DNA from: Roseibacillus sp.
GTDB taxonomy: Bacteria > Verrucomicrobiota > Verrucomicrobiia > Verrucomicrobiales > Akkermansiaceae
Assembly (NCBI GenBank): GCA_051251855.1
Contig: JBPOGI010000003.1
Coordinates: 96,001 to 160,000, forward strand
DNA length: 64,000 nucleotides
Direction: 5' to 3'
Shown here piece by piece: positions 1 through 64,000 of the stretch (the first letter of the stretch is position 1; each line of letters opens with the position of its first letter). The notes beneath the pieces are model-generated. The model searched no databases. It was not told where the DNA came from and worked only from the letters and a program-made list of their open reading frames with translations. A program made the position numbers and the translations under genes.

Positions 1-1
1 T

Positions 2-556
2 TTTCTGTTGGCGGTGGGATGTGGCCCGCAGGGTCGGATTGCGTCGCCGGAGCAGAATGTGGCGGAGCGTTTTGAGGTGGAGGAAGGTCTTCGGTCTCGT
101 TGGACTTGGACCGTCCCAGGCGGTCCGGCAGTTTTGTCGTTGGCAGCGGATGGGCCTCATGAAATGTATTGGACGGTGAGCGATAAGAGTCTGCCGAACG
201 TGCGTCGCTCCCGCCTTGCTTCGTTGCAGACCGCAACACGTTTTTTTTCACAGGGGCCTTCGGGGGTGAAGGAGGTTCGCTTTAGCCCCTCGGGTAGGAC
301 GATTTTGGCCTATGAGTTTTCTCGGGATGGTTCGCGCTTCCAAACCGTTCTTTTTCAGAATGACGATTACACAGGCGCTTGGAGGTCTCGCTACCTGAAC
401 CTTGGCGAGAAGGCAAAAACGAAGACGCGCAAGCTGGATGACCGTTCCAAGGTGCCAGGGCTGCTGGAACCAGCGATTGCTCCCAAGATCCTCCGGTTGG
501 ATGAGGACCTCGTGATTTATGAGGTTGAGGGGAAGACTCGCTCTTTGGAGCTTTAA
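2..556 (+). CDS. hypothetical protein, probable lipoprotein (5'-truncated by window edge)
   Basis: Frame is open from the window start (ttt ctg ttg gcg gtg gga tgt = FLLAVGC, lipobox-like) to TAA at 554-556. Confidence 0.6.
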   Translation, partial: FLLAVGCGPQGRIASPEQNVAERFEVEEGLRSRWTWTVPGGPAVLSLAADGPHEMYWTVSDKSLPNVRRSRLASLQTATRFFSQGPSGVKEVRFSPSGRTILAYEFSRDGSRFQTVLFQNDDYTGAWRSRYLNLGEKAKTKTRKLDDRSKVPGLLEPAIAPKILRLDEDLVIYEVEGKTRSLEL

Positions 557-565
557 ATCTTCCGT

Positions 566-1165
566 CTACCAAGCGCCACTGCGGTCAAATTTGACAACAC
601 CATCGACGATGCCGCGAGCAAGTTGGTCGCGGTAGGCTCCTTTCATGGACTTTGTGCGTTCTCCAGAGTGGCTGAGGAAGCCGCCTTCGACGAGGATTGC
701 TGGATGCTTGCAGTGGCGGAGAACGTAGTAGCGGGCGTATTTAACGCCGCGGTTGGAGGCTCTAGAATTGGTCAGCATCCCAGAGTGACAATAGGTGGCG
801 AGAGCTTTGCTTTTGCTGGAGTGATAAAAAGTTTCGAGGCCTTGAACGTGGCTTTTCCAGGTGGAGTTGTAGTGCACGCTGATGAAGATGGCATTGCGAT
901 AGCGATTGGCGATGGCGGCTCGTTGGGATAAGGAGACGAAGGTGTCGTTCTGCCGAATCATCACGGTGCGATATCCTTTACGTTTAAGGTAATACTCGAC
1001 GCGCATGGCAGTATCGAGAGCGAGGTGCTTCTCGTAGATTTTGCCATAGTGACCGCCAATATCCCGACCACCGTGTCCGGCGTCGATGATGACGGTCTTG
1101 GCGCTGAGAAAGCTGAGGAGGGAGCTCAAGAGCAAGAGAGCGAAGAGACGAGTAAAGAATTTCAT
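566..1165 (-). CDS. N-acetylmuramoyl-L-alanine amidase (Amidase_3)
   Basis: Signal peptide; Zn-amidase motifs IIDAGHGG, EK, FISVHYN and PAILVEGGFLSH. Confidence 0.92.
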   Translation of the reverse strand: MKFFTRLFALLLLSSLLSFLSAKTVIIDAGHGGRDIGGHYGKIYEKHLALDTAMRVEYYLKRKGYRTVMIRQNDTFVSLSQRAAIANRYRNAIFISVHYNSTWKSHVQGLETFYHSSKSKALATYCHSGMLTNSRASNRGVKYARYYVLRHCKHPAILVEGGFLSHSGERTKSMKGAYRDQLARGIVDGVVKFDRSGAW

Positions 1166-1225
1166 TTCTATAACATTTATTAAAAATTAACCAAAATTAA
1201 CTAATTGAGCAAGTTCTTTAAAAAC

Positions 1226-2092
1226 TTAATCAAACAAGAGGGATGGACGCTCCGAAATTTTACGAAGTTTTGCCTTACGGGCTTTTTGAGCCTCAGGGTC
1301 GAATACCATTCCTCCAGCGACTTTGACTTCGCCATTAGCGAAGGCTACGAGCCGTGGGTCGCCACTCGGACCTCGTTTATAGATGGTGCGTTTGGCAACT
1401 TTGCCTCGAGAGTCGATGAGAACATGGACGAAGCGATCTGGAGCTCCTAGGTAAAGGACGTTGAGACGCCCTTCTTTATCAACGGTGGACTCGGGAGGGC
1501 GGTGTTGAAGAAGTTCTCCGATCGGATATGTCATCACAACCCTGCGCTCTTGAACGAGTTCTGCTTGGAAATAGAGGTAGGAGGTGCGTCCGGGGGCAAA
1601 CGAGATGAGGCGATAATCACGGGCATTTCCGCCGAGGCCTACGCGTTGTTCATAAATGGTGCGACCTTTGGTAATATCGAAAGTCTTTCGGGCTGATTGG
1701 AAAGTCTCTCCGGTGGGCAGAGTGATGACTGTGTAGACGGTATACTTACCGTAGGAATGGAGGGGGAAGAGGGTGTTAAGGTCGAGCTGTTTGGCGACGG
1801 AACGTCCCACGGGGATCTTGGCTGCTTGGAAAGCCAAGCCTTTATAGGGGGCAACTGGGTTCCCTCTTTGGTCGCTGATCATGACATTGAGCCACGAGCG
1901 CCGGCCATCACCATGGAGCAGAAGTTCTCGACCCGCACGGTTGGTAATTCGAACGGCGAGGGGGATGGGCTCGTGAGGAATGAACTGTTGTCTGCTGAGC
2001 TGTAAATCAACATTCAGCTGCCCGAAAGACTGTCCTTGGCAGCCCAAGAAGAGTAGGAAGAGTGCAAAAGTGCGGGTGAAGAAGGTTTGCAA
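1226..2092 (-). CDS. exported hypothetical protein
   Basis: 288-aa ORF with a signal peptide and beta-rich composition; co-oriented with its neighbours. Confidence 0.7.
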   Translation of the reverse strand: MQTFFTRTFALFLLFLGCQGQSFGQLNVDLQLSRQQFIPHEPIPLAVRITNRAGRELLLHGDGRRSWLNVMISDQRGNPVAPYKGLAFQAAKIPVGRSVAKQLDLNTLFPLHSYGKYTVYTVITLPTGETFQSARKTFDITKGRTIYEQRVGLGGNARDYRLISFAPGRTSYLYFQAELVQERRVVMTYPIGELLQHRPPESTVDKEGRLNVLYLGAPDRFVHVLIDSRGKVAKRTIYKRGPSGDPRLVAFANGEVKVAGGMVFDPEAQKARKAKLRKISERPSLLFD

Positions 2093-2149
2093 GCCCCCTT
2101 TGAAAGAAATATCGCGCCTCGCCGCAAGCGAAAGTCCTGTTTCGTGCGA

Positions 2150-3604
2150 TTATTGTTTCACCGAGTAGACCAGTCGGAAACCGATATCGTCTCGCTGGAC
2201 GGAGGGATTATCGACCCATTCTCTGGTGAGGCTGCTGTCGCGAATCTTCTTAAAAGAGCCACCTAGAACCACTGGCTTGGCAGAATCGATGGGGAAAGCA
2301 GGGTTTTTTGACCGTTCGGCGGCCCACTCAGCCACGTTACCTGCGAGACCGTAGATTTTCTCACCGGGACCACCGACTGGCCCCCACTGCTTGCGTTGCT
2401 TATTTGCAGTGGCGAGAGAGCTACTCGCAGCCCACCATTCTTGCTCCGTAGGGAGGCGCCCGTTTTTCCAAGTGGCGTAGGCTTGGGCAGACCACCAGTC
2501 GACGCCGATGACGGGGCAATCGAGGGCCATCTTGCGGCCTTCCCATGTCTTCTGAGCGCGGGCGAGGGGAAAGTATTGGTTCCAGTGAGCTGGTCTGACG
2601 TTGGTCTTATCCTCGGGAATGTCTTCTGGCCAGAGAGCTTGCCTTTTCTGTTGGGTCATTGACTGCCAGGCAATCATGAATTCGGAATACTCCTCGATGG
2701 TGACTTCGGAGGCATCGATGCGGAAAGGCGAGAGCTTAATGAGCCCACCATTGGGTCGAGGGTAGCGGCCCTCTGGGACGGTCAGGACTAGATCAAGCTC
2801 GACTTCGTCACCTCCACTTTGAAAGGCGAAAATACCAATGATGATAGAGATGACCCCAAAGATGAGTCCCGCGATCATGGTTCCTCGAAGGCTCTTCTTG
2901 CTTTCAAGAATGGGGGTGGAGCGTGGAGGCGGGATGGTGGCTGCACCCAGTTGCTCATCGACTTGGTGCGCTAATTTCTCTGCGCGGCTCCAGGGGATGG
3001 GCTCTTGGAGCTCGGTTCCCTCGATGTAGTCCAATAGGGTGCCCATACGGGTGGCACCAGGTTGTCCGAATTCGAGGAGTTGGCGCAGTACGCTTGCAAA
3101 TGCTTGGCGAGAGGAGTTGTCGTCGGCAGCGGGACCAGCCTTTGCGAGGTTACGAATACGCACCGTGTTGTTGAGGCCCAAACGAATATCCTTCCCGTCG
3201 AAATCGGTCCGAGCGATGCCCCGCCGCTCAAGAGTGTTCATGGCTCCAGCGACTTGGGCAATGACACGGGTGACTTCTATGGGCAGGAGGTGCTGGCGGT
3301 CGTGAGCTACTGAGGCGAGGCTCTTGGATGGGAGTGCCTCGCGGGCGAAGGCGATGAATTCTTCGGTGGGAATGGCTTCATAAACGAGGCCGAAAACGCC
3401 GTCTTCTACAATGGCCTTCACCCGGATGTCAGTAAGAAAGCCGTCAGGGTCTGGTCCATAGTAACAGACGACTTCCACTTCCCTTTTGACGCTGACTTGC
3501 TCGCCAGACCAGACTTGCCGATCAATATCGGACTCGATTAGGGAGCCGAGGGTATAGTCTCCAATTTGGAGACCTGATTCTAGAACTGGAATTTGCTGAC
3601 TCAA
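2150..3604 (-). CDS. pseudokinase-TM-FGE/sulfatase-modifying (SUMF1) domain protein
   Basis: Degenerate Ser/Thr kinase-like N-terminus (IGDYTLGSLI..., IARTDFDGKDIRL), one TM helix, and C-terminal FGE motifs (EVT, PVIGVDW..A.AYA.W...RLPTEQEW, GLAGNVAEW, GGSF, IGFR). Confidence 0.8.
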   Translation of the reverse strand: MSQQIPVLESGLQIGDYTLGSLIESDIDRQVWSGEQVSVKREVEVVCYYGPDPDGFLTDIRVKAIVEDGVFGLVYEAIPTEEFIAFAREALPSKSLASVAHDRQHLLPIEVTRVIAQVAGAMNTLERRGIARTDFDGKDIRLGLNNTVRIRNLAKAGPAADDNSSRQAFASVLRQLLEFGQPGATRMGTLLDYIEGTELQEPIPWSRAEKLAHQVDEQLGAATIPPPRSTPILESKKSLRGTMIAGLIFGVISIIIGIFAFQSGGDEVELDLVLTVPEGRYPRPNGGLIKLSPFRIDASEVTIEEYSEFMIAWQSMTQQKRQALWPEDIPEDKTNVRPAHWNQYFPLARAQKTWEGRKMALDCPVIGVDWWSAQAYATWKNGRLPTEQEWWAASSSLATANKQRKQWGPVGGPGEKIYGLAGNVAEWAAERSKNPAFPIDSAKPVVLGGSFKKIRDSSLTREWVDNPSVQRDDIGFRLVYSVKQ

Positions 3605-3687
3605 AGGATGAGGGCGATACTCTCGAGAAGTGGCTGGAGATCCGCAATCTCCAATTCAGACCTCTGCTTGAATGTTAGAAGGCGAGA

Positions 3688-4794
3688 CTAGGGGAGAGGA
3701 GGAAGGAGAGGATTCTCGAAGTTAAAGTCATCGGGAACGTAGTTTTCAGGGTAGAAGTAGACTTCTTCACCAGGGGCAGCGACTTCTTTGGCAAGGCGGC
3801 GTGGGGAGGCGAGCCGGTCGATGAGCGCGCTCTCGTAGAAAAGTTCGACGACTTGACCGAAATACTTTCGTTGACCGAGGAGGTGGCTAGTGCCGTCGTC
3901 TTGAGAGGGGATTTCGTAAATAACACGTAGGAGTTCTTCGCCGCCGTCCTGCCAGTCGACGGGCGGAGTGACCCACTGAGTATCCATGGAACTGGTAATC
4001 TCGTCTCGTAAGCGATGTCTTCCCTGAAGCTCGTCGTAAAGATTGACTTGAACGAGAAGGGCTCGGTTGAGCTCCTCTTGATTCAGTCCAAGGTCTGATG
4101 CGGCGGAAACGGGAATGGTGAGAATCACTCGTTCACCGTTCTCCCAGGTGGTGTCTCGATAGACTCGGACGATACCAAGTTTGAATTTGGTGGCCATGTC
4201 TTCCGGCTCTTCGATGCCGTCGCGGAGTTTGATGGCGGCCATCTCATAGAGACTGCCGGCGCCGGTGGTTCCGAGTTCAAAGACCTTTTGGTAATGGTCG
4301 GCGGCCCGGTCGTAGAGGCCCATAGTGCTGAAAACCTCGGCAAACTGATAGAGAACGTTGGCGTCTTCGGGCGCGGTCTTGGCTGCTTCTTCTAGCTTGA
4401 GCATGGCACGCATGGAGTCGCCCGCGATGCGCAGATTCCGCGATTCCTCCACCAGTAGTTCTACGATGGGGCTGGCAATGGGAGGAGTCCTGAGGGTGAG
4501 CTTTTGGGGTGGATCGAACTGGTAGTCGAGGGGAGGTCCAGCGGGAAGGGGCGGGACTTCAGCTTCGAGATAGATCGGCTTTTCGACTACGATCGTCTCT
4601 TTCTCGGCAGGGAGGGTGCGGTATTGGATGACCTCCTTTTCAACGATCTGAGGTTGAGAAAAGGTGGCCTCTACCGCTTGGGGGCGCTGAAGGCCAAGGG
4701 CCATGCCCACCGCGGCAAGTTCGATAAAGGCGATCAAACCGAGAACCCAGCACGCCGTGTGAAAGGTGGTCAATCGCGTTTCGTCATTAGCCAT
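3688..4794 (-). CDS. membrane-anchored TPR-repeat protein
   Basis: Start reassigned to ATG 4794 (MANDETRL); N-terminal TM, Pro-rich linker, TPR-like helices (AMLKLEEAAKTAPEDANVLYQFAEVF...AADHYQKVFEL). Confidence 0.75.
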   Translation of the reverse strand: MANDETRLTTFHTACWVLGLIAFIELAAVGMALGLQRPQAVEATFSQPQIVEKEVIQYRTLPAEKETIVVEKPIYLEAEVPPLPAGPPLDYQFDPPQKLTLRTPPIASPIVELLVEESRNLRIAGDSMRAMLKLEEAAKTAPEDANVLYQFAEVFSTMGLYDRAADHYQKVFELGTTGAGSLYEMAAIKLRDGIEEPEDMATKFKLGIVRVYRDTTWENGERVILTIPVSAASDLGLNQEELNRALLVQVNLYDELQGRHRLRDEITSSMDTQWVTPPVDWQDGGEELLRVIYEIPSQDDGTSHLLGQRKYFGQVVELFYESALIDRLASPRRLAKEVAAPGEEVYFYPENYVPDDFNFENPLLPPLP

Positions 4795-4852
4795 TGGATA
4801 GGGGTGAGAGTAGCCGATCGGAGGGCGGGTCGTCAATGACGGAGGTGGCGTG

Positions 4853-5815
4853 TTAGGCCGCGCTGGTATTGGAAAAAAGACGGGGGAGATCGGGGAGGTC
4901 GGAGGCGGTGCGGGCGGGTTGTTGTGAGAGGATTTTCCCGTCGCGATAGAGGAAGGCTCCAGGCATCTGAAGTCCGTCCCCTGCGAGGTGGCCGACTCCA
5001 CAACCTCTAAACAGCGCGATAGCACCGCGCAACCAAACTCGGGGACCAAAGAGTTCGAGGAAGCCTCCTTTGCCCAAGCCGAAGGTGCGGTAAAGTTCAC
5101 AATTAGGATCGGCGATTCGGGGTATGGAGCTGGAAGAGGAGCTGGTCAGATAGTCCTGACTATCGCTTTCTTGCAGCATGTGAATGAGAATCAGTTGGGA
5201 ATTGTTAGATTCCGCTTGGGCTTTGAGGTCTTGGAGGCTACGGAGAATTTGCCGGGTGAAAGTGCAGCCAAAGTGTCGGAGAAAGACGAGAGTGACGGTC
5301 TTGTCTCTTGAGGCCTCTGCAAGGGTCTCGCCTGTGGAGAGCTTGTAGGCGCGCGAGGCTTCCTCAAGGGTATAGGGCTTTTCCCGGGTGATGGGTTTAC
5401 CGATCTTGGCTTGCATCGTTTGCCACAGGATGAGGGCGAAGGGAATCCACCAAATGAGGTCGTTAGTAATGATGATCCAAGCCGAAGAAAAGGGGAGGGC
5501 GCCGGTGTAGATGGCCTTGGCGAATCCAATCGGTCCGAAGACTTTCCCCATGAAGCCCACTAGGACGATGGGCCAGTGACGGATGGGGTTCTGGGCGGCG
5601 ATGAGGTAGCCCACGCCGAAGACGCCCACGATCATGCCGACGGATTGCCAAAGCTCGGGATATTTAGACCGTTCCATACTGGACCAATCGAACCAAAGGT
5701 GGGGCCAACAAACTGCCCAAATGCCGAAGGCGATGTTGTAAAGACCTGCTGCGATGAGAACGACCTTCATCCATCTAGGAAAAAGGCAGTCGGGACTGGA
5801 GCAGGATTTTTGCAT
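4853..5815 (-). CDS. membrane domain fused to AhpC/TSA_2 (SelL-related) redoxin
   Basis: Start reassigned to ATG 5815; about 4 TM helices followed by a thioredoxin-fold domain (VFLRHFGCTFT, IADP...LY..FGL, GDGLQMPGAF). Confidence 0.75.
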   Translation of the reverse strand: MQKSCSSPDCLFPRWMKVVLIAAGLYNIAFGIWAVCWPHLWFDWSSMERSKYPELWQSVGMIVGVFGVGYLIAAQNPIRHWPIVLVGFMGKVFGPIGFAKAIYTGALPFSSAWIIITNDLIWWIPFALILWQTMQAKIGKPITREKPYTLEEASRAYKLSTGETLAEASRDKTVTLVFLRHFGCTFTRQILRSLQDLKAQAESNNSQLILIHMLQESDSQDYLTSSSSSSIPRIADPNCELYRTFGLGKGGFLELFGPRVWLRGAIALFRGCGVGHLAGDGLQMPGAFLYRDGKILSQQPARTASDLPDLPRLFSNTSAA

Positions 5816-6145
5816 GGGAGAGAGTCGTTTCCTTTTGAGTTTTCGCAAGGGGGAGTTTCTGAGGCGGCTTTGAGATTCCGATGCTTCTTTAGGCTGTTGG
5901 GTATTTGTGGAGTGAAACGATGCAGTGTGGAATGGGAAGAGCTTCTGGTTCAATCTGTGGTTGTTAAGAGGGTGTCGATTGACTGAGTTGGAGAAATAGG
6001 ATGAGTGATGAAAGATCGAAGTAGCCCCTTCTTTCTGGGAAGTGGCTGAGGTTCGTTTATGAGGCTGATGAAGAAAAAATGTGAATGACACCTGATTCGG
6101 ACAAGACGGCGGGATGGCTTTAGGGCATGCTGGCCCTGAGAAGCT

Positions 6146-7087
6146 ATGAGTAGTCCCATTTTTCAAGGTTGTATTCCGGCGCTAATGACTCCCTGCAATG
6201 AGTTTGGCGAAATTAATTATGAAGCGCTGGTGGCGACGGCAAAGGGTCTGGTAGAGCAGGGAATGCGGGCGGTGGTTTATTGTGGATCGATGGGTGATTG
6301 GCCTTTGCTGACGGATGCTCAGAGGCAGGAGGGGGTGCGTTGTCTGGTGGAGGCGGGCTTGTCGGTGGTGGTGGGGACGGGTGCCCAGAATACGCAGCTG
6401 GCGGCAGAGCATGCAGCGCATGCGAAAGAGGTGGGCGCGCAGGGGCTGATGGTGATTCCGCGAGTGCTTTCGCGGGGGGCTTCACCGGCGGCGCAGAAGG
6501 AGCACTTTCGGGCGGTGTTGCAGGCGGGTGGTGATTTACCGGCGGTGATCTATAACAGTCCCTACTACGGTTTCGAGACGAAGGCTGATTTATTTTTCGC
6601 GTTGCGAGCGGAGTTTCCGAGTTTGATCGGATTCAAGGAGTTTGGAGGGGCGACTTCGTTGAGTTATGCGGCGGAGTTCATCACCAGCGGTGACCCAGAG
6701 CTGACTCTGATGGCAGGGGTGGATACGCAGGTTTATCATGGCTTTGTGAATTGCGGGGCGAGGGGGGCGATCACGGGAGTGGGTAATGCGCTGCCGAAGG
6801 AAATTCTGCGGTTTGTGGAGCTCTGCGAACAAGCCTCTGGAGGAGTTGGTCAGGCGCGCAAGTGGGCGCAGGAGTTGTCAGAGGCTTTGACAGTGCTCTC
6901 TACCTTTGATGAGCAGCCAGACTTGGTCTTGCATTACAAAGAGCTGATGGTGTTGGAGGGGCACGAAGAGTATCGTCACCAGATTTATGGCTCGGATTGC
7001 TTGAGTGAGAGTCAGCGGCAGTTCTTACACAACCAATGGCAGCTCTTTCGCGATTGGTGGGCCCAATGGGATGGGAGTGGAGAATAG
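6146..7087 (+). CDS. DapA-family protein; probable 1-pyrroline-4-hydroxy-2-carboxylate deaminase
   Basis: IPALMTP, GSMGDW, VIYNSPYY and GFKEFGG motifs; operon context with a proline-racemase-family gene. Confidence 0.85.
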   Translation: MSSPIFQGCIPALMTPCNEFGEINYEALVATAKGLVEQGMRAVVYCGSMGDWPLLTDAQRQEGVRCLVEAGLSVVVGTGAQNTQLAAEHAAHAKEVGAQGLMVIPRVLSRGASPAAQKEHFRAVLQAGGDLPAVIYNSPYYGFETKADLFFALRAEFPSLIGFKEFGGATSLSYAAEFITSGDPELTLMAGVDTQVYHGFVNCGARGAITGVGNALPKEILRFVELCEQASGGVGQARKWAQELSEALTVLSTFDEQPDLVLHYKELMVLEGHEEYRHQIYGSDCLSESQRQFLHNQWQLFRDWWAQWDGSGE

Positions 7088-7100
7088 TCTTTTCGGACCG

Positions 7101-8078
7101 ATGAGTGTGGTGAGTAAGATTCGAGTGGTAGACTCTCATACAGCGGGGGAACCGACACGGGTGGTGGTGTCAGGTGGGCCGGACGTTCCTGAGAAGGGGG
7201 CAGTTGCGGCGCTTTCGTTTTTGCGTGAAGAGGAGGACTGGATGCGCTGTGCCTTAATCCATGAGCCGCGTGGATTCGAAGCGGTGGTGGGTGCCTTTTT
7301 ATGCGAGCCGATTGATGAGAGTTGTGTGAGTGGGGTGGTCTTCTTTAACAATGCGGGATATCTCGGCGGCTGTTTGCATGGGAGTATCGGGGTCGTGGAG
7401 ACTTTGGCGTCTTTGGGGGAGATTTCTGCGGGGGCATATCGCCTAGAGACTCCGGTGGGGGTGATTACCGCAGTGTTGCATGATGATGGCAGAGTGTCGG
7501 TGACAAATGTGCCGAGCTTTCGCTATCGGGCTGGGGTGACGGTTGAGGTGCCGGGCTATGGTGAGGTGTGTGGGGATGTTGCTTGGGGCGGAAATTGGTT
7601 CTTCCTGATCGAAGGGCAGGGGCCGGAGGTGAAGCAGGAAAATATTGAGGAGTTGACGGCGTTCACGTGGGCGATTCGGCAGGCGCTGGATGGCTCCGAA
7701 CTGCGAGGAGAGGATGGAGGCTTGATCGACCATGTGGAGGTCTTTGGTGTTCCACAGTCTGGGGTGGAGGCGGACAGTCAGAACTTTGTGTTGTGCCCAG
7801 GAAAAGCCTATGACCGTTCTCCTTGCGGGACGGGGACGAGTGCGAAGTTAGCTTGTCTGGCAGCCGAGGGTCGATTGGCGGAGGGCGAGGTCTTTCGCCA
7901 AGCGGGAATCCTGGGGACGTCGTTCGAGGGGAGCTATCGCCGCCTTGACGAAAAACGCATCTCCCCCATGGTCACTGGGCAAGCTTACGTGACGGCGGAA
8001 AGTGAGGTTGTGCTGAGAGCAGATGATCCCTATCGCTACGGAGTGGAATGGGCGGGACGAAAGAAACAAGATTTATGA
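7101..8078 (+). CDS. proline racemase family; probable 4-hydroxyproline 2-epimerase
   Basis: DSHTAGEPTR, EPRG, GCLHG (catalytic Cys 1), WGGNWF and DRSPCGTGTSA (catalytic Cys 2); start ATG 7101. Confidence 0.88.
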   Translation: MSVVSKIRVVDSHTAGEPTRVVVSGGPDVPEKGAVAALSFLREEEDWMRCALIHEPRGFEAVVGAFLCEPIDESCVSGVVFFNNAGYLGGCLHGSIGVVETLASLGEISAGAYRLETPVGVITAVLHDDGRVSVTNVPSFRYRAGVTVEVPGYGEVCGDVAWGGNWFFLIEGQGPEVKQENIEELTAFTWAIRQALDGSELRGEDGGLIDHVEVFGVPQSGVEADSQNFVLCPGKAYDRSPCGTGTSAKLACLAAEGRLAEGEVFRQAGILGTSFEGSYRRLDEKRISPMVTGQAYVTAESEVVLRADDPYRYGVEWAGRKKQDL

Positions 8079-9652
8079 AACTGGAAGGATACTCAATCAT
8101 TGGAAGCAAGCGTGGCCAAGGAGCCGGCGGTAGGTGGCAAGCGCGGAACCCTGCTACGGGGGAGGAGTTGGAGACTGTTTTTCGGGCCGAGGACGAAGCC
8201 GGATTGAACGAGGCGGTGGCTTTGGCGGAAAGGGATTTTGTGAGCTACGGGGAATCTAGTAGTGAGCTGCGAGCAAATTTTTTGCGCACGATTGCAGATG
8301 AGATCGATGCTATCGAGGAAGAGATTGTGCTGCGGATGATGGCGGAAAGCGCCCTGCCAGAGCCTCGTTGCCGAGGGGAGAAAGGGCGGACCGTGGGTCA
8401 GTTGCGCATGTTCGCGGACTTGGTGGAAGAGGGCTCTTGGGTGGATGCGCGTATTGATTTGGCTCAGCCGGATCGGGCGCCGATTCCGAAGGTTGATTTG
8501 CGCTCGATGCAGCGGGCGGTTGGTCCGGTGGCGGTCTTTTGCGCGAGTAACTTTCCGTTGGCTTTCTCGGTTGCGGGTGGTGATACGGCGAGTGCTCTGG
8601 CCGCGGGTTGTCCGGTTGTGGTGCGCGCTCACGCGGCTCATCCTGGGGTGGCGGAGCTAGTGGGCACTGCGGTGCAAGCGGCGGTGGCGAAGTGTGGTCT
8701 GCCAGAGGGAGTCTTTTCGCTGATTTTTGATGATGGGATTTCGCTGGGAACGGGGTTGGTCAAGCATGCGGGGATTGCGGCGGTGGGCTTCACGGGTTCG
8801 CGAGCAGGTGGGCGGGCTCTGATGGATGTGGCAGCGGCGCGTGAAATGCCGATTCCGGTTTATGCGGAGATGAGCGCTATTAATCCTATCTTTGTTCTAC
8901 CAGGTGCGTTGGCGGAAAGGGGAGCGCAGATTGCGGAAGGACTGGTGGGCTCGGTCTCACTGGGAGTGGGTCAGTTTTGCACAAGTCCTGGGTTGGTATT
9001 CACTAGGGGTGAAGGGCAGGAGGAGTTTACGACGGCTGTGGCGGATGGCTTGGGTGCGGTGGCTCCGGCGACGATGTTGCATGAGGGAATCGCGAAGAAC
9101 TTTTCGGCAGGGGTTGCTGAGCTGAAGGCTCAAGAAGGGGTCGCTCAGCTGGTGAAAGTTGCGGCTGAGGGTTGTCAGGCGGGAGCGACCGTGTTCCGGG
9201 CACCAGTCGTGGAGTTTTTGACCAATGAGAAGCTGAGTGCGGAGGTTTTTGGGCCAAGCACGTTGTTAGTAGATTGCGGATCGGAGGATGATTTTCTGGA
9301 GGCGGCGAAGTCGTTGGAAGGTCAGTTGACGGCTAGTGTGCATGGCACGGAGGCGGACTTGGAAAAGGCGGGACCGCTTCTTTCGGTTCTTTCCCGTCGA
9401 GCGGGTCGTCTGATTGTGAATGGATTTCCGACGGGGGTGGAGGTTTGTCCTGCCATGGTGCATGGGGGGCCGTATCCGGCGACTTCAGATGGCTCTAGTA
9501 GTTCGGTGGGTACGCGGGCGATTGGAAGGTTTACACGATCAGTGTCTTGGCAGAGTATGCCAGAGGGGCTGTTGCCTGCGGAGTTGCAGTCGAGTAATCC
9601 CTTGGGGATTTACCGTTTGGTAGATGGCTCTTTGAGTAAGGAACCCGTCTAG
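8075..9652 (+). CDS. NADP-dependent aldehyde dehydrogenase; alpha-ketoglutarate semialdehyde dehydrogenase
   Basis: ASNFPLAFSVAGGDTASALAAGCPV, GFTGS, EMSAINP, GQFCTSPG and HGGPYPATSD; ATGA overlap with the upstream stop. Confidence 0.9.
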   Translation: MKLEGYSIIGSKRGQGAGGRWQARNPATGEELETVFRAEDEAGLNEAVALAERDFVSYGESSSELRANFLRTIADEIDAIEEEIVLRMMAESALPEPRCRGEKGRTVGQLRMFADLVEEGSWVDARIDLAQPDRAPIPKVDLRSMQRAVGPVAVFCASNFPLAFSVAGGDTASALAAGCPVVVRAHAAHPGVAELVGTAVQAAVAKCGLPEGVFSLIFDDGISLGTGLVKHAGIAAVGFTGSRAGGRALMDVAAAREMPIPVYAEMSAINPIFVLPGALAERGAQIAEGLVGSVSLGVGQFCTSPGLVFTRGEGQEEFTTAVADGLGAVAPATMLHEGIAKNFSAGVAELKAQEGVAQLVKVAAEGCQAGATVFRAPVVEFLTNEKLSAEVFGPSTLLVDCGSEDDFLEAAKSLEGQLTASVHGTEADLEKAGPLLSVLSRRAGRLIVNGFPTGVEVCPAMVHGGPYPATSDGSSSSVGTRAIGRFTRSVSWQSMPEGLLPAELQSSNPLGIYRLVDGSLSKEPV

Positions 9653-9659
9653 GTCGAGA

Positions 9660-10913
9660 ATGGAAGAGTCAAAGTCAGTGGTGGTTGTTGGAGGTGGCGT
9701 GGTAGGCTTGTGTTGTGCCTACTATCTCGCGAAGGCGGGTCGAGAAGTGACGGTGCTGGAGCGGGACTCTTCGCTACTGTCGGGTTGTTCGGTAGGCAAT
9801 GCTGGGATGATCGTTCCGAGTCACTTTGTGCCGTTGGCGGCCCCGGGGGTGATTGGGCAGGGGCTGAAGTGGATGATGAATCCGAGCAGTCCTTTCTATT
9901 TGCGGCCGCGATTGGATTTCGATTTGGCGCGTTGGATCTGGCTCTTCTTTCGCCATGCCAACGCTGGGCATGTAAAGAGGAGCGAGGTCTTGTTGCGTGA
10001 CTTGGGCTTGGAAAGCCGGCGTCTGCATACCGAAATGGCGAGGGCAGAAGGCTATCGCTTGGAGCAGCGGGGTTTGTTGATGCTTTGTCAATCTCAGAAG
10101 GGGATGGAGGAAGAGGGGGAGATGGCGCAGGAGGCCAGGCGGTTGGGCTTGGGGGCTAAGGTGATTGGGTTCCATGATCTGCATGATTTTGAGCCCGAGG
10201 CTGAGGTGAATGCCTTGGGGGGAGTCTGGTTTGAGCAGGATTGCCATCTTTCTCCTTCGGATTTTATTGCGGGATTGCGCTCGGGAATCTCCTTGGCGGG
10301 TGGAAAGTTCATTCGCGGGGAGGTCGCTGGTTTTGTAAAGTCAGGCGATCAGGTGGTTGGAGTGAAGACTGAAGAAGGAGATGCCTACGAAGGCGATAAG
10401 TTGGTGCTTGCAGGTGGGGTTGCGACCGTTGAGCTAGGCCGTGAGTTGGGGCTGAAGATGCCCATGCAGGGGGGAAAGGGGTATAGTTTGACTCTGAAGG
10501 AGCCTCGGAAGGAGCTGCAGCTTTGTAGTCTCTTGAAAGAGGGACGGGTGGCGGTGACCCCGATGGGGAAGACTCTGCGGGTGGCCGGAACGATGGAGAT
10601 TTGTGGGACGAACACTTCGCTGAGTCCAAGGCGGTTGGACGGGATTATCGAGTCATTCTGTCGCTTCTATCCGGACTTTGAGAAGAGTGACTTTGAGGGA
10701 GTGGAGCCTTGGGTGGGCCTGCGTCCGTGTTCACCGGATGGCTTGCCGTATTTGGGTGAGGTGCCTGAGCAATCGAGGGTCGTGGTCGCAACAGGTCACT
10801 CCATGTTGGGGCTGAGTCTGGCGCCGGTGACCGGTTGGTTGGTGGAAAAGTTGATTTCAGGGGAGGCGAGCCCGTTGGACCTGAGTCCTTTGGATACGGC
10901 GAGGTTTGGGTAG
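9660..10913 (+). CDS. FAD-dependent D-amino acid dehydrogenase (probable D-hydroxyproline dehydrogenase)
   Basis: VVVGGGVVG FAD motif, S.GNAG, GKGYS, GLRPCSPDGLP and GHSMLGLSLAP. Confidence 0.88.
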   Translation: MEESKSVVVVGGGVVGLCCAYYLAKAGREVTVLERDSSLLSGCSVGNAGMIVPSHFVPLAAPGVIGQGLKWMMNPSSPFYLRPRLDFDLARWIWLFFRHANAGHVKRSEVLLRDLGLESRRLHTEMARAEGYRLEQRGLLMLCQSQKGMEEEGEMAQEARRLGLGAKVIGFHDLHDFEPEAEVNALGGVWFEQDCHLSPSDFIAGLRSGISLAGGKFIRGEVAGFVKSGDQVVGVKTEEGDAYEGDKLVLAGGVATVELGRELGLKMPMQGGKGYSLTLKEPRKELQLCSLLKEGRVAVTPMGKTLRVAGTMEICGTNTSLSPRRLDGIIESFCRFYPDFEKSDFEGVEPWVGLRPCSPDGLPYLGEVPEQSRVVVATGHSMLGLSLAPVTGWLVEKLISGEASPLDLSPLDTARFG

Positions 10914-10928
10914 GATTCGGTTGGTCGT

Positions 10929-10954
10929 TCAGGGACGGAAATGTCCTCGCTTCC
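10929..10954. repeat. degenerate REP-like palindrome (similar to 49608-49632)
   Basis: tcagggacggaaatgtcctcgcttcc versus tcagggacaggaatgtccctgctcc. Confidence 0.5.
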
Positions 10955-11028
10955 GGGGGGGAATGAAGTTGGTAACTTACTGCTCTTTTCTCTTTTTCAG
11001 TTGATGGGAGTGGCTAGGTTTTTTCCAG

Positions 11029-11427
11029 ATGAAGGAAGAGCCAAAATTATTGGGTAAGTCGGAGAATGCATTGCCCACCGAGCCCTCAAGGGAGATTTTG
11101 GACCGATTTGAGAATTGTCGGCCAGGCCGCGATTATTGGATTCATCTCGATGCTCCTGAGTTTTCCTCCTTATGTCCAGTAACAGGGCAGCCAGATTCTG
11201 CGCATGTGGTGATTCGATATCGGCCGGGGAAGTGGTGTGTGGAGACGAAGTCTTTGAAGTTCTATTTAGCATCGTGGCGGAACACGGCTTCCTTCAATGA
11301 GGAGGTCATAAATACCATTTTGGATGATTTGGTAGCGGTTTGTGAACCCACGGAGATGGAGATTCGAGGCGCCTTTGGGGCGCGTGGGGGGATTTCGCTG
11401 ACAGTGGAAGTGCGACACCAAGGTTAG
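11029..11427 (+). CDS. queF: NADPH-dependent preQ0 reductase, type I
   Basis: PEFSSLCPVTGQPD, VETKSLKFYL, FNEE and RGGIS motifs. Confidence 0.92.
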   Translation: MKEEPKLLGKSENALPTEPSREILDRFENCRPGRDYWIHLDAPEFSSLCPVTGQPDSAHVVIRYRPGKWCVETKSLKFYLASWRNTASFNEEVINTILDDLVAVCEPTEMEIRGAFGARGGISLTVEVRHQG

Positions 11428-11468
11428 GTAGCATTGCCAAGGAAGGATGGTTTGGGTATCTTAATGAG

Positions 11469-12746
11469 ATGGAACAACCTCCTTTGATTGATGTCGAGCC
11501 GGAAGATGGTGGGAAATCCCGGTTGATGGGTTGTGCTGGGTGCCTCGGAAGATTGATTCCATTGGCGGCTGGATTCATGCTGCTTGCCATTATTCTTATG
11601 GGACTTGCGCTCTTTATTTGGGGAGGAGACCTCGAAAGAAAAGGGGAAGAGGGATTGGTTGGAACGGAAGCGGTTCAAAAGGAGAAGAAGGGATTCGCTG
11701 GCGTGATGGAGAAAGTGAAGAGGGTGATAAAAGGAGAAAAAGCTGGGCCAAAGGTGGCGGCTGAAGCTGGAGGAAAAGCTGTGGTCAGTGGAGAAGGCGG
11801 CGTTGGGGATGCCGGTCAAGCCGCTGGTGGTGGTGCCGGAGGAGCACAGGGGGCAGCAGGTAATTCCCTGGGGGGAGCGGTGGAAAAGAGCACGGCGCTG
11901 GCAGAGTCTATTGGAGCGGAAGGCAAGTCTCCTGCCGAGCGTGATCGTTTGTTGAAGGAGAAGTTTGGTCATATGGAAGAGGATCGTTCCCAAGGTGGGA
12001 GCGGGGAGGCTGTGACCGGTAATACCTCTGACGGAGGAGGTGTCGGACAAGCCGGAGGTGGTGGAGGCTCCTCTGTGGTGAGCGGTGATGAGTTGGAGGC
12101 GGCTCGCAAAGCGCTGGCTGGTGGTGGTGGTAGCCCTGGGATGGAGTTGCCGGCCTTTGGAGAAGGAGAAGGGACGGGTTCAGAGCTAACAGCAGAGGCG
12201 GAAAAGAAGGCCCGTGTAGCTCTGGGTGCCGCAGGTGCGGGTAGTGGAGCAGGTCTTGCAAAAGGGGTTCAAGCGATTCCAAAGCGTCGGGGAGGGAGTT
12301 TCGGTTCTTCAACTGGAGCGGCGACAGCGACGGGAACGAGAAGTCAGTATCAGAGGTGGCGGGGCGATTTTTCAACGTCTGGGAGTGATTTGGAGTTTGA
12401 GGTCATTTATCAAGAGGCAGGTGGGCAACTTCAGTTTCGCTGCTTCGTGATGCCCTATGATGCTCAAACGGCAAAACTTTTCAGCGCGGATAAGGGTGAT
12501 TTTCTTTTGTCCTTCCGTGATGAAGACGGGCAAAGGCTCGTCCCTGCCGAGGGAGATTTGGCGATTCCGTTGACTCAGTTGACGGCCTTTGAAGCCCAAG
12601 GGAAGGTAACGGGTTGGGTTGCCAGAGGAATGATTCCTCTCAACTCTCAGGAGTTGTCGAACCTTAAGTCCGTGAAGTTGGGTTGGGATTTCGACAAAGA
12701 CCTAGGCGACTGGCTCAAAGAGCTAAAAACGAGCCGAGGTAAGTAA
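11469..12746 (+). CDS. membrane-anchored hypothetical protein with long Gly/Ala-rich linker
   Basis: N-terminal TM, low-complexity middle region, globular C-terminal ~130 aa. Confidence 0.65.
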   Translation: MEQPPLIDVEPEDGGKSRLMGCAGCLGRLIPLAAGFMLLAIILMGLALFIWGGDLERKGEEGLVGTEAVQKEKKGFAGVMEKVKRVIKGEKAGPKVAAEAGGKAVVSGEGGVGDAGQAAGGGAGGAQGAAGNSLGGAVEKSTALAESIGAEGKSPAERDRLLKEKFGHMEEDRSQGGSGEAVTGNTSDGGGVGQAGGGGGSSVVSGDELEAARKALAGGGGSPGMELPAFGEGEGTGSELTAEAEKKARVALGAAGAGSGAGLAKGVQAIPKRRGGSFGSSTGAATATGTRSQYQRWRGDFSTSGSDLEFEVIYQEAGGQLQFRCFVMPYDAQTAKLFSADKGDFLLSFRDEDGQRLVPAEGDLAIPLTQLTAFEAQGKVTGWVARGMIPLNSQELSNLKSVKLGWDFDKDLGDWLKELKTSRGK

Positions 12747-12804
12747 TTCTTAGGCAGCGTTCATTCACCGCATGTTAGCGGTCCGATTCAGCGTAGAGAC
12801 ATTT

Positions 12805-13566
12805 ATGAAGATAATTTTAAAATCGATGGTGGTGTTGGCGAGTGTAAGCCTCGTTTTAGCAGAGCCTCAGAAAGAGGTCGAAGAAGGTGAGTGGGTCAGC
12901 CTGTTCAATGGGAAAGACCTCACGGGATGGACCCCTAAGTTCAAGGGCTACGCGTTGGGTGAAAATGCGAAGGAGACCTTCCGTGTTGAGGATGGTCTCT
13001 TGAAGGTGAGCTATGATAATTATGAGGAGTGGGGAGAACTCTTTGGCCATCTGTTCTACGAGCGAGAGCTGTCGCACTATAAATTGCGGGTGGAGTATCG
13101 CTTCGTAGGCGAGCAGGTGGCGAAGGGGCCAGGCTGGGCATGGCGGAACAATGGAGTGATGATCCATGGTCAATCAGCAGAAAGCATGGCAAAGGATCAG
13201 GATTTCCCTGATAGCATCGAGGTGCAGTTGCTCGGCGGCGATGGCAAGAAGGAGCGGCCCAATGGGAACGTTTGTTCGCCTGGAACTCAGATTTTCTTCG
13301 GAGGTCAGGTTGATAAGCGGCATTGCATCAAGAGTAGCTCGAAAACGTTTCATGGAGACCAATGGGTCACCTTGGAGATCGAGGCTCATGGCAGCGAGAA
13401 GATCATTCATCGAGTGAATGGGGAGGTTGTTTTCGAGTATCAGTATCCGCAGAAGAATGATGGCACTTTGCTGGAGGGTGGTTCGATTTCCTTACAGGCG
13501 GAGAGCGCACCGATCGAGTTTCGGAAAATTGAGCTCTTGGAGCTGCCGAAGCCGGATAAGAAGTGA
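12805..13566 (+). CDS. DUF1080 (3-keto-disaccharide hydrolase family) protein
   Basis: Signal peptide; W.SLFNGKDLTGW, NNGVM and G.ISLQAE..PIEFRKI. Confidence 0.88.
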   Translation: MKIILKSMVVLASVSLVLAEPQKEVEEGEWVSLFNGKDLTGWTPKFKGYALGENAKETFRVEDGLLKVSYDNYEEWGELFGHLFYERELSHYKLRVEYRFVGEQVAKGPGWAWRNNGVMIHGQSAESMAKDQDFPDSIEVQLLGGDGKKERPNGNVCSPGTQIFFGGQVDKRHCIKSSSKTFHGDQWVTLEIEAHGSEKIIHRVNGEVVFEYQYPQKNDGTLLEGGSISLQAESAPIEFRKIELLELPKPDKK

Positions 13567-13612
13567 TTCCTTATTCTATTCAGGAAGCCTGTCCTGTGTT
13601 TGATTACTGGCG

Positions 13613-15136
13613 ATGGAGGCTGCGAAAGAATTAGAGGAGCTGTTGAGCCGTGGGGTGAGACAGTTTGTGGTTTGTGGAGGCGCGCGCAACGCGGCGATTC
13701 TCGAGTGGTTGTCGGTGGTTGAGGGAGCGGAAGTTTTTTCGCACTTTGAGGAACGCGGCGCGGGGTTTTTCGCAGTGGGGCGGACGATGGTCACGGGGGA
13801 GCCTTGTGCGGTGGTGGTGACGAGTGGAACAGCGGTGGCGGAGTTACTGCCGGCGGTGATTGAGGCGTTCTATCAGCAACGGCCGCTAGTGGTGATTTCG
13901 GCGGATCGACCGGAAAGCTTTCGAGGCTCGGGGGCTCCGCAGGCGATTGAGCAGGAAGGGATTTTTGGAAGCTATGCGGCGGAGAAGATTTCGTTCTGGG
14001 AGGGGCAGGGACCTCTTCACTTGAATTTGCCTCTAGAGGAGGATGAAGATTTAGGTTCTCCGGGTGTTGTGGAAGAGTATTCGGTGGTGCGGGCGAGCTT
14101 TAATGTCGCTCCCTTGGCGCAGTGGTTGCGAAAGGGTGTCTTTAAGGGGGTAGTCGTTTTGGTGGGTGGTTTGGATGAGGGTGACCGGGAGGAAGTCTTC
14201 TACTTTTGCCAAAATTTAGGAGCCCCAGTGATTGCGGATGCGACCAGCGGTTTAAGGGAAGCTCTCGGGGATTTGTGTTTGGTGGATGGAGACCGTATTC
14301 TGCGAGAGAATACTCCGGGGAAGGTGCTTCGGATTGGCGAAGTGCCGGTGGGACGTTTTTGGAGGGACTTGGAGGAGCTGCCTGAGGTGGAGGTTTTCTC
14401 GGTAACGCGGAGTGGGTTCTCGGGCTTAGCGCGGGAAAGCGAGATGATTCAGGGAGAACCCTCGCGGGTGATTCGAGGGTTGGGTGAAGTGGATGAAGTG
14501 GGTGATGTCTTGGAACTCCTACCGGTTGGTCGTCGTCGTGAGAATCGTGGGGATGAGCTGTTAGAAGCGTATCCCGATTCCGAGCCTTCGCTCCTGCGGG
14601 TGCTTTCTCTTTTTGCGGCTCAGGGAGATTCGGTCTTTCTGGGAAATAGTCTGCCTATCCGCGAGTGGAACGATTTTGCGCAGCGCGAACAACCGGTGAC
14701 TTTGGTGCGTGGATGTCGGGGGGCGAATGGAATTGATGGCCAGATTTCGGCGTGGCTAGGATCGACGGTGGAGGAGGGGAGAGCGTGGGGAGTATTTGGA
14801 GATGTGACGGCGCTTTATGATTTGGCGGCTCCTCATTTGCTCAAGCATGTTGAGCAGGAGGAGAGGGTCTTGGTGGTGCTCAATAATGATGGCGGTCGTA
14901 TCTTTGAGCAGTTGCCACGGCTCAATGGGATGAGTGAGTCGGCGCGCGAGTGGATGACGACCCCTCATGGGCGCAGTCTTGAACAGTGGGCTGCGATGTG
15001 GGGTTTGGGGTATCATCGTGCGACTTGCCGAGAGGATTTGGATTGCCTCGAGAGTTTAGAAGAAGGAACGTCGGTTATCGAAATCGTCCCGAGCGAGAAG
15101 CAGACGGCTGATTTTTGGACTGATTGGAACCGATAG
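13613..15136 (+). CDS. menD: SEPHCHC synthase (ThDP-dependent)
   Basis: GARN, EERGAGFFA.G, TSGTAVAELLPAVIEA, SADRP, GNSLPIR, RGANGIDG and NNDGGRIF. Confidence 0.9.
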   Translation: MEAAKELEELLSRGVRQFVVCGGARNAAILEWLSVVEGAEVFSHFEERGAGFFAVGRTMVTGEPCAVVVTSGTAVAELLPAVIEAFYQQRPLVVISADRPESFRGSGAPQAIEQEGIFGSYAAEKISFWEGQGPLHLNLPLEEDEDLGSPGVVEEYSVVRASFNVAPLAQWLRKGVFKGVVVLVGGLDEGDREEVFYFCQNLGAPVIADATSGLREALGDLCLVDGDRILRENTPGKVLRIGEVPVGRFWRDLEELPEVEVFSVTRSGFSGLARESEMIQGEPSRVIRGLGEVDEVGDVLELLPVGRRRENRGDELLEAYPDSEPSLLRVLSLFAAQGDSVFLGNSLPIREWNDFAQREQPVTLVRGCRGANGIDGQISAWLGSTVEEGRAWGVFGDVTALYDLAAPHLLKHVEQEERVLVVLNNDGGRIFEQLPRLNGMSESAREWMTTPHGRSLEQWAAMWGLGYHRATCREDLDCLESLEEGTSVIEIVPSEKQTADFWTDWNR

Positions 15137-15183
15137 GGAAATTCTTTTCGAATAGATTCTGAAACGGGTGCGTCCATTGTTTT

Positions 15184-15510
15184 GTGAAGGCGAAAGCGAT
15201 CAAATCAACTGGACTGGCCTGCGTGGCAATCATGTTAGCTTCTTGTGCGAGCAATCCCAACTACAGCAACAACAATAGTTATGGGGGAGGTTATCCTAAT
15301 AGTGGTGGCATTGACGCTACTAAGACTGCAGCTCTCGTCGCAGCTGGTATTGCGGGTCTCTCTCTTTATCACTACGGCAAGGAGAAGGATAAACGAAAGG
15401 ACGCGGAGCGTGCTTATGCCAATCGTCACAACGAGCGAAATTGGGGCTATAATAATGGCTATGGTTACAACCGTGATCAGCGCGGTAATACGCGTCGAGG
15501 GGGATGGTAG
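15184..15510 (+). CDS. small lipoprotein, Asn/Gly/Tyr-rich
   Basis: Lipobox MLASC; hydrophobic AALVAAGIAG segment. Confidence 0.65.
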   Translation: MKAKAIKSTGLACVAIMLASCASNPNYSNNNSYGGGYPNSGGIDATKTAALVAAGIAGLSLYHYGKEKDKRKDAERAYANRHNERNWGYNNGYGYNRDQRGNTRRGGW

Positions 15511-15563
15511 TTGCTCGTCCTAGGTTGCTCGGACAGTGAAAGCTTGTTCCTCAGCGGCGCGTT

Positions 15564-16367
15564 ATGAAGGGGATGAGATCCTTCCTGACGTTATTTTTCT
15601 CTTTGTCTATCTGGTGTCCTTTGGTTGGTGCCAAGGAAAGTTTTTCTCCAGAAATCTACCCCTTTTTTAATGGGTTGCCGAAGCTTTCTCTGGAAAAAGA
15701 GGGGGCCATGCTCAAGGAGTTGGGGTATGCGGGGGTGAGCCAAATCTATGGGGACGATGATAAGCTCGCGGAGCGAGTTGCGGTTTTTGAAGAACTTGGA
15801 GTGAAGGTTCTGAGTGTCTATCTGAGTGCGACAGACGTTCCTTTGCAGGCCGATGCGGTGCGATCGCTCGCGAATGGAGGTTTCATCGAGTTAACCGTTA
15901 AGAAGAAGACCCCTGGGATTGTTGAGTCGCTACGAAAAACTGCGGAGATGGCTGCGGGGTTGAATATTCGAGTCGTGCTTTATCCTCACTTTGGTGATGC
16001 CATTGCGACAATGGATGATGCGTTGGCATTGGCTGACGAGGTGAATCATCCAAATCTGGGAGTGATGTTTAATCTTTGCCACTATCTTCGTAGTGAGAAG
16101 GCTGAGGACCTGGAGGCAGCGATTGAGAAGGCTGGAGAGCGATTGTTTTTAGTGAGTACTAATGGAGCTGACTTGGATGGTAAGAATTGGACGACCTTAA
16201 TTCAGACTCTTGGAAAAGGCACTTTCCCACAAGAGCGGCTGATCGCGGCGTTGAAGAAAGTCGACTACCAAGGCCCAGTGACGTTGCAGTGTTACAATGT
16301 CCCGGGGGATAAGCGGGAGAATTTAGAAGCGTCGATCGAGGCGTGGAAAGAGCTTTTGAAGAAGTAG
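15564..16367 (+). CDS. sugar-phosphate isomerase/epimerase (xylose isomerase-like TIM barrel), exported
   Basis: Signal peptide; LYPH, NLGVMFNLCH, LGKG and Y.GPV.LQ motifs. Confidence 0.75.
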   Translation: MKGMRSFLTLFFSLSIWCPLVGAKESFSPEIYPFFNGLPKLSLEKEGAMLKELGYAGVSQIYGDDDKLAERVAVFEELGVKVLSVYLSATDVPLQADAVRSLANGGFIELTVKKKTPGIVESLRKTAEMAAGLNIRVVLYPHFGDAIATMDDALALADEVNHPNLGVMFNLCHYLRSEKAEDLEAAIEKAGERLFLVSTNGADLDGKNWTTLIQTLGKGTFPQERLIAALKKVDYQGPVTLQCYNVPGDKRENLEASIEAWKELLKK

Positions 16368-16369
16368 GC

Positions 16370-17089
16370 TTATTCTCGTCGTTGCCACTTGGTGACAAGG
16401 GCGACAGTCCATTGGAATTTGCGAGCGGTCTCGCGAATGAGGAAGGGCTCATTAGTCTCCTCTAACAGTTCGAAGTCTTGCCCTAGTTTTTCCTTGAGCC
16501 AATCGAGAGTGCTACCGCTGGGCCAGTTGCCTGGTGGGGTGAATTCCTCTAACCAGGTGCAAGGAGTGGCGAGGACGACTTCTCCACCTGAATTGACGAG
16601 AGAGGGGAGGCGATCGAGAAATTTCTGTGGCTCGGGAAGGCGGCAGATGAGGTTGGCGGCGAGGATGCGGTCAAAGGTTCCGAGGTCGGAGCGCAGGTTC
16701 ATGGCATCGCCTTGTTCGAAGTGACATCGGGTGAGGTCCAGACCAGAGGGTAAGGTTACGGTGAGTTCGGAATTAAGGTGCGCTTCTTCTAAGCGAGGGA
16801 TGGTGCACGAGCCCGACTTGATGCCTTCTGCGGCTTCTGCGAAGGCATGGGAGAAGTCGATGCCGATGACCTCTTGGCAACTACGAGACATCTCGTAGCT
16901 GGATCGACCGACAGCGCAGCCGACGTCGAGTCCTCGGCCAACTTCGCCCTCAGAGAAGTGGGCGGCGACTCGGACAGGGTAGTCGAGGGCTTCGCGAGGA
17001 CCGAACTCCCAAGGAAGAATTTCTTCGGGTTGCGCGAAGTGGAAGAGGAGATACTCGGCGAGGAGCTTGTCGGTTTCGTAAATGTTCAT
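16370..17089 (-). CDS. class I SAM methyltransferase, stand-alone OvoA C-terminal-like (putative mercaptohistidine N-methyltransferase)
   Basis: NIYETDKLLAEYLLFH, GLDVGCAVGRSS, GIDFS, QGDA.NL, ANLICRL..P..FL, PCTWLEEFT and PFLIRETARKFQ, recalled as OvoA methyltransferase-domain signatures. Confidence 0.8.
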   Translation of the reverse strand: MNIYETDKLLAEYLLFHFAQPEEILPWEFGPREALDYPVRVAAHFSEGEVGRGLDVGCAVGRSSYEMSRSCQEVIGIDFSHAFAEAAEGIKSGSCTIPRLEEAHLNSELTVTLPSGLDLTRCHFEQGDAMNLRSDLGTFDRILAANLICRLPEPQKFLDRLPSLVNSGGEVVLATPCTWLEEFTPPGNWPSGSTLDWLKEKLGQDFELLEETNEPFLIRETARKFQWTVALVTKWQRRE

Positions 17090-17098
17090 CGAATTGTT

Positions 17099-17482
17099 TT
17101 AGTGGACAGGGGCTTCGCCATTTTTGACGGCGTCTTCCTCGTAGTAAAAGTCGTTGTCGTCGTGCTTGGGGACTGGGATATTGACCAAGGTCATCTGGCC
17201 TACGGCACGATGGCGGCACCCTGGTTTGATGAGGACGGAGGACATAGGTTTGACGGGAATCATTTCGCCATCGAGTTCCAAGAAGCCTTCGCCTTCGAGA
17301 ATGAGATAGATTTCGGCGGTCTTTTGATGATAGTGGCAGACGGGTTCATCCTTCACCTTGAGGAGGTGAATAGAGGCGGGCGCATCCGGGAGATCGGCAA
17401 AGCCTCGGCGCGTGGTGCCGCAGCAGCATTCGATTTCAGGAAGTTCGTTGAGTTGGACTTTGTGATAGCGAGGTGAGGTCAT
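17099..17482 (-). CDS. cupin domain protein
   Basis: HYH...EIYLILEGEG...IKPGCRH cupin metal motifs; N-terminal CCCG. Confidence 0.85.
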   Translation of the reverse strand: MTSPRYHKVQLNELPEIECCCGTTRRGFADLPDAPASIHLLKVKDEPVCHYHQKTAEIYLILEGEGFLELDGEMIPVKPMSSVLIKPGCRHRAVGQMTLVNIPVPKHDDNDFYYEEDAVKNGEAPVH

Positions 17483-17545
17483 ATTGATGATCTTTTACCA
17501 CGAAGGACACAAAGTTCACGAAGAACAATTGAGATTCGTGGAATC

Positions 17546-17580
17546 AAAAAGAGCACCAAAGCTTCGTGACTTTGGTGCCC
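17546..17580 (-). terminator. intrinsic terminator downstream of the M29-like gene
   Basis: Minus strand reads GGGCACCAAAG-TCACGAAG-CTTTGGTGCTC-TTTTT. Confidence 0.75.
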
Positions 17581-17608
17581 TTCGTTTTTAAAATTTTCCT
17601 AACCAACC

Positions 17609-18817
17609 TTAGCCAGAGATAGCGTCGATGATGAAGCGACTAGGGCGGAAATTCTCGATGATGACTTCCTGCTGGTCGCCGCGATTCATACGGACTTCTT
17701 TGACGTTAAAGTTGGGCGTTTTGTGGGGAGCAAAAAGGATGTCGTCGTGAGTAGAATTCTCATGCTTTTTGAACATGTCAGGCACGATGTCACCACCGAG
17801 ATGGTCGTCGCGTCCGGTAGCGAGATGGCAGGTGCCGAGCACCTTCTCATCCTGAATATCTTGGTAGGAAACGGGGAGGACTTGGGTGCCGAAGCCGAGT
17901 TCGCCTAGGGTCCCAGTCATGGGGTCGTCAGCGAGGCGGGCATTGTGCTCGTCGATGGTGGCTTGGTTGCCTTCGATGAGAGTGGACTTGACGACGTCGC
18001 GATTGACGACGTCGAGCACGCCGAGGGTGCCGTCCTCATATTTCATAGGAAATTGGCCGTTGGCATCATTGGGGACATAGTAGATTTCGCCGGCGGGAAG
18101 ATTGGCAATGTCAGGTTTGGTGCCTTGGCAGAGACCATGTGATTTTTGGGCGTCTTGGCCACCAAGCTCGAGCTTTGCGGTGAGAATGGTGCCGTCCTCG
18201 AGTCCAAAGTCGATCTCGATAGAATCGGGATTGTTCATGGCGAGGCGGATTTTTTCGGCGTCGGCGGAGACTTCCTCGTAGTCAACGGCGAGGCCAGACC
18301 CAAGAATGACGTCGTTCATGCCGTGCATGGTAGCGCCGCGGAAGTTGAACTCTTTGCATTTAGCGGTGAGGGGGGCAGTGGCGGACCAAGTGGAGATACA
18401 GAGGACGATGTCGTATTCGGTGTAGATGTCCTTATCGAGAGAAAGCTCATTACCGTCGGTGTCCCAGACCTCGTCTTTCATATCGAGATTGGAACCGTAG
18501 GTGTAGCGATAGGCGAACATTTCGCCGCCAGTCATTCCGAGTTCGTCGAGAACACCTTCCTTGAGTCCTTCGTAGAAATATTTGTAAGCATTTTTCTGAA
18601 CCTCGAATCCTTCCTCAGAGAGGAAATTGAAGTTAGTGATGAGGTCTTTCGGTTCTTCGAAATCGGTCAAAATACAGACTTTGCATCCTTGTGTAGGCTT
18701 GAAAACAGTATCGAGGAGCCGAGCGAGGTCGAAGGCTGGGAATTCACGCCTCTCAGGGTTGAGAAGAATTTCTTCGGAGAGGTATTCGGGTAAAGTGGTC
18801 GGGGTCGAGTTGGCCAT
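17609..18817 (-). CDS. peptidase M29 / aminopeptidase T-like metalloprotein
   Basis: NLPAGEIY..P, LGELGFG, DEKVLGTCHLATG and H.DI motifs. Confidence 0.65.
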   Translation of the reverse strand: MANSTPTTLPEYLSEEILLNPERREFPAFDLARLLDTVFKPTQGCKVCILTDFEEPKDLITNFNFLSEEGFEVQKNAYKYFYEGLKEGVLDELGMTGGEMFAYRYTYGSNLDMKDEVWDTDGNELSLDKDIYTEYDIVLCISTWSATAPLTAKCKEFNFRGATMHGMNDVILGSGLAVDYEEVSADAEKIRLAMNNPDSIEIDFGLEDGTILTAKLELGGQDAQKSHGLCQGTKPDIANLPAGEIYYVPNDANGQFPMKYEDGTLGVLDVVNRDVVKSTLIEGNQATIDEHNARLADDPMTGTLGELGFGTQVLPVSYQDIQDEKVLGTCHLATGRDDHLGGDIVPDMFKKHENSTHDDILFAPHKTPNFNVKEVRMNRGDQQEVIIENFRPSRFIIDAISG

Positions 18818-19086
18818 TACGCAACGAAGTTAAAAGCAAATGCTTGCTGCGCAAGGGAAGTTTTTAAACGATTTTTAAGACTGGTGACGTTAGTGCCTGC
18901 CTTGGGAATTTTTAAGAAAGCTTCCTTTTTGAGGGGCTCAAATTCACAGCGTTTGAGCGCTAGAAGAAGACCAAGAGGATATGGATTGGGGCTCCAGGAA
19001 GCCGGTCCTGAGCCTTTTAGGGCTTTCGGTGGAGGCTTGTAAAAGACAATGCTCCTCATTGGACGGGCGGTTCCCGTGAATCGTGA

Positions 19087-19563
19087 TTAGAAGGGAATGT
19101 CGTCGCTGTCTTCGGTGGCGAGGCCTTCTTCGCGCAGTTCTTCGAGGACGTGGCTCATGTCGGGCTGTTGGTCCCAGACAGATTTGACGAACATGATGGG
19201 AGCTTCCTGTCTCACGGCGAGGGCGATGCAGTCAGAGGGACGGGCGTCGGCGTCGATGATTTTTTTCTCCATGATCTCGTTCTCGGCCGAGAGATGAAGG
19301 TGAGCGTAAAAGATTTCTTCTTCGACTTTGCTGATGACCACGTGGGTGACGGTGGCGCCAAAGGCTTTTAAGACTTGCACGAAGAGATCGTGGGTGAGCG
19401 GGCGAGGGGGCTTTTGGCCAGAGAGGACCGCGTTGATGGAAGCGCCGATAGCGGGCTCGATGTAGAAGACGATCGATTTTTTTCCGTCGCCAAGAAAGAC
19501 AGCGCAGCCAGCTTGGGTGGGCAGCAGGGCGATGGGTTCGACTTGGATGAGCTCGACTTTCAT
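19087..19563 (-). CDS. bifunctional nuclease family (DUF151)
   Basis: PPRPLTHDL, FYA.L.L and DARPSDCIALAVR; start reassigned to ATG 19563. Confidence 0.9.
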   Translation of the reverse strand: MKVELIQVEPIALLPTQAGCAVFLGDGKKSIVFYIEPAIGASINAVLSGQKPPRPLTHDLFVQVLKAFGATVTHVVISKVEEEIFYAHLHLSAENEIMEKKIIDADARPSDCIALAVRQEAPIMFVKSVWDQQPDMSHVLEELREEGLATEDSDDIPF

Positions 19564-19586
19564 TTCGGAAGGGCGGAGCGCGATTG

Positions 19587-20111
19587 TTAGGCGGATTTGG
19601 GGTCCCGTGCGAGAAACTTTCGGGACTGCCGCACGTATTTCTCGGCGAGGTCGCGTCCGGCCCGTTGTTCGGCGGGGGTCAGCTCGCGCCCCACTTTGGC
19701 TGGAGAGCCTAGGACGAGGGAGTTGGGAGGGACGATGGTGTTGCCGGTGACGAGAGCGCCCGCGCCCACGATGGAGTTCTCGCCAATGACGGAGCCGTCG
19801 AGAATGATGGAGCCCATGCCAACCAAAACGCCGTCTTCGACGGTGGCGGCGTGAACGATGGCGGAGTGGCCGACGGTGACGTAGTCGCCAATGATGCAAG
19901 GAAGGTCGTCGGAAAGGTGGAGGACGGCATTGTCTTGAACGTTGGAGTGCGAGCCGACGACGATGTCGTTGATATCGCCTCGGAGGGTGGCGTTATACCA
20001 GATGCTGGCTTTTTCCTTAAGGGTGACGCGACCAATGACGTCCCCGCTGTCGGCGATGAAAACGTCTTCGGCGAGGGTGGGGGTGTGTTCTTCGTAGCTC
20101 TCGATGGCCAT
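19587..20111 (-). CDS. gamma carbonic anhydrase family (hexapeptide repeat)
   Basis: LRGDIN, SNVQDNAVLH, VTVGHSAIVH and hexapeptide repeats. Confidence 0.9.
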   Translation of the reverse strand: MAIESYEEHTPTLAEDVFIADSGDVIGRVTLKEKASIWYNATLRGDINDIVVGSHSNVQDNAVLHLSDDLPCIIGDYVTVGHSAIVHAATVEDGVLVGMGSIILDGSVIGENSIVGAGALVTGNTIVPPNSLVLGSPAKVGRELTPAEQRAGRDLAEKYVRQSRKFLARDPKSA

Positions 20112-20188
20112 GAAGAGAGCTTTTCCTTGCGAGGCGAAAGTTGCAAGGATGATACAGAGCAGAAATCTCCAAAGAGGCTATTGCTCCC

Positions 20189-21445
20189 TTACTCTCCTAT
20201 CGTCACTGTGGGAAGTATCGCATCAGCTTCGGCAAAGGGTGAGGGCTTTTCAGCAAGTTGGTCCTGATGGATTTTCGAAAGAGCTGCTTTGAGGGAGCCA
20301 TTTGATTGTGTCCTGAGCCAGATTTCTACCGCTTCAGGATCCTTTTTTCCCCAAGCTAGTAAAAATCGCTCACAGGCTTCCTGATCTCCGTTTTCCGATA
20401 TCCAGCTCGCCCATTTTGCAGGTTCAGAAATATTCACATTGTGGAGGTTGCTCTGAAGGTTGTAGGCAAAAGTATTCTTCTCTCCAGGAGTAAATTTGCT
20501 GGCAACAAATTGGGTTGCAGTCTTGAAATATTCCGAAACCAAAATTTCCCCAAGGTCGACAAAATAGCTCATCTTGGAGTCGCTAAGAAATTCCGAATCC
20601 GGGTGCTTTTTTTGTTCCAGTTTGAGTGCTGACAAGAGACGTCCATGTCCGCTCAAGTCCGCGCGCTCGAAAAAATAATCAATCATTGCATCACGAGCCT
20701 TCTCCCTCTCTTGAGAGTCCTCAATTTTTAGGATTCTCTCGAGTTCACCCCTAGGATTCTTGAAGGTCTGAATCTTTGACGCCACGTCTTTGAGCGGCTC
20801 CAAATTCGGCTTCCCTGCGGCTAACTGCTGTTGATACCAGGCATACGCCTCTTCGGGAGAAGCGATGCTCCATCTCCGAAATGCGTAGACAGGCCATTGG
20901 GTATAGCGGCTTTTTTTTGTATCCCTGAATTCCTCAGCGAACTCACTAAAAAGAAGGACTCCTTCTTTAGGATTTATTGCAGCAAGTTCGTGCACAGTGA
21001 GACCGATGAAATAATGCCTTACGTCAACCTCGTCTTCGACAAGCTTAAAGTAAAGAGGTTCAGACGGAATGACCTGAAGTAAATCTTCTGCGGTCAGGTC
21101 GGACAGTTCGGTTCGAATCTCAGCGGACAGAGCGCCGTACTTGTCGTTGCCTTGGACTGAAAGAATATTTCCCTCAGGATTCTCCTTTTCGAGTTTCAGC
21201 CTCAATTTAAGTCGTTTGATCATCGTCGCTCTCAGTTTCCCGTAGCGTTGACTCGTGTCATTCTTAGGGCGGGTGAAACGTGAGGTTCCTGCTTCTGTTT
21301 TTGATGATGCCAATGATGCCCTTGTTTGGAGCTTTCGCTGAAGCTCTGCTTGCTTTCGATTAAGTTCTTCGACTTGTGCACCTTGGAAGAGGTAAATGGC
21401 AATCCCGATAATAGCGGTTGTGAGCAAGGTGATTTTAAATTTCAT
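20189..21445 (-). CDS. hypothetical protein resembling the C-terminal extension of the upstream ECF sigma factor
   Basis: N-terminal TM, coiled coil, and helical W-x3-DP..A..W repeats (WGKKDPEAVEIWL, WSIASPEEAYAW). Confidence 0.7.
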   Translation of the reverse strand: MKFKITLLTTAIIGIAIYLFQGAQVEELNRKQAELQRKLQTRASLASSKTEAGTSRFTRPKNDTSQRYGKLRATMIKRLKLRLKLEKENPEGNILSVQGNDKYGALSAEIRTELSDLTAEDLLQVIPSEPLYFKLVEDEVDVRHYFIGLTVHELAAINPKEGVLLFSEFAEEFRDTKKSRYTQWPVYAFRRWSIASPEEAYAWYQQQLAAGKPNLEPLKDVASKIQTFKNPRGELERILKIEDSQEREKARDAMIDYFFERADLSGHGRLLSALKLEQKKHPDSEFLSDSKMSYFVDLGEILVSEYFKTATQFVASKFTPGEKNTFAYNLQSNLHNVNISEPAKWASWISENGDQEACERFLLAWGKKDPEAVEIWLRTQSNGSLKAALSKIHQDQLAEKPSPFAEADAILPTVTIGE

Positions 21446-21460
21446 GTGGCGAACGATGGC

Positions 21461-23371
21461 TTAATTTTCGAGGGCAAGATGATTGATGATCTGGTCGCGT
21501 TTTAGAGGGTCCAAAATTTTCTCCGCTAAAGACCGTAACTGCTGGTGGTTTCTTTCTTTTTGGAAGAAGTCGGGGATTTTTTCCTGGCTCAGGTAAGAAA
21601 TTATCCAGCCGTCTTGAGAGGATTTTTGAGAGAAAGCAGTTGCGGCTCTCAGACCAGTTTCAGAACGTTGTATTAAGGCCTCGGCGAGCCTTTCATTACT
21701 TCGAGTGGGGTCCTTCTCATGCAGCCATTGATGAAGTTCTGCGATTCTCTCCCCTTTGTCGGAGTATACAAAAACGTACTTTTTCGCGCTTTCCAACAGA
21801 AGAAAATCACGATCGTGTTCGAGAAGAGGAGAACATTCTTGAAGGTCTTCCAGCCATTGGAGCGGGTGCTTCAGAGCATTTCTTCCAATGAGTTCCCTAA
21901 GCACCCGTCTACGATTGGTGACATCGAGATGCTGGCAGAGTTGCATCATGACCTCAGCGTCCTTTTTGCGATAGTTTCTGGAATATTTTTGGCAAGCCTC
22001 CGTGAGAATCTGACATTGATTGCTTGCGTTGAAGGTGTGGAGGTAGTCTTCGGTAGCGGGGTCATTCTTTTTGATGAGATCAGTCAATACTGTTGATCGA
22101 AACCGATTAAAAATGATGTCGTCTGCGGCTGTTCCAACGATCCGGCTCTCCTGCTCTTGCAACCAAAGACGAGCAGCGGCAGAAGTCTTGGGATTGTTAT
22201 ACCAAAGCTGAAAAGCGCCAAACAACCTGTCTCGGAAATCTTGGCTTCGATCACGTTTATAGGATTCGAAGACTATCTGCACCGCTCGCTCAGGATTCTT
22301 CCTAGCAAGGAACTTGATCAACACGTACACATAAGACCCCTCTCTTTGCTGCTTGCGGGGCAAGAGCGCGGAAGTCGATTTAGCAAGGATATCGGCAAGA
22401 GCGTCTTCATCTAAGGATGCGAGGTAATCCAACAGCGCTGTTTTGGTTGATCCCATATTCGTAATTTGAGCTTGATAGTAGGCTTCTGCCAGTAACTTGG
22501 CATCGGGTTGGAAAGAACCGCTATCAAGGGAGTTGGACTTGCGGAGAGGTCGGTTGCTTTTGAGGGGGGGTTGGGCGAGTTGGTTCCTGAGTTCTTGGTT
22601 TTGATGCTTCTTCTCGCTGATTTCTACTTGGCGCGCACCCAAGAGGGTGACAAGAGAACCGCCCGCTACGAGGGCAAGGATTTGGGGGCCTTTTGTTCCG
22701 AGGAGACTCGCGAGAAGGGGTGAGCTGGTGGTGAGGGTGATGGTGCAAAGGGTTTTGAGGAGGTTGGGTGGGGCGGCTTTGGCGAGTTCGGAGCTGAGGC
22801 AAGAGGCGAGTGCGACGGAGCTGATGACGACACCTTTGCGCTTGAGAATTTGGGCGAGCTTTTCGAGGGCGCGGCGGGACTGCTTTTGGGCGGCGGCGGG
22901 GGACTTGCCAACAGTCTGCGCGATGTTGGGGAAAGTTTTTTCTTCGAAGAAATGGAGGATGAGGACGCGACGGTCGCTTTCGGGAAGTTTGTTGAGGGCT
23001 TCGTCGAGGTGAGGGAGGGCTTCTTTCCAGGCAGCAGCTTGGGAGGAGTCCTCGGTATCGATTTTTTGGGCGAGGCCGTCCTTTCGCCGCTGTTGGGATT
23101 GTTCGGAGCGCATCGCTTTGGTGGATTCGTAAAGAGTTGTTCGATGGAGCCAAGGGGCGAGGTCTTGCGATTTCTTGAGGAGAAGGGGGGCCTTTTTGGA
23201 GAGGGCGAGGAGGACGCTTTGGGAGATGTCTTGGGAAAGAGATCGGTTGTTGGTTTGGCGATAGGCGACGTGGAAGATGAGCCCAAGGTAGCGCCGAGTG
23301 AGGGCGTGGAAGGCGTCTTCGTCGTGTCTTTGTACGAAGTCTCGGAGAAGGTTGAGGTCGCTGTTTGCCAT
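21461..23371 (-). CDS. ECF sigma-70 factor with TM and long C-terminal extension
   Basis: DLNLLRDF...DEDAF..L..RY; region 2 (DISQSV..AL..KA...WLHRT); region 4 (LDEALNKLPESDR.VLILHFFE...IA...AAQK..RRALEKL). Confidence 0.88.
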   Translation of the reverse strand: MANSDLNLLRDFVQRHDEDAFHALTRRYLGLIFHVAYRQTNNRSLSQDISQSVLLALSKKAPLLLKKSQDLAPWLHRTTLYESTKAMRSEQSQQRRKDGLAQKIDTEDSSQAAAWKEALPHLDEALNKLPESDRRVLILHFFEEKTFPNIAQTVGKSPAAAQKQSRRALEKLAQILKRKGVVISSVALASCLSSELAKAAPPNLLKTLCTITLTTSSPLLASLLGTKGPQILALVAGGSLVTLLGARQVEISEKKHQNQELRNQLAQPPLKSNRPLRKSNSLDSGSFQPDAKLLAEAYYQAQITNMGSTKTALLDYLASLDEDALADILAKSTSALLPRKQQREGSYVYVLIKFLARKNPERAVQIVFESYKRDRSQDFRDRLFGAFQLWYNNPKTSAAARLWLQEQESRIVGTAADDIIFNRFRSTVLTDLIKKNDPATEDYLHTFNASNQCQILTEACQKYSRNYRKKDAEVMMQLCQHLDVTNRRRVLRELIGRNALKHPLQWLEDLQECSPLLEHDRDFLLLESAKKYVFVYSDKGERIAELHQWLHEKDPTRSNERLAEALIQRSETGLRAATAFSQKSSQDGWIISYLSQEKIPDFFQKERNHQQLRSLAEKILDPLKRDQIINHLALEN

Positions 23372-23533
23372 GGAATACGTGATGTAACACCTCGCTAGAG
23401 AGGATTGCGGACATCACTTTTCGTTTTTTCGACTCTTTTGGAAATACGAGATTTATCAAATCCTTCCTAGACGGGAGAGTCTTTCGGCTGCATTTCTAGT
23501 AGAAGCTGTATTGAGGCAGCGAAGCGAAGGAAT

Positions 23534-24358
23534 ATGGCACGTGAAGCGTTAATAGTGGTTGGTTTGTTGGTCTTTGCGGCTGCTTTCCGTTCGTGTCGAA
23601 AAAATTGGAGCCGGAAGTTGGGGGCCTTTCTTTTCTTAGCAGCTTCGTTTCTCGCGCTTTACTTTCTGACCCATTGTATGTGGTGTGGGATGCTGGCGGT
23701 GGTGGCTTGGTTTTTTCTGCCTTGGATCGAGCTTTTGACGCGGGTGCGGAAGGTGCGGTTGCCAATGGAGAATCGCTTGCAGCATCGTGAGCCTCCCGAG
23801 GAGGAGTTTTTCCCGAATGCGTCGCGTGCCCTGGTGGCGATGTCGGATGCGCACTTTGAGCATGTGGGTGACGCGGCTTGGCATTGGGCTGGGATGGAGC
23901 AGCACTTCCGGATGCACTGGAATCCGGAGGAGCGTGCGGTGGCGACGGTGTGTCTTTGCGAGCAGGACAATGTGGCTTTTGCGTTTATTTCAATCACGTC
24001 ACGAGGAGAAGACGGGCGGGTTTATCGGACGACAAATTTTCCGTTCTCTCCGACGTTAAAGAATCCACCGGGGTATTCGTGGAAACACGTTCCTTGTGAA
24101 CGCAATTGCTTCCATCAAATGCTGGAGGATCATCAGCGCTACTTGAAGAAGTTGAAGGTGACTACGGAGTCGCTCGCATTGCCAGATCCGGATTTATTAG
24201 AATCGGATATTGAGGGTGAAATGCAGCTTCAGATTGATCACAATCTAGAGCACGGGATTATTGAACCAACAGAGGATGGAAAGCACTTTCGCTACTCGAT
24301 GAAGGGTCTCTTCTTTCTGTGGAAGCAGTTTGCGAAGGATATGGTCCGGCTTTGCTAG
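23534..24358 (+). CDS. hypothetical membrane protein
   Basis: 274-aa ORF with about 3 N-terminal TM helices and a soluble domain. Confidence 0.75.
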   Translation: MAREALIVVGLLVFAAAFRSCRKNWSRKLGAFLFLAASFLALYFLTHCMWCGMLAVVAWFFLPWIELLTRVRKVRLPMENRLQHREPPEEEFFPNASRALVAMSDAHFEHVGDAAWHWAGMEQHFRMHWNPEERAVATVCLCEQDNVAFAFISITSRGEDGRVYRTTNFPFSPTLKNPPGYSWKHVPCERNCFHQMLEDHQRYLKKLKVTTESLALPDPDLLESDIEGEMQLQIDHNLEHGIIEPTEDGKHFRYSMKGLFFLWKQFAKDMVRLC

Positions 24359-24521
24359 AGCCGTTAGCTGTGGCTCGGCTTCTTAAACAGGAGACGAGGA
24401 GAAAGGCAGCTCAAGTTCTGTGATTTTTTGAACCGCCGCAGAAGCGGGGCTCGCATAAGGCGGCAAAGTGAGCAAAGGCCGGAATGGATTTGCTGTGGGG
24501 AGAGTGGCTGATGTCGATTGA

Positions 24522-24543
24522 TGACGACTGAAGTCGTCACTCC
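24522..24543 (-). repeat. REP-like palindrome with GGAG foot
   Basis: Minus strand reads GGAG-TGACGAC-TTCA-GTCGTCA, between convergent genes. Confidence 0.6.
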
Positions 24544-25001
24544 TACTGTGCGACTTCGGAGCTGCCGAAAAGCTCTTGTTCGTCGACGCCTTCGCCCACT
24601 GCAGTGAGTTCGAATTGGCGGTCGACGTTAAGTCGGAGGCTAGCGAGGTGTTTCTGAAACCACTGATCAGGTGAGATCATGGAGAGGAGATTACGGCCGC
24701 GAGCGTGGTAGAGGAAATACTCTTGGCCGACGACGGGCTCGAAGTTGATGTCGGCTTCGTAGGCGAGCTTGTTCCAGTTGAAGTGGGTGATGGCGGAGAT
24801 GTATTCTTCGCGAATTTCGACCAGCTTTTGTTGGAGGTCGCGTTCAACTTGGGAGACGCCCCTCGACTTGAAGGAGGTCAAGTCGTTGGGAACGATAGCA
24901 GGGGAAAGGGTGGACGTGGGATAGGGCAAGAAGGCGCCCGAGGGTTTCTCGTCGGTGCCGATGCCGGGAGTTACGGTTTGAATTTCGTCCAGTTCTTCCA
25001 T
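24543..25001 (-). CDS. DUF2452-like protein
   Basis: LPYPT...PAI.P, Y.A..NFEPVVGQ.Y.LY and LSMISP..W. Confidence 0.7.
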   Translation of the reverse strand: MEELDEIQTVTPGIGTDEKPSGAFLPYPTSTLSPAIVPNDLTSFKSRGVSQVERDLQQKLVEIREEYISAITHFNWNKLAYEADINFEPVVGQEYFLYHARGRNLLSMISPDQWFQKHLASLRLNVDRQFELTAVGEGVDEQELFGSSEVAQ

Positions 25002-25048
25002 GGCGATGACTATCGTGCCTTTTTACGAAGGCGCAAGGGGCTGTTTTT

Positions 25049-26911
25049 CTAGAGGCCTCGTTCTTCTGCGAGCTTGTTGGCGAGTCGTTTGACGTAGGCA
25101 CCGCTGTAGCCCTTTGGGGCAGGTCCGCTTATCTTCTTCACCCATTCGTCGGGAATTCGATCCAGTTTGTCGAGTTGGGTGTAGATGTTGACCACGTTTT
25201 GCTGGGCGTATTCGTTGCTCCCATCGGAGAGTTCTTTCAGGAGAAGGTCAAAAGCGCCTTCTGGGTGTCCGAGGGTGATGAGGGTTTGAGCGGCAGAGGC
25301 ACGGTTAACGGCGTTCTTGTCTTCGAGGAGCTTGGCAATGGTATCGGCGGCAGGTTGGGATTTTTCGCCCAAAATGAGGCAGCCTTGCAGAGCCCAATAG
25401 CGTTCGATGGGGTCCTCAGAGGAGAGTTTCTCAATGAAGGTGGGGAGGTGATCTGGATTACGATCGGAGGCTGTGAAGGCGAGGTCGACAAGAGCGGGCC
25501 AGTCGTTGGCGCGCTTTTTGGCATACCTGGCGATGGGTGTTTTGGGCGCGAGCTCAGCGAACATGGGCTCGGGGATGATTCCAGTGTCGCGAATTGTTAC
25601 CATTTGAGATTTGAGTGCGTTGCGCATTCTCTCGAGCTGTGCGGCATGGGAGGAGTCGCTGGCGAGGTTGGTGACTTCCCAGGGATCGGCTTGGGTGTCG
25701 AAGAGCTCCTCTACGATTTGGTTTTTTTCCCAAATTTGGCTGAAGCGCGAGTCGAGGGAGCCTTCTTGCCAGGCTTTTTGCCAAGCGACCCAAGCTTTTT
25801 GGCCGAACTGATAGTAGCTGTAGGGAGCAGCGGCATAGTGGGGGGTGAAGCGGCGAGTGTATTTCCAGCGCCCGTCGGTGAGGCCCCGTCGCATGCCGTA
25901 GATTTCGTCAAAGCGGTCGGCGAAGAGGAAGACGTAGTTGTCTTCGGTGGGCTCTTCGCGATGGCTCCCGAGGAAGGCGCGCCCTTGCATTTGCTCGGGT
26001 TTGGGCATGCCAAGGATGGAGAGTAATGTGGGAGCGAGGTCGACGAAGGCAGTGGTTTCATCGCTTACGCCAATCTGAGGAAAGGAGGAAAGTGCTTTCC
26101 ACTTTTCTGGGATATGGACGAGGAGGGGCACGTTGACACCGGTGTCCTCAAGGTAGCGCTTGCCGCGAGGGGTGATGCCACCATGGTCGGCGTAATAGAA
26201 GACGATGGTGTCGTCGGCGAGTCCTTGTTCTGCTAGCTCGGCGAGGGCCTTGCCAATGCGCCCGTCCATGAGGGTGATCATGTCGTAGTAGGTGGCGATG
26301 TCTTCGCGGACTTCGGGAAGATCAGGCAGATAGGGGCGGAGGAAGACGTCAGCAGGGGAGACGCGGGGTTGTTGCGGAATGAGGCCTTTTTCGCGTCGAC
26401 CGGTGATGTTTTTTTCGAACAGAGAGCTTTCGTGGGACTCGGTGAAGTTGAAGACGGCGAAGAAGGGTTGGCCTTCGGCACGGTTCTTGTAGTGAGCTTT
26501 GGAGTCGCATTCGTCCCAGACCTTCTTGTCGTTGATCTCGAAGTTGAAATCGGTCTTTGAGGCGTTGGTGCAGTAGTAGCCTGCTTCGCGGAGGTAGGTG
26601 ACGTAGGGTTTGTTGGCAGCGGGGATGGGGTGGCGGCTACGCATGTGCTGGGAGCCTTGGCTGGGTGCGTAAATACCGGTGAGGATGGTGGAGCGGGCAA
26701 CGGCGCAGACGGGGGCGTTGGAGAAGAAGTTGTCGAATCGGACCGAGCGGGCCGCGAGAGAGTCGATGTTGGGTGTCTTTGCTTGTTCGTTTCCGTAGCA
26801 GCCGAGCCATTGCTTGTCGTTGTCTTCGGAGGTGAGCCAGAGAATATTGGGGCGCTCGGCGGCCGCTATTAGGAGGGTGCCCAGGAGAAGAAAGAGGGTG
26901 GTTCGAATCAT
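25049..26911 (-). CDS. sulfatase (S1) with C-terminal HEAT-like repeats
   Basis: RPNILWLTSED, TPNID.LA, PVCAVARSTILTG, DHG, DLAPT and EELFD...DPWE. Confidence 0.9.
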   Translation of the reverse strand: MIRTTLFLLLGTLLIAAAERPNILWLTSEDNDKQWLGCYGNEQAKTPNIDSLAARSVRFDNFFSNAPVCAVARSTILTGIYAPSQGSQHMRSRHPIPAANKPYVTYLREAGYYCTNASKTDFNFEINDKKVWDECDSKAHYKNRAEGQPFFAVFNFTESHESSLFEKNITGRREKGLIPQQPRVSPADVFLRPYLPDLPEVREDIATYYDMITLMDGRIGKALAELAEQGLADDTIVFYYADHGGITPRGKRYLEDTGVNVPLLVHIPEKWKALSSFPQIGVSDETTAFVDLAPTLLSILGMPKPEQMQGRAFLGSHREEPTEDNYVFLFADRFDEIYGMRRGLTDGRWKYTRRFTPHYAAAPYSYYQFGQKAWVAWQKAWQEGSLDSRFSQIWEKNQIVEELFDTQADPWEVTNLASDSSHAAQLERMRNALKSQMVTIRDTGIIPEPMFAELAPKTPIARYAKKRANDWPALVDLAFTASDRNPDHLPTFIEKLSSEDPIERYWALQGCLILGEKSQPAADTIAKLLEDKNAVNRASAAQTLITLGHPEGAFDLLLKELSDGSNEYAQQNVVNIYTQLDKLDRIPDEWVKKISGPAPKGYSGAYVKRLANKLAEERGL

Positions 26912-27040
26912 AAGAAGAAAAGGGTTACGGATTATCAAAGGGAAAGGTTTCGTCTAAGGGAAGAAATTTTCGATTGGCGAGATTCCGCAAGTTTTTGATT
27001 CCGTTTGTCTTTTCGAGTCAAAGGGTCCATTTTTCAGCTG

Positions 27041-28720
27041 ATGATGAGACCTTTTCTGACTTTCGCCATTAGTGGTGGAATCTCTTTGTTTGCAGCGAAT
27101 GCGGCCGAAATCCCGAGTGATGATTATTTTGTGGTGGAAACTCTTTCGGAGGGATTGGGGGATGCGATGGAGATTGCGGTGTTGCCGACGGGTGATGTCT
27201 TTATCGCGGAGCGGACAGGAGCGTTGAAATGGTATCAGCCCGAGAGCGGGGAGACCGTGGTGGTGAAGGAGTTTGATGTCGCGGTGAGGGAGAAGAAGAA
27301 AGGGAAGTGGGTCTCGCGCGAGACAGGTTTGCTTGGGATCACTGCGGACCCGAATTTCATGAAGAATGGGTGGATTTATTGCTACTACTCTGCTGAAAGA
27401 AAGGAAGAACACCGCTTGGCCCGTTTCACCTTTAAAGCGGGAAAACTCGGGGATGAAAAAATTCTTCTGAGTATTCCCCAAAGCCGAGAAGAGGGCGTCT
27501 GCCACGAGGGAGGGTCTTTGGCCTTCGACACTGAGGGGAATCTTTTCCTTTCTACGGGAGACAATACCAACCCCTTTGCATCTGATAAGTTTGCTCCTCT
27601 CGATGAGCGGAAGGATAAAGAATACATTAATTCGCAACGGAGTGCCGGAAACACGAACGACCTACGTGGAAAAATTCTTCGGATCACCCCAAAACCTGAT
27701 GGCACTTATACCATTCCTAAAGGGAATCTGTTTCCGGTTGGAGAGAAGAAGACTCGTCCCGAGATTTTTGTGATGGGTTGTCGGAACCCTTGGCGTATCG
27801 GCATCGATTCCAAGACCAACACTCTCTATTGGGGTGATGTCGGACCTGACTCTAACAAGGACTCCTCACGGGGACCTCGCGGTTATTGTGAAATCAATCA
27901 AGCGCAGACGGCAGGCTACTATGGCTGGCCCTACTTTGTGGGTGATAATCAGGCCTACGCCCGTTATGACTTCGAGACCAAGGAAGTCGGTGACAAGTTT
28001 GACCCGGACAAACCAGTCAATGAATCACGACTCAATACTGGACTGAAAACTCTTCCTCCCGCACGCGAGCCCTTCTGGTTTGAGAATCGCTCTTGCTACT
28101 GCGCGGGGCCAGTCTATCACTACGATGATTTTCCCAACAGCCAAAGTAAGTTACCAAAGAGTCTTGATAGCTGCCTTGTGACCTACGATTGGAACACTGG
28201 GTTTATGCAGCTCAGTAAAATTGATTCCAGCGGGAATCTTCTTTGGAAGAAAGACTGGCTGCATGGTAAGAAATTTATTCACCCTTCCGATGTTGAGTTT
28301 GGTCCAGACGGCTCAATGTATGTTTTGGAATATAGTAAGGGTTGGTATGATGGCTCTGATGGTAAACTTAAGAGAGTCACTTTCACGGAAGAAAAGCAGG
28401 AGCCCACTCTCGCCGAAGCTGACTCACGACTGGAAGGAATCTCTCCCAAGCATCCAGGCTACGCTCTTTTAGGTGAGGCGATTTGTTTGTCCTGTCATCA
28501 AACGCAAGAGAAGTCGATTGGACCGACCTATCTCGATGTAGCGACGAAATATCGGGGCGATAAAAATGCTGGTAAACTTCTCGCGAAGAAAATCCGCGAA
28601 GGAGGAGTGGGAGTCTGGGGAGAAATTCCAATGCCTCCCAATCCTCAATACAATCGCGAACAGCTCAGCCAGATGGTAGACGCGATTCTTTCTCTCGCTC
28701 CTGAAGAGCATGAGGAGTAG
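27041..28720 (+). CDS. PQQ-dependent sugar dehydrogenase (GSDH) fused to cytochrome c
   Basis: GLLGITADP, HEGGSL.F, LRGKILRI, GCRNPWR, DVGPD; C-terminal CLSCH heme motif and WGEIPMPP. Confidence 0.88.
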   Translation: MMRPFLTFAISGGISLFAANAAEIPSDDYFVVETLSEGLGDAMEIAVLPTGDVFIAERTGALKWYQPESGETVVVKEFDVAVREKKKGKWVSRETGLLGITADPNFMKNGWIYCYYSAERKEEHRLARFTFKAGKLGDEKILLSIPQSREEGVCHEGGSLAFDTEGNLFLSTGDNTNPFASDKFAPLDERKDKEYINSQRSAGNTNDLRGKILRITPKPDGTYTIPKGNLFPVGEKKTRPEIFVMGCRNPWRIGIDSKTNTLYWGDVGPDSNKDSSRGPRGYCEINQAQTAGYYGWPYFVGDNQAYARYDFETKEVGDKFDPDKPVNESRLNTGLKTLPPAREPFWFENRSCYCAGPVYHYDDFPNSQSKLPKSLDSCLVTYDWNTGFMQLSKIDSSGNLLWKKDWLHGKKFIHPSDVEFGPDGSMYVLEYSKGWYDGSDGKLKRVTFTEEKQEPTLAEADSRLEGISPKHPGYALLGEAICLSCHQTQEKSIGPTYLDVATKYRGDKNAGKLLAKKIREGGVGVWGEIPMPPNPQYNREQLSQMVDAILSLAPEEHEE

Positions 28721-28738
28721 CTGTTCCGAGGAGTCGGG

Positions 28739-29722
28739 CTATTTCTTTTCTGCTAATCTCAAGGCGGCTTCGCAGGCGGCGTAGAGGGAAGTGACCTGAG
28801 CGGTGCCTTGCCATGCAAGATTGTAGGCGGTGCCGTGGTCGACGGAGGTGCGGATGAAAGGGAGGCCGAGAGTGATGTTGACGGCTTCGTCGAAGGCGAG
28901 GGTCTTCAAGGGGATAAGGCCTTGGTCATGATACATGGCGATGTAACCATCGATGTCTTTGCGAAGAGCTGGGATGAAGGCGGTATCGGCGGAGAGAGGG
29001 CCGATGAGGTCGAGGCCTTCGGCACGAAGAATATCGATGGCGGGTTGGATGATGCGGGCTTCCTCGTCGCCAAAGAGCCCGTTTTCGCCAGCATGGGGAT
29101 TAAGGCCAAGGATGGCGAGGCGGGGTGGCTTGTGGGAGTTTTTCCAGAGAGGAAGGGCGGCTGCGGTGAGGCGGGTGACTTCGCAAATCCGTTCAGTGGT
29201 GAGAGAAGTGGCTACTTGAGCGACAGCCATGTGGGTAGTGACGAGGGTAGCGGTCACTTCGGGTGCGGAGAGCATCATGGCGTGTTCGGCAGTACCGGAG
29301 CGTTCAGTGAGGATCTCGGTGTGGCCATCATAAAGGTGGCCGCCCATGTGGAGGGCTTCTTTGGAAAGGGGGCAGGTAACGATGGCGTCGAACTTTCCTG
29401 CGATGGTGAGGTCAATGGCTTGGGTAAACCAGTGGTAGGCGGCTTGGCCGGAGAGAGCGGTAGGCAAGCCAGGCTGTAGCTCGGGGAGGCCTTCCACAGG
29501 AAGGTCGAGAATGGCTGGAACCGTAGGAGGCTCTGCCAAGAACTCTTCTTTATTGAGAATGGGAGCGGTGAGGGAGATTCCGGTGGCGGCGGCGACTCGG
29601 CGCAAGAGTTCGGCACTTCCTATGAGGATTGGGGTGGTGCCAGCAAGGGGTTGGGAGAGAACTCGCAGGGCAAGTTCCGGGCCAATGCCGGCAGGGTCTC
29701 CGATGGTGAGGGCGAGCTTCAT
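28739..29722 (-). CDS. pdxA: 4-hydroxythreonine-4-phosphate dehydrogenase
   Basis: GDPAGIGPE, GHTE, LNPHAGE.G, AMYHDQGLIP and RTSVDHGTA. Confidence 0.95.
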   Translation of the reverse strand: MKLALTIGDPAGIGPELALRVLSQPLAGTTPILIGSAELLRRVAAATGISLTAPILNKEEFLAEPPTVPAILDLPVEGLPELQPGLPTALSGQAAYHWFTQAIDLTIAGKFDAIVTCPLSKEALHMGGHLYDGHTEILTERSGTAEHAMMLSAPEVTATLVTTHMAVAQVATSLTTERICEVTRLTAAALPLWKNSHKPPRLAILGLNPHAGENGLFGDEEARIIQPAIDILRAEGLDLIGPLSADTAFIPALRKDIDGYIAMYHDQGLIPLKTLAFDEAVNITLGLPFIRTSVDHGTAYNLAWQGTAQVTSLYAACEAALRLAEKK

Positions 29723-29826
29723 GAGCAGAGCATCCGATGTCTTGGGCTTCGCGTCCAATCCTGAAAGAGGGGATTTCGACGGAAAGAAGGGTTTTCAGAG
29801 AGGCTTTGAGGAGGCAAGTTGGGGGC

Positions 29827-31110
29827 TTGAAGAACGAGTTCTATCGCGAGTTTGATCGGGAGCGCCTGTCGGGGAAGCCGGCAGGGGAGGATTATCGCAG
29901 CACCTTCCAAATTGATCGTGATCGCGTGCTCCACACCCCGACCTTTCGTTCTTTGCAGAGCAAGACGCAGGTTTTTTGGAGTGGGGAGTATGATTTTTAC
30001 CGCACGCGGCTGACTCACTCGTTGGAGGTGGCGCAGATTGGGCGGGGGATTTGCGATTGGTTGCAGAAGTCGAGCGACGTGTTCACTGACAACTTCTATG
30101 TCGATGCGGATTTGGTGGAGGCGGTTTGTCTTTCTCATGATCTGGGACATCCGCCGTTTGGGCATGCGGGAGAGCGTTCGCTCAATCACTTCATGCAAAA
30201 TCATGGAGGGTTCGAGGGTAATGCGCAGACGTTGCGCTTGCTCACCGAGCGTATCTTTAGCGAGAAGAGGCAGGGGATGGATCCTTCGCGGGCCTTTCTC
30301 GATGGGGTATTGAAGTATAAGTCGCTTTGGAGTGAAATGAGCGATGGCAACAAGCGACCCGAGCATCACTTCGTCTATGATCAGCAATGCCACTATCTTG
30401 ATTTTGTGATGGGTGGGCGTGACTTCCCTCTGGAGCTGACAGCGGGCAAAGAGCGGAACAACTTTAAGTCGATTGAATGTGCGATTATGGATTGGGCGGA
30501 TGATACCGCCTATTCGTTGAACGACCTAGCGGATGCGGCGCGGGCGGGATTTTTGACGGTGGAGAAGCTGGAGGCTTGGGCTGAGAAGAATGGGCTTGAA
30601 GCGGGAGAGCAGACACCGCTGGGTGACTTGAAGCGGGCGATGCGGCGCGGGCGGGTGGACTCTTTTGCAGGAATGCGGATTGGAAATTACATCAAGGCGT
30701 CGAGCCTCGTGGAGTGCACAAACTTCATGAGCGCGGAGACCAACCGCTATCGTTTTGGAGTAGCAACGACCGACGAGGTGAGGGAGGAGAGTGCCCTCTT
30801 CAAGAAGCTGGCTTTTGAAGTCGTCTTTCTGTCGCCGGAGCTGAAGCAGCTGGAGCATAAGGGGAGTTATATTCTGCGTAAGCTTTGGGAGTTGTTAGAG
30901 GCGCGGTACGTGCGAGGGGAGTCTATTGACGGTCAGCCGTTTCAGATTTTGCGTCCTTTGGACGAAGAGGAGATTGCAGCGGCTCCCAACGAGGACGCGA
31001 GGGCGCGGTTGGTTTGCGATTTGTTGGCTGGGATGACCGATGGTTCGGCGGCGCGGATGTATCGTCGCCTTTTTGAGCCGGGCTTTGGGTCGATTGGCGA
31101 CTTGGTATGA
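29827..31110 (+). CDS. dgt: dGTP triphosphohydrolase (HD family)
   Basis: FQIDRDRV, LQSKTQVF, RTRLTHSLEVAQ, HDLGHPPFGHAGE, FEGNAQ and ADD.AY; probable TTG start at 29827. Confidence 0.9.
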   Translation: MKNEFYREFDRERLSGKPAGEDYRSTFQIDRDRVLHTPTFRSLQSKTQVFWSGEYDFYRTRLTHSLEVAQIGRGICDWLQKSSDVFTDNFYVDADLVEAVCLSHDLGHPPFGHAGERSLNHFMQNHGGFEGNAQTLRLLTERIFSEKRQGMDPSRAFLDGVLKYKSLWSEMSDGNKRPEHHFVYDQQCHYLDFVMGGRDFPLELTAGKERNNFKSIECAIMDWADDTAYSLNDLADAARAGFLTVEKLEAWAEKNGLEAGEQTPLGDLKRAMRRGRVDSFAGMRIGNYIKASSLVECTNFMSAETNRYRFGVATTDEVREESALFKKLAFEVVFLSPELKQLEHKGSYILRKLWELLEARYVRGESIDGQPFQILRPLDEEEIAAAPNEDARARLVCDLLAGMTDGSAARMYRRLFEPGFGSIGDLV

Positions 31111-31135
31111 GTTCAGCCTAGCCCTTAAAATGAGG

Positions 31136-31179
31136 AATCTTCCAGCGCCATCACAATCGGGTGATGACGCCGGAAGATT
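31136..31179 (-). other. 19-bp inverted repeat / RNA hairpin
   Basis: Minus strand AATCTTCCGGCGTCATCAC-CCGATT-GTGATGGCGCTGGAAGATT pairs fully, with two G-U wobbles. Confidence 0.6.
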
Positions 31180-31369
31180 ACCTGCGGATTTGGGTTTTTA
31201 ACGAAAGAAAGAGAAGACCAATCCTTTTTCTTTCACTAAGGATGATCACAAACGATCGGGGGGGGTGGCAATAGGAAAACACACAAAAATAGTTTGGATT
31301 TCGAAAGTAAAACGAGCGCATCGTTAGATCTTGTTGAGACGAAGAGAAGTGCTCAGATCAAAGGCCAGC

Positions 31370-31384
31370 TGGCACATCTCGTGC
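31370..31384 (+). promoter_or_regulatory. sigma54-like -24/-12 promoter of the urease operon
   Basis: TGGCAC-ATCTC-GTGC, one mismatch to TGGCAC-N5-TTGC, about 120 bp upstream of ureA. Confidence 0.55.
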
Positions 31385-31503
31385 GTGATTTTCCATGGGT
31401 TACGGTTTCGCTGATTCGTTATGGCTTCGGTCATGGGCTAATGAGATGTAAATTCAGAGTTCCCATTCCACTATGAAATATTGCACTCTTCCTTCTTAAA
31501 CCA

Positions 31504-31806
31504 ATGCACCTGACCCCCCGAGAACGTGAAAAATTGATGGTCGTGGTCGCGGCTGATTTAGCGCGTCGTCGACAAAGTCGCGGTCTGAAGCTGAATTATC
31601 CTGAGGCTGTTGCCATCATTACCTATGAGGTGTTCGAAGGAGCCCGGGACGGCAAGTCCGTTGCGGAGTTGATGGATGAGGGGACTCGTATTCTCAGGCG
31701 TGACGACGTGATGGACGGAGTGGCGGAGATGATTCATGAAGTGCAGGTTGAGGCGACTTTTCCTGATGGAACGAAGCTGGTGACGGTGCATCACCCTATT
31801 CAATAA
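31504..31806 (+). CDS. ureA: urease gamma subunit
   Basis: [20 protein letters not shown] and [19 protein letters not shown]. Confidence 0.98.
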
Positions 31807-31811
31807 GCGAG

Positions 31812-32120
31812 ATGACCCCGGGAGAATTGATTGTAAAAAAAGGTGGGCCTCATGTTGCGAATGAGGGTCTTGATACTTTCTTGATATCGGTCGCCAATAC
31901 GGGGGATCGCCCCATTCAGGTGGGTAGTCATTTTCATTTTTATGAAGTGAACTCCTCGCTCTCCTTTGACCGCGAAGCAGCTCGTGGATTTCGGTTGAAT
32001 ATCGCAGCTGGGACGGCAGTGAGGTTTGAGCCTGGCGATGAGAAAGAAGTGTCCCTGGTCGCCCTCGCTGGGGAGCGGGTGGTGTGGGGATTGAACGGTA
32101 AAATTAACGGGGCGCTTTAG
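31812..32120 (+). CDS. ureB: urease beta subunit
   Basis: [15 protein letters not shown] and [15 protein letters not shown]. Confidence 0.98.
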
Positions 32121-32137
32121 GCTCTAGAAAGAAAAAG

Positions 32138-33910
32138 ATGGCACTGGAAATATCACGACAGGCATACGCTGAGCACTATGGACCGACGGTTGGGGACCAA
32201 CTGCGGTTGGGGGATACGGAGCTTTTCATTGAGGTGGAGCGCGATTTGATTGCGGAGGCGGGGGGCTATGGCAATGAGGTGAAGTTTGGCGGAGGTAAGG
32301 TCATTCGCGATGGCATGGGGCAGTCTTCGACGGCGCTGGATGCGGAGTGTCTTGATTTGGTGGTGACCAATGCGACGATCATTGATGCCGAGTTGGGCGT
32401 GATAAAGGCGGACCTAGGGGTTCGTGGAGGACGGATTGTGGGGGTTGGGCATGCCGGGAATCCGGGGATTCAGGATGGCATTGGTTCCCTGATTGCGGAT
32501 CCGGCGACGGGGAAGTTGGACCCTATGATTATCGGGGCGGGCACGGAAGCGCTGGCGGGTGAGGGTGCGATCTTAACGGCGGGCGGGATTGATGCGCACA
32601 TTCACTTTATTTGTCCGCAGCAAATTGATGAGGCCTTGGCGAGTGGAGTGACGACGATGTTGGGCGGTGGCACTGGTCCGGCGACGGGGACGAATGCGAC
32701 CACTTGCACGCCTGGGAAGTGGAATATTCACCGGATGATTGAGGCGGCAGACGAGTATGCCATGAACTTAGGTTTTTTAGGTAAAGGGAATTGTGCGACG
32801 CCTGAGCCTTTGCGTGAGCAAATCTTGGCAGGGGCGATTGGGCTCAAGTTGCACGAAGACTGGGGGACGACTCCGGCGGCGATTGATGTCTGTTTGTCGG
32901 TGGCGGATGAGTTGGATGTGCAGGTGGCGATTCATACCGATACTTTGAATGAGTCGGGCTTTGTGGAAGACACCATCGCTGCCATCGGGGATAGAACGAT
33001 TCATACTTATCACTCGGAGGGTGCTGGCGGAGGTCATGCGCCAGATATTATGAAGGTGTGTTCCTTTGCGAATGTGCTGCCGTCTTCGACGAATCCGACG
33101 CGACCCTTTACGGTCAATACGCTGGATGAGCATCTCGATATGTTGATGGTGTGCCATCATTTGGACTCTAAGATTCCGGAAGATGTGGCCTTTGCGGAGT
33201 CTCGCATTCGCCCGCAGACTATCGCGGCGGAGGACTTGCTGCATGATAAGGGGGCGATCTCAATGATCGCGTCTGATAGTCAGGCCATGGGTCGGGTAGG
33301 AGAGGTGGTGATGCGCACGTGGCAGACGGCTCATAAGATGAAGGTGCAGTTTGGAGCGTTGGCGGATGAGTCGGGTGAGCACGGGGCGGCGGATAACTTT
33401 CGGGTGCTGCGGTATGTGGCCAAGTATACCATCAACCCAGCGCTGACGCATGGCATGGGCGGGGAGGTGGGCTCGTTGATGGTGGGCAAATTGGCAGATA
33501 TGGTGTTGTGGAAGCCGGCTTTCTTCGGGGTGAAGCCGGAGTTGATTTTGAAGGGAGGGATGATTGCGATGGCCAATATGGGCGATCCGAATGCGTCTAT
33601 TCCCACGCCGCAGCCGACCTTCTATCGTCCTATGTTTGGGGCGGCGGGTAAGGCGCGAGCGAGCACGTGCGTGACCTTTGTGAGTCAGGCGTCACTGGAT
33701 GCGGGATTAGAGAAAGAGCTGGAGGTGTCGAAGCGTTTGGTGGCGGTGAAGGAGACGCGTTCAGTGACCAAGGGGGATATGTTGTTCAATGAGAGTTGTC
33801 CTGAGATCGAGATTGATCCGGAGAGTTATACCGTGAAGGCGGATGGAGAGGTTCTCACTTGTGAGCCTTTGGACGAGGTGCCCTTGGGGCAGAGGTATTT
33901 TCTTTTCTAA
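32138..33910 (+). CDS. ureC: urease alpha subunit
   Basis: [40 protein letters not shown] and QRYFLF. Confidence 0.99.
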
Positions 33911-33912
33911 CA

Positions 33913-34341
33913 ATGTCAAAAGCGATCTTACTGGACCAAGTTTCGGAGGAGGACTGCCCTGATGCGGTGGCGTTGCCTGTGGCTCGAATTACGCTGTGGA
34001 CTCGGCGTTGGCGGAGTACGGCAGAGGATGGGACAGTGGTGGCGGTGGCGCTTGAGAAGGCGGCTCAAAATGGGAATGTTCTGCTGGGTGGAGGGCGCTC
34101 GTTTCGGATTGCGCAAATGCCGGAAGAGGTGGTGGCGATTACGATGCCTGAAGAGCAATCGATGGCCGCGAAGATTGGTTGGTATCTGGGGAACCGGCAT
34201 TTGCCGATTGAGGTGCGGGAGAAGGAGATTTTGTTAGAGAGTTTTCCCACCCTCACGGATTCGTTGGAGCGAATTGGGATTGGCTATACGATGAGAGAGG
34301 ATGTGTTGAATTGTCGCCCGCACTCGGAGCATACCCATTGA
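33913..34341 (+). CDS. ureE: urease accessory protein UreE
   Basis: GWYLGNRHLP motif, C-terminal HSEHTH, position in operon. Confidence 0.85.
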   Translation: MSKAILLDQVSEEDCPDAVALPVARITLWTRRWRSTAEDGTVVAVALEKAAQNGNVLLGGGRSFRIAQMPEEVVAITMPEEQSMAAKIGWYLGNRHLPIEVREKEILLESFPTLTDSLERIGIGYTMREDVLNCRPHSEHTH

Positions 34342-34344
34342 AGA

Positions 34345-35031
34345 ATGAGCAAGGAAGATTACGACTGGCTGGGTTTGGTGCTGACGTTCTCGGACACGGC
34401 GTCACCGGTGGGTGGGTATGCGCATTCCTTTGGGCTGGAGGGAATGGTTCAGGCGGGGGAGGTCTCTGATGAGGAGAGCTTGAGGCGCTTTTTGGAAAGG
34501 GATGTGCGGGAGTCGTTGCGGAGCGTGGAGTTGCCGTTGGTGGCGAGGGCTTACCGTGCGGCAATTGAAAACAAAGCGGATGAGGTAAAGAAATGGGATG
34601 CGTGGGCGTGGGCGATGCGTCCTACCGGAGAGTTACGAGAGGCTGGCGCAAAGGTGGGGCGACAGCAGTGGAAGTTGTTTGAGCGCACGTGGGCGGAGGA
34701 AGAAGCGAAGGCGGCACGGGGGTGGTTCGCGAGTTTTCAGATGGCCCCAGTGGCGGGAGTGATTTTTGCGAAGCGTGAGGTTCCGTTGGAGGCGGGGTTG
34801 ATGGTGGTGTGTTACCAGACTTATTCGGCTTTGATGCAAGCGGCATTGAAATTGCTGCCTGTGGGCCCGATGGCCACGCAAAGGTTGTTGTTTGAGGTAT
34901 TGGGGGAAGCGCGGGCGCTGGGCGAGGAGGCTTTGGCTGTGAAAGATTCGGAGTTGGGAACCTTTAATCCGATCTGGGACTGCGCGAGTTCGGGCCATGA
35001 GCGAGTGGAGGCGCGATTATTTTTATCATGA
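34345..35031 (+). CDS. ureF: urease accessory protein UreF
   Basis: SD...[12 protein letters not shown] and C-terminal HE....RLFLS. Confidence 0.92.
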
Positions 35032-35651
35032 GTAAGAAGGCAATCAGAGTTGGGATTGGTGGTCCGGTTGGTTCGGGAAAATCGACGCTGTGTTTGGAGC
35101 TGTGTCGGCACTACGGCGCGACGCGAAATATGGCGGTGATCACGAATGATATTTACACGCGGGAAGATGCGCGAATGTTGACGGAGGCGCAGGCTTTGCC
35201 AGCGGACCGAATTGTGGGGGTGGAGACAGGTGGCTGTCCGCATACCGCGATTCGAGATGATATTTCGATGAATCTTGATGCGGTGGAGACTTTGGAAGCG
35301 AGGTTGGACGGGTTGGAACTGATTTTGATTGAGAGTGGTGGGGATAATTTGACGGCGACCTTTTCGCCGGAGTTGGTGGATGTGTTCATTTACGTGATTG
35401 ATGTCACCGAGGGGGATGACATTCCGCGTAAGGGGGGGCCGGCCATTGCGGGATCCGATCTCTTGTTGGTGAATAAGGTGACACTGGCTCCCTATGTGGG
35501 CGCTGATGTTGATCGCATGAAGTCGGATTGTTTGAGCAAGCGTGGGGACCGACCTTTTCTTTTTACGGATTTGAAGACGGGTGAGCAGCGGGATGAGCTG
35601 ATGGCGTGGTTTGATCGGGAGGTGTTGTTTACAGATGTCGGGTCATCTTGA
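35028..35651 (+). CDS. ureG: urease accessory GTPase UreG
   Basis: [27 protein letters not shown] and IPRKGGP. Confidence 0.97.
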
Positions 35652-36450
35652 GAGTGAGATCGAGCTCGTCTTTGATCAGGACGACCAACGAGCGGTGACG
35701 GTGTTGCGGAAGCGGCGGGCGGGTGGATTGTGCCATGTTGGGAAACCGTATTGGGATGGTGAGGTCTTGAACTTGCAGTTGGTGAATCCGACGGCGGGGG
35801 TGTTTGCTGGAGATCGGTTGCAGATGAAGGTGGCTGTGGAAGAAGGGGCGAAAGTGGCTTTGGTGACGCCGAGTGCGACGCGCTTCCATGCCATGGCGGG
35901 ACAAGAGGCCACGATTGTGCAGGAGTTCTCGGTGGGGAAGAGAGCTTGGTTGGAGTATTGGCCCGAGTGGGTGATGCCGCAGGGTGGAAGCGAGGTGCAC
36001 CAAATCACGCGGCTGGATGTGGCGAGGGATGGGGTGTTGGTCTTTGGTGATATGTTGGCACCTGGTCGGGTGGCGCACGGGGAGAGTCAGGCTTTTCGGA
36101 AGCTGACCACCGAGTTTGAGCTGCGGGTGGGGGGGCAACTGGTGGCGCGCGAGCGAATGAACTTGGAGCCTGAGAAGGGAGCTTGGCCGTTGGCGGTGGA
36201 AGAGTGGGAGAACTGCTTCTATGGCGGTCTTTGGATCGTGGGTGGAGAGGGTGATTTTTTAGAGGAAATGGAGGCGCTGAGTGACAATGAGATAAAGGTA
36301 GGTTTCTCGCGTCTCTCCCCTGAGGTGGTGGTCTTGAGAATGGTGACGGCACGCAGCGTGCTGCTGAGAACCCTCTTTGAGAGGCTACGGGAGACGATTT
36401 CTGAAGAAATGAGGTTGTCGATTCCCGATCCCCGTGTGAGATTACGTTGA
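35635..36450 (+). CDS. ureD: urease accessory protein UreD
   Basis: NPTAG...GD, TPSATR, LEYWPE and PGRVA.GE; start ATG 35635. Confidence 0.88.
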
Positions 36451-36452
36451 AG

Positions 36453-36689
36453 ATGAACTTGAAAACTAAAACGACAGGATGGGTAATTGCGTTGAACGCG
36501 AGTTTGGTCGCGGTCGCTTCGGCTCATCCCGGCCCTCCAGGACACACGCACGGTGATGACTGGCCTTTTGGGGTAGTTGCTTTAGTCGCTCTAGCTGCGT
36601 CAGCAGGATTATACGGGGCTTTCTTGAAATTTCGAGACGCTCGTAAGACTGTTCCCATTCCTGTGAAGAGTCGGTACAGCCGCCGATAG
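36453..36689 (+). CDS. small membrane protein with HupE/UreJ-like His-rich N-terminus
   Basis: Signal peptide ending ASA, then HPGPPGHTHGDD, a TM helix and a basic tail; 2 bp after ureD. Confidence 0.65.
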   Translation: MNLKTKTTGWVIALNASLVAVASAHPGPPGHTHGDDWPFGVVALVALAASAGLYGAFLKFRDARKTVPIPVKSRYSRR

Positions 36690-36765
36690 CTACAGTCCAA
36701 GTCTTACAATCGGGCTTTTGATTGGTTGGAAGAGTGGGTTAAATTCTAGTTAATCTGGAAATAAG

Positions 36766-36945
36766 ATGATGAAGATCGACCGAACTTTTCTTTTTACCTT
36801 CGCGTTACTGACGACTGTTGGCCTCCTTTCTTCGTGTGTTCCTCTCGCTGTCGGAGCTGTTGGCGGGTATATGATTGCTGATGATGGTATCCGTCTCCAA
36901 TCGCCGGTGACTCGGGAGAAGAAAGAGGAATATTACGAATACTAA
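36766..36945 (+). CDS. 59-aa lipoprotein (not in ORF track)
   Basis: MMKIDRTFLFTFALLTTVGLLSSCVPLAVGAVGGYMIADDGIRLQSPVTREKKEEYYEY*; lipobox LSSC. Confidence 0.7.
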   Translation: MMKIDRTFLFTFALLTTVGLLSSCVPLAVGAVGGYMIADDGIRLQSPVTREKKEEYYEY

Positions 36946-37052
36946 ATAAGAAATATCGTATTTGCGATCTCTCCTAGAAATCAAAAGTTAAGGGAGCCCG
37001 AGTTTATCAAACATCCTTCCAGCACCTCAGAATTTTTCTCCAGAACCTAAAC

Positions 37053-37946
37053 ATGAAGCCCTCCCTACTCGCTGCCTTAGCTCTCCTTGGCCTTTGTTCC
37101 CTTTCACCGGCTGAACCTATATCGGCTGTCTCTTGGAACATCGAATGGTTTCCCGGCGGTCGTCCAAACGCTAGCGAAGCTGAGCAGACCGCTCAACTCG
37201 AAGGTTGTAAGAGTGTGCTCCCTAAAATGGGAGCTGACATCTTGCTTGCTCAGGAAGTTACCGATGCCGCCGCCTTTGATGAACTTGTATCGAGTGTTCC
37301 GGGGATGAAGGTGCATGTCTTCAGCCAATTTCTCCAACCCGATAGCGACCGAGTTGGCCTTCAACAATGTGCCATTGCTTCGAAGCTTGAGGCTCATTCA
37401 GCGTGGTTCGAGGCGTTCAAACCCAGCTCTCGGCTCCCTAACCTTCGTCGTGGCTTCGCTTTTGCCGCCCTCGAGCATCCCTCAGGAGGATTGATGATGT
37501 TCTACTGCGTTCACTTAAAGAGCAATGGAGGAAGTGATACTCCTAAGGGTGAGCGCGATGTAGCAAAGACTCGAAAAGAATCGGTAAAACAAATCGTTGC
37601 GCATAAAAAGGAGATGGAGAAGAGATTTGCGACCGAGAAAATCGTCGGTTGGGTTGTGGGAGGAGATTTCAACACTAATCATGATGGACAGTTTCCTCGC
37701 TGCACGGTTGTTCAAGACCTCGAAGCGGCAGGGTTTTACAATACTTGGACGGAGACTAATAAACAAGAGCGGGCCACCTGGCTAAGCGATCCCGACCCCG
37801 AGAAACGCCGCTTTCAACCCACTACTTTTGACTACTTTATGACCACCGGTTTCCTGCCTGCCGAAGCGAAGATGATTCCTAACATTCCTCGCGAACTTTC
37901 TGACCATGGCCCTATAGTTCTGGAGCTTTCCCTCCCCAAAAACTGA
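37053..37946 (+). CDS. secreted endonuclease/exonuclease/phosphatase family protein
   Basis: SWNIEW, DILLAQEV, VHLKS, GGDFN, FDY and SDHGPI. Confidence 0.88.
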   Translation: MKPSLLAALALLGLCSLSPAEPISAVSWNIEWFPGGRPNASEAEQTAQLEGCKSVLPKMGADILLAQEVTDAAAFDELVSSVPGMKVHVFSQFLQPDSDRVGLQQCAIASKLEAHSAWFEAFKPSSRLPNLRRGFAFAALEHPSGGLMMFYCVHLKSNGGSDTPKGERDVAKTRKESVKQIVAHKKEMEKRFATEKIVGWVVGGDFNTNHDGQFPRCTVVQDLEAAGFYNTWTETNKQERATWLSDPDPEKRRFQPTTFDYFMTTGFLPAEAKMIPNIPRELSDHGPIVLELSLPKN

Positions 37947-38007
37947 GGGTGATTTGGGAACGGAACGTATTCTTTGGCGAATATTGATCTTGTTGCTAAA
38001 GAAGGGT

Positions 38008-39018
38008 TTAGACCTGTTCCACAAAGATTTCTCCTCGTGCCAAACAAGAGAGGTGTTTATCGGCTAAGTCTTCTAGTTCGGCTACGGACTCTACCTGCGA
38101 TAAGGCTCTTCTGAGCGCCTTTGAACCCTTGAACCCTTTTGAATAGGCCATCAAGCGTGAGCGCATGGCCATGATGGTGTGCCGTTCATCGCCATATCGA
38201 TCTGATTCGGTGGCGAGTCGGCAGTGCCGCAGAATCAGTGGCCAGCGCTCCTCTACTGAGAGAGGCGGCAAGGTTACTCCCGTCTCTAGGTAGTGCTTTG
38301 CCTCTCGAAAGATCCACGGATTCTGCATCGCGGCTCTGCCGATCATCACGCCGGAGACCGCTGTTTCCTCCTTACGACGAGCCAAAATTTCTCCACTCGT
38401 TATATCACCATTTCCGATCACTGGAATGTCTACCGATCGGGCTGCGCTATCAATGACCTTCCAGTTGGCTTCGCCTGAATAGCCCTGCGATCTAGTCCGG
38501 CCATGAATCGCGATACTCGCAATGCCTTCGGATTCTAGAATGCCACATACTTCCTCTGCGTTTATGGTATCCATATCCCAGCCGACTCGAATTTTTGCGG
38601 TGACGGGCACTGCTCCATTCACTGCCTTCACAATTCCGCGAGCGGTGGCCGCTAAGAGGGGACAGTCCTTTAACAAGGACGAACCGCCGTTTTTTGAGAC
38701 TACTTTACTCACCGGGCATCCAAAGTTGATGTCGATAAAGTCCGGGCGTTTCCAATCAATAATCTTATTGGCAGCCTCGCCCATACGGGCTCCATCTGCT
38801 CCAAAGAGTTGGACTCCCACGGGTCTTTGTCCGTCGGTAAATTCGGTATACTTTCGGGTGCGATGGTCCGCCTGCATGATGCCTTCTGCGGAGACAAACT
38901 CGGTGACCATGACATCCGCTCCCAGCTCCTTGCAAATGGTCCGGAATGTCACATCCGTGACCCCCGCCATAGGCGCTAGAAAGAGAGGAAACTGACCATC
39001 AGCAAACCAAGGAAGCAT
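38008..39018 (-). CDS. dusB: tRNA dihydrouridine synthase B
   Basis: LAPMAGVTD, QLFG, IDINFGCP, KIRVGW, HGRT, GNGDI and MIGRAA. Confidence 0.93.
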   Translation of the reverse strand: MLPWFADGQFPLFLAPMAGVTDVTFRTICKELGADVMVTEFVSAEGIMQADHRTRKYTEFTDGQRPVGVQLFGADGARMGEAANKIIDWKRPDFIDINFGCPVSKVVSKNGGSSLLKDCPLLAATARGIVKAVNGAVPVTAKIRVGWDMDTINAEEVCGILESEGIASIAIHGRTRSQGYSGEANWKVIDSAARSVDIPVIGNGDITSGEILARRKEETAVSGVMIGRAAMQNPWIFREAKHYLETGVTLPPLSVEERWPLILRHCRLATESDRYGDERHTIMAMRSRLMAYSKGFKGSKALRRALSQVESVAELEDLADKHLSCLARGEIFVEQV

Positions 39019-39142
39019 TACGACAGAGACATGCCTAAAAAACTTCGGATCAAAAACCCAAAAATGAAAATTCGCAGTAGAGGAGGATGAAGCGATAGAT
39101 TCCCCTCAGGAGGGGGGCACTTTAACCCCCAGCACGAGCCAC

Positions 39143-40060
39143 CTAGGGCTGTGGTAGGAGGATGGTCTTGGCGAAGTTGTAGCTGTTCCTCTCCATCAAT
39201 GTTTCTTTGGCGGATTGGCTGAGGTTGCCATTACGGAGGGCTTCGAGAGCGGAGTCGTTGATTACGGTGAGAGAGAGATCAGCAGCTACGATGTAGCCAT
39301 TGGCATAGTCGGTCGCAGGATCTCCGTCGGCCACGATTCCGCTTCCAGTGAGCCGAAAGTCTTCAACAGATTCGCTCCCACCTGAGTTGAGAACGAGAAC
39401 GCGCTCGGTACGGGTGACATTGTTTTCAGTATATTCGACAACGAAAGAGAGGCTGAACTCATAGATGTTCTCGCAGACAAAATTGTCGGGGCTCGACTCA
39501 TTGCTCGCGAAGCTTTGATAGGCATTCTCTAGATCTTCTTCTCCGAGAAGACTTTCGAAGGTTTCGTCGGGATCGATGAGTTGGCGGTAAAGAATAAAGC
39601 TGGCGAATTCCTCGTCTTCGGTATCAGAGACGGGATCGCGGAAGAGGAGGCGATAGCCGACAGTGGAAACGTCGCCGCCTTGGTCTTGGGTGGTGTTGAG
39701 CTCGCCATTGTAACGGTCAGTGGCTGCAGTAAAGAAGACGGCACGGGAAGCGTTGGGGCTAGCGCTACCGGAGGGTCCTGGTGCGTTTTGTTCAGATGAG
39801 ACCCAGAGCCATTCGAACTCGTTGCCCGAGCGAACGACGAGCGATTCGAGGTCGCGTGACATTTGGTCGAAGGCTGCTTTGGCTTCTCGGGCTGCTTTGA
39901 CTTGGTTACGGCTAGTCGTGTATCCATCCAGCGCGGTAGCAGTAATAGTGACCAGCATCGCGACGATGATGGCAGTGACGGCCAAGGCAACAAGCAGCTC
40001 GACGAGAGTGAATCCTTTCTTAAGGATTCGAGGCACTTGGGTTGTTGAAGTAGTTTTCAT
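39143..40060 (-). CDS. prepilin-type N-terminal cleavage/methylation protein (PulJ/PilW-like)
   Basis: KKGFTLVELLVALAV. Confidence 0.85.
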   Translation of the reverse strand: MKTTSTTQVPRILKKGFTLVELLVALAVTAIIVAMLVTITATALDGYTTSRNQVKAAREAKAAFDQMSRDLESLVVRSGNEFEWLWVSSEQNAPGPSGSASPNASRAVFFTAATDRYNGELNTTQDQGGDVSTVGYRLLFRDPVSDTEDEEFASFILYRQLIDPDETFESLLGEEDLENAYQSFASNESSPDNFVCENIYEFSLSFVVEYTENNVTRTERVLVLNSGGSESVEDFRLTGSGIVADGDPATDYANGYIVAADLSLTVINDSALEALRNGNLSQSAKETLMERNSYNFAKTILLPQP

Positions 40061-40080
40061 GAAGAAGTGTGGAAAGGAGG

Positions 40081-40797
40081 TTAGCGGCGAGCGGTCATAG
40101 CCTGGGAGTGAATAGGATTGCCTAGAGACTTATCGAAATCTGCGCCTCCGCTAGCGAGGGGTCCGTTGAGATACTGGTAGCTATTGGCAGGGAGGACATA
40201 GAAGTCGGCTTGGAAGGCGATGACGGCGTCTTCGAAAGAGGTGGCGTCTGATGCTGTGGCTCCCGATGAGTCGACGATAGGAGCGCCCAGTTCAGCGGCG
40301 ACGAGGCCTCCATTGTTGTTGTCGCGAACGAGTTGTCGCATGCTGACGATGAAGACTTTTCCTTCGACTGCTTCCATGAGGTCTTCGAGGTCAGCACTAT
40401 CACCAAGTCGGCGGACGGCAGATTGAACAAGGTAGTCTTTGCCTGGCTCCCCGTCGGATTCGGTGTAAGGCTCGAGCTTGCCATCGGTGATTCTTGAGAC
40501 ATCTCCACGATAGTTGAAGAGGACGACGGTGGAGTCGAGGGAGCCCGAGTTGGAGATCCAATCGAAGGCCTTGTCAAAAGAGGTGTCGTAGTCGTTGAGC
40601 TCGCTTTCGCGAAGGGTGGTCATCTCTTTCTCAAGAGCGGAGGCGAGACGATCAGCTTCTTGGATGCTGATGGCGCGACGGATGGTATTGGTAGCGGGGC
40701 CGAATACGGCGAGGAAGGTGGTGAGAAGAACCGCAACCACCGCGATGGCTAGAAGGGTCTCCATCAGCGTGAAGCCGTTAGATGAGCGTTTATTCAT
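40081..40797 (-). CDS. prepilin-type protein (PulI/PilV-like)
   Basis: NGFTLMETLLAIAV. Confidence 0.85.
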   Translation of the reverse strand: MNKRSSNGFTLMETLLAIAVVAVLLTTFLAVFGPATNTIRRAISIQEADRLASALEKEMTTLRESELNDYDTSFDKAFDWISNSGSLDSTVVLFNYRGDVSRITDGKLEPYTESDGEPGKDYLVQSAVRRLGDSADLEDLMEAVEGKVFIVSMRQLVRDNNNGGLVAAELGAPIVDSSGATASDATSFEDAVIAFQADFYVLPANSYQYLNGPLASGGADFDKSLGNPIHSQAMTARR

Positions 40798-40824
40798 GAG
40801 TTTGAAAGAAGGGTTGAAGAGTGA

Positions 40825-41517
40825 TTAATCAGAGATGACATCGGTATCTCGAATGGGAGAGGTGCGGCCATTACGCCAAATGACGAATCCTTCGACGTCG
40901 TTGCCAATGACTCGTGGCTCGCTGGCGCCGGGACCAGTGACTCCGCGGCAGAGGACGAAAGTAGCGCCTGGTTCGCTCTGGCCTGACTCGGAGCAAAGTC
41001 CTTCGGAATTAAATTCGTAGTAATGGTAGGGGGGCTGGCGGACGGACTTGCCATCACCAGGAAATTTAACTCCTGAGCCGTTAGAACCATGGGTCCCCAA
41101 GCCATCGATTTGAGAGGAGGCTTGTTGGCTATAGGTAGGGTGGAAGTAGACTCCGCTGGGAAGATAGGTGCCGCGGGATTCAACCTTCCAAGTCTTATCA
41201 ACGACTTCTCCTGCATCGTTACGCTCAATTCTTTCGTAGGCGACGACGAGGAAACGGAGGTTGCGGTCTTCTTCGCTAGGGTCGGCATGGATGCAGAGTC
41301 GTGCTCGGGTGCCGCGTCCGATGGCAAGGTTGCGTGCCTCGTCCATGAGTGCCTGAGTCTGAGAAAGTCCGGAAACAGTCGCCTGCCCCTTGTCAATATT
41401 CTGAATACCGATGGCAGCAACGGAGAGCATGGCGGCCATGATTCCAACAACGACCAACAGCTCGACGAGCGTGAAACCGCGCGGCGACGGAGAAGGGTAA
41501 GGATTTTTTCTCATCAT
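40825..41517 (-). CDS. prepilin-type protein (GspH/FimT-like)
   Basis: RGFTLVELLVVVGIM, ARNLAI, and C-terminal EF.SEG. Confidence 0.85.
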   Translation of the reverse strand: MMRKNPYPSPSPRGFTLVELLVVVGIMAAMLSVAAIGIQNIDKGQATVSGLSQTQALMDEARNLAIGRGTRARLCIHADPSEEDRNLRFLVVAYERIERNDAGEVVDKTWKVESRGTYLPSGVYFHPTYSQQASSQIDGLGTHGSNGSGVKFPGDGKSVRQPPYHYYEFNSEGLCSESGQSEPGATFVLCRGVTGPGASEPRVIGNDVEGFVIWRNGRTSPIRDTDVISD

Positions 41518-41621
41518 TAGAATTAGGTTGTGCAAGAGAAGTTAGAGTCTGGCCAGTGAAAAGCAAGAAAATGTATTTACAATTGCAGTTTCTGAGGGTT
41601 TTTATTCGAGAATAGAAGCTT

Positions 41622-42626
41622 CTACTTCTCGAAATGACCTTTGCGTGGGCCGGTCATCCATTGCCAAGCCGATTCCACCATGTCTTTGACTTCTTTGTGT
41701 TTGGCTTCCCATCCAAGGATGTTCTTAGCCAGAGAGGGGTCGGCGACGAGTCGGGCGGGGTCACCTAGGCGACGGTCGCCATAGACGACGGGAACTTCTT
41801 TACCGGTCACTTCACGGGCGGCGTCAAGAATCTCGCGGACGGAGACTCCAAGGCCTGTGCCGAGGTTGCAGCGGATGGATTCACCGCCTTCTTTGAGGTG
41901 GTCGAGGGCTTTGGCATGCGCATCAGCGAGGTCGAGAACATGGATGTAGTCGCGGATACAGGTGCCGTCGGGAGTATCGTAGTCGGTGCCGAAGACGGTC
42001 ATGGTTTCGATCCTTCCCTGAATGGCGAGGAGGACGACGGGGATGAGGTGGGTCTCGGGGTCGTGCGCCTCACCGATGAGGCCATCACCCCAAGAGCCGG
42101 AGGCATTGAAGTAACGGAGGCAGGCACTCTTGAGCCCCCAAGCTGTATCGCAATCGGTGAGAATTTGCTCGAGCATGAGTTTGCTCCAACCGTAAGGATT
42201 AACGGGCTGGAGGGGGTGGCTCTCAACGATGGGGACCTCGACGGGTTCGCCATAAACGGCTGCTGTTGAGGAAAGAACGAAATTTTTGACGCCGTGATCG
42301 CGCATGGCCTCGAGCAGAATCACGGGGTCGGCGGTGTTGTTTTGGTAGTATTTGAGCGGTTCTTTGACGGATTCGCCCACATTGATGAAGGCTGCGAAGT
42401 GAAGGACGACGTCGATATCGTTCTCGCTAAAAATCTGATCCAAGAGAGGGCGATCGGAGAGGCTCCCCTCTATAAAACGGACTCGATCGTCAACAAGTGC
42501 ATCGCGGTGTCCGTAGACCAAATTATCTAAAACAAGGACGTCTCGGTCCTGAGAAGCGAGAAGACGGACCGTATGGGACCCGATATAGCCTGCCCCTCCA
42601 ACGACGAGGGTGGTGGTTTTGCTCAT
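41622..42626 (-). CDS. galE: UDP-glucose 4-epimerase
   Basis: GGAGYIGSHT, HFAA...VGES, SSTAAVYG, YGWSK, LRYFN and DGTCIRDYIHV. Confidence 0.95.
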   Translation of the reverse strand: MSKTTTLVVGGAGYIGSHTVRLLASQDRDVLVLDNLVYGHRDALVDDRVRFIEGSLSDRPLLDQIFSENDIDVVLHFAAFINVGESVKEPLKYYQNNTADPVILLEAMRDHGVKNFVLSSTAAVYGEPVEVPIVESHPLQPVNPYGWSKLMLEQILTDCDTAWGLKSACLRYFNASGSWGDGLIGEAHDPETHLIPVVLLAIQGRIETMTVFGTDYDTPDGTCIRDYIHVLDLADAHAKALDHLKEGGESIRCNLGTGLGVSVREILDAAREVTGKEVPVVYGDRRLGDPARLVADPSLAKNILGWEAKHKEVKDMVESAWQWMTGPRKGHFEK

Positions 42627-42732
42627 ATTATGAGGAAAGTAGACAAAGAGATTGCGGCGGAGTTGTCAACCGATGGTTGGCGTCGTGAAACTTTGGTGAA
42701 TAGGAATGTAGCTGCTTTCGTTGAATGCGGTG

Positions 42733-43329
42733 ATGAGAATTTTAATTTCCTTGAGTGTGGCGGCGATAGCGCTGCTTCTATCGTCCTGCGCTGACCATTA
42801 CGTTCATGGCGGGGGTCATGGACGTGGATATACGGCTTCGACGGTGTCGATTCACGCAGGTAGCGGCGGACACGGATATTATCCTTCACGCTATGGGAGC
42901 TATGGTTACGGAGTTCCTGTTCGAAGTGTTTATCCTTCTCGCTCAGTATATCAGCCTACCCGGCAGGTCAGCTATCGCAGCGGGCATCAGAGCGCACAGA
43001 GAGGGCAGGCTTCTCGTAGGAGTCACGTGGGACATGGGTCACGGGACCAACGTCCGAGCACTCGCTCGAGCCAACGCGACCAGCGCCCAGTTCAAGCCGC
43101 ACCGCAGCGTAATCAACGCCCAGCTCCTTCCTCTCGGGGGAATGGTTCAGGGGATCGCGGTAGCCGCCAGCCTGCGAGTGTAACAATGGCGTCCTATCGT
43201 CCAGCAAGCTCTCAAGCTAGCCGCAGCTCTCGTGGAGGAGGCTCATCAACGGTATCGAGAAGCGGAAGTAGTCGTGGGAGTAGAGACGGCTCTAGCTCGA
43301 GTTCGGCTCGTGGAAATCGCGGGCGATAA
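42733..43329 (+). CDS. lipoprotein with Ser/Arg/Gly-rich disordered tail
   Basis: Lipobox LLSSC; low-complexity tail with three RDQRP/RNQRP units. Confidence 0.6.
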   Translation: MRILISLSVAAIALLLSSCADHYVHGGGHGRGYTASTVSIHAGSGGHGYYPSRYGSYGYGVPVRSVYPSRSVYQPTRQVSYRSGHQSAQRGQASRRSHVGHGSRDQRPSTRSSQRDQRPVQAAPQRNQRPAPSSRGNGSGDRGSRQPASVTMASYRPASSQASRSSRGGGSSTVSRSGSSRGSRDGSSSSSARGNRGR

Positions 43330-43337
43330 GCGAACGC

Positions 43338-44069
43338 TTAAGCGGCTTCGTTGTCGTTTTCTTCGCGAGCAGCGCGTTCGCGCTTGAGTTGGGCGAGGGT
43401 GATGGGCTTCCGAAAGTATTTCCGCATCGCAAGGACTCCGACGATCGCACCACCGAGGTGACAGGCATGTCCAATTTGGAAAAGACTTTCGCCTCCGCGC
43501 ATCGCAATGGCTTCGCCGAGGTTTCCGAATACGGGAATCCCAAGACCGGGAATCATCAAAAGTAAAAGGACGGTGCCTGCAATGATGCCGTTACGGAGAT
43601 TGCGGGCGCGAATGGGAAGGGGAAACATTTTCGATTCGGGCGAGACAGTTGTGAGAGCGATGAAGAGCCCCATGCCAGCTCCCGATGCTCCAATTAAGGG
43701 AGAACCGCCTTGGAAGAGGAGATGAAGGAGTCCGCCGCCCAGGGTTGCCCAAGTTGCTGTGCGCCAAACTTCTCGTTCTCCGAAGATGTCGTGGATGCGG
43801 CCTCCGAAGTAATAGAGGAAAAAGGCATTGGTGAGCCAATGAGTCAGATTTCCGTGCAGAAGGGGATGGGTGAACAGTTCCCAGAAATGCCCTTTTTGGA
43901 AAAACCCACCACGGGAAAGGCCTAGAACTTGATACCATTCTTGCAGTGGCCCTTCCGCTCCTCCTGAGAATTGAAAGGGAAGAAAGATGAGTAGAAGGCT
44001 CAGCGGAACGAGGGTGTGAAAGTTCCACCCTGGTCGAGGAAATCGAAGACGTTTCGGGCGAAACTGCAT
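43338..44069 (-). CDS. rhomboid intramembrane serine protease
   Basis: W.LFTH..LHG..H...N, GASG and H..HLGG. Confidence 0.85.
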   Translation of the reverse strand: MQFRPKRLRFPRPGWNFHTLVPLSLLLIFLPFQFSGGAEGPLQEWYQVLGLSRGGFFQKGHFWELFTHPLLHGNLTHWLTNAFFLYYFGGRIHDIFGEREVWRTATWATLGGGLLHLLFQGGSPLIGASGAGMGLFIALTTVSPESKMFPLPIRARNLRNGIIAGTVLLLLMIPGLGIPVFGNLGEAIAMRGGESLFQIGHACHLGGAIVGVLAMRKYFRKPITLAQLKRERAAREENDNEAA

Positions 44070-44251
44070 CAAGATGGGGACCACGATACAGTGAACGCCC
44101 CACAAGTGAAGAATTTGCTTAAAAAAGAGAGTCTCCCGACTGGGGATGACAGCTCTCATCAGAGCACAATGGTCCACTCATTGAGTTGGAGACAGCGTGG
44201 AAAGAGGCTCTTTAGCCTATTTCGTTACCAAAACAGGTCTGCGGCTATGGG

Positions 44252-44824
44252 CTAGCTCTCGCCCTTAGCACGTGGTTCGCCGGAGACTCGATCACCGCCT
44301 GAGCTCGTGACGAAGGGGCCGCCTTCCATGGGTGCGACACCAGTTGAGGCGACGTCGGGCATGTCAGTAGGCTTACCGGCAAGCGGGAAGTCTTTGCGTA
44401 GTGGATAGTAGGGATAGCCCTCCCACATCAAGATACGACGTAAATCGGGATGGTCCGAGAACTCGATGCCCATCATGTCGTAGACTTCGCGTTCGTGCCA
44501 GTTGGCGCTCTTCCAAATGTTGACTGCGGTGGGCACTTTGCCGCCTTCTTCCACTTTGGAGCGGATGCGGAGATGTTTGGAGTCATCGACGTTGGCGAGC
44601 TCGTAGACCATCTCGAAGCGAGGCTCCTCTTGGTCGTGGTCGATGCTGGAGATATCGATGAGAAAGTCGTAACCGAGGGCGAAAGCTTCCTTGAGAGCGG
44701 CTTCTAAGGAGTCGAGTTCGACTACCACGGTGGTCTCGTTGCGGAATTCGACAGTTTCGAGAAGGGCGGAACCCAACTTCTCACGGAGAGAGTCGACGTC
44801 AGCGGAAATCAATTCGGAGTTCAT
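44252..44824 (-). CDS. nuoC: NADH-quinone oxidoreductase subunit C
   Basis: [23 protein letters not shown] and PLRKDFP. Confidence 0.95.
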
Positions 44825-45366
44825 GCTTCGACGGTTTTTTCTTCTTTGCTTTGGTTAAAGATGGATTCGCCTTCGATTTTTCGCTGCAAACGCATCAAGC
44901 CTTCGAGGAGAGCCTCGGGGCGAGGAGGGCAGCCAGAGATGTAAACGTCCACAGGAATGAGGTTATCGATGCCTTGAAGGACGGCGTAGCTACGATACAT
45001 ACCTCCAGAGGAGGCGCAGGCACCCATGGCGATACACCACTTAGGCTCAGGCATTTGGTCCCAAACGCGTTTGACGGCGAGGGCCATTTTGTAGGTCACG
45101 GTGCCGGAGACAATCATCACGTCCGACTGGCGGGGCGAAAAGCGCATGACCTCAGCGCCGAAGCGGGAGATATCATAACGAGAAGCCCCGGTAGCCATGA
45201 GCTCGATGGCGCAACAGGCGAGACCCATGGGCATTGGCCAGAGGGAGTTCTTGCGCATCCAATTGACGGCAGAATCCACGCGGGTAAAGATGATGTTGCC
45301 CTCGATTTTGGAATCGTAGGCAGCATGCGCTTCGGCAGAACCTCCGGAAGTATCGCTCGTGACCAT
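44821..45366 (-). CDS. nuoB: NADH-quinone oxidoreductase subunit B
   Basis: [25 protein letters not shown] and GCPPRPE. Confidence 0.97.
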
Positions 45367-45492
45367 AACGGCGGCACTTTACCCTGCCCAAACCGACTCA
45401 CAAGCCCGACTTTGTGAAATTTTTCACAAGGTCTTCGCGGGGAGTCCGCATTTTTCTGGCAAATCACAATTCTTTCGGGAACAACCCTTCCC

Positions 45493-46272
45493 ATGAACCG
45501 ACCCGATGGACGCCAGAACGACGAAATGCGCGAGCTCACCTTCACGCCCAATGTGGCCCCGAATTCTTCGGGATCGGTGTTGGTTTCGTTTGGAAATACC
45601 CGTGTGATTTGTGCGGCTACGATTGAAGAGTCGGTGCCGGGCTGGATGCGGTATCAAAAGGTGGAGGGCGGTTGGCTGACGGCGGAGTATTCCATGCTCC
45701 CGTATTCGACCCATGACCGGAAGCGCCGTGATATTTCCAGTGGCAGATTAGATGGGCGTTCTTCTGAGATTCAAAGACTCATTGGTCGTTCTTTGCGGGC
45801 GGTAGTGGATTTGAAAAAGCTGGGATCACGGACCATCTGGCTCGATTGCGATGTGCTGCAGGCTGATGGCGGAACTCGGACGGCTTCGATCACTGGGGGT
45901 TGCGTTGCCATTGCCATCGCCATCAACAAGCTGATGGCGGAGGGGAAGTTGAATGATTTTCCGATGAAGAGCCTCATTTCCGCGATTTCCTGTGGCGTTT
46001 ACGAAGGCGAAGTGGTCCTTGACCTCAACTACCCCGAGGACAAAGCCGCAACCGTCGATTCGAACCTCGTGATGACGGAGTCGCTCCAGTTCGTGGAAAT
46101 GCAAATGTCCGGCGAAGAAGCCACCTTTACCGACGAGCAAATGGCCGAAATGGTCAAAATGGGTAAAAAGGGTTGTTCTGAAATCACTGCGAAGCAGAAG
46201 GAAGCGATCCTCGCTGCTGATAAGGCAGGTCCCGCTGATTTAGAAGACCTCGCCTCGGCCTTTGGACGGTAG
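45493..46272 (+). CDS. rph: ribonuclease PH
   Basis: GWLTAEYSMLP, EIQRLIGRSLR and DCDVLQADGGTRTASITG. Confidence 0.97.
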   Translation: MNRPDGRQNDEMRELTFTPNVAPNSSGSVLVSFGNTRVICAATIEESVPGWMRYQKVEGGWLTAEYSMLPYSTHDRKRRDISSGRLDGRSSEIQRLIGRSLRAVVDLKKLGSRTIWLDCDVLQADGGTRTASITGGCVAIAIAINKLMAEGKLNDFPMKSLISAISCGVYEGEVVLDLNYPEDKAATVDSNLVMTESLQFVEMQMSGEEATFTDEQMAEMVKMGKKGCSEITAKQKEAILAADKAGPADLEDLASAFGR

Positions 46273-46298
46273 GGGGAGCACTTTGTTTTGAAGCGCTT

Positions 46299-47921
46299 TT
46301 ACTCGTCCAACTCGATTCGGTAGAAGTAGTGTGGCTCTTCTGGCGCGGTCAGTTTCAGCACTGCTCGGTAGTAGCCGGGATTCAGTTCGCTGAAGATGGT
46401 GGCTGCAGAATGATCGGTATTAAAGCGTAAGTCATTGGAGCCTTTGAGCTGCCATCCGGTGAGCCCGGCCTCGGCGGTAAATTCGATGAGGTGTTCAATG
46501 GCGTTCTTCTGGAAAAGGACGATGTCGAGAGGGCGGGAGAACTTGAAGAGGTAGGCAGAGCCGATGTCATCCCCGTTTGGGGGGCCGATAGCAGGGTCTA
46601 CCCCATACGCGGCTCTGTCCTCTTGGGGAGCACCGATGAGGGCGACGTCGCCATCTAAGGCAACCGCTGTACCAAAGGCGTCCCCCGTTTCCAGATTGTC
46701 AGGAATGAAGTCAGCTTGTGGCGTCCAAGCCCCAGCCTGTCGCCGAAAAAGATAGGCCCTTCCGGTATCGGAGGTGTGCCAAGGAGCGCCCGCGAGCAAG
46801 AGTTGTCCCGAGAGGGAGACCGAGGCTCCAAAACCGGGGTCGGGATCGGCTCCGACTGGCTTTAAGATCGCCTGCCCCACCCAAGTCGCCCCAGAACGAA
46901 CGTAAACATAGACGGCCCCTTCATTCGAATCTTGCTCGGGAGCACCAACGGCCACCGTCTCGCCTGAGACCGAAACCGACATGCCAAAGGCGGCATCCTC
47001 CTGTGGATTGGCGGCCTTAAGGTAAGCCTTCTCACTCCAGACTCCAGCGGCATTGCGCACAAAGATGTAGGCCGCACCTGAGTCGCTCAGGCCATCGCCA
47101 TTTTCGGTTGGATTTGCACCCGAGCCGCTCGAATCTTCGTTAATGCTTCCAATCACAGCCACCGAGCCGTCCAAGGCGACAGCGCCTCCAAACTCATCGC
47201 CATCTCCAGTATTAGAGGGCTTGAGATACGCGGTCTGTGACCAGACATCGGAGCTATCGCGTTCGAAGACATAGACGGCCCCTGCCTTTGTCAGGTCGTT
47301 ATTAGATTCTGAACCGTTGACCCCAGCAGTTCTGCTTTGCTCACTCGTGGCACCGACAAGGATGGTGTCTCCCGAGATGGCTACGGAGTAACCGAAGTTG
47401 TCACCATCGTCCGTGTTAGAGGCTTTGAGATACGCCTGCTGGGACCAATCTCCGGAGCTATCTCTCACAAAGACATAGGCAGCGCCGGCATTGGTGAAGC
47501 TGGAGTCAGATTCATCGCCATTGACTCCCGTGGCATTGCTTCGCTCTCCTCTGGCACCGACGACAATGGTATCTTCATCAATGGCTACCGAATGACCAAA
47601 CAACTCGCCGCTGCCTCCACTGGTAGCTTTGAGGTAGGTAGTTTCCACCCAACCAGAGCCATCGTTGTGGTAGATGTAGGCGGCCCCCTGGCTGGAGGAG
47701 TCTTCGTTTTGCAGATTGTTACCGATGCCATCCGAGTTGCTGTCTTCGGCGCCAACCCCGATGACGGCATAGGAGCCCGAGATTGCGACAGCATCGCCAT
47801 AGTTCTCGTCGACGCAGGGGCAGAATGAAGAGCTTTTGAGATAGTGAAGTTGATCGACGAGCAGTTCAGCTTGGGCTGAGAAACAGAGAAGGGGGAGGAA
47901 AAGTCGTGGAAATATGTTCAT
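46299..47921 (-). CDS. secreted FG-GAP (integrin-alpha-like beta-propeller) repeat protein
   Basis: About 7 repeats of YLKASN...D.FG.SVAISG.T..VGA..E...GAAYVF. Confidence 0.88.
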   Translation of the reverse strand: MNIFPRLFLPLLCFSAQAELLVDQLHYLKSSSFCPCVDENYGDAVAISGSYAVIGVGAEDSNSDGIGNNLQNEDSSSQGAAYIYHNDGSGWVETTYLKATSGGSGELFGHSVAIDEDTIVVGARGERSNATGVNGDESDSSFTNAGAAYVFVRDSSGDWSQQAYLKASNTDDGDNFGYSVAISGDTILVGATSEQSRTAGVNGSESNNDLTKAGAVYVFERDSSDVWSQTAYLKPSNTGDGDEFGGAVALDGSVAVIGSINEDSSGSGANPTENGDGLSDSGAAYIFVRNAAGVWSEKAYLKAANPQEDAAFGMSVSVSGETVAVGAPEQDSNEGAVYVYVRSGATWVGQAILKPVGADPDPGFGASVSLSGQLLLAGAPWHTSDTGRAYLFRRQAGAWTPQADFIPDNLETGDAFGTAVALDGDVALIGAPQEDRAAYGVDPAIGPPNGDDIGSAYLFKFSRPLDIVLFQKNAIEHLIEFTAEAGLTGWQLKGSNDLRFNTDHSAATIFSELNPGYYRAVLKLTAPEEPHYFYRIELDE

Positions 47922-48082
47922 GGGGGGGGTGCCTTTATATGGGGATACCATCGCGGACTCGCTTTCTGACACCGAAGATTCCATGGTCTCTCAGTTCCCG
48001 CCGCTGTGGGTGATTTTCTCTGGTGGCTTGGCTCGGCTTTTTCCTTGTGAAGCATGGCGTGGGGCATACTTTTGGTGCCCCA

Positions 48083-49573
48083 ATGAACAAGTGGCAGTTT
48101 CTTCTTTTGATGGCCTTTGCAGTTCCATTGCTACCCAAGGTTCTAGCAGAGCCAGGAGCGACCACAGAGGGGCGCTTCTATCGGATGACGAAGAGCGAAA
48201 TCCAATTCTACGTTGATGGGGAGAGGCATGAATTCAAGGAGGCAAAGACGGAGGTGTGCAACATCTCGGCTGGGAGTGTGGTGGTTGTGAAATACCGGAG
48301 TCGTTTTGTCTACACCGCCGCCTTATGCGCGTTTGTGTATCAGGACCGATCCAACTGGATTCCGATCCATCGTCCAAATTTAAGAGTTCTAGACAATACT
48401 CTCGACCCAAAAGAGGTTACTGCGGAGATGATCGAGAACTCCGCCACAACTCCTCCCGGCGGGAGGCTGGGGAAACCTTTTGCCGCCGCCTGGGAGAACC
48501 ATGACCTTCCTTCCGTTCCTGCAAACGAATGGTTTGGAGTCTCTAGAAAGAACGAATGGGGTTTGTACGGCTTTGTCGTCACTGAGGAAAAAGTGAAGCC
48601 GCTGACGGTGCCGAGGAAGTCGGCTTCGACCCAGCTTTTGACTCATGAGCAACTTTCGGGAATCGTGCTCATTGAAGGCGATGAGGGAGTGGGGAGTGGA
48701 TTTCTAACAGAGGTTGAAGATGAGCTTTGCGTGGTTACCAATTTGCACGTGCTTGGGAATAATAAGAAGTTCACGATCACGACTCTTTCGGGCCAAGAGG
48801 TGAAGGTGGATGTTAAAAGCATCAAGGGGGCAATCGGTGCTGATATCGCTTTGCTGGGAGTGGCGGAAGGACACGAGGAGTTGTTCGCTTTGGCTTCCTC
48901 TGAGGATGTGCTGGAGACGACCGCGATTGGAAAGAAGGTCGTTGTGGTGGGCAACCGATTAGGGGGAGGGGTGGCGACTCAGACTCTGGGACAGGTGAGA
49001 GGGATAGGGCCCACTCGGATTGAGGTGGATGCCCAGTTTCAATCGGGGAATAGTGGAAGACCTATCTACGATATCGAGAGTTCTGAGGTTGTGGGTGTGG
49101 CTTCCTATACCGAGACCATTCCAGCGGCAAAGATTGGAGGAGACAAGGTAAAGGACCTAAAGCTCGATGCGGAAACACGCTGGTTTGGTTATCGCATTGA
49201 TACGGTGAAGAAGTGGCAAGCGATTGAGTGGGGGAAATGGCGTCAGCAAGTCACCGCATTGGATGGATACTATCAGGCTTCCAGGAGTGGCCTTTCTGTT
49301 TTGCAGGGGAAGTTGGGGGACGACTTGGAGGATGAGACCGTCGAGAAGATGGTGGCTTCCTTTAAGCGGCAGAAATATCGTTTTGGTAATAATGGGGAAA
49401 CGAGAGCTCTGTTGTCTTCGGTTTCAGGTTACTTGAATTCAAGGAAGGCGGAGATGGACCGGATCCGGTTCTACCATTATTTTCAGGACTGTCCTTATTG
49501 GTCCACAAATGTTGCCGATCAGAAAGAGTTTAGGGCCGACTTAATTGAGGCCATGAATGAGGCTTTCAATTGA
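48083..49573 (+). CDS. secreted protein with trypsin-like serine protease domain
   Basis: GSGF, TNLHV, DIAL and GNSG.P; signal peptide from ATG 48083. Confidence 0.8.
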   Translation: MNKWQFLLLMAFAVPLLPKVLAEPGATTEGRFYRMTKSEIQFYVDGERHEFKEAKTEVCNISAGSVVVVKYRSRFVYTAALCAFVYQDRSNWIPIHRPNLRVLDNTLDPKEVTAEMIENSATTPPGGRLGKPFAAAWENHDLPSVPANEWFGVSRKNEWGLYGFVVTEEKVKPLTVPRKSASTQLLTHEQLSGIVLIEGDEGVGSGFLTEVEDELCVVTNLHVLGNNKKFTITTLSGQEVKVDVKSIKGAIGADIALLGVAEGHEELFALASSEDVLETTAIGKKVVVVGNRLGGGVATQTLGQVRGIGPTRIEVDAQFQSGNSGRPIYDIESSEVVGVASYTETIPAAKIGGDKVKDLKLDAETRWFGYRIDTVKKWQAIEWGKWRQQVTALDGYYQASRSGLSVLQGKLGDDLEDETVEKMVASFKRQKYRFGNNGETRALLSSVSGYLNSRKAEMDRIRFYHYFQDCPYWSTNVADQKEFRADLIEAMNEAFN

Positions 49574-49607
49574 GTTGATTCGGTTCTTTGGAGCTGACGG
49601 TCCGGTG

Positions 49608-49632
49608 TCAGGGACAGGAATGTCCCTGCTCC
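49608..49632 (-). repeat. REP-like palindrome with GGAG foot
   Basis: Minus strand reads GGAG-CAGGGACA-TTCC-TGTCCCTG, between convergent genes. Confidence 0.65.
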
Positions 49633-49635
49633 GTT

Positions 49636-50991
49636 TTAACCGATGGCCGCTTGCCATCTTGCGATCTCGGCTCTGACGTTGTTGGGGCTGGGGGCTCCGG
49701 GGTTGGTGCGGGCGCGCAGGGCGGTGGCGAGGTCGAAGACGGCGTTGGCCTCAGGCTTGTAGGCGGGGTCGATCTTGGTGAGGTCGAGTTGATCGAGAGG
49801 AGTGTTGGTGGCGATGGCTTCGGCGACGGCCCTACCTACAAGATCGTGGGCCTGCCGGAAGGGAACGCCTTCGCGGACCAGCCAGTCGGCGAGGTCGGTG
49901 GCGAGGAGCATGGGGTCAGCGGCTGCTTGGGCGCAGTTGGCGGTGTGAATGGTCATCGCTTCGACCATCTCAGCATTCACTTTGAGGGTGAGGACGATGG
50001 TGTCGATACTGTCGAAAAGGGGTTCTTTGTCCTCCTGAAGATCACGGTTATAGGTGAGGGGAAGGCCTTTGAGGGCGGTGAGGAGGGCCATCAGGTTACC
50101 GAAGAGACGACCGGTCTTTCCACGAGTAATCTCGGAGACGTCAGGGTTTTTCTTTTGCGGCATGAGGGAGCTTCCGGTGGTGTGAGCATCGGAGAGGGTG
50201 ACGAAGTGGAACTCGGCGCTGGACCAGAGAATGAGGTCTTCAGAGAGACGGGAAAGGTGGGCGCCGACGAGAGCGAGGTTGAAGAGGATCTCGGCAAGGT
50301 AGTCGCGGTCCGAGATGGCGTCCATGGAGTTGGTGGTAACAGCGTCGAAGCCTAGTTCGCTGGCGATGGCTTGGCGATCGAGGTTGATGGTGGAACCAGC
50401 TAAAGCACCGGAGCCGAGAGGGCAGACGTTGAGTCGTTTACGGGTGTCGGCGAGACGGCTGACATCGCGAGAAAGCATTTCGACGTAGGCGAGGAGGTGA
50501 TGACCTACGGTGACGGGTTGGCCCCGTTGAAGGTGGGTGTATCCAGGGATGGGATCTTCGGCGTGTTTGTCGGCTTGGCTTAGGAGGGCTTTTTGAAGGC
50601 TGATGACGAGGCCGGTCATTTCGTCGATGGCCTCGCGACAATAGAGACGAGTGTCGGTGGCGACTTGGTCGTTGCGGGAGCGCGCGGTGTGGAGCTTGGC
50701 CCCGGTGGGACCGATGTCGGTGGTGAGAGCGGACTCGATGTTGAGGTGAATATCTTCTAGCTCGGTGGAGAATTCGAATTCGCCTTTTTCGATTCGCTCT
50801 TGGATAGCTTCGAGGCCGGCCTCGATTTTGGAGAACTCCTCTTCGGTCAAGATGCCAGCGGCTACCTGAGCACGAGCATGAGCGATCGAGCCCCGAATAT
50901 CGTGCTTATAGAGACGCCAATCAAAGGAGATAGATTCTCCGAATTGTTGGACGAGATCAGCGGTTTGTTGAGCGAAGCGGCCTTTCCACAT
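49636..50991 (-). CDS. argH: argininosuccinate lyase
   Basis: MWKGRF, EDIH, LHTARSRNDQV, PGYTHLQ, TGSSLMPQKKNPD and YNRDLQEDK. Confidence 0.97.
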   Translation of the reverse strand: MWKGRFAQQTADLVQQFGESISFDWRLYKHDIRGSIAHARAQVAAGILTEEEFSKIEAGLEAIQERIEKGEFEFSTELEDIHLNIESALTTDIGPTGAKLHTARSRNDQVATDTRLYCREAIDEMTGLVISLQKALLSQADKHAEDPIPGYTHLQRGQPVTVGHHLLAYVEMLSRDVSRLADTRKRLNVCPLGSGALAGSTINLDRQAIASELGFDAVTTNSMDAISDRDYLAEILFNLALVGAHLSRLSEDLILWSSAEFHFVTLSDAHTTGSSLMPQKKNPDVSEITRGKTGRLFGNLMALLTALKGLPLTYNRDLQEDKEPLFDSIDTIVLTLKVNAEMVEAMTIHTANCAQAAADPMLLATDLADWLVREGVPFRQAHDLVGRAVAEAIATNTPLDQLDLTKIDPAYKPEANAVFDLATALRARTNPGAPSPNNVRAEIARWQAAIG

Positions 50992-51006
50992 AGAGGAGGG
51001 CAGAAT

Positions 51007-51044
51007 GAACATCGAACGCTCAAGGTCCAACCTAGAACGTTGAA
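51007..51044. repeat. degenerate heptamer tandem repeat
   Basis: GAACATC-GAACGCT-CAAGGTC-CAACCTA-GAACGTT-GAA. Confidence 0.5.
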
Positions 51045-51058
51045 TTTTTTCTAGGGGA

Positions 51059-51460
51059 CTAGCCGAAGGAGAAGCCGGGGTCCATGCAACGGGCTTGCTC
51101 GCTCTTAGTCCATGCAGTGATAGTCATTCCGTAGAACAGTTTCACCTCTCGCGCGAGGTGGGTGTAATGGGAAAAACCGAGGAGAGAGACAATTTGGTCA
51201 GCTCCATAACCCATCCGCAGATAGCGCTGAGCTAAAATAATTCGATGTCTACGGAAATATTCTTTGGGGCCAGATCCGGTAGCTTTTTTGATGGCGTTCT
51301 CCAATTCTTGCACTTGCGCGCCCACTGCGGAAGCGACGGCAGCGACTTTAAATTGATTTTGTTCGGCTAAAGTCATGATGTCCTGACCATCCTCGGTTAG
51401 TAACCGGTGACCATCCCTAATCAATTTAAGAGAGGCTTTACGTTGATTTTTTTCCGCCAT
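51059..51460 (-). CDS. small AraC-family HTH protein (DNA-binding domain only)
   Basis: VA..VG....LE...K..TG.GPK.Y....RI..A...L......I...LGFS...HL.R..K..YG.T. Confidence 0.8.
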   Translation of the reverse strand: MAEKNQRKASLKLIRDGHRLLTEDGQDIMTLAEQNQFKVAAVASAVGAQVQELENAIKKATGSGPKEYFRRHRIILAQRYLRMGYGADQIVSLLGFSHYTHLAREVKLFYGMTITAWTKSEQARCMDPGFSFG

Positions 51461-51749
51461 TTCCAAAGAAATTGCCTGAAAACACGGGGTTTGTCCACCA
51501 AATAGTAAAGAAAATGTGACTTCTTAACTCACTTAGAATCAGGATTCTTTTGAAATAAACTTAAAAATAATGTCCCAAAATCCGAAATATTTTGAACTTT
51601 TCAAGGCTTGGGGTTTCGAATCAAACATACATCAGCATTCATAGAAGGCGTAGATTTTGGACTGAAATATAGTCTAGGATCGAAGTCTTTTAGCAAATGT
51701 CTCGTTTTTCTCGAAAACAACAACTTCACACCAAAACCAGTTATACCCA

Positions 51750-53282
51750 ATGTCGATGCAGAACACACAAGAGGAGCTATCATCCAGCCTAGTCAGCTTT
51801 GTGACGAGTCGCGGATTCCGAGTCCAAGCGCAAGTGAAAGAGCTCCGCTCGGATTCTTTGGCCTTCGAGCTCGTTAGCGCGGAGAATGTCCTCCAGCTTT
51901 CCGAAGTGTTGAACGATGTGGAAATCCACGTTGGAGGAGAATTGGCTTATCAGGGAAAGCTCTCAATTGTTGGTCTTGTCCCATTGGGGGTGATGGTGGT
52001 TTGTGAGGCGCGTCTCTCTGACAAGTGGCTTTTGGATTGCTTCCGTAGTGAGGACTTTTTGACGAATATTGGTCAGCACTTAGAGGAGCATACTGTTAGG
52101 TGGGCGAAGAGTCACGAGATCGGTCCAAAGTTTCGTTTGGCAGTGGCGGATTTAGAAACCTATTTGACTGGTTTGGAGAATTGGTGTGATCAGGTTGAAT
52201 GTGGCGCGCTCTCCGATGAGGAGGATGCAAAGATGAAAGAAGAGAAAATTCTCAATGAGCTCGGTCCGATCGTGAGCCGCGAGATTACCTCTCACTTTGC
52301 AGAGTATGAGCGGGTGGTGAAGATGTTGGATGAGGAAGGGCGCCAGGCGCATCGTTCTCATCTCATGAAGGCTGTGCACCGCTTTATTTTGCAGTCACCC
52401 TTTAGCTATCGTTGTTTCACAAAGCCTCTCGGGTATGCGGGCGACTACGGGATGGTTAATTTGATGTTGGGAAATCCATACCAAGGGGCGACGCTCTTTG
52501 CTAAGTTGCTCAACTACTCTTTCCTCGATACGGGCCCCGTGGTCGCGCATCAGAATCGTATCGACTATCTGGTTTCCACCTTGCGAAAGGTGGCGAGCGA
52601 GCGAGCGGCCAAGGGGTTGAGAACACGAGTTTTGAATTTAGGTTGTGGGCCAGCGGAAGAGATTCAGCGCTTTATTGAGGCAGATCCTGTTGCAGAAAAT
52701 TGCGATTTTGAGCTCTTGGACTTCAATCCTGAAACTCTTCGCTATACCGAAGGGCAAATGAAGGCTGCTCAGCAGCGAAGTGGCCGTTCGGTGAACATTC
52801 AGTTTATCGAAGAGTCCATTCAGGGATTCTTACGCCAAGCAACCCGAGGGGAGAGTTATCCTAAGGAGGGCTATGACTTCGTCTACTGCGCGGGATTGTT
52901 CGACTATTTGCAGCAGCGCTTTTGTGCCAAATTGACGAAGGTGATGTTTGGTCTCGTGAAAGAGGGAGGGTTGACGGCGGTGACGAACGTTTCCCGAGAC
53001 AATTCCATCCCTGCGGTGATGTCCGACTTTCTGGATTGGACTTTGATTGAGCGCTCTCAGGAGGAGATGTTGGATTTAGTTCCGACTGGAAATTTAACTT
53101 TACTTAAAGAATTGAAATCTGACTCGACTCGTATTAATCTCTTCCTTGAGCTCCGGAAACCGGCGGCTCAGACTCGTAATGTGGGAGCGCCTGAACAAGT
53201 TGATGCAGCCGAAGTCAGTCGATCCCGCCTTTCTGGCGAGGTTCGAGGCGGAAGAGGCCATCTCGAGGGTTCCGAATTATAG
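51750..53282 (+). CDS. phcB: PhcB-like SAM-dependent methyltransferase (3-hydroxy fatty acid methyl ester signal synthase family)
   Basis: SEVL, KPLGYAGDYGMVN, AHQNRI, VLNLGCGPA.EIQRF, YCAGLFDYL and NLFLELRKP, recalled as Ralstonia PhcB signatures; followed by sensor and receiver genes. Confidence 0.8.
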   Translation: MSMQNTQEELSSSLVSFVTSRGFRVQAQVKELRSDSLAFELVSAENVLQLSEVLNDVEIHVGGELAYQGKLSIVGLVPLGVMVVCEARLSDKWLLDCFRSEDFLTNIGQHLEEHTVRWAKSHEIGPKFRLAVADLETYLTGLENWCDQVECGALSDEEDAKMKEEKILNELGPIVSREITSHFAEYERVVKMLDEEGRQAHRSHLMKAVHRFILQSPFSYRCFTKPLGYAGDYGMVNLMLGNPYQGATLFAKLLNYSFLDTGPVVAHQNRIDYLVSTLRKVASERAAKGLRTRVLNLGCGPAEEIQRFIEADPVAENCDFELLDFNPETLRYTEGQMKAAQQRSGRSVNIQFIEESIQGFLRQATRGESYPKEGYDFVYCAGLFDYLQQRFCAKLTKVMFGLVKEGGLTAVTNVSRDNSIPAVMSDFLDWTLIERSQEEMLDLVPTGNLTLLKELKSDSTRINLFLELRKPAAQTRNVGAPEQVDAAEVSRSRLSGEVRGGRGHLEGSEL

Positions 53283-55890
53283 GATTGCGAGTGGTCTTGG
53301 GGCTATCTTCATTGCCGCTGGTTCCGTTATGGACCGGTTGGCGTTTCCTGAACTGTGGAAGACCTTAGTCCTGCTCCGAGCAGAATGTGCGTTTACTCTT
53401 CTCTTACTCTACGCTCTTCTGGGCACTAAGTGGGGAGAGAAGCGCCATCTCATTATTGGCCACTTTATTGAGGGGTCTTTGATTTTGAGTATTCTGGCCA
53501 TGATTGGTCGGACAGGAGGAGCTAGTTCGCCTTACTATGCCGGGCTGAGTCTGGTGATGGTGGGTGCGAGCCTTTTGTTGCGGTGGTCGTTATGGCATGG
53601 AGTGGTCAATGTGCTCTTTTGCTGCGGCTGCTATAGTCTCTTGATTTTCTCTTTCCCTGTTCATGAAGGGTCTGAGGGAGGGAGGAGTCTCGCGATTTCG
53701 ACCTTCTTTCTCTACGTGACCGGATTTTTCACGGCGGCGGGAACTTACTTTCTTTATGAGCTTCGGTTGAATGAGTTTAGGTTGCGGGAAGAGCTGACTG
53801 CCGAGAGGAAGCGCTTGGAGAAAAGCCACCGGCAATTGCAGGAGCTAGATGAAGCGAAGACGAATTTCTTCGCAAATGTGAGCCATGAGCTTCGGACACC
53901 ACTGACCTTAATTCTGGGGCCTATCGAACAGCTAGCTTCGTATGGCCCCGTCAAAGAGAACCGGCAGCTGAGTACGCTGGTTCATTCCATGGAAGAAAAC
54001 GGGCTACGTCTTCTTCGCTTGATCAATGAATTATTGGACTTGATTCGGATTGATGGCGGCCAGCACAACGTTGAGACCGAGCTGACGAAAGTCGACGATG
54101 TCGTCGCATCCATTTATGGTTCTCTTCTTCCCACTGCGGAGCAGAAGGGGCTGACCCTTGAACAGGATATCAGTGACGCCCCCAAGGGTATCTTCAAAAT
54201 TGATCGGATGAAGTTCGATAAGGTATTAGTCAACTTGGCGACCAATGCTCTGAAGTTTACTCCCGAAGGAGGGACTGTGAAATTGATAGCGCGAAGCGTG
54301 GGGGAGGATTCGGTCGAATTTCTTGTTCAAGATACTGGAACGGGGATGAGCGAAGACGAGGTTGATAATGTCTTCCGAAGATTTTGGCAGGCGGACACGA
54401 GTTCCAAGAGGCGGCATCGTGGAGCAGGAATCGGTCTTTCTCTCGTGAAAGGAATTGTCGATCTATTGGAGGGAGAGATTGAAGTTGAGAGTGCATTGGG
54501 TGTGGGAACGACCTTTACGGTGAGGCTACCTCTGGGCCAAAGAGTGTCTGGGACTGCAGGTGAGCCTCTCGAACTTGAGCTTGATCCGATCGAGGAGTTG
54601 AACCGGAGAGCGCAGTTTGAAGGAGGCCGACTCCCAGAAAGCGCACTTGATGTGGAGTCTGCAATCGTGACTCCTAACGGGGATCGACCGGTGGTTCTCA
54701 TTGCAGAAGACGAGGCCGATGTGCGCGATCTCATCGTCTCTCAGTTGGGGGATTACCAGCTTCTGGTTGCTGGAGATGGAGAGAAGGCGCTCCAGCTTGC
54801 CAATCGCTTTTTACCTGATTTGATTCTCTTGGATTGGATGATGCCGGAGCGTGATGGACTGGAAGTCTGTCGCCTCCTTCGCGAAACGGCTGCATTGGAG
54901 CGCGTGCCTATTGTGATGCTAACCGCGCGTATCGATGAGCGTTCTAAGATCGAAGCGCTTGAAGCGGGTGCGAATGACTTTTTGACCAAGCCTTTTGCGC
55001 CCACCGAACTGAAGCTTCGAATTGGCCACCTACTCAATAGCGGGCGTTTTGAGAAAGAGGTGGTGAGAAAATCGGAAGAGCTCGGGGTCGCAATGGCTGA
55101 GTTGAAGGAGTCCGAGTCCATGTTGGTCCAAGCTGAGAAGTTATCTTCCTTGGGGCAGATGAGCGCGGGTATTATTCACGAGATCAACAACCCACTCAAT
55201 TACGCCAAAACCAATCTCTACTCGCTTCGGACCTTTGCAAAATTGCTTCCTGCCGAGGAGCGAGAGGATTTCGTGGAAGTCACCTCTGACGTTGAGGAGG
55301 GCTTGGAGCGTGTGGTGCAGATTGTGAAGGATTTGCGCAGCTTCGCAGTGAAGGACAAGACTCAGTTCAGCGACGTCAATCTTGCTGAAGTGGTCGCAGC
55401 GAGTTCTCGCTTGTTAGGGCACCGACTTACCAACGTTCAATATAGTGCCGAACTGCCGGACCACATTCACGTGAACGGCAACTCAAACCAGCTTTGTCAG
55501 GTCTTCGTCAATTTTATTCAAAACTCGCTTGATGCATTGAAAGAGGTCGAGCGCGAGAACGAAGAAGGGGAGATCCGGATTGAGCTGGCCCAAGGAACGG
55601 ATTGGACCTCACTGCATTTTTACGACAATGGCTGCGGAATTTCCAAAGAGAATCAGCAGAAAATTTTCGACCCCTTCTATAGTAGCAAAGACATTGGACA
55701 TGGAATGGGTTTAGGACTCAGTATTTGCTATCGGATTCTTGACCAACACGGTGTTAAAATCGAGATTGATAGCAAAATCGGAGAGGGGACGCACTTCACG
55801 CTCAACTTTCCGGTGATTCTGGACGATCTTGAATTCGATGAATCGATAAAAGCTTCTCTCAAGGAGGCTCCTTTTACCCAAACAACATGA
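53179..55890 (+). CDS. PhcS-like membrane sensor, hybrid double histidine kinase (TM-HisKA-HATPase-REC-HisKA-HATPase)
   Basis: About 6 TM helices with SPYYAGL; HELRTPL, NALKF, DTGTG, GAGIGL; REC AEDE..DWMMP..KPF; second HEINNPL, NSLDA, DNGCG, GMGLGL. Confidence 0.88.
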   Translation: MWERLNKLMQPKSVDPAFLARFEAEEAISRVPNYRIASGLGAIFIAAGSVMDRLAFPELWKTLVLLRAECAFTLLLLYALLGTKWGEKRHLIIGHFIEGSLILSILAMIGRTGGASSPYYAGLSLVMVGASLLLRWSLWHGVVNVLFCCGCYSLLIFSFPVHEGSEGGRSLAISTFFLYVTGFFTAAGTYFLYELRLNEFRLREELTAERKRLEKSHRQLQELDEAKTNFFANVSHELRTPLTLILGPIEQLASYGPVKENRQLSTLVHSMEENGLRLLRLINELLDLIRIDGGQHNVETELTKVDDVVASIYGSLLPTAEQKGLTLEQDISDAPKGIFKIDRMKFDKVLVNLATNALKFTPEGGTVKLIARSVGEDSVEFLVQDTGTGMSEDEVDNVFRRFWQADTSSKRRHRGAGIGLSLVKGIVDLLEGEIEVESALGVGTTFTVRLPLGQRVSGTAGEPLELELDPIEELNRRAQFEGGRLPESALDVESAIVTPNGDRPVVLIAEDEADVRDLIVSQLGDYQLLVAGDGEKALQLANRFLPDLILLDWMMPERDGLEVCRLLRETAALERVPIVMLTARIDERSKIEALEAGANDFLTKPFAPTELKLRIGHLLNSGRFEKEVVRKSEELGVAMAELKESESMLVQAEKLSSLGQMSAGIIHEINNPLNYAKTNLYSLRTFAKLLPAEEREDFVEVTSDVEEGLERVVQIVKDLRSFAVKDKTQFSDVNLAEVVAASSRLLGHRLTNVQYSAELPDHIHVNGNSNQLCQVFVNFIQNSLDALKEVERENEEGEIRIELAQGTDWTSLHFYDNGCGISKENQQKIFDPFYSSKDIGHGMGLGLSICYRILDQHGVKIEIDSKIGEGTHFTLNFPVILDDLEFDESIKASLKEAPFTQTT

Positions 55891-57032
55891 GCGACAACAA
55901 CACGCCCCCATCTGCCGGGAACTACTATGTTCTCTTCGTAGACGACGAAGAAAAGACTCGGAAAGCCTTTAACCGCCTTTTCGGAGATGAATTTAAAATC
56001 CTGTTAGCTGGAGACGGCGCGGAAGGCTTTGAGGTTTTCCAAGAACGGAAGGATGAGATCGGAGTCATCGTGACGGATCAAAAAATGCCTCGAGAGACTG
56101 GGGTCCAGTTTCTGGCGAAGGTGGCCGAGATGGATGATGATGTCGTTCGCATTCTTTCCACCGCTTATGCTGAACTCGATGCAGCGGTGGCGGGGGTGAA
56201 TGAGGGGGGAATCTATCGCTATGTTACGAAGCCTTGGGATGTTCCTGAGTTGGAGATCACCCTTCGTCGGGCGATGGAGCTCTTTAATCTACGTAAGCAG
56301 CAAGCTTCGCACGATAGCTCAGGGAATCTGGATGTGGAGCAACTGATTCTCAATCAAAGGGTTTCGGGGTTAGCGTTTTCGCAAGCGGCTGCGACCGACG
56401 GGCGACCTACCTTCGTCTGTGCGGGAAGTATCTTTCTCGGGATGCTAGGTTGGCAGGGGTTGGGTGATGGAGGTTCCGTTGATTGGGAAGCTCGCTACCA
56501 AGCGGAGAGTGATTTCTTCCGCACCGTCTTTCGGGAAAGCATGGAGACTCTTGCTTCACAAAGCAGTCTCGATTGGTCGCGGACAGCACCGCCTTCTGCA
56601 GCCATTCAAGCGGCCGCGATCGGATGTGTGGGAATCAATTTTCAACCGGCGAGTAACGACTCGAGTATCTGGCCAGGACCTGCGCCTCTGCTCTCGGAGG
56701 CTCTTCGTCCACTTATGGTTGCGTTTGCTTCCATGGTCGCCCTCTTGCCTGGCGGGAGTTGCGAAGTGAAAAGCAATTTCAATACGGTCGATTTTCAATT
56801 CTCGGGACATCCTCTTAAGGACGGTCAACTTCAGCTTGCGACGGCTCCGGAAGGAGCGCCCGTTCTTGCCGATTTGCTGAGAGCCTGTGTCCTTGTGGAA
56901 GCCTGTGGTGGCAAGCTCGCCTTGTTGGCAAGTGCCGAAGGTCTCTTGGTTCGCTTGGGCTTTGAGCAAGATGCAGTCCCCGAGGATGTTGGTTTGGCGG
57001 CTGTTCAGCAACTGACGAGTTCAAATTCTTAA
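55887..57032 (+). CDS. PhcR/PhcQ-like response regulator (REC plus degenerate kinase-like C-terminus)
   Basis: FVDDE, TDQKMP, RILSTAY, GGIYRYVTKPWD; no HTH; ATGA overlap with the sensor. Confidence 0.8.
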   Translation: MSDNNTPPSAGNYYVLFVDDEEKTRKAFNRLFGDEFKILLAGDGAEGFEVFQERKDEIGVIVTDQKMPRETGVQFLAKVAEMDDDVVRILSTAYAELDAAVAGVNEGGIYRYVTKPWDVPELEITLRRAMELFNLRKQQASHDSSGNLDVEQLILNQRVSGLAFSQAAATDGRPTFVCAGSIFLGMLGWQGLGDGGSVDWEARYQAESDFFRTVFRESMETLASQSSLDWSRTAPPSAAIQAAAIGCVGINFQPASNDSSIWPGPAPLLSEALRPLMVAFASMVALLPGGSCEVKSNFNTVDFQFSGHPLKDGQLQLATAPEGAPVLADLLRACVLVEACGGKLALLASAEGLLVRLGFEQDAVPEDVGLAAVQQLTSSNS

Positions 57033-57044
57033 GCAAGCCACCTC

Positions 57045-57425
57045 ATGATCAAGTTCGTCTATTGTGTTCGAAAGAAGGAAGGCACTTCGGACGAGGACTT
57101 TTACCGTTATTGGAAAGAGAATCATGGTCCCTTGGTGAAGAGCTTCGCCGAGACCATGGGATCTCTCAAGTATGTCCAGAGCCACACCATCGATACTGTC
57201 CTTAATGAGGTTGGTCGTGAGGTGCGGGGCATGAGGCAGGCTTACGATGGCATTACAGAGGTTTGGTTCGAGTCGGCAGATGCCCTCAATGCGATGCTGC
57301 AAACTGAAGAGGGTAAAGTGGCGAACAAGGCTTTGATTCAGGATGAGGCGCGTTTTTGCGAGCTGGCCGAGTGTTCGGTCTTTCTCACCGAAGAGCATGT
57401 TATCTTCGATCGGATGGGTTCGTAG
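57045..57425 (+). CDS. EthD-domain (dimeric alpha/beta barrel) protein
   Basis: K......RK.G.S.E.F..YW...H..L, YVQSH, YDGITEVWFES and DE.RF. Confidence 0.85.
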   Translation: MIKFVYCVRKKEGTSDEDFYRYWKENHGPLVKSFAETMGSLKYVQSHTIDTVLNEVGREVRGMRQAYDGITEVWFESADALNAMLQTEEGKVANKALIQDEARFCELAECSVFLTEEHVIFDRMGS

Positions 57426-57449
57426 CTCTTTCAAGAAGAGTGTTTTTTT
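57425..57449 (+). terminator. probable intrinsic terminator ending the phc-like operon
   Basis: GCTCTT-TCAAG-AAGAGT followed by GTTTTTTT. Confidence 0.5.
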
Positions 57450-57497
57450 GAACAATTGAGGGTTGCCTCAGAGCCGACTCTTTCTTCTCATACCGGC

Positions 57498-59564
57498 GTG
57501 ATTGAAAAAGCACGCGAGGTCCTGCGCGAGGTCTTTGGCTTTGAGGCGTTCCTCAGTGGCCAGCAGGAAATTGTGGACCATATTCTGGACGGTCGGGATG
57601 GTCTGGCGGTGATGCCCACGGGGGGAGGCAAGAGTCTTTGCTACCAATTACCGGGTTTGGTGAAGGAAGGGGTGACCTTGGTGGTGAGTCCACTAATTGC
57701 GCTGATGAAGGATCAAGTTGATGCTCTGCAAGCCAAGGGGGTGAATGCAGCGGTAATTAATTCGACTCAAAGCTGGGACGAGCAGAAGGACATTCTGGAT
57801 CAGGTGCGAGCGGGTGAGATTAAGTTACTTTATGTGGCGCCAGAGCGCTTTCGGGCGGGGAGCTTCACCTCGGCGATGGGTCAGGTTAAGATCGCGATGT
57901 TAGCCATTGATGAGGCGCATTGCCTGAGCCAGTGGGGACATGATTTTCGGCCGGACTATTTGCGGTTGGGGCGTGCTCGCAAAGACCTGGGCAATCCTCA
58001 GTGCGTGGCCTTTACTGCGACGGCGACCGAGGTTGTGCGTGCGGATATTCTCAAGGTATTAGGATTGGAGAATCCTTTTGAAACGATCACGGGGTTTGCG
58101 CGCCCGAATCTCAGTTTCAATATCACAGCGGTGGCGAAGAAGGCGGATAAGTTTAAGCGGTTGCGTGAGATTATCACAGAGTACAAGACGGGGATCATCT
58201 ACTGCGCAACGCGTAAAAAGGTGGATGAGGTCAGTGAGACGCTGGCGAGTTGGGGGCTAAAGGTGGCGGCTTACCACGGGGGCATGACCGATCAGGAGCG
58301 AGACCGGGTGCAGGATTCCTTTATCTCTCGCAAGAAGGATGTCGCGGTGGCGACCAATGCCTTTGGGATGGGGATCGACCGGAGTGATGTGCGTTTTGTG
58401 GCCCACTTTGAGGTGCCAGGAAGTGTGGAGGCGTTCTATCAGGAAGCGGGACGCGCGGGACGAGATGGTGAAGCGGCATGGTGTGAGCTGCTTTGGAATT
58501 TTGCAGATACGCGGACGCAGGAGTTTTTCTTGGAAGGGGTGAATCCTGGACCTGGGGTGGTGCGTGACCTGTATCAATGGTTGAGTGCTTCGGCTGATGG
58601 GCAGGGTGAGGTCTTCCGTAGTCTCGATGAGATGCGTGATGAGTTGGGGGTCTCCAATGGTATGGCGGTGGGGAGCGCGCTTTCTTTGCTGGGTCGCTTG
58701 GGTTATGTGCAGCGATTTGATGTTTCAGGGAAGCGGATGCGGGGAACGCGTTTGTTGAGGATGGGGCAGGCCTTGGAGCTGGATGAGGTGGCGATGGCTG
58801 AGAAGGAGAGGAGGGATCGACAGAAGCTCGATTCAATGATCGCGCTGTGTGAGTCGGGTGGCTGTCGTCAGGAGTGGATTTTAGACTATTTTGGTGAACA
58901 GGGGGGAGAGTGTGGTACGTGTGACGTTTGTCGTAGTGGACAAAGTGGAGAGCGGCGCGATTTGACGGAGGCCGAACAATTGGTGGTGCGTAAAGCGTTG
59001 AGCGGTGTTGCGCGAATGAGTGAGAGGATGGGGCGCGCGTGGCAGCCACGGTTTGGACGGGGGAAGATTATTTTGATGCTGACGGGGAGTCAGAGCCAAG
59101 AGGTGATGAGTGCGGGTCTCAATCGTCTTTCGACCTACGGGGTTCTCAAGGATGAGGGAGCGGCATTTTTGAACGAACTCTTTCCCGCGCTCTCGGATGC
59201 AGGTTTTTTGCATACGATTCGGAAAGGGGAGTATCCCTTGTTGACGCTGACGGATCGGGGCCATGAAGTCATGATGGGCAAGCGTGCCATTCGGATGATT
59301 TGGCCAAGTCGTAAGACGGCGAGTGCGGCGGACGAGGGGCCGTTCGACTCTCGAGTCTATTCGCGATTGGCTGACCTGCGTACGAAGCTTTGTAAGGAGG
59401 AAGGGTGTGCCCCCTATATGATTTTGAGTAATCGAGCACTGGAGGGCCTGGCTCGCCAGATGCCGAAGACGATTGCGGAAGCTTTGGAGGTGCCGGGGAT
59501 CGGGCATGCGAAGGCCAATCAGTTTGGGGAGCAGTTTTTGGCTATTATTCGTGAGTCCTCCTAG
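57498..59564 (+). CDS. recQ: ATP-dependent DNA helicase RecQ (with RQC and HRDC domains)
   Basis: MPTGGGKSLCYQLP, DEAHCLSQWGHDFRP, TATA, QEAGRAGRDG and C..CD.C; probable GTG start at 57498. Confidence 0.95.
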   Translation: MIEKAREVLREVFGFEAFLSGQQEIVDHILDGRDGLAVMPTGGGKSLCYQLPGLVKEGVTLVVSPLIALMKDQVDALQAKGVNAAVINSTQSWDEQKDILDQVRAGEIKLLYVAPERFRAGSFTSAMGQVKIAMLAIDEAHCLSQWGHDFRPDYLRLGRARKDLGNPQCVAFTATATEVVRADILKVLGLENPFETITGFARPNLSFNITAVAKKADKFKRLREIITEYKTGIIYCATRKKVDEVSETLASWGLKVAAYHGGMTDQERDRVQDSFISRKKDVAVATNAFGMGIDRSDVRFVAHFEVPGSVEAFYQEAGRAGRDGEAAWCELLWNFADTRTQEFFLEGVNPGPGVVRDLYQWLSASADGQGEVFRSLDEMRDELGVSNGMAVGSALSLLGRLGYVQRFDVSGKRMRGTRLLRMGQALELDEVAMAEKERRDRQKLDSMIALCESGGCRQEWILDYFGEQGGECGTCDVCRSGQSGERRDLTEAEQLVVRKALSGVARMSERMGRAWQPRFGRGKIILMLTGSQSQEVMSAGLNRLSTYGVLKDEGAAFLNELFPALSDAGFLHTIRKGEYPLLTLTDRGHEVMMGKRAIRMIWPSRKTASAADEGPFDSRVYSRLADLRTKLCKEEGCAPYMILSNRALEGLARQMPKTIAEALEVPGIGHAKANQFGEQFLAIIRESS

Positions 59565-59620
59565 GGAAAAAGTAGAATAACGACTGGAGCGAAGCTCGAT
59601 CTTGGGCAAAGTAGTGGACG

Positions 59621-60121
59621 ATGAAGGTCAACGTTCCGCCTCCACCACAGAAACTTTTCCGCCAATTTGAGGCTGGTGAGATTTCGCGCGCTGAGCTGCA
59701 GGCGACTTGTGCGCTTCACCAGCGGGAGATGATTGCCGAGATTGAGGAGATGAAACGCAATCCAGTCGCAGCTTATGTGGAAGAGCTGCTCATTAAGCGT
59801 GAGGCGAGCAAGATTCAGCGTCAGCATGGCGAAGGTCTTGCGCGAGAGGTGTTTGCGGCGCTGGCTGAGGTTCCGGATTTTCCACCCGCGATTCTACTTT
59901 GGAATGCAGATCATCGTGATGTGCCGTTTCAGTGCTTTTTTCGGTTTCGTCGGGAGCCGGTTTTTCGGCTACTCGCGATGCGTAATCATGGGATGAGCGT
60001 GACTGCTGAGGTGGAGTATGGTTCGACAGACCGGAAACTGGCTACGCGGGAGACCTTTACGCTCCACCGTAGTGTCGGGAATCGTTTTGCGGTGACCCAG
60101 CGTAAGATGGGGACGGGGTGA
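59621..60121 (+). CDS. hypothetical protein
   Basis: 166-aa ORF filling the gap, with typical local codon bias. Confidence 0.7.
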   Translation: MKVNVPPPPQKLFRQFEAGEISRAELQATCALHQREMIAEIEEMKRNPVAAYVEELLIKREASKIQRQHGEGLAREVFAALAEVPDFPPAILLWNADHRDVPFQCFFRFRREPVFRLLAMRNHGMSVTAEVEYGSTDRKLATRETFTLHRSVGNRFAVTQRKMGTG

Positions 60122-60126
60122 TAAGC

Positions 60127-60564
60127 TTAAGCCTCTCCTAAAACACGGCGCAGTTGATTGCGGGCGGTTTTTTCGTCGATTCTACCTTTGATGAAGAGAG
60201 TGAGGATTTTTCCGCACTCGCGACCTGCGATATTGTCACGCACTTCAGTTTCGGATTCCCTCCGCCCTGAGGCTGCTTGTTTGATATCGGTGAGCCCGAT
60301 AAACCATGAGAAGAGCCAGCCTGGTGGACCGAGTAGGTAACAGGCGAGATGAAAGTAGAGGTGGCGATACATCTGCCCCTCTTGTCCATCTTTGACCAAG
60401 TCCTGTCGAAAGCCTGAAGTGGGAAGGTGGCGGCTCTTAATCCGCTTGCGGATGTGCTGGAACTTTCGATGAAGAAGGCCAACGCCTAGACGGTAGCGAG
60501 TGATGAGGGAGTCTTCGCTCGCCAAATGAATGACCACGTTGATAAACCTGTCGAGGGAGGTCAT
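60127..60564 (-). CDS. hypothetical protein
   Basis: 145-aa ORF with an ATGA overlap to the tmk stop. Confidence 0.7.
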   Translation of the reverse strand: MTSLDRFINVVIHLASEDSLITRYRLGVGLLHRKFQHIRKRIKSRHLPTSGFRQDLVKDGQEGQMYRHLYFHLACYLLGPPGWLFSWFIGLTDIKQAASGRRESETEVRDNIAGRECGKILTLFIKGRIDEKTARNQLRRVLGEA

Positions 60565-61172
60565 GAGGATTTGGGGGGGGGATTGAGATGGGCGAGAATA
60601 TCGGTATGAATGGCCTCGGGTGCCTGGTTCGCATCCACGCGATGGATATAGGGCTCATCGATGCTCTTGAAAATGGCATCACAGGCGCATAGGTTTTCCT
60701 CTTGTTCAAAGGTGTTGCCCGAACCATCGCGGTCGCCGATACGCTCTAGAGCGACTTCTACCGGCACTTCTAGGAGAAAAACGTGGTCAGGGATGGGAGC
60801 AAAGCTTTCGTTTTCCTCTCGAATTTTCTTTGGGTCGAATCCTCGCGCGCCCTGATAGGCCATGGTGGAGAAATAGTAGCGGTCGAGAAGGACGACTTTG
60901 CCTGCCGCTAAGGCAGGAAGGATCAGGTGTTCGACGTGGTCCCTTCGATCATCGTGGAAGAGGGCAAGCTCTTCTTTGGGAGAAAGGCGTCCCTCGGACA
61001 TGGAAGCGCGGAGTTTTTGTCCGAAAGGCCCCGTGGTGGGCTCTCGGGAAGTGACGACGACTTCTCCTTGTTCTTCCAAGACCTTGGCGAGGAGCTGGAG
61101 TTGGGTGGATTTACCGGTGCCGTCGATGCCTTCGAAGATAATTAGCGAACCGGGAAACTCAGACTTCATCAT
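60561..61172 (-). CDS. tmk: thymidylate kinase
   Basis: FEGIDGTGKSTQ, REP and LDRYYFSTMAYQG. Confidence 0.95.
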   Translation of the reverse strand: MMKSEFPGSLIIFEGIDGTGKSTQLQLLAKVLEEQGEVVVTSREPTTGPFGQKLRASMSEGRLSPKEELALFHDDRRDHVEHLILPALAAGKVVLLDRYYFSTMAYQGARGFDPKKIREENESFAPIPDHVFLLEVPVEVALERIGDRDGSGNTFEQEENLCACDAIFKSIDEPYIHRVDANQAPEAIHTDILAHLNPPPKSS

Positions 61173-61324
61173 TTTATTGGGTGTTCTGCGCGATGCTAGA
61201 AGTCCAAGGCATGATGTCGAGAAGTTCGCCGTCTGTTGTCATAGTCTGACTCATTTGAGTCTCTATGAGAAAATTGGTTCGACTCTGTGCATTAAATTTT
61301 CATAGTCGGCTTGAGGAACGAGTG

Positions 61325-62389
61325 ATGATTGAGGTAAACCAACAGGCTATAGCCGATCGGCTAGGTATTTCGCGGGCAACGGTGTCGCGATGCTTCACGA
61401 ACCATGCCGGCATTAGCCCGGTGACGAGGGCGAAGGTGTTTCAGGTAGCGGCCGAGATCGGCTATACCCATATGGAGACGCGGGTGGAGAGTGGTAAGAA
61501 GAAGGCAAAGCCGCAGCTGAGCTTCAGCGTGTTGATTTGTAGTGATACTGAGGAGTACTTCCGGGGGGAGTATGAAAGTCCAGGCGAGCAGATTTTGGCG
61601 GGGGTCTCGGAGTTTGCGTTGACGAATGACATTAAGGTCGATGTGAATTTGATTCCACCTGATGTCACCAGCCTTTCTGATGAGCCTTTTCAAAAGGTGG
61701 GAGGGCTTTCGAAGCGGCAGGCGAATGGGGTATTGTTGATTTATCCCTTTCCCGCGAAAGTGATTAACGAGCTCGCCTTGCGCTTTCCCTTGGTTTCTCT
61801 GGTGGATCAGTTAGAGCACACTTCGATCGATTGTGTGGATGCGGACCACTACAACGGGATTTCCACTATGGTGGATCACCTCCTAGAGCAGGGGCATCAA
61901 CGTATTGGATTTTATACCAAGACTTATGCGGTCGAGGCGAGTTGGTCGTATCGACGTTATAGCGCCTTTGTGGAGAAGATGGCGCGTTTGAGAATGAAGG
62001 TGGAGTCGGAAGACATTATTGGCATGTTCCCGCGCCCTGAGCTGTCTCTTGAAGAGAGTTTGGATGAAGTGGCCAAGCGCACTGAGGCCGGAGTGACGGC
62101 CTGGGTTTGCGTAGCAGATCACCAAGCCTTTGATGTTGTGGAAGGGCTCGAGAAAAGAGGGTTTTCCGTTCCTAAGGATGTTTCGGTGACAGGTTTTGAC
62201 GGTATTAAGCAGCAGGGCAAAGAGAGTGTCGAATTGACTACGCTGCAGATTCCTTTCCGTGAGATTGGCAATAGTGGTGCCGAGCGATTGGCCGCGCGTA
62301 TGAGCCGACGCTTTCATGGAAAGCGCCATGTTTATATCTCAGGACAGATGAAGTCGGGTGCGACGGTGGCGGCTCCGCGAGGTTCTTAG
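61325..62389 (+). CDS. LacI-family transcriptional regulator
   Basis: IADRLGISRATVSR, L.EQGHQRIGF and VPKDVSVTGFD. Confidence 0.92.
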   Translation: MIEVNQQAIADRLGISRATVSRCFTNHAGISPVTRAKVFQVAAEIGYTHMETRVESGKKKAKPQLSFSVLICSDTEEYFRGEYESPGEQILAGVSEFALTNDIKVDVNLIPPDVTSLSDEPFQKVGGLSKRQANGVLLIYPFPAKVINELALRFPLVSLVDQLEHTSIDCVDADHYNGISTMVDHLLEQGHQRIGFYTKTYAVEASWSYRRYSAFVEKMARLRMKVESEDIIGMFPRPELSLEESLDEVAKRTEAGVTAWVCVADHQAFDVVEGLEKRGFSVPKDVSVTGFDGIKQQGKESVELTTLQIPFREIGNSGAERLAARMSRRFHGKRHVYISGQMKSGATVAAPRGS

Positions 62390-63774
62390 GCGATTGCTTG
62401 GTCCTTCTTTCTTCTCTCTTCGAGTTCGAGACTGATTTTTTTCACATCGTTGTCGGTGAGCTTATAAAAAAGTAGAACGCAAGCCGTTAGGATAGCGCAG
62501 ACACCAGGGAAAACCGAGAACATGAGGGTGATTCCCTCTTTGGTCTGAGCAGTAAGCTCGGTATCTTTGACAAATCCATAGTAGCCTAGAAGCCAGCCTG
62601 CAAGAGCTCCTCCAATGCCGAGTCCGACTTTTTGGAAAAACATAGCGGAGGCAAAGGTGAGGCCGGTGATTCTTTTACCAAACTTCCATTCTCCGTAGTC
62701 AGCGACATCGGTATACATGGCCCAGACAATGGCTGGCGTGGGACCGGCAATGAAAGCGGCTACGACATTGAGCCAAAAGATGGCTGCGTAGTTTTCAGGC
62801 GGTAGAAAGTAGAAGGCAATCATGGCAACCCCGTTTAAGACGGTGAGTCCAAGAAGGGCGTTTCGCTTACCGAAGAGGGCGATGACCTTTTTGGTCATGA
62901 AGAGTCCGAGAATGAAAGCAAGAGGCCCCCCAGTGTAGAAGAGGTCAAACTTACCCCAGACAAGAATGATCTTCTCTCCACTGAGATTGGCCACTTGGGA
63001 GAGATAGTGGTGGGTAATCGCCCAGCGAATCCCTGAGTAACCCAAGGTAAGAACTGCGACTACTAGCATGATTACAAGGGGCCTGTTGCGAGCCAGTAAG
63101 CCGAGGTTCATCCCAAGATTCTGCGACTGGTCTTTTTGCGGTGGAACTCGTTCACGAGTCGTAAAGAAAGTAGTCAGAAAGAGAATGATTGCCAGGATGC
63201 TAAAGACCACCATGGCACCCCGCCAACTCGTCACATGTTCGCGACCACCGAAAGCAGCGAGCATGGGAAAGAGGGCCAATCCAATCACAAGTTGCGCGGA
63301 AAAGGCACCCCAGAAGCGAAAGGTGGAGAGGGATGCACGCTCATCTGGATCGGGGGTGATTACTCCCATCAGGGCAGAGTAGGGAACGTTGATAGCGGTG
63401 TAGATGGTCATCAAGGCAATGTAGGTGACGTAAGCGAAAACCAGTTTGCCTCCATCGTCTAAGTCGGGACCGAGAAAGGCGAGGAATCCGATGATGCCAT
63501 AAGGAATGGCCATCCAGAGAAGGAAGGGACGATACTTTCCGAAGCGAGTATGAGTTCGATCAGCCAAAGTCCCCATGAGAGGGTCGGTGACCGCATCCCA
63601 CAGCTTTGCTACTAGAAAAAGAGTTCCCGCCGCCGCAGGAGCAATGCCGTAGACGTTAGTGTAGTAGAAGAGGAGAAAGGCATTGACGATGTGGAAGACG
63701 AAGTTGGAGGCAAGATCTCCGCATCCATAGCCGACTTTTTCGCCCAAAGAAATTCGGGATGATTTTGATTCCAT
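62386..63774 (-). CDS. MFS glycoside-pentoside-hexuronide:cation symporter
   Basis: EKVGYG.GD.ASN, WDAVTDPLMG..ADRT.TRFGKYRP, NVPYSAL and DVADYGEWK.G.R. Confidence 0.93.
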   Translation of the reverse strand: MESKSSRISLGEKVGYGCGDLASNFVFHIVNAFLLFYYTNVYGIAPAAAGTLFLVAKLWDAVTDPLMGTLADRTHTRFGKYRPFLLWMAIPYGIIGFLAFLGPDLDDGGKLVFAYVTYIALMTIYTAINVPYSALMGVITPDPDERASLSTFRFWGAFSAQLVIGLALFPMLAAFGGREHVTSWRGAMVVFSILAIILFLTTFFTTRERVPPQKDQSQNLGMNLGLLARNRPLVIMLVVAVLTLGYSGIRWAITHHYLSQVANLSGEKIILVWGKFDLFYTGGPLAFILGLFMTKKVIALFGKRNALLGLTVLNGVAMIAFYFLPPENYAAIFWLNVVAAFIAGPTPAIVWAMYTDVADYGEWKFGKRITGLTFASAMFFQKVGLGIGGALAGWLLGYYGFVKDTELTAQTKEGITLMFSVFPGVCAILTACVLLFYKLTDNDVKKISLELEERRKKDQAIA

Positions 63775-63788
63775 AAGGTGTGTTTGGG

Positions 63789-63998
63789 TTAGGAAAGGAG
63801 CCAGTTGGCTGGGAGGTGGACTTCGATTTTTTGGATGCGCTCAGTTTGTTGGACGAGGTCCTGGGTCATCTTCTGGTTGAGGATGGCTTTGGGGATGAGG
63901 GCATCGGTGCCGTCCTTAAAGTAGACGGTGGCGTGTGCTTGTTCGAGTCCAGTCTCGCGGAGATAGGTGATGGGGGTGCGAGCCAAGGTGAAGGAAAG
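63789..63998 (-). CDS. C-terminal fragment of a gene entering from the window edge; possibly a beta-glucan phosphorylase (GH149/GH161-like)
   Basis: Frame open to the edge: LSFTLARTPITY...RIQKIEVHL; directly upstream of the sugar symporter. Confidence 0.4.
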   Translation of the reverse strand, partial: LSFTLARTPITYLRETGLEQAHATVYFKDGTDALIPKAILNQKMTQDLVQQTERIQKIEVHLPANWLLS

Positions 63999-64000
63999 GG

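Follow-up and report, generated by a model that had tools for sequence, protein, structure and literature searches.

Ralstonia Phc genes make and sense a fatty-acid methyl-ester cell-to-cell signal, and a related gene cluster in Roseibacillus sp. raises the question of whether a verrucomicrobium also communicates through a methylated lipid. We consider it probable that a diffusible methylated lipid is both produced and perceived by this cassette, in a rewired version of the Phc systems of Ralstonia and Cupriavidus, with a small AraC-type regulator, here called mini-AraC, as candidate readout of the signal.

Anatomy of the locus

The window analysed is a 64,000-nt stretch of Roseibacillus sp. 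(GCA_051251855.1, contig JBPOGI010000003.1, 96,001–160,000 of the forward strand); all coordinates are positions within this window, and 'the family' refers throughout to the host family Akkermansiaceae (GTDB). The five open reading frames described by the initial annotation were all found where it had placed them, with Pfam domains as expected. On the minus strand, 51059..51466 encodes an AraC-HTH-only transcription factor of 133–135 aa, mini-AraC (HTH_18, E 3e-13; likely start ATG 51460). The plus strand carries the genes for a PhcB-family class I SAM methyltransferase of 510 aa (51750..53282; Pfam Methyltransf_31 and PhcB profile), a hybrid sensor kinase of 903 aa from ATG 53179 (53179..55890; Pfam HisKA and HATPase_c, twice each, and Response_reg), a PhcQ-like receiver on a degenerate histidine-kinase core of 381 aa (55887..57032; Pfam Response_reg) and an EthD-family protein of 126 aa (57045..57425; PF07110, E 6e-19). 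The tight coupling claimed for these genes is borne out by an overlap of 104 bp between methyltransferase and sensor genes (80 bp with a sensor start at Met9, the position from which the closest relative aligns), an overlap of 4 bp between sensor and receiver genes and a gap of 12 bp between receiver and EthD genes.

The AT-rich spacer between the divergent genes (51467..51749), previously given as about 290 bp, measures 283 bp from the AraC TTG and 289 bp from the AraC ATG 51460, with 35% GC compared with about 53% in the window; a promoter scan called no sigma-70 consensus promoter in it. Comparison of same-genus spacers brought out a conserved 18-bp motif on the plus strand (51585..51602), an element that may serve the methyltransferase gene as promoter or operator, which recurs with 0–3 mismatches in all six same-genus producer spacers and with 6 mismatches, the chance level, in both same-genus loci that lack the methyltransferase, hereafter the synthase. 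The motif was not found in spacers of other genera and, with a single genome copy at ≤2 mismatches, gives no regulon. Of the probable terminator proposed at the far end, before recQ, the AT-rich hairpin followed by T7 is present (57424..57452, plus strand), but it is weak (folding z −1.73; 14 of 200 shuffled sequences fold equally well) and was not called by the scanner, and is listed here as a possible terminator.

The methyltransferase, the sensor and the receiver protein

Three loci of Ralstonia (L108, L109 and L112) served as reference; no locus of the R. solanacearum complex was among the 80 loci listed and other Ralstonia species were used. As these loci carry PhcB R22, PhcS L161 and H230 and PhcQ R154, residues named in the available text of PMC6989110 and PMC11960443, they represent true phcBSRQ. 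Every motif quoted in the initial annotation is present in the window proteins, each with a counterpart in L108, where the sensor motif SPYYAGL of the window reads SPYYSGL. Searched with Burkholderiales-only profiles, the genome gave the window locus as top match for PhcB, the PhcS membrane domain, the PhcS kinase and PhcQ alike.

The proposed homology of the methyltransferase to PhcB is upheld by comparison with 78 Burkholderiales PhcB proteins, to which it is 31.6–35.3% identical across more than 380 aa, and the profile of these proteins has one match in the genome, the window methyltransferase (E 4e-99). A quick tree, in which the outgroup branches are long, sets the long-form methyltransferases apart from five short paralogs (SH-aLRT 84). 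The protein consists of an N-terminal beta domain, with PilZ-like as a lead, a helical middle, a Rossmann methyltransferase domain and a genus-specific C-terminal tail, which overlaps the sensor gene. PilZ is found in 10–84% of the members of its Atlas neighbours and is unconfirmed by Pfam in the N-terminal domain of both the window methyltransferase and Ralstonia PhcB. The structure model (pLDDT 90.9) is best matched by 3ocj (Z 20.7, rmsd 3.4, 260 aligned), structure searches with it returned generic methyltransferase matches that carry no substrate information, and a PDB sequence search gave nothing significant. Residue R22 of Ralstonia PhcB, whose change alters Ralstonia signalling, is Q in the window methyltransferase; this replacement and the identity of 32–35% to PhcB count against the explanation favoured here.

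The sensor is composed, in this order, of a PhcS-type membrane domain (approximately aa 20–205), kinase 1 (H236), a receiver (D552) and a PhcS-type kinase 2 (H667), with the H, N and G boxes intact in both kinases. That the membrane domain is of the PhcS type, as had been suspected from its motif, is supported by a profile of 76 Burkholderiales PhcS membrane domains, which found one match among 22,511 ORFs (E 2e-15), and by the membrane residues G48, D52, R67, M108, G114, S117, Y119, Y120, G122, L125, Y152 and R196, which are at least 70% conserved in both the verrucomicrobial and the Burkholderiales group. In a quick kinase tree, the other trees being quick or FastTree and likewise without bootstrap, kinase 2 clusters with the Burkholderiales PhcS kinases (SH-aLRT 99), while kinase 1 is placed elsewhere and the PhcR kinases form a clade of their own. 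Kinase 2 is not joined directly to the membrane domain, as the other kinase and the receiver intervene; the direct form, membrane domain followed by PhcS kinase, is present in two relatives (L141 and L142). Judged by its sequence, the sensor is a PhcS with an extra kinase–receiver module inserted between the membrane domain and the PhcS-type kinase. A fusion of PhcS and PhcR as the origin of the 903-aa protein was rejected, because kinase 2 sits with the PhcS kinases in the tree and apart from those of PhcR.

The receiver protein lacks a DNA-binding domain and combines a receiver domain with residues D64, T92 and K115 with a degenerate kinase core in which neither an H box nor ATP boxes are recognisable. 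Its receiver domain, initially likened to the PhcR/PhcQ receivers, proved nearer to PhcQ (median 98 bits to 77 PhcQ proteins versus 76 bits to 64 PhcR proteins), and R158 aligns with PhcQ R154, the receiver domain and the next helix being PhcQ-like. The C-terminal domains of the two proteins do not align directly (HH probability 21%) and are linked solely via verrucomicrobial receiver-kinases, to which the window profile aligns over 224 columns and the PhcQ domain over 50 columns, each with an HH probability of 96%; it is suggested that PhcQ-type proteins are decayed receiver-kinases. In Foldseek, the whole receiver model matched LvrB (8vc9) over 387 columns with E 9.5e-8 but a TM of 0.28 and an rmsd of 19.6, the structure searches with this model being dominated by the receiver domain. 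No PhcR gene lies between the sensor gene and recQ, and the matches of the PhcR profile are confined to the receiver domain of the third gene and, weakly, both sensor kinases. The gene set, with its PhcB homolog, PhcS-type sensor and PhcQ-like receiver, is not that of phcBSRQ, because PhcR is absent, an extra kinase–receiver module is built into the sensor and the C-terminal part of the third protein is a degenerate kinase core.

Distribution, neighbouring genes and candidate output

Among 300 genomes of the family the synthase was found in 103, the sensor in 107 and mini-AraC in 105, and 101 of the 103 synthase-bearing genomes possess the sensor. The cassette is syntenic across Verrucomicrobiota, for which a survey had been advised. 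In all 54 loci examined the sensor follows the methyltransferase. In six family genomes AraC, sensor and receiver are in place, while the synthase is absent from the locus and was not found genome-wide; on the sensor tree these genomes occupy at least four places, each inside its own genus, and the synthase has apparently been lost in at least four independent events. Such a scatter of synthase-less loci within genera is as expected for a shared extracellular signal. The same pattern of a lost synthase and a retained sensor would also fit an enzyme with a modifying role.

A FadL-family outer-membrane lipid channel flanks 23 of the 54 loci, in eight genera, and also a phc locus of Methylotenera. 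Neither FadL nor a polyketide synthase (PKS) gene is present at the window locus or at the six same-genus loci, and the FadL genes of the host genome are only distant ones (21–24% identity). It is quite improbable that no extracellular signal exists and that the target of the methyltransferase is intracellular, either the sensor itself or a membrane lipid, with the kinases reporting on membrane condition or fatty-acid metabolism. Co-translated partners would fit the gene overlap, which reaches 104 bp in the genus, and the extra N-terminal beta domain of the methyltransferase and the intactness of sensors that lost the enzyme point the same way, but the recurrent outer-membrane lipid channel would be superfluous for an internal modification and a characterised PhcB-family enzyme makes a diffusible ester, according to the available text of PMC11298618.

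Other neighbours are more variable. A reducing PKS lies directly upstream in five loci of two genera, and a protein with an HxxxDG motif, for which neither Pfam nor PDB gave a match, lies beside the cassette in nine loci of four genera. The EthD subfamily occurs in 29 of the 300 family genomes, all 29 of them synthase-positive, could not be detected in either of the two genomes of the genus that lack the synthase and adjoins the cassette in 11 of the 54 loci; besides its Pfam family, the EthD protein matched only fungal CTB10, and that weakly (E 0.4). This variation beside related cassettes points to a varied chemistry and bears on whether the product is methyl 3-hydroxymyristate or methyl 3-hydroxypalmitate, the same signal as in Ralstonia, with cross-talk to Burkholderiales as a possible consequence. 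This narrower form of the favoured explanation, which we regard as unlikely, would agree with the catalytic-region motifs, all of which are common with Ralstonia PhcB, and with the core membrane residues common with PhcS; moreover, since no dedicated synthase for the substrate is encoded at the window locus, the substrate may come from ordinary fatty-acid synthesis. Besides the varying neighbours, it is opposed by the many membrane positions that are near-invariant in Burkholderiales and altered here, among them W to I97, L to E98, P to L101, Q to I102 and W to A107.

Mini-AraC adjoins the cassette in 39 of 42 family loci, as opposed to none of 12 loci outside the family. Its subfamily is present in 98 of the 103 synthase-bearing family genomes, at a distance of ≤8 kb from the cassette in 84 (57 divergent, 27 downstream) and not adjacent in 14, as counted with a profile built from cassette neighbours and among related genomes that are not independent. 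Mini-AraC remains next to the sensor in each of the six synthase-less loci, is duplicated along with a second sensor in genome G473 and in genus g4 is often located away from the cassette. We regard it as a conserved partner of the cassette in the family and as a candidate output regulator. That the cassette is real, but mini-AraC a downstream target or hitch-hiker with the true output elsewhere, for example a LysR protein like PhcA, seems somewhat unlikely: its absence from the loci outside the family, the separation in g4 and the position of PhcA, which is unlinked to phcBSRQ in Ralstonia, would all fit, whereas the occurrence beside the cassette in two arrangements, the retention with the sensor where the synthase is missing and the joint duplication in G473 argue for a partner. 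A complex prediction of the receiver protein with mini-AraC (score 0.01, mark 0.32) informs neither way.

The Phc relatives found here, together with retention of the sensor in species that have lost the signal-making gene, suggest a putative chemical signalling system in free-living Verrucomicrobia. The initial annotation knew of no characterised Phc-type system in the PVC superphylum, and our literature searches, too, found no paper on verrucomicrobial phc cassettes; reviews still describe Phc as unique to the Ralstonia complex (PMC11298618, as far as its text is available), and 'Verrucomicrob' is absent from the main text of a 2026 quorum-sensing review (PMC13220807). The surprise is lowered by the presence of the cassette in about one third of the sampled family genomes and by JGI labels, which already name homologs '3-hydroxypalmitic acid methyl ester biosynthesis protein'. 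As homologs exist in named cultured relatives (Roseibacillus persicicus, Luteolibacter luteus and L. marinus), the question of communication is directly testable, and natural pairs of producers and listeners within one genus offer a ready comparison.

A working model and its relation to known systems

The analysis established the homologies, the arrangement of domains, the intact phosphorylation residues, the synteny and the co-occurrence of the genes. In the diffusible-lipid model, the PhcB homolog would use SAM as methyl donor to esterify a fatty or polyketide-like acid at its carboxyl group, as judged from homology, and EthD, which co-occurs with it, probably tailors substrate or product. 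The ester would exit the cell and bind in the PhcS-type membrane domain, whereby autophosphorylation of kinase 1 at H236 may be altered; by analogy with Leptospira LvrA/LvrB, kinase 1 would phosphorylate the internal receiver at D552 and PhcS-type kinase 2 (H667) would be switched in consequence. Kinase 2 would then set phosphorylation of the PhcQ-like protein at D64, the dead kinase core of which may act by protein contact. In the weakest step, the AraC-HTH-only factor would be the output, its level or activity governed in the way that PhcA is governed by PhcQ in Ralstonia; according to the available text of PMC13320629, PhcQ binds PhcA and stabilises it.

It is also possible, and put forward tentatively, that free-living members of the family have in common an old, vertically inherited lipid-ester signalling with dialects, in which variable tailoring genes (EthD, the HxxxDG protein and, in other families, PKS) would lead to methyl esters not yet described, the signal would reach a stand-alone AraC domain through a two-stage kinase and a dead-kinase receiver, several lineages would be listeners without a synthase and Ralstonia PhcS would be a shortened form of the longer sensor.

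With Phc of Ralstonia the window system shares the succession of a PhcB-family methyltransferase, a PhcS-type membrane domain with kinase and a PhcQ-like receiver without DNA-binding domain. It differs in the length of the sensor, 903 aa with the extra kinase–receiver module compared with 442–447 aa, in the lack of a PhcR gene and in a receiver C-terminus that is not directly alignable to PhcQ, while a linked AraC-HTH-only gene and EthD stand in contrast to the unlinked LysR regulator of Phc. Mini-AraC itself can be likened to activators of the MarA/SoxS type, AraC-HTH-only proteins of about 130 aa with a double HTH and no ligand-binding domain, which leaves amount or a partner as the means of control; unlike these, the window subfamily tracks a phc-type sensor, and NCBIfam gave no such family above cut-off.

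The kinase–receiver–kinase layout is that of Leptospira LvrA, which autophosphorylates its first His and phosphorylates LvrB (available text of PMC5863495), and the LvrA family NF047465 of NCBIfam covers aa 200–879 of the window sensor, with 287 bits against a cut-off of 1200 and thus below it. A receiver-controlled kinase, as in LvrB, is the layout predicted for the third protein. According to the same text, LvrA resides in the cytoplasm, has PAS as its sensor and lacks a membrane segment, whereas the window sensor has a membrane domain, LvrB retains the phosphorylatable His161, whereas the third protein is without a recognisable H box, and the word methyltransferase is absent from what is available of the main text (PMC5863495). 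By this analogy, LvrA/LvrB is an architectural model only.

For the membrane domain, MASE8 (PF20968) is the top Atlas feature match (0.96), and a homolog from another locus (L027) passes the Pfam cut-off with 40.3 bits, whereas neither the window sensor nor Ralstonia PhcS matches PF20968. Literature searches found no described ligand for MASE8, and the methylated lipid proposed here offers a candidate ligand class for MASE8-like membrane domains.

The cassette, its methyltransferase and the reference loci

The five genes of the cassette stand at the coordinates of the initial annotation with the expected domains present in each, namely the methyltransferase (synthase; 51750-53282), the sensor (53179-55890), the PhcQ-like receiver as third gene (55887-57032) and the EthD protein (57045-57425) on the plus strand, and mini-AraC, a factor with only an AraC-type helix-turn-helix (51059-51466), on the minus strand. 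The four plus-strand genes overlap or almost abut, and a spacer of 283-289 bp with 35% GC separates them from divergent mini-AraC; it contains an 18-bp motif present in 6/6 same-genus synthase-bearing genomes (producers) and absent where the synthase is lost. The probable terminator proposed to close the operon is represented by a candidate hairpin, a weak one. Argininosuccinate lyase (argH) and recQ flank the cassette on either side. Upstream of argH lie a trypsin-like peptidase (PF13365; 48023-49573) and a secreted repeat protein, by eye FG-GAP beta-propeller-like (46299-47984); two genes resemble nuoB and nuoC by eye (44252-45366), beside which no further nuo-like ORF was recognised in 44000-46300.

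The proposed homology to PhcB holds, with 31.6-35.3% identity to 78 reference PhcB proteins and the window methyltransferase as the one match of a Burkholderiales-only PhcB profile in its genome (E 4e-99). The closest named homolog is from Roseibacillus persicicus (70% identity), which probably places the organism in or near Roseibacillus; the family comprises 1,553 clusters (50% identity) at E 1e-30 or better, and many homologs already bear the JGI name '3-hydroxypalmitic acid methyl ester biosynthesis protein'. A signal identical to the Ralstonia esters is unlikely. In the structural model (pLDDT 90.9), an N-terminal domain of six strands and a helical middle segment precede the class I methyltransferase domain, and structure searches retrieved generic methyltransferases. 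That the enzyme performs an intracellular modification and makes no signal is quite improbable. Since Pfam did not confirm the PilZ annotation frequent among Atlas neighbours from Myxococcota, Nitrospirota and Bdellovibrionota, PilZ is only a lead for the N-terminal domain. A C-terminal tail of ~35 residues, restricted to the closest homologs (>=50% identity), coincides with the stretch shared by the methyltransferase and sensor genes (53179-53282) and is probably a by-product of this overlap. In genus g6 (L041 and L043) there is a second cassette, whose methyltransferase is short (319 aa) and accompanied by a receiver-kinase and a membrane kinase resembling PhcS.

The references, the 80 top-ranked loci among 596 confirmed in the genome scan, are all betaproteobacterial or unassigned Pseudomonadota because a Paraburkholderia protein headed the query alignment, and the R. 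solanacearum complex has no member among these 80. In the nine Ralstonia loci checked, PhcB R22 is found in nine, PhcQ R154 in seven and PhcS H230 in six, three of which (L108, L109 and L112) also have PhcS residue L161, with H235 in the other three. As these residues are the ones named for the studied operon in the available text of PMC6989110 and PMC11960443, and PhcR and PhcQ lengths agree with those in the accessible part of PMC8578825, the reference loci are sound stand-ins. One phc operon (L002:4919-11349) is carried by a conjugative plasmid of Paraburkholderia graminis and has a gene of the cyclopropane-fatty-acid synthase family in front of it; here and in nine close Paraburkholderia loci (L047-L055) PhcR is shortened to approximately its receiver domain.

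Hybrid sensor and third gene

As had been suspected from a transmembrane motif, the sensor's membrane domain is of PhcS type, being the sole match of a 76-domain Burkholderiales PhcS profile (1/22,511 ORFs, E 2e-15). Its cytoplasmic part is a kinase-receiver-kinase with every box intact, a layout identical to that of Leptospira LvrA, taken as a model for phosphate flow from the available portion of PMC5863495. A quick tree built from 77 kinase domains unites the second kinase of 19 verrucomicrobial sensors with 11 PhcS kinases (SH-aLRT 99) and places the first kinase and the PhcR kinases each in a group of its own. A PhcS-PhcR fusion was consequently rejected. The kinase-receiver module is mobile, as sensor forms differ among loci: L141 and L142 have no first kinase and receiver and resemble Ralstonia PhcS, L034 has the protein split into two, and genus g193 has frames of 461-481 aa in ten genomes. 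The closest outside relative of the PhcS/second-kinase group is the kinase domain of a 739-aa PAS-type kinase on the same contig outside the window (G000:C7:78271-80487), which pairs with an extra kinase adjoining the cassette in L154 and is a possible second input.

The third gene's receiver domain resembles PhcQ more closely than PhcR. The helix that follows it retains the arginine equal to PhcQ R154. The C-terminus has its closest named homolog in Roseibacillus persicicus (70%), and its last 250 residues match third-position receiver-kinases of other verrucomicrobial families (HH 96%, 224 columns). These receiver-kinases themselves match the kinase cores of PhcR (99%); the direct comparison of the third-gene C-terminus with that of PhcQ gives HH 21%. 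The third-gene C-terminus has neither a recognisable H box nor a recognisable ATP box, the modelled secondary structure is consistent with a helical bundle and, behind it, a kinase-like alpha/beta domain, and Foldseek aligned the model to LvrB end to end with a TM of only 0.28. From profile matches and model, the C-terminus may be read as a dead kinase core.

Distribution, neighbours and genomes without synthase

Full-length methyltransferase homologs occur in 15/401 genomes of the phylum sample, the own genome included, and homologs in 103/300 genomes of the family sample, a few as fragments only, with 0/62 in genus g2. Of 54 fetched loci, 14 are all the non-own full-length phylum matches and 40 are genus or family matches picked for long contigs and spread of genera. 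The cassette is syntenic across Verrucomicrobiota, the sensor following the methyltransferase in 54/54 loci and a receiver of third-gene type being present in 51/54. Sensors group by genus, except g189 in two places, which fits mostly vertical inheritance.

Among neighbours, the EthD subfamily occurs in 29/300 family genomes, 29/29 of them synthase-positive, and is absent from both same-genus listeners (genomes with sensor and without synthase), so that EthD would belong to the producing side; as 74/103 producers were unmatched with the window EthD query, it is dispensable. A FadL-family channel adjoins 23/54 loci (8 genera), an HxxxDG protein 9/54 and an upstream reducing polyketide synthase (PKS) 5/54, none of them present at the window locus. 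The HxxxDG protein (334 aa; L146:12877-13881), next to FadL in nine loci of four genera, had no match in Pfam and PDB searches; its HxxxDG-like motif is of a kind typical of CoA-dependent acyltransferases. The 2,100-aa PKS lies immediately upstream of the synthase in L035-L039 (genera g14 and g26), with three receiver proteins downstream.

Mini-AraC adjoins the cassette in 39/42 family loci versus 0/12 outside the family. Its profile matched 109/300 family genomes, 105 after dropping four weak matches (E above 1e-29); 98 of these 105 have the synthase, within 8 kb in 84/98 (57 divergent, 27 downstream). Because the profile was made from cassette neighbours and related genomes are not independent, this co-occurrence shows linkage, not function. 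An output other than mini-AraC is conceivable, if rather doubtful. Of the 107/300 family genomes with the sensor, 101 also have the synthase and six lack it (G401, G406, G454, G459, G476 and G561; 92-98% complete). All six listeners keep AraC, sensor and receiver side by side, the synthase missing from among them, and well-supported branches of the sensor tree force at least four separate synthase losses. G451, the seventh strong AraC-only genome, has no sensor nearby. Two synthase-positive genomes without a sensor match, G505 and G596, carry synthase fragments only, the two pieces in G596 (G596:C121:30908-31731) reflecting either decay of the cassette or a faulty assembly. Besides its full cassette, G473 has a second sensor and mini-AraC on a different contig (G473:C66:33624-34759), which may form a listening module on their own.

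Predicted signalling route and relation to Phc

The reading we favour as probable, whose likelihood partly overlaps with those of the three alternatives, is that the cassette, judged from its sequences, makes and perceives a diffusible methylated lipid. This signal would be sensed in the membrane by the sensor and relayed through its first and second kinases to the PhcQ-like protein, with mini-AraC as the putative readout, paralleling the PhcQ-PhcA pairing, in which PhcQ binds and stabilises PhcA according to the available text of PMC13320629. Searches combining PhcB or its signal with Verrucomicrobia or metagenomes, covering mainly open-access papers and main texts, found no paper on a verrucomicrobial phc-type cassette. 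In contrast to the canonical Phc operon, PhcR and a simple PhcS were not found in the window cassette, which, as it is predicted to work like Phc yet without these two components, is classified as a Phc variant.
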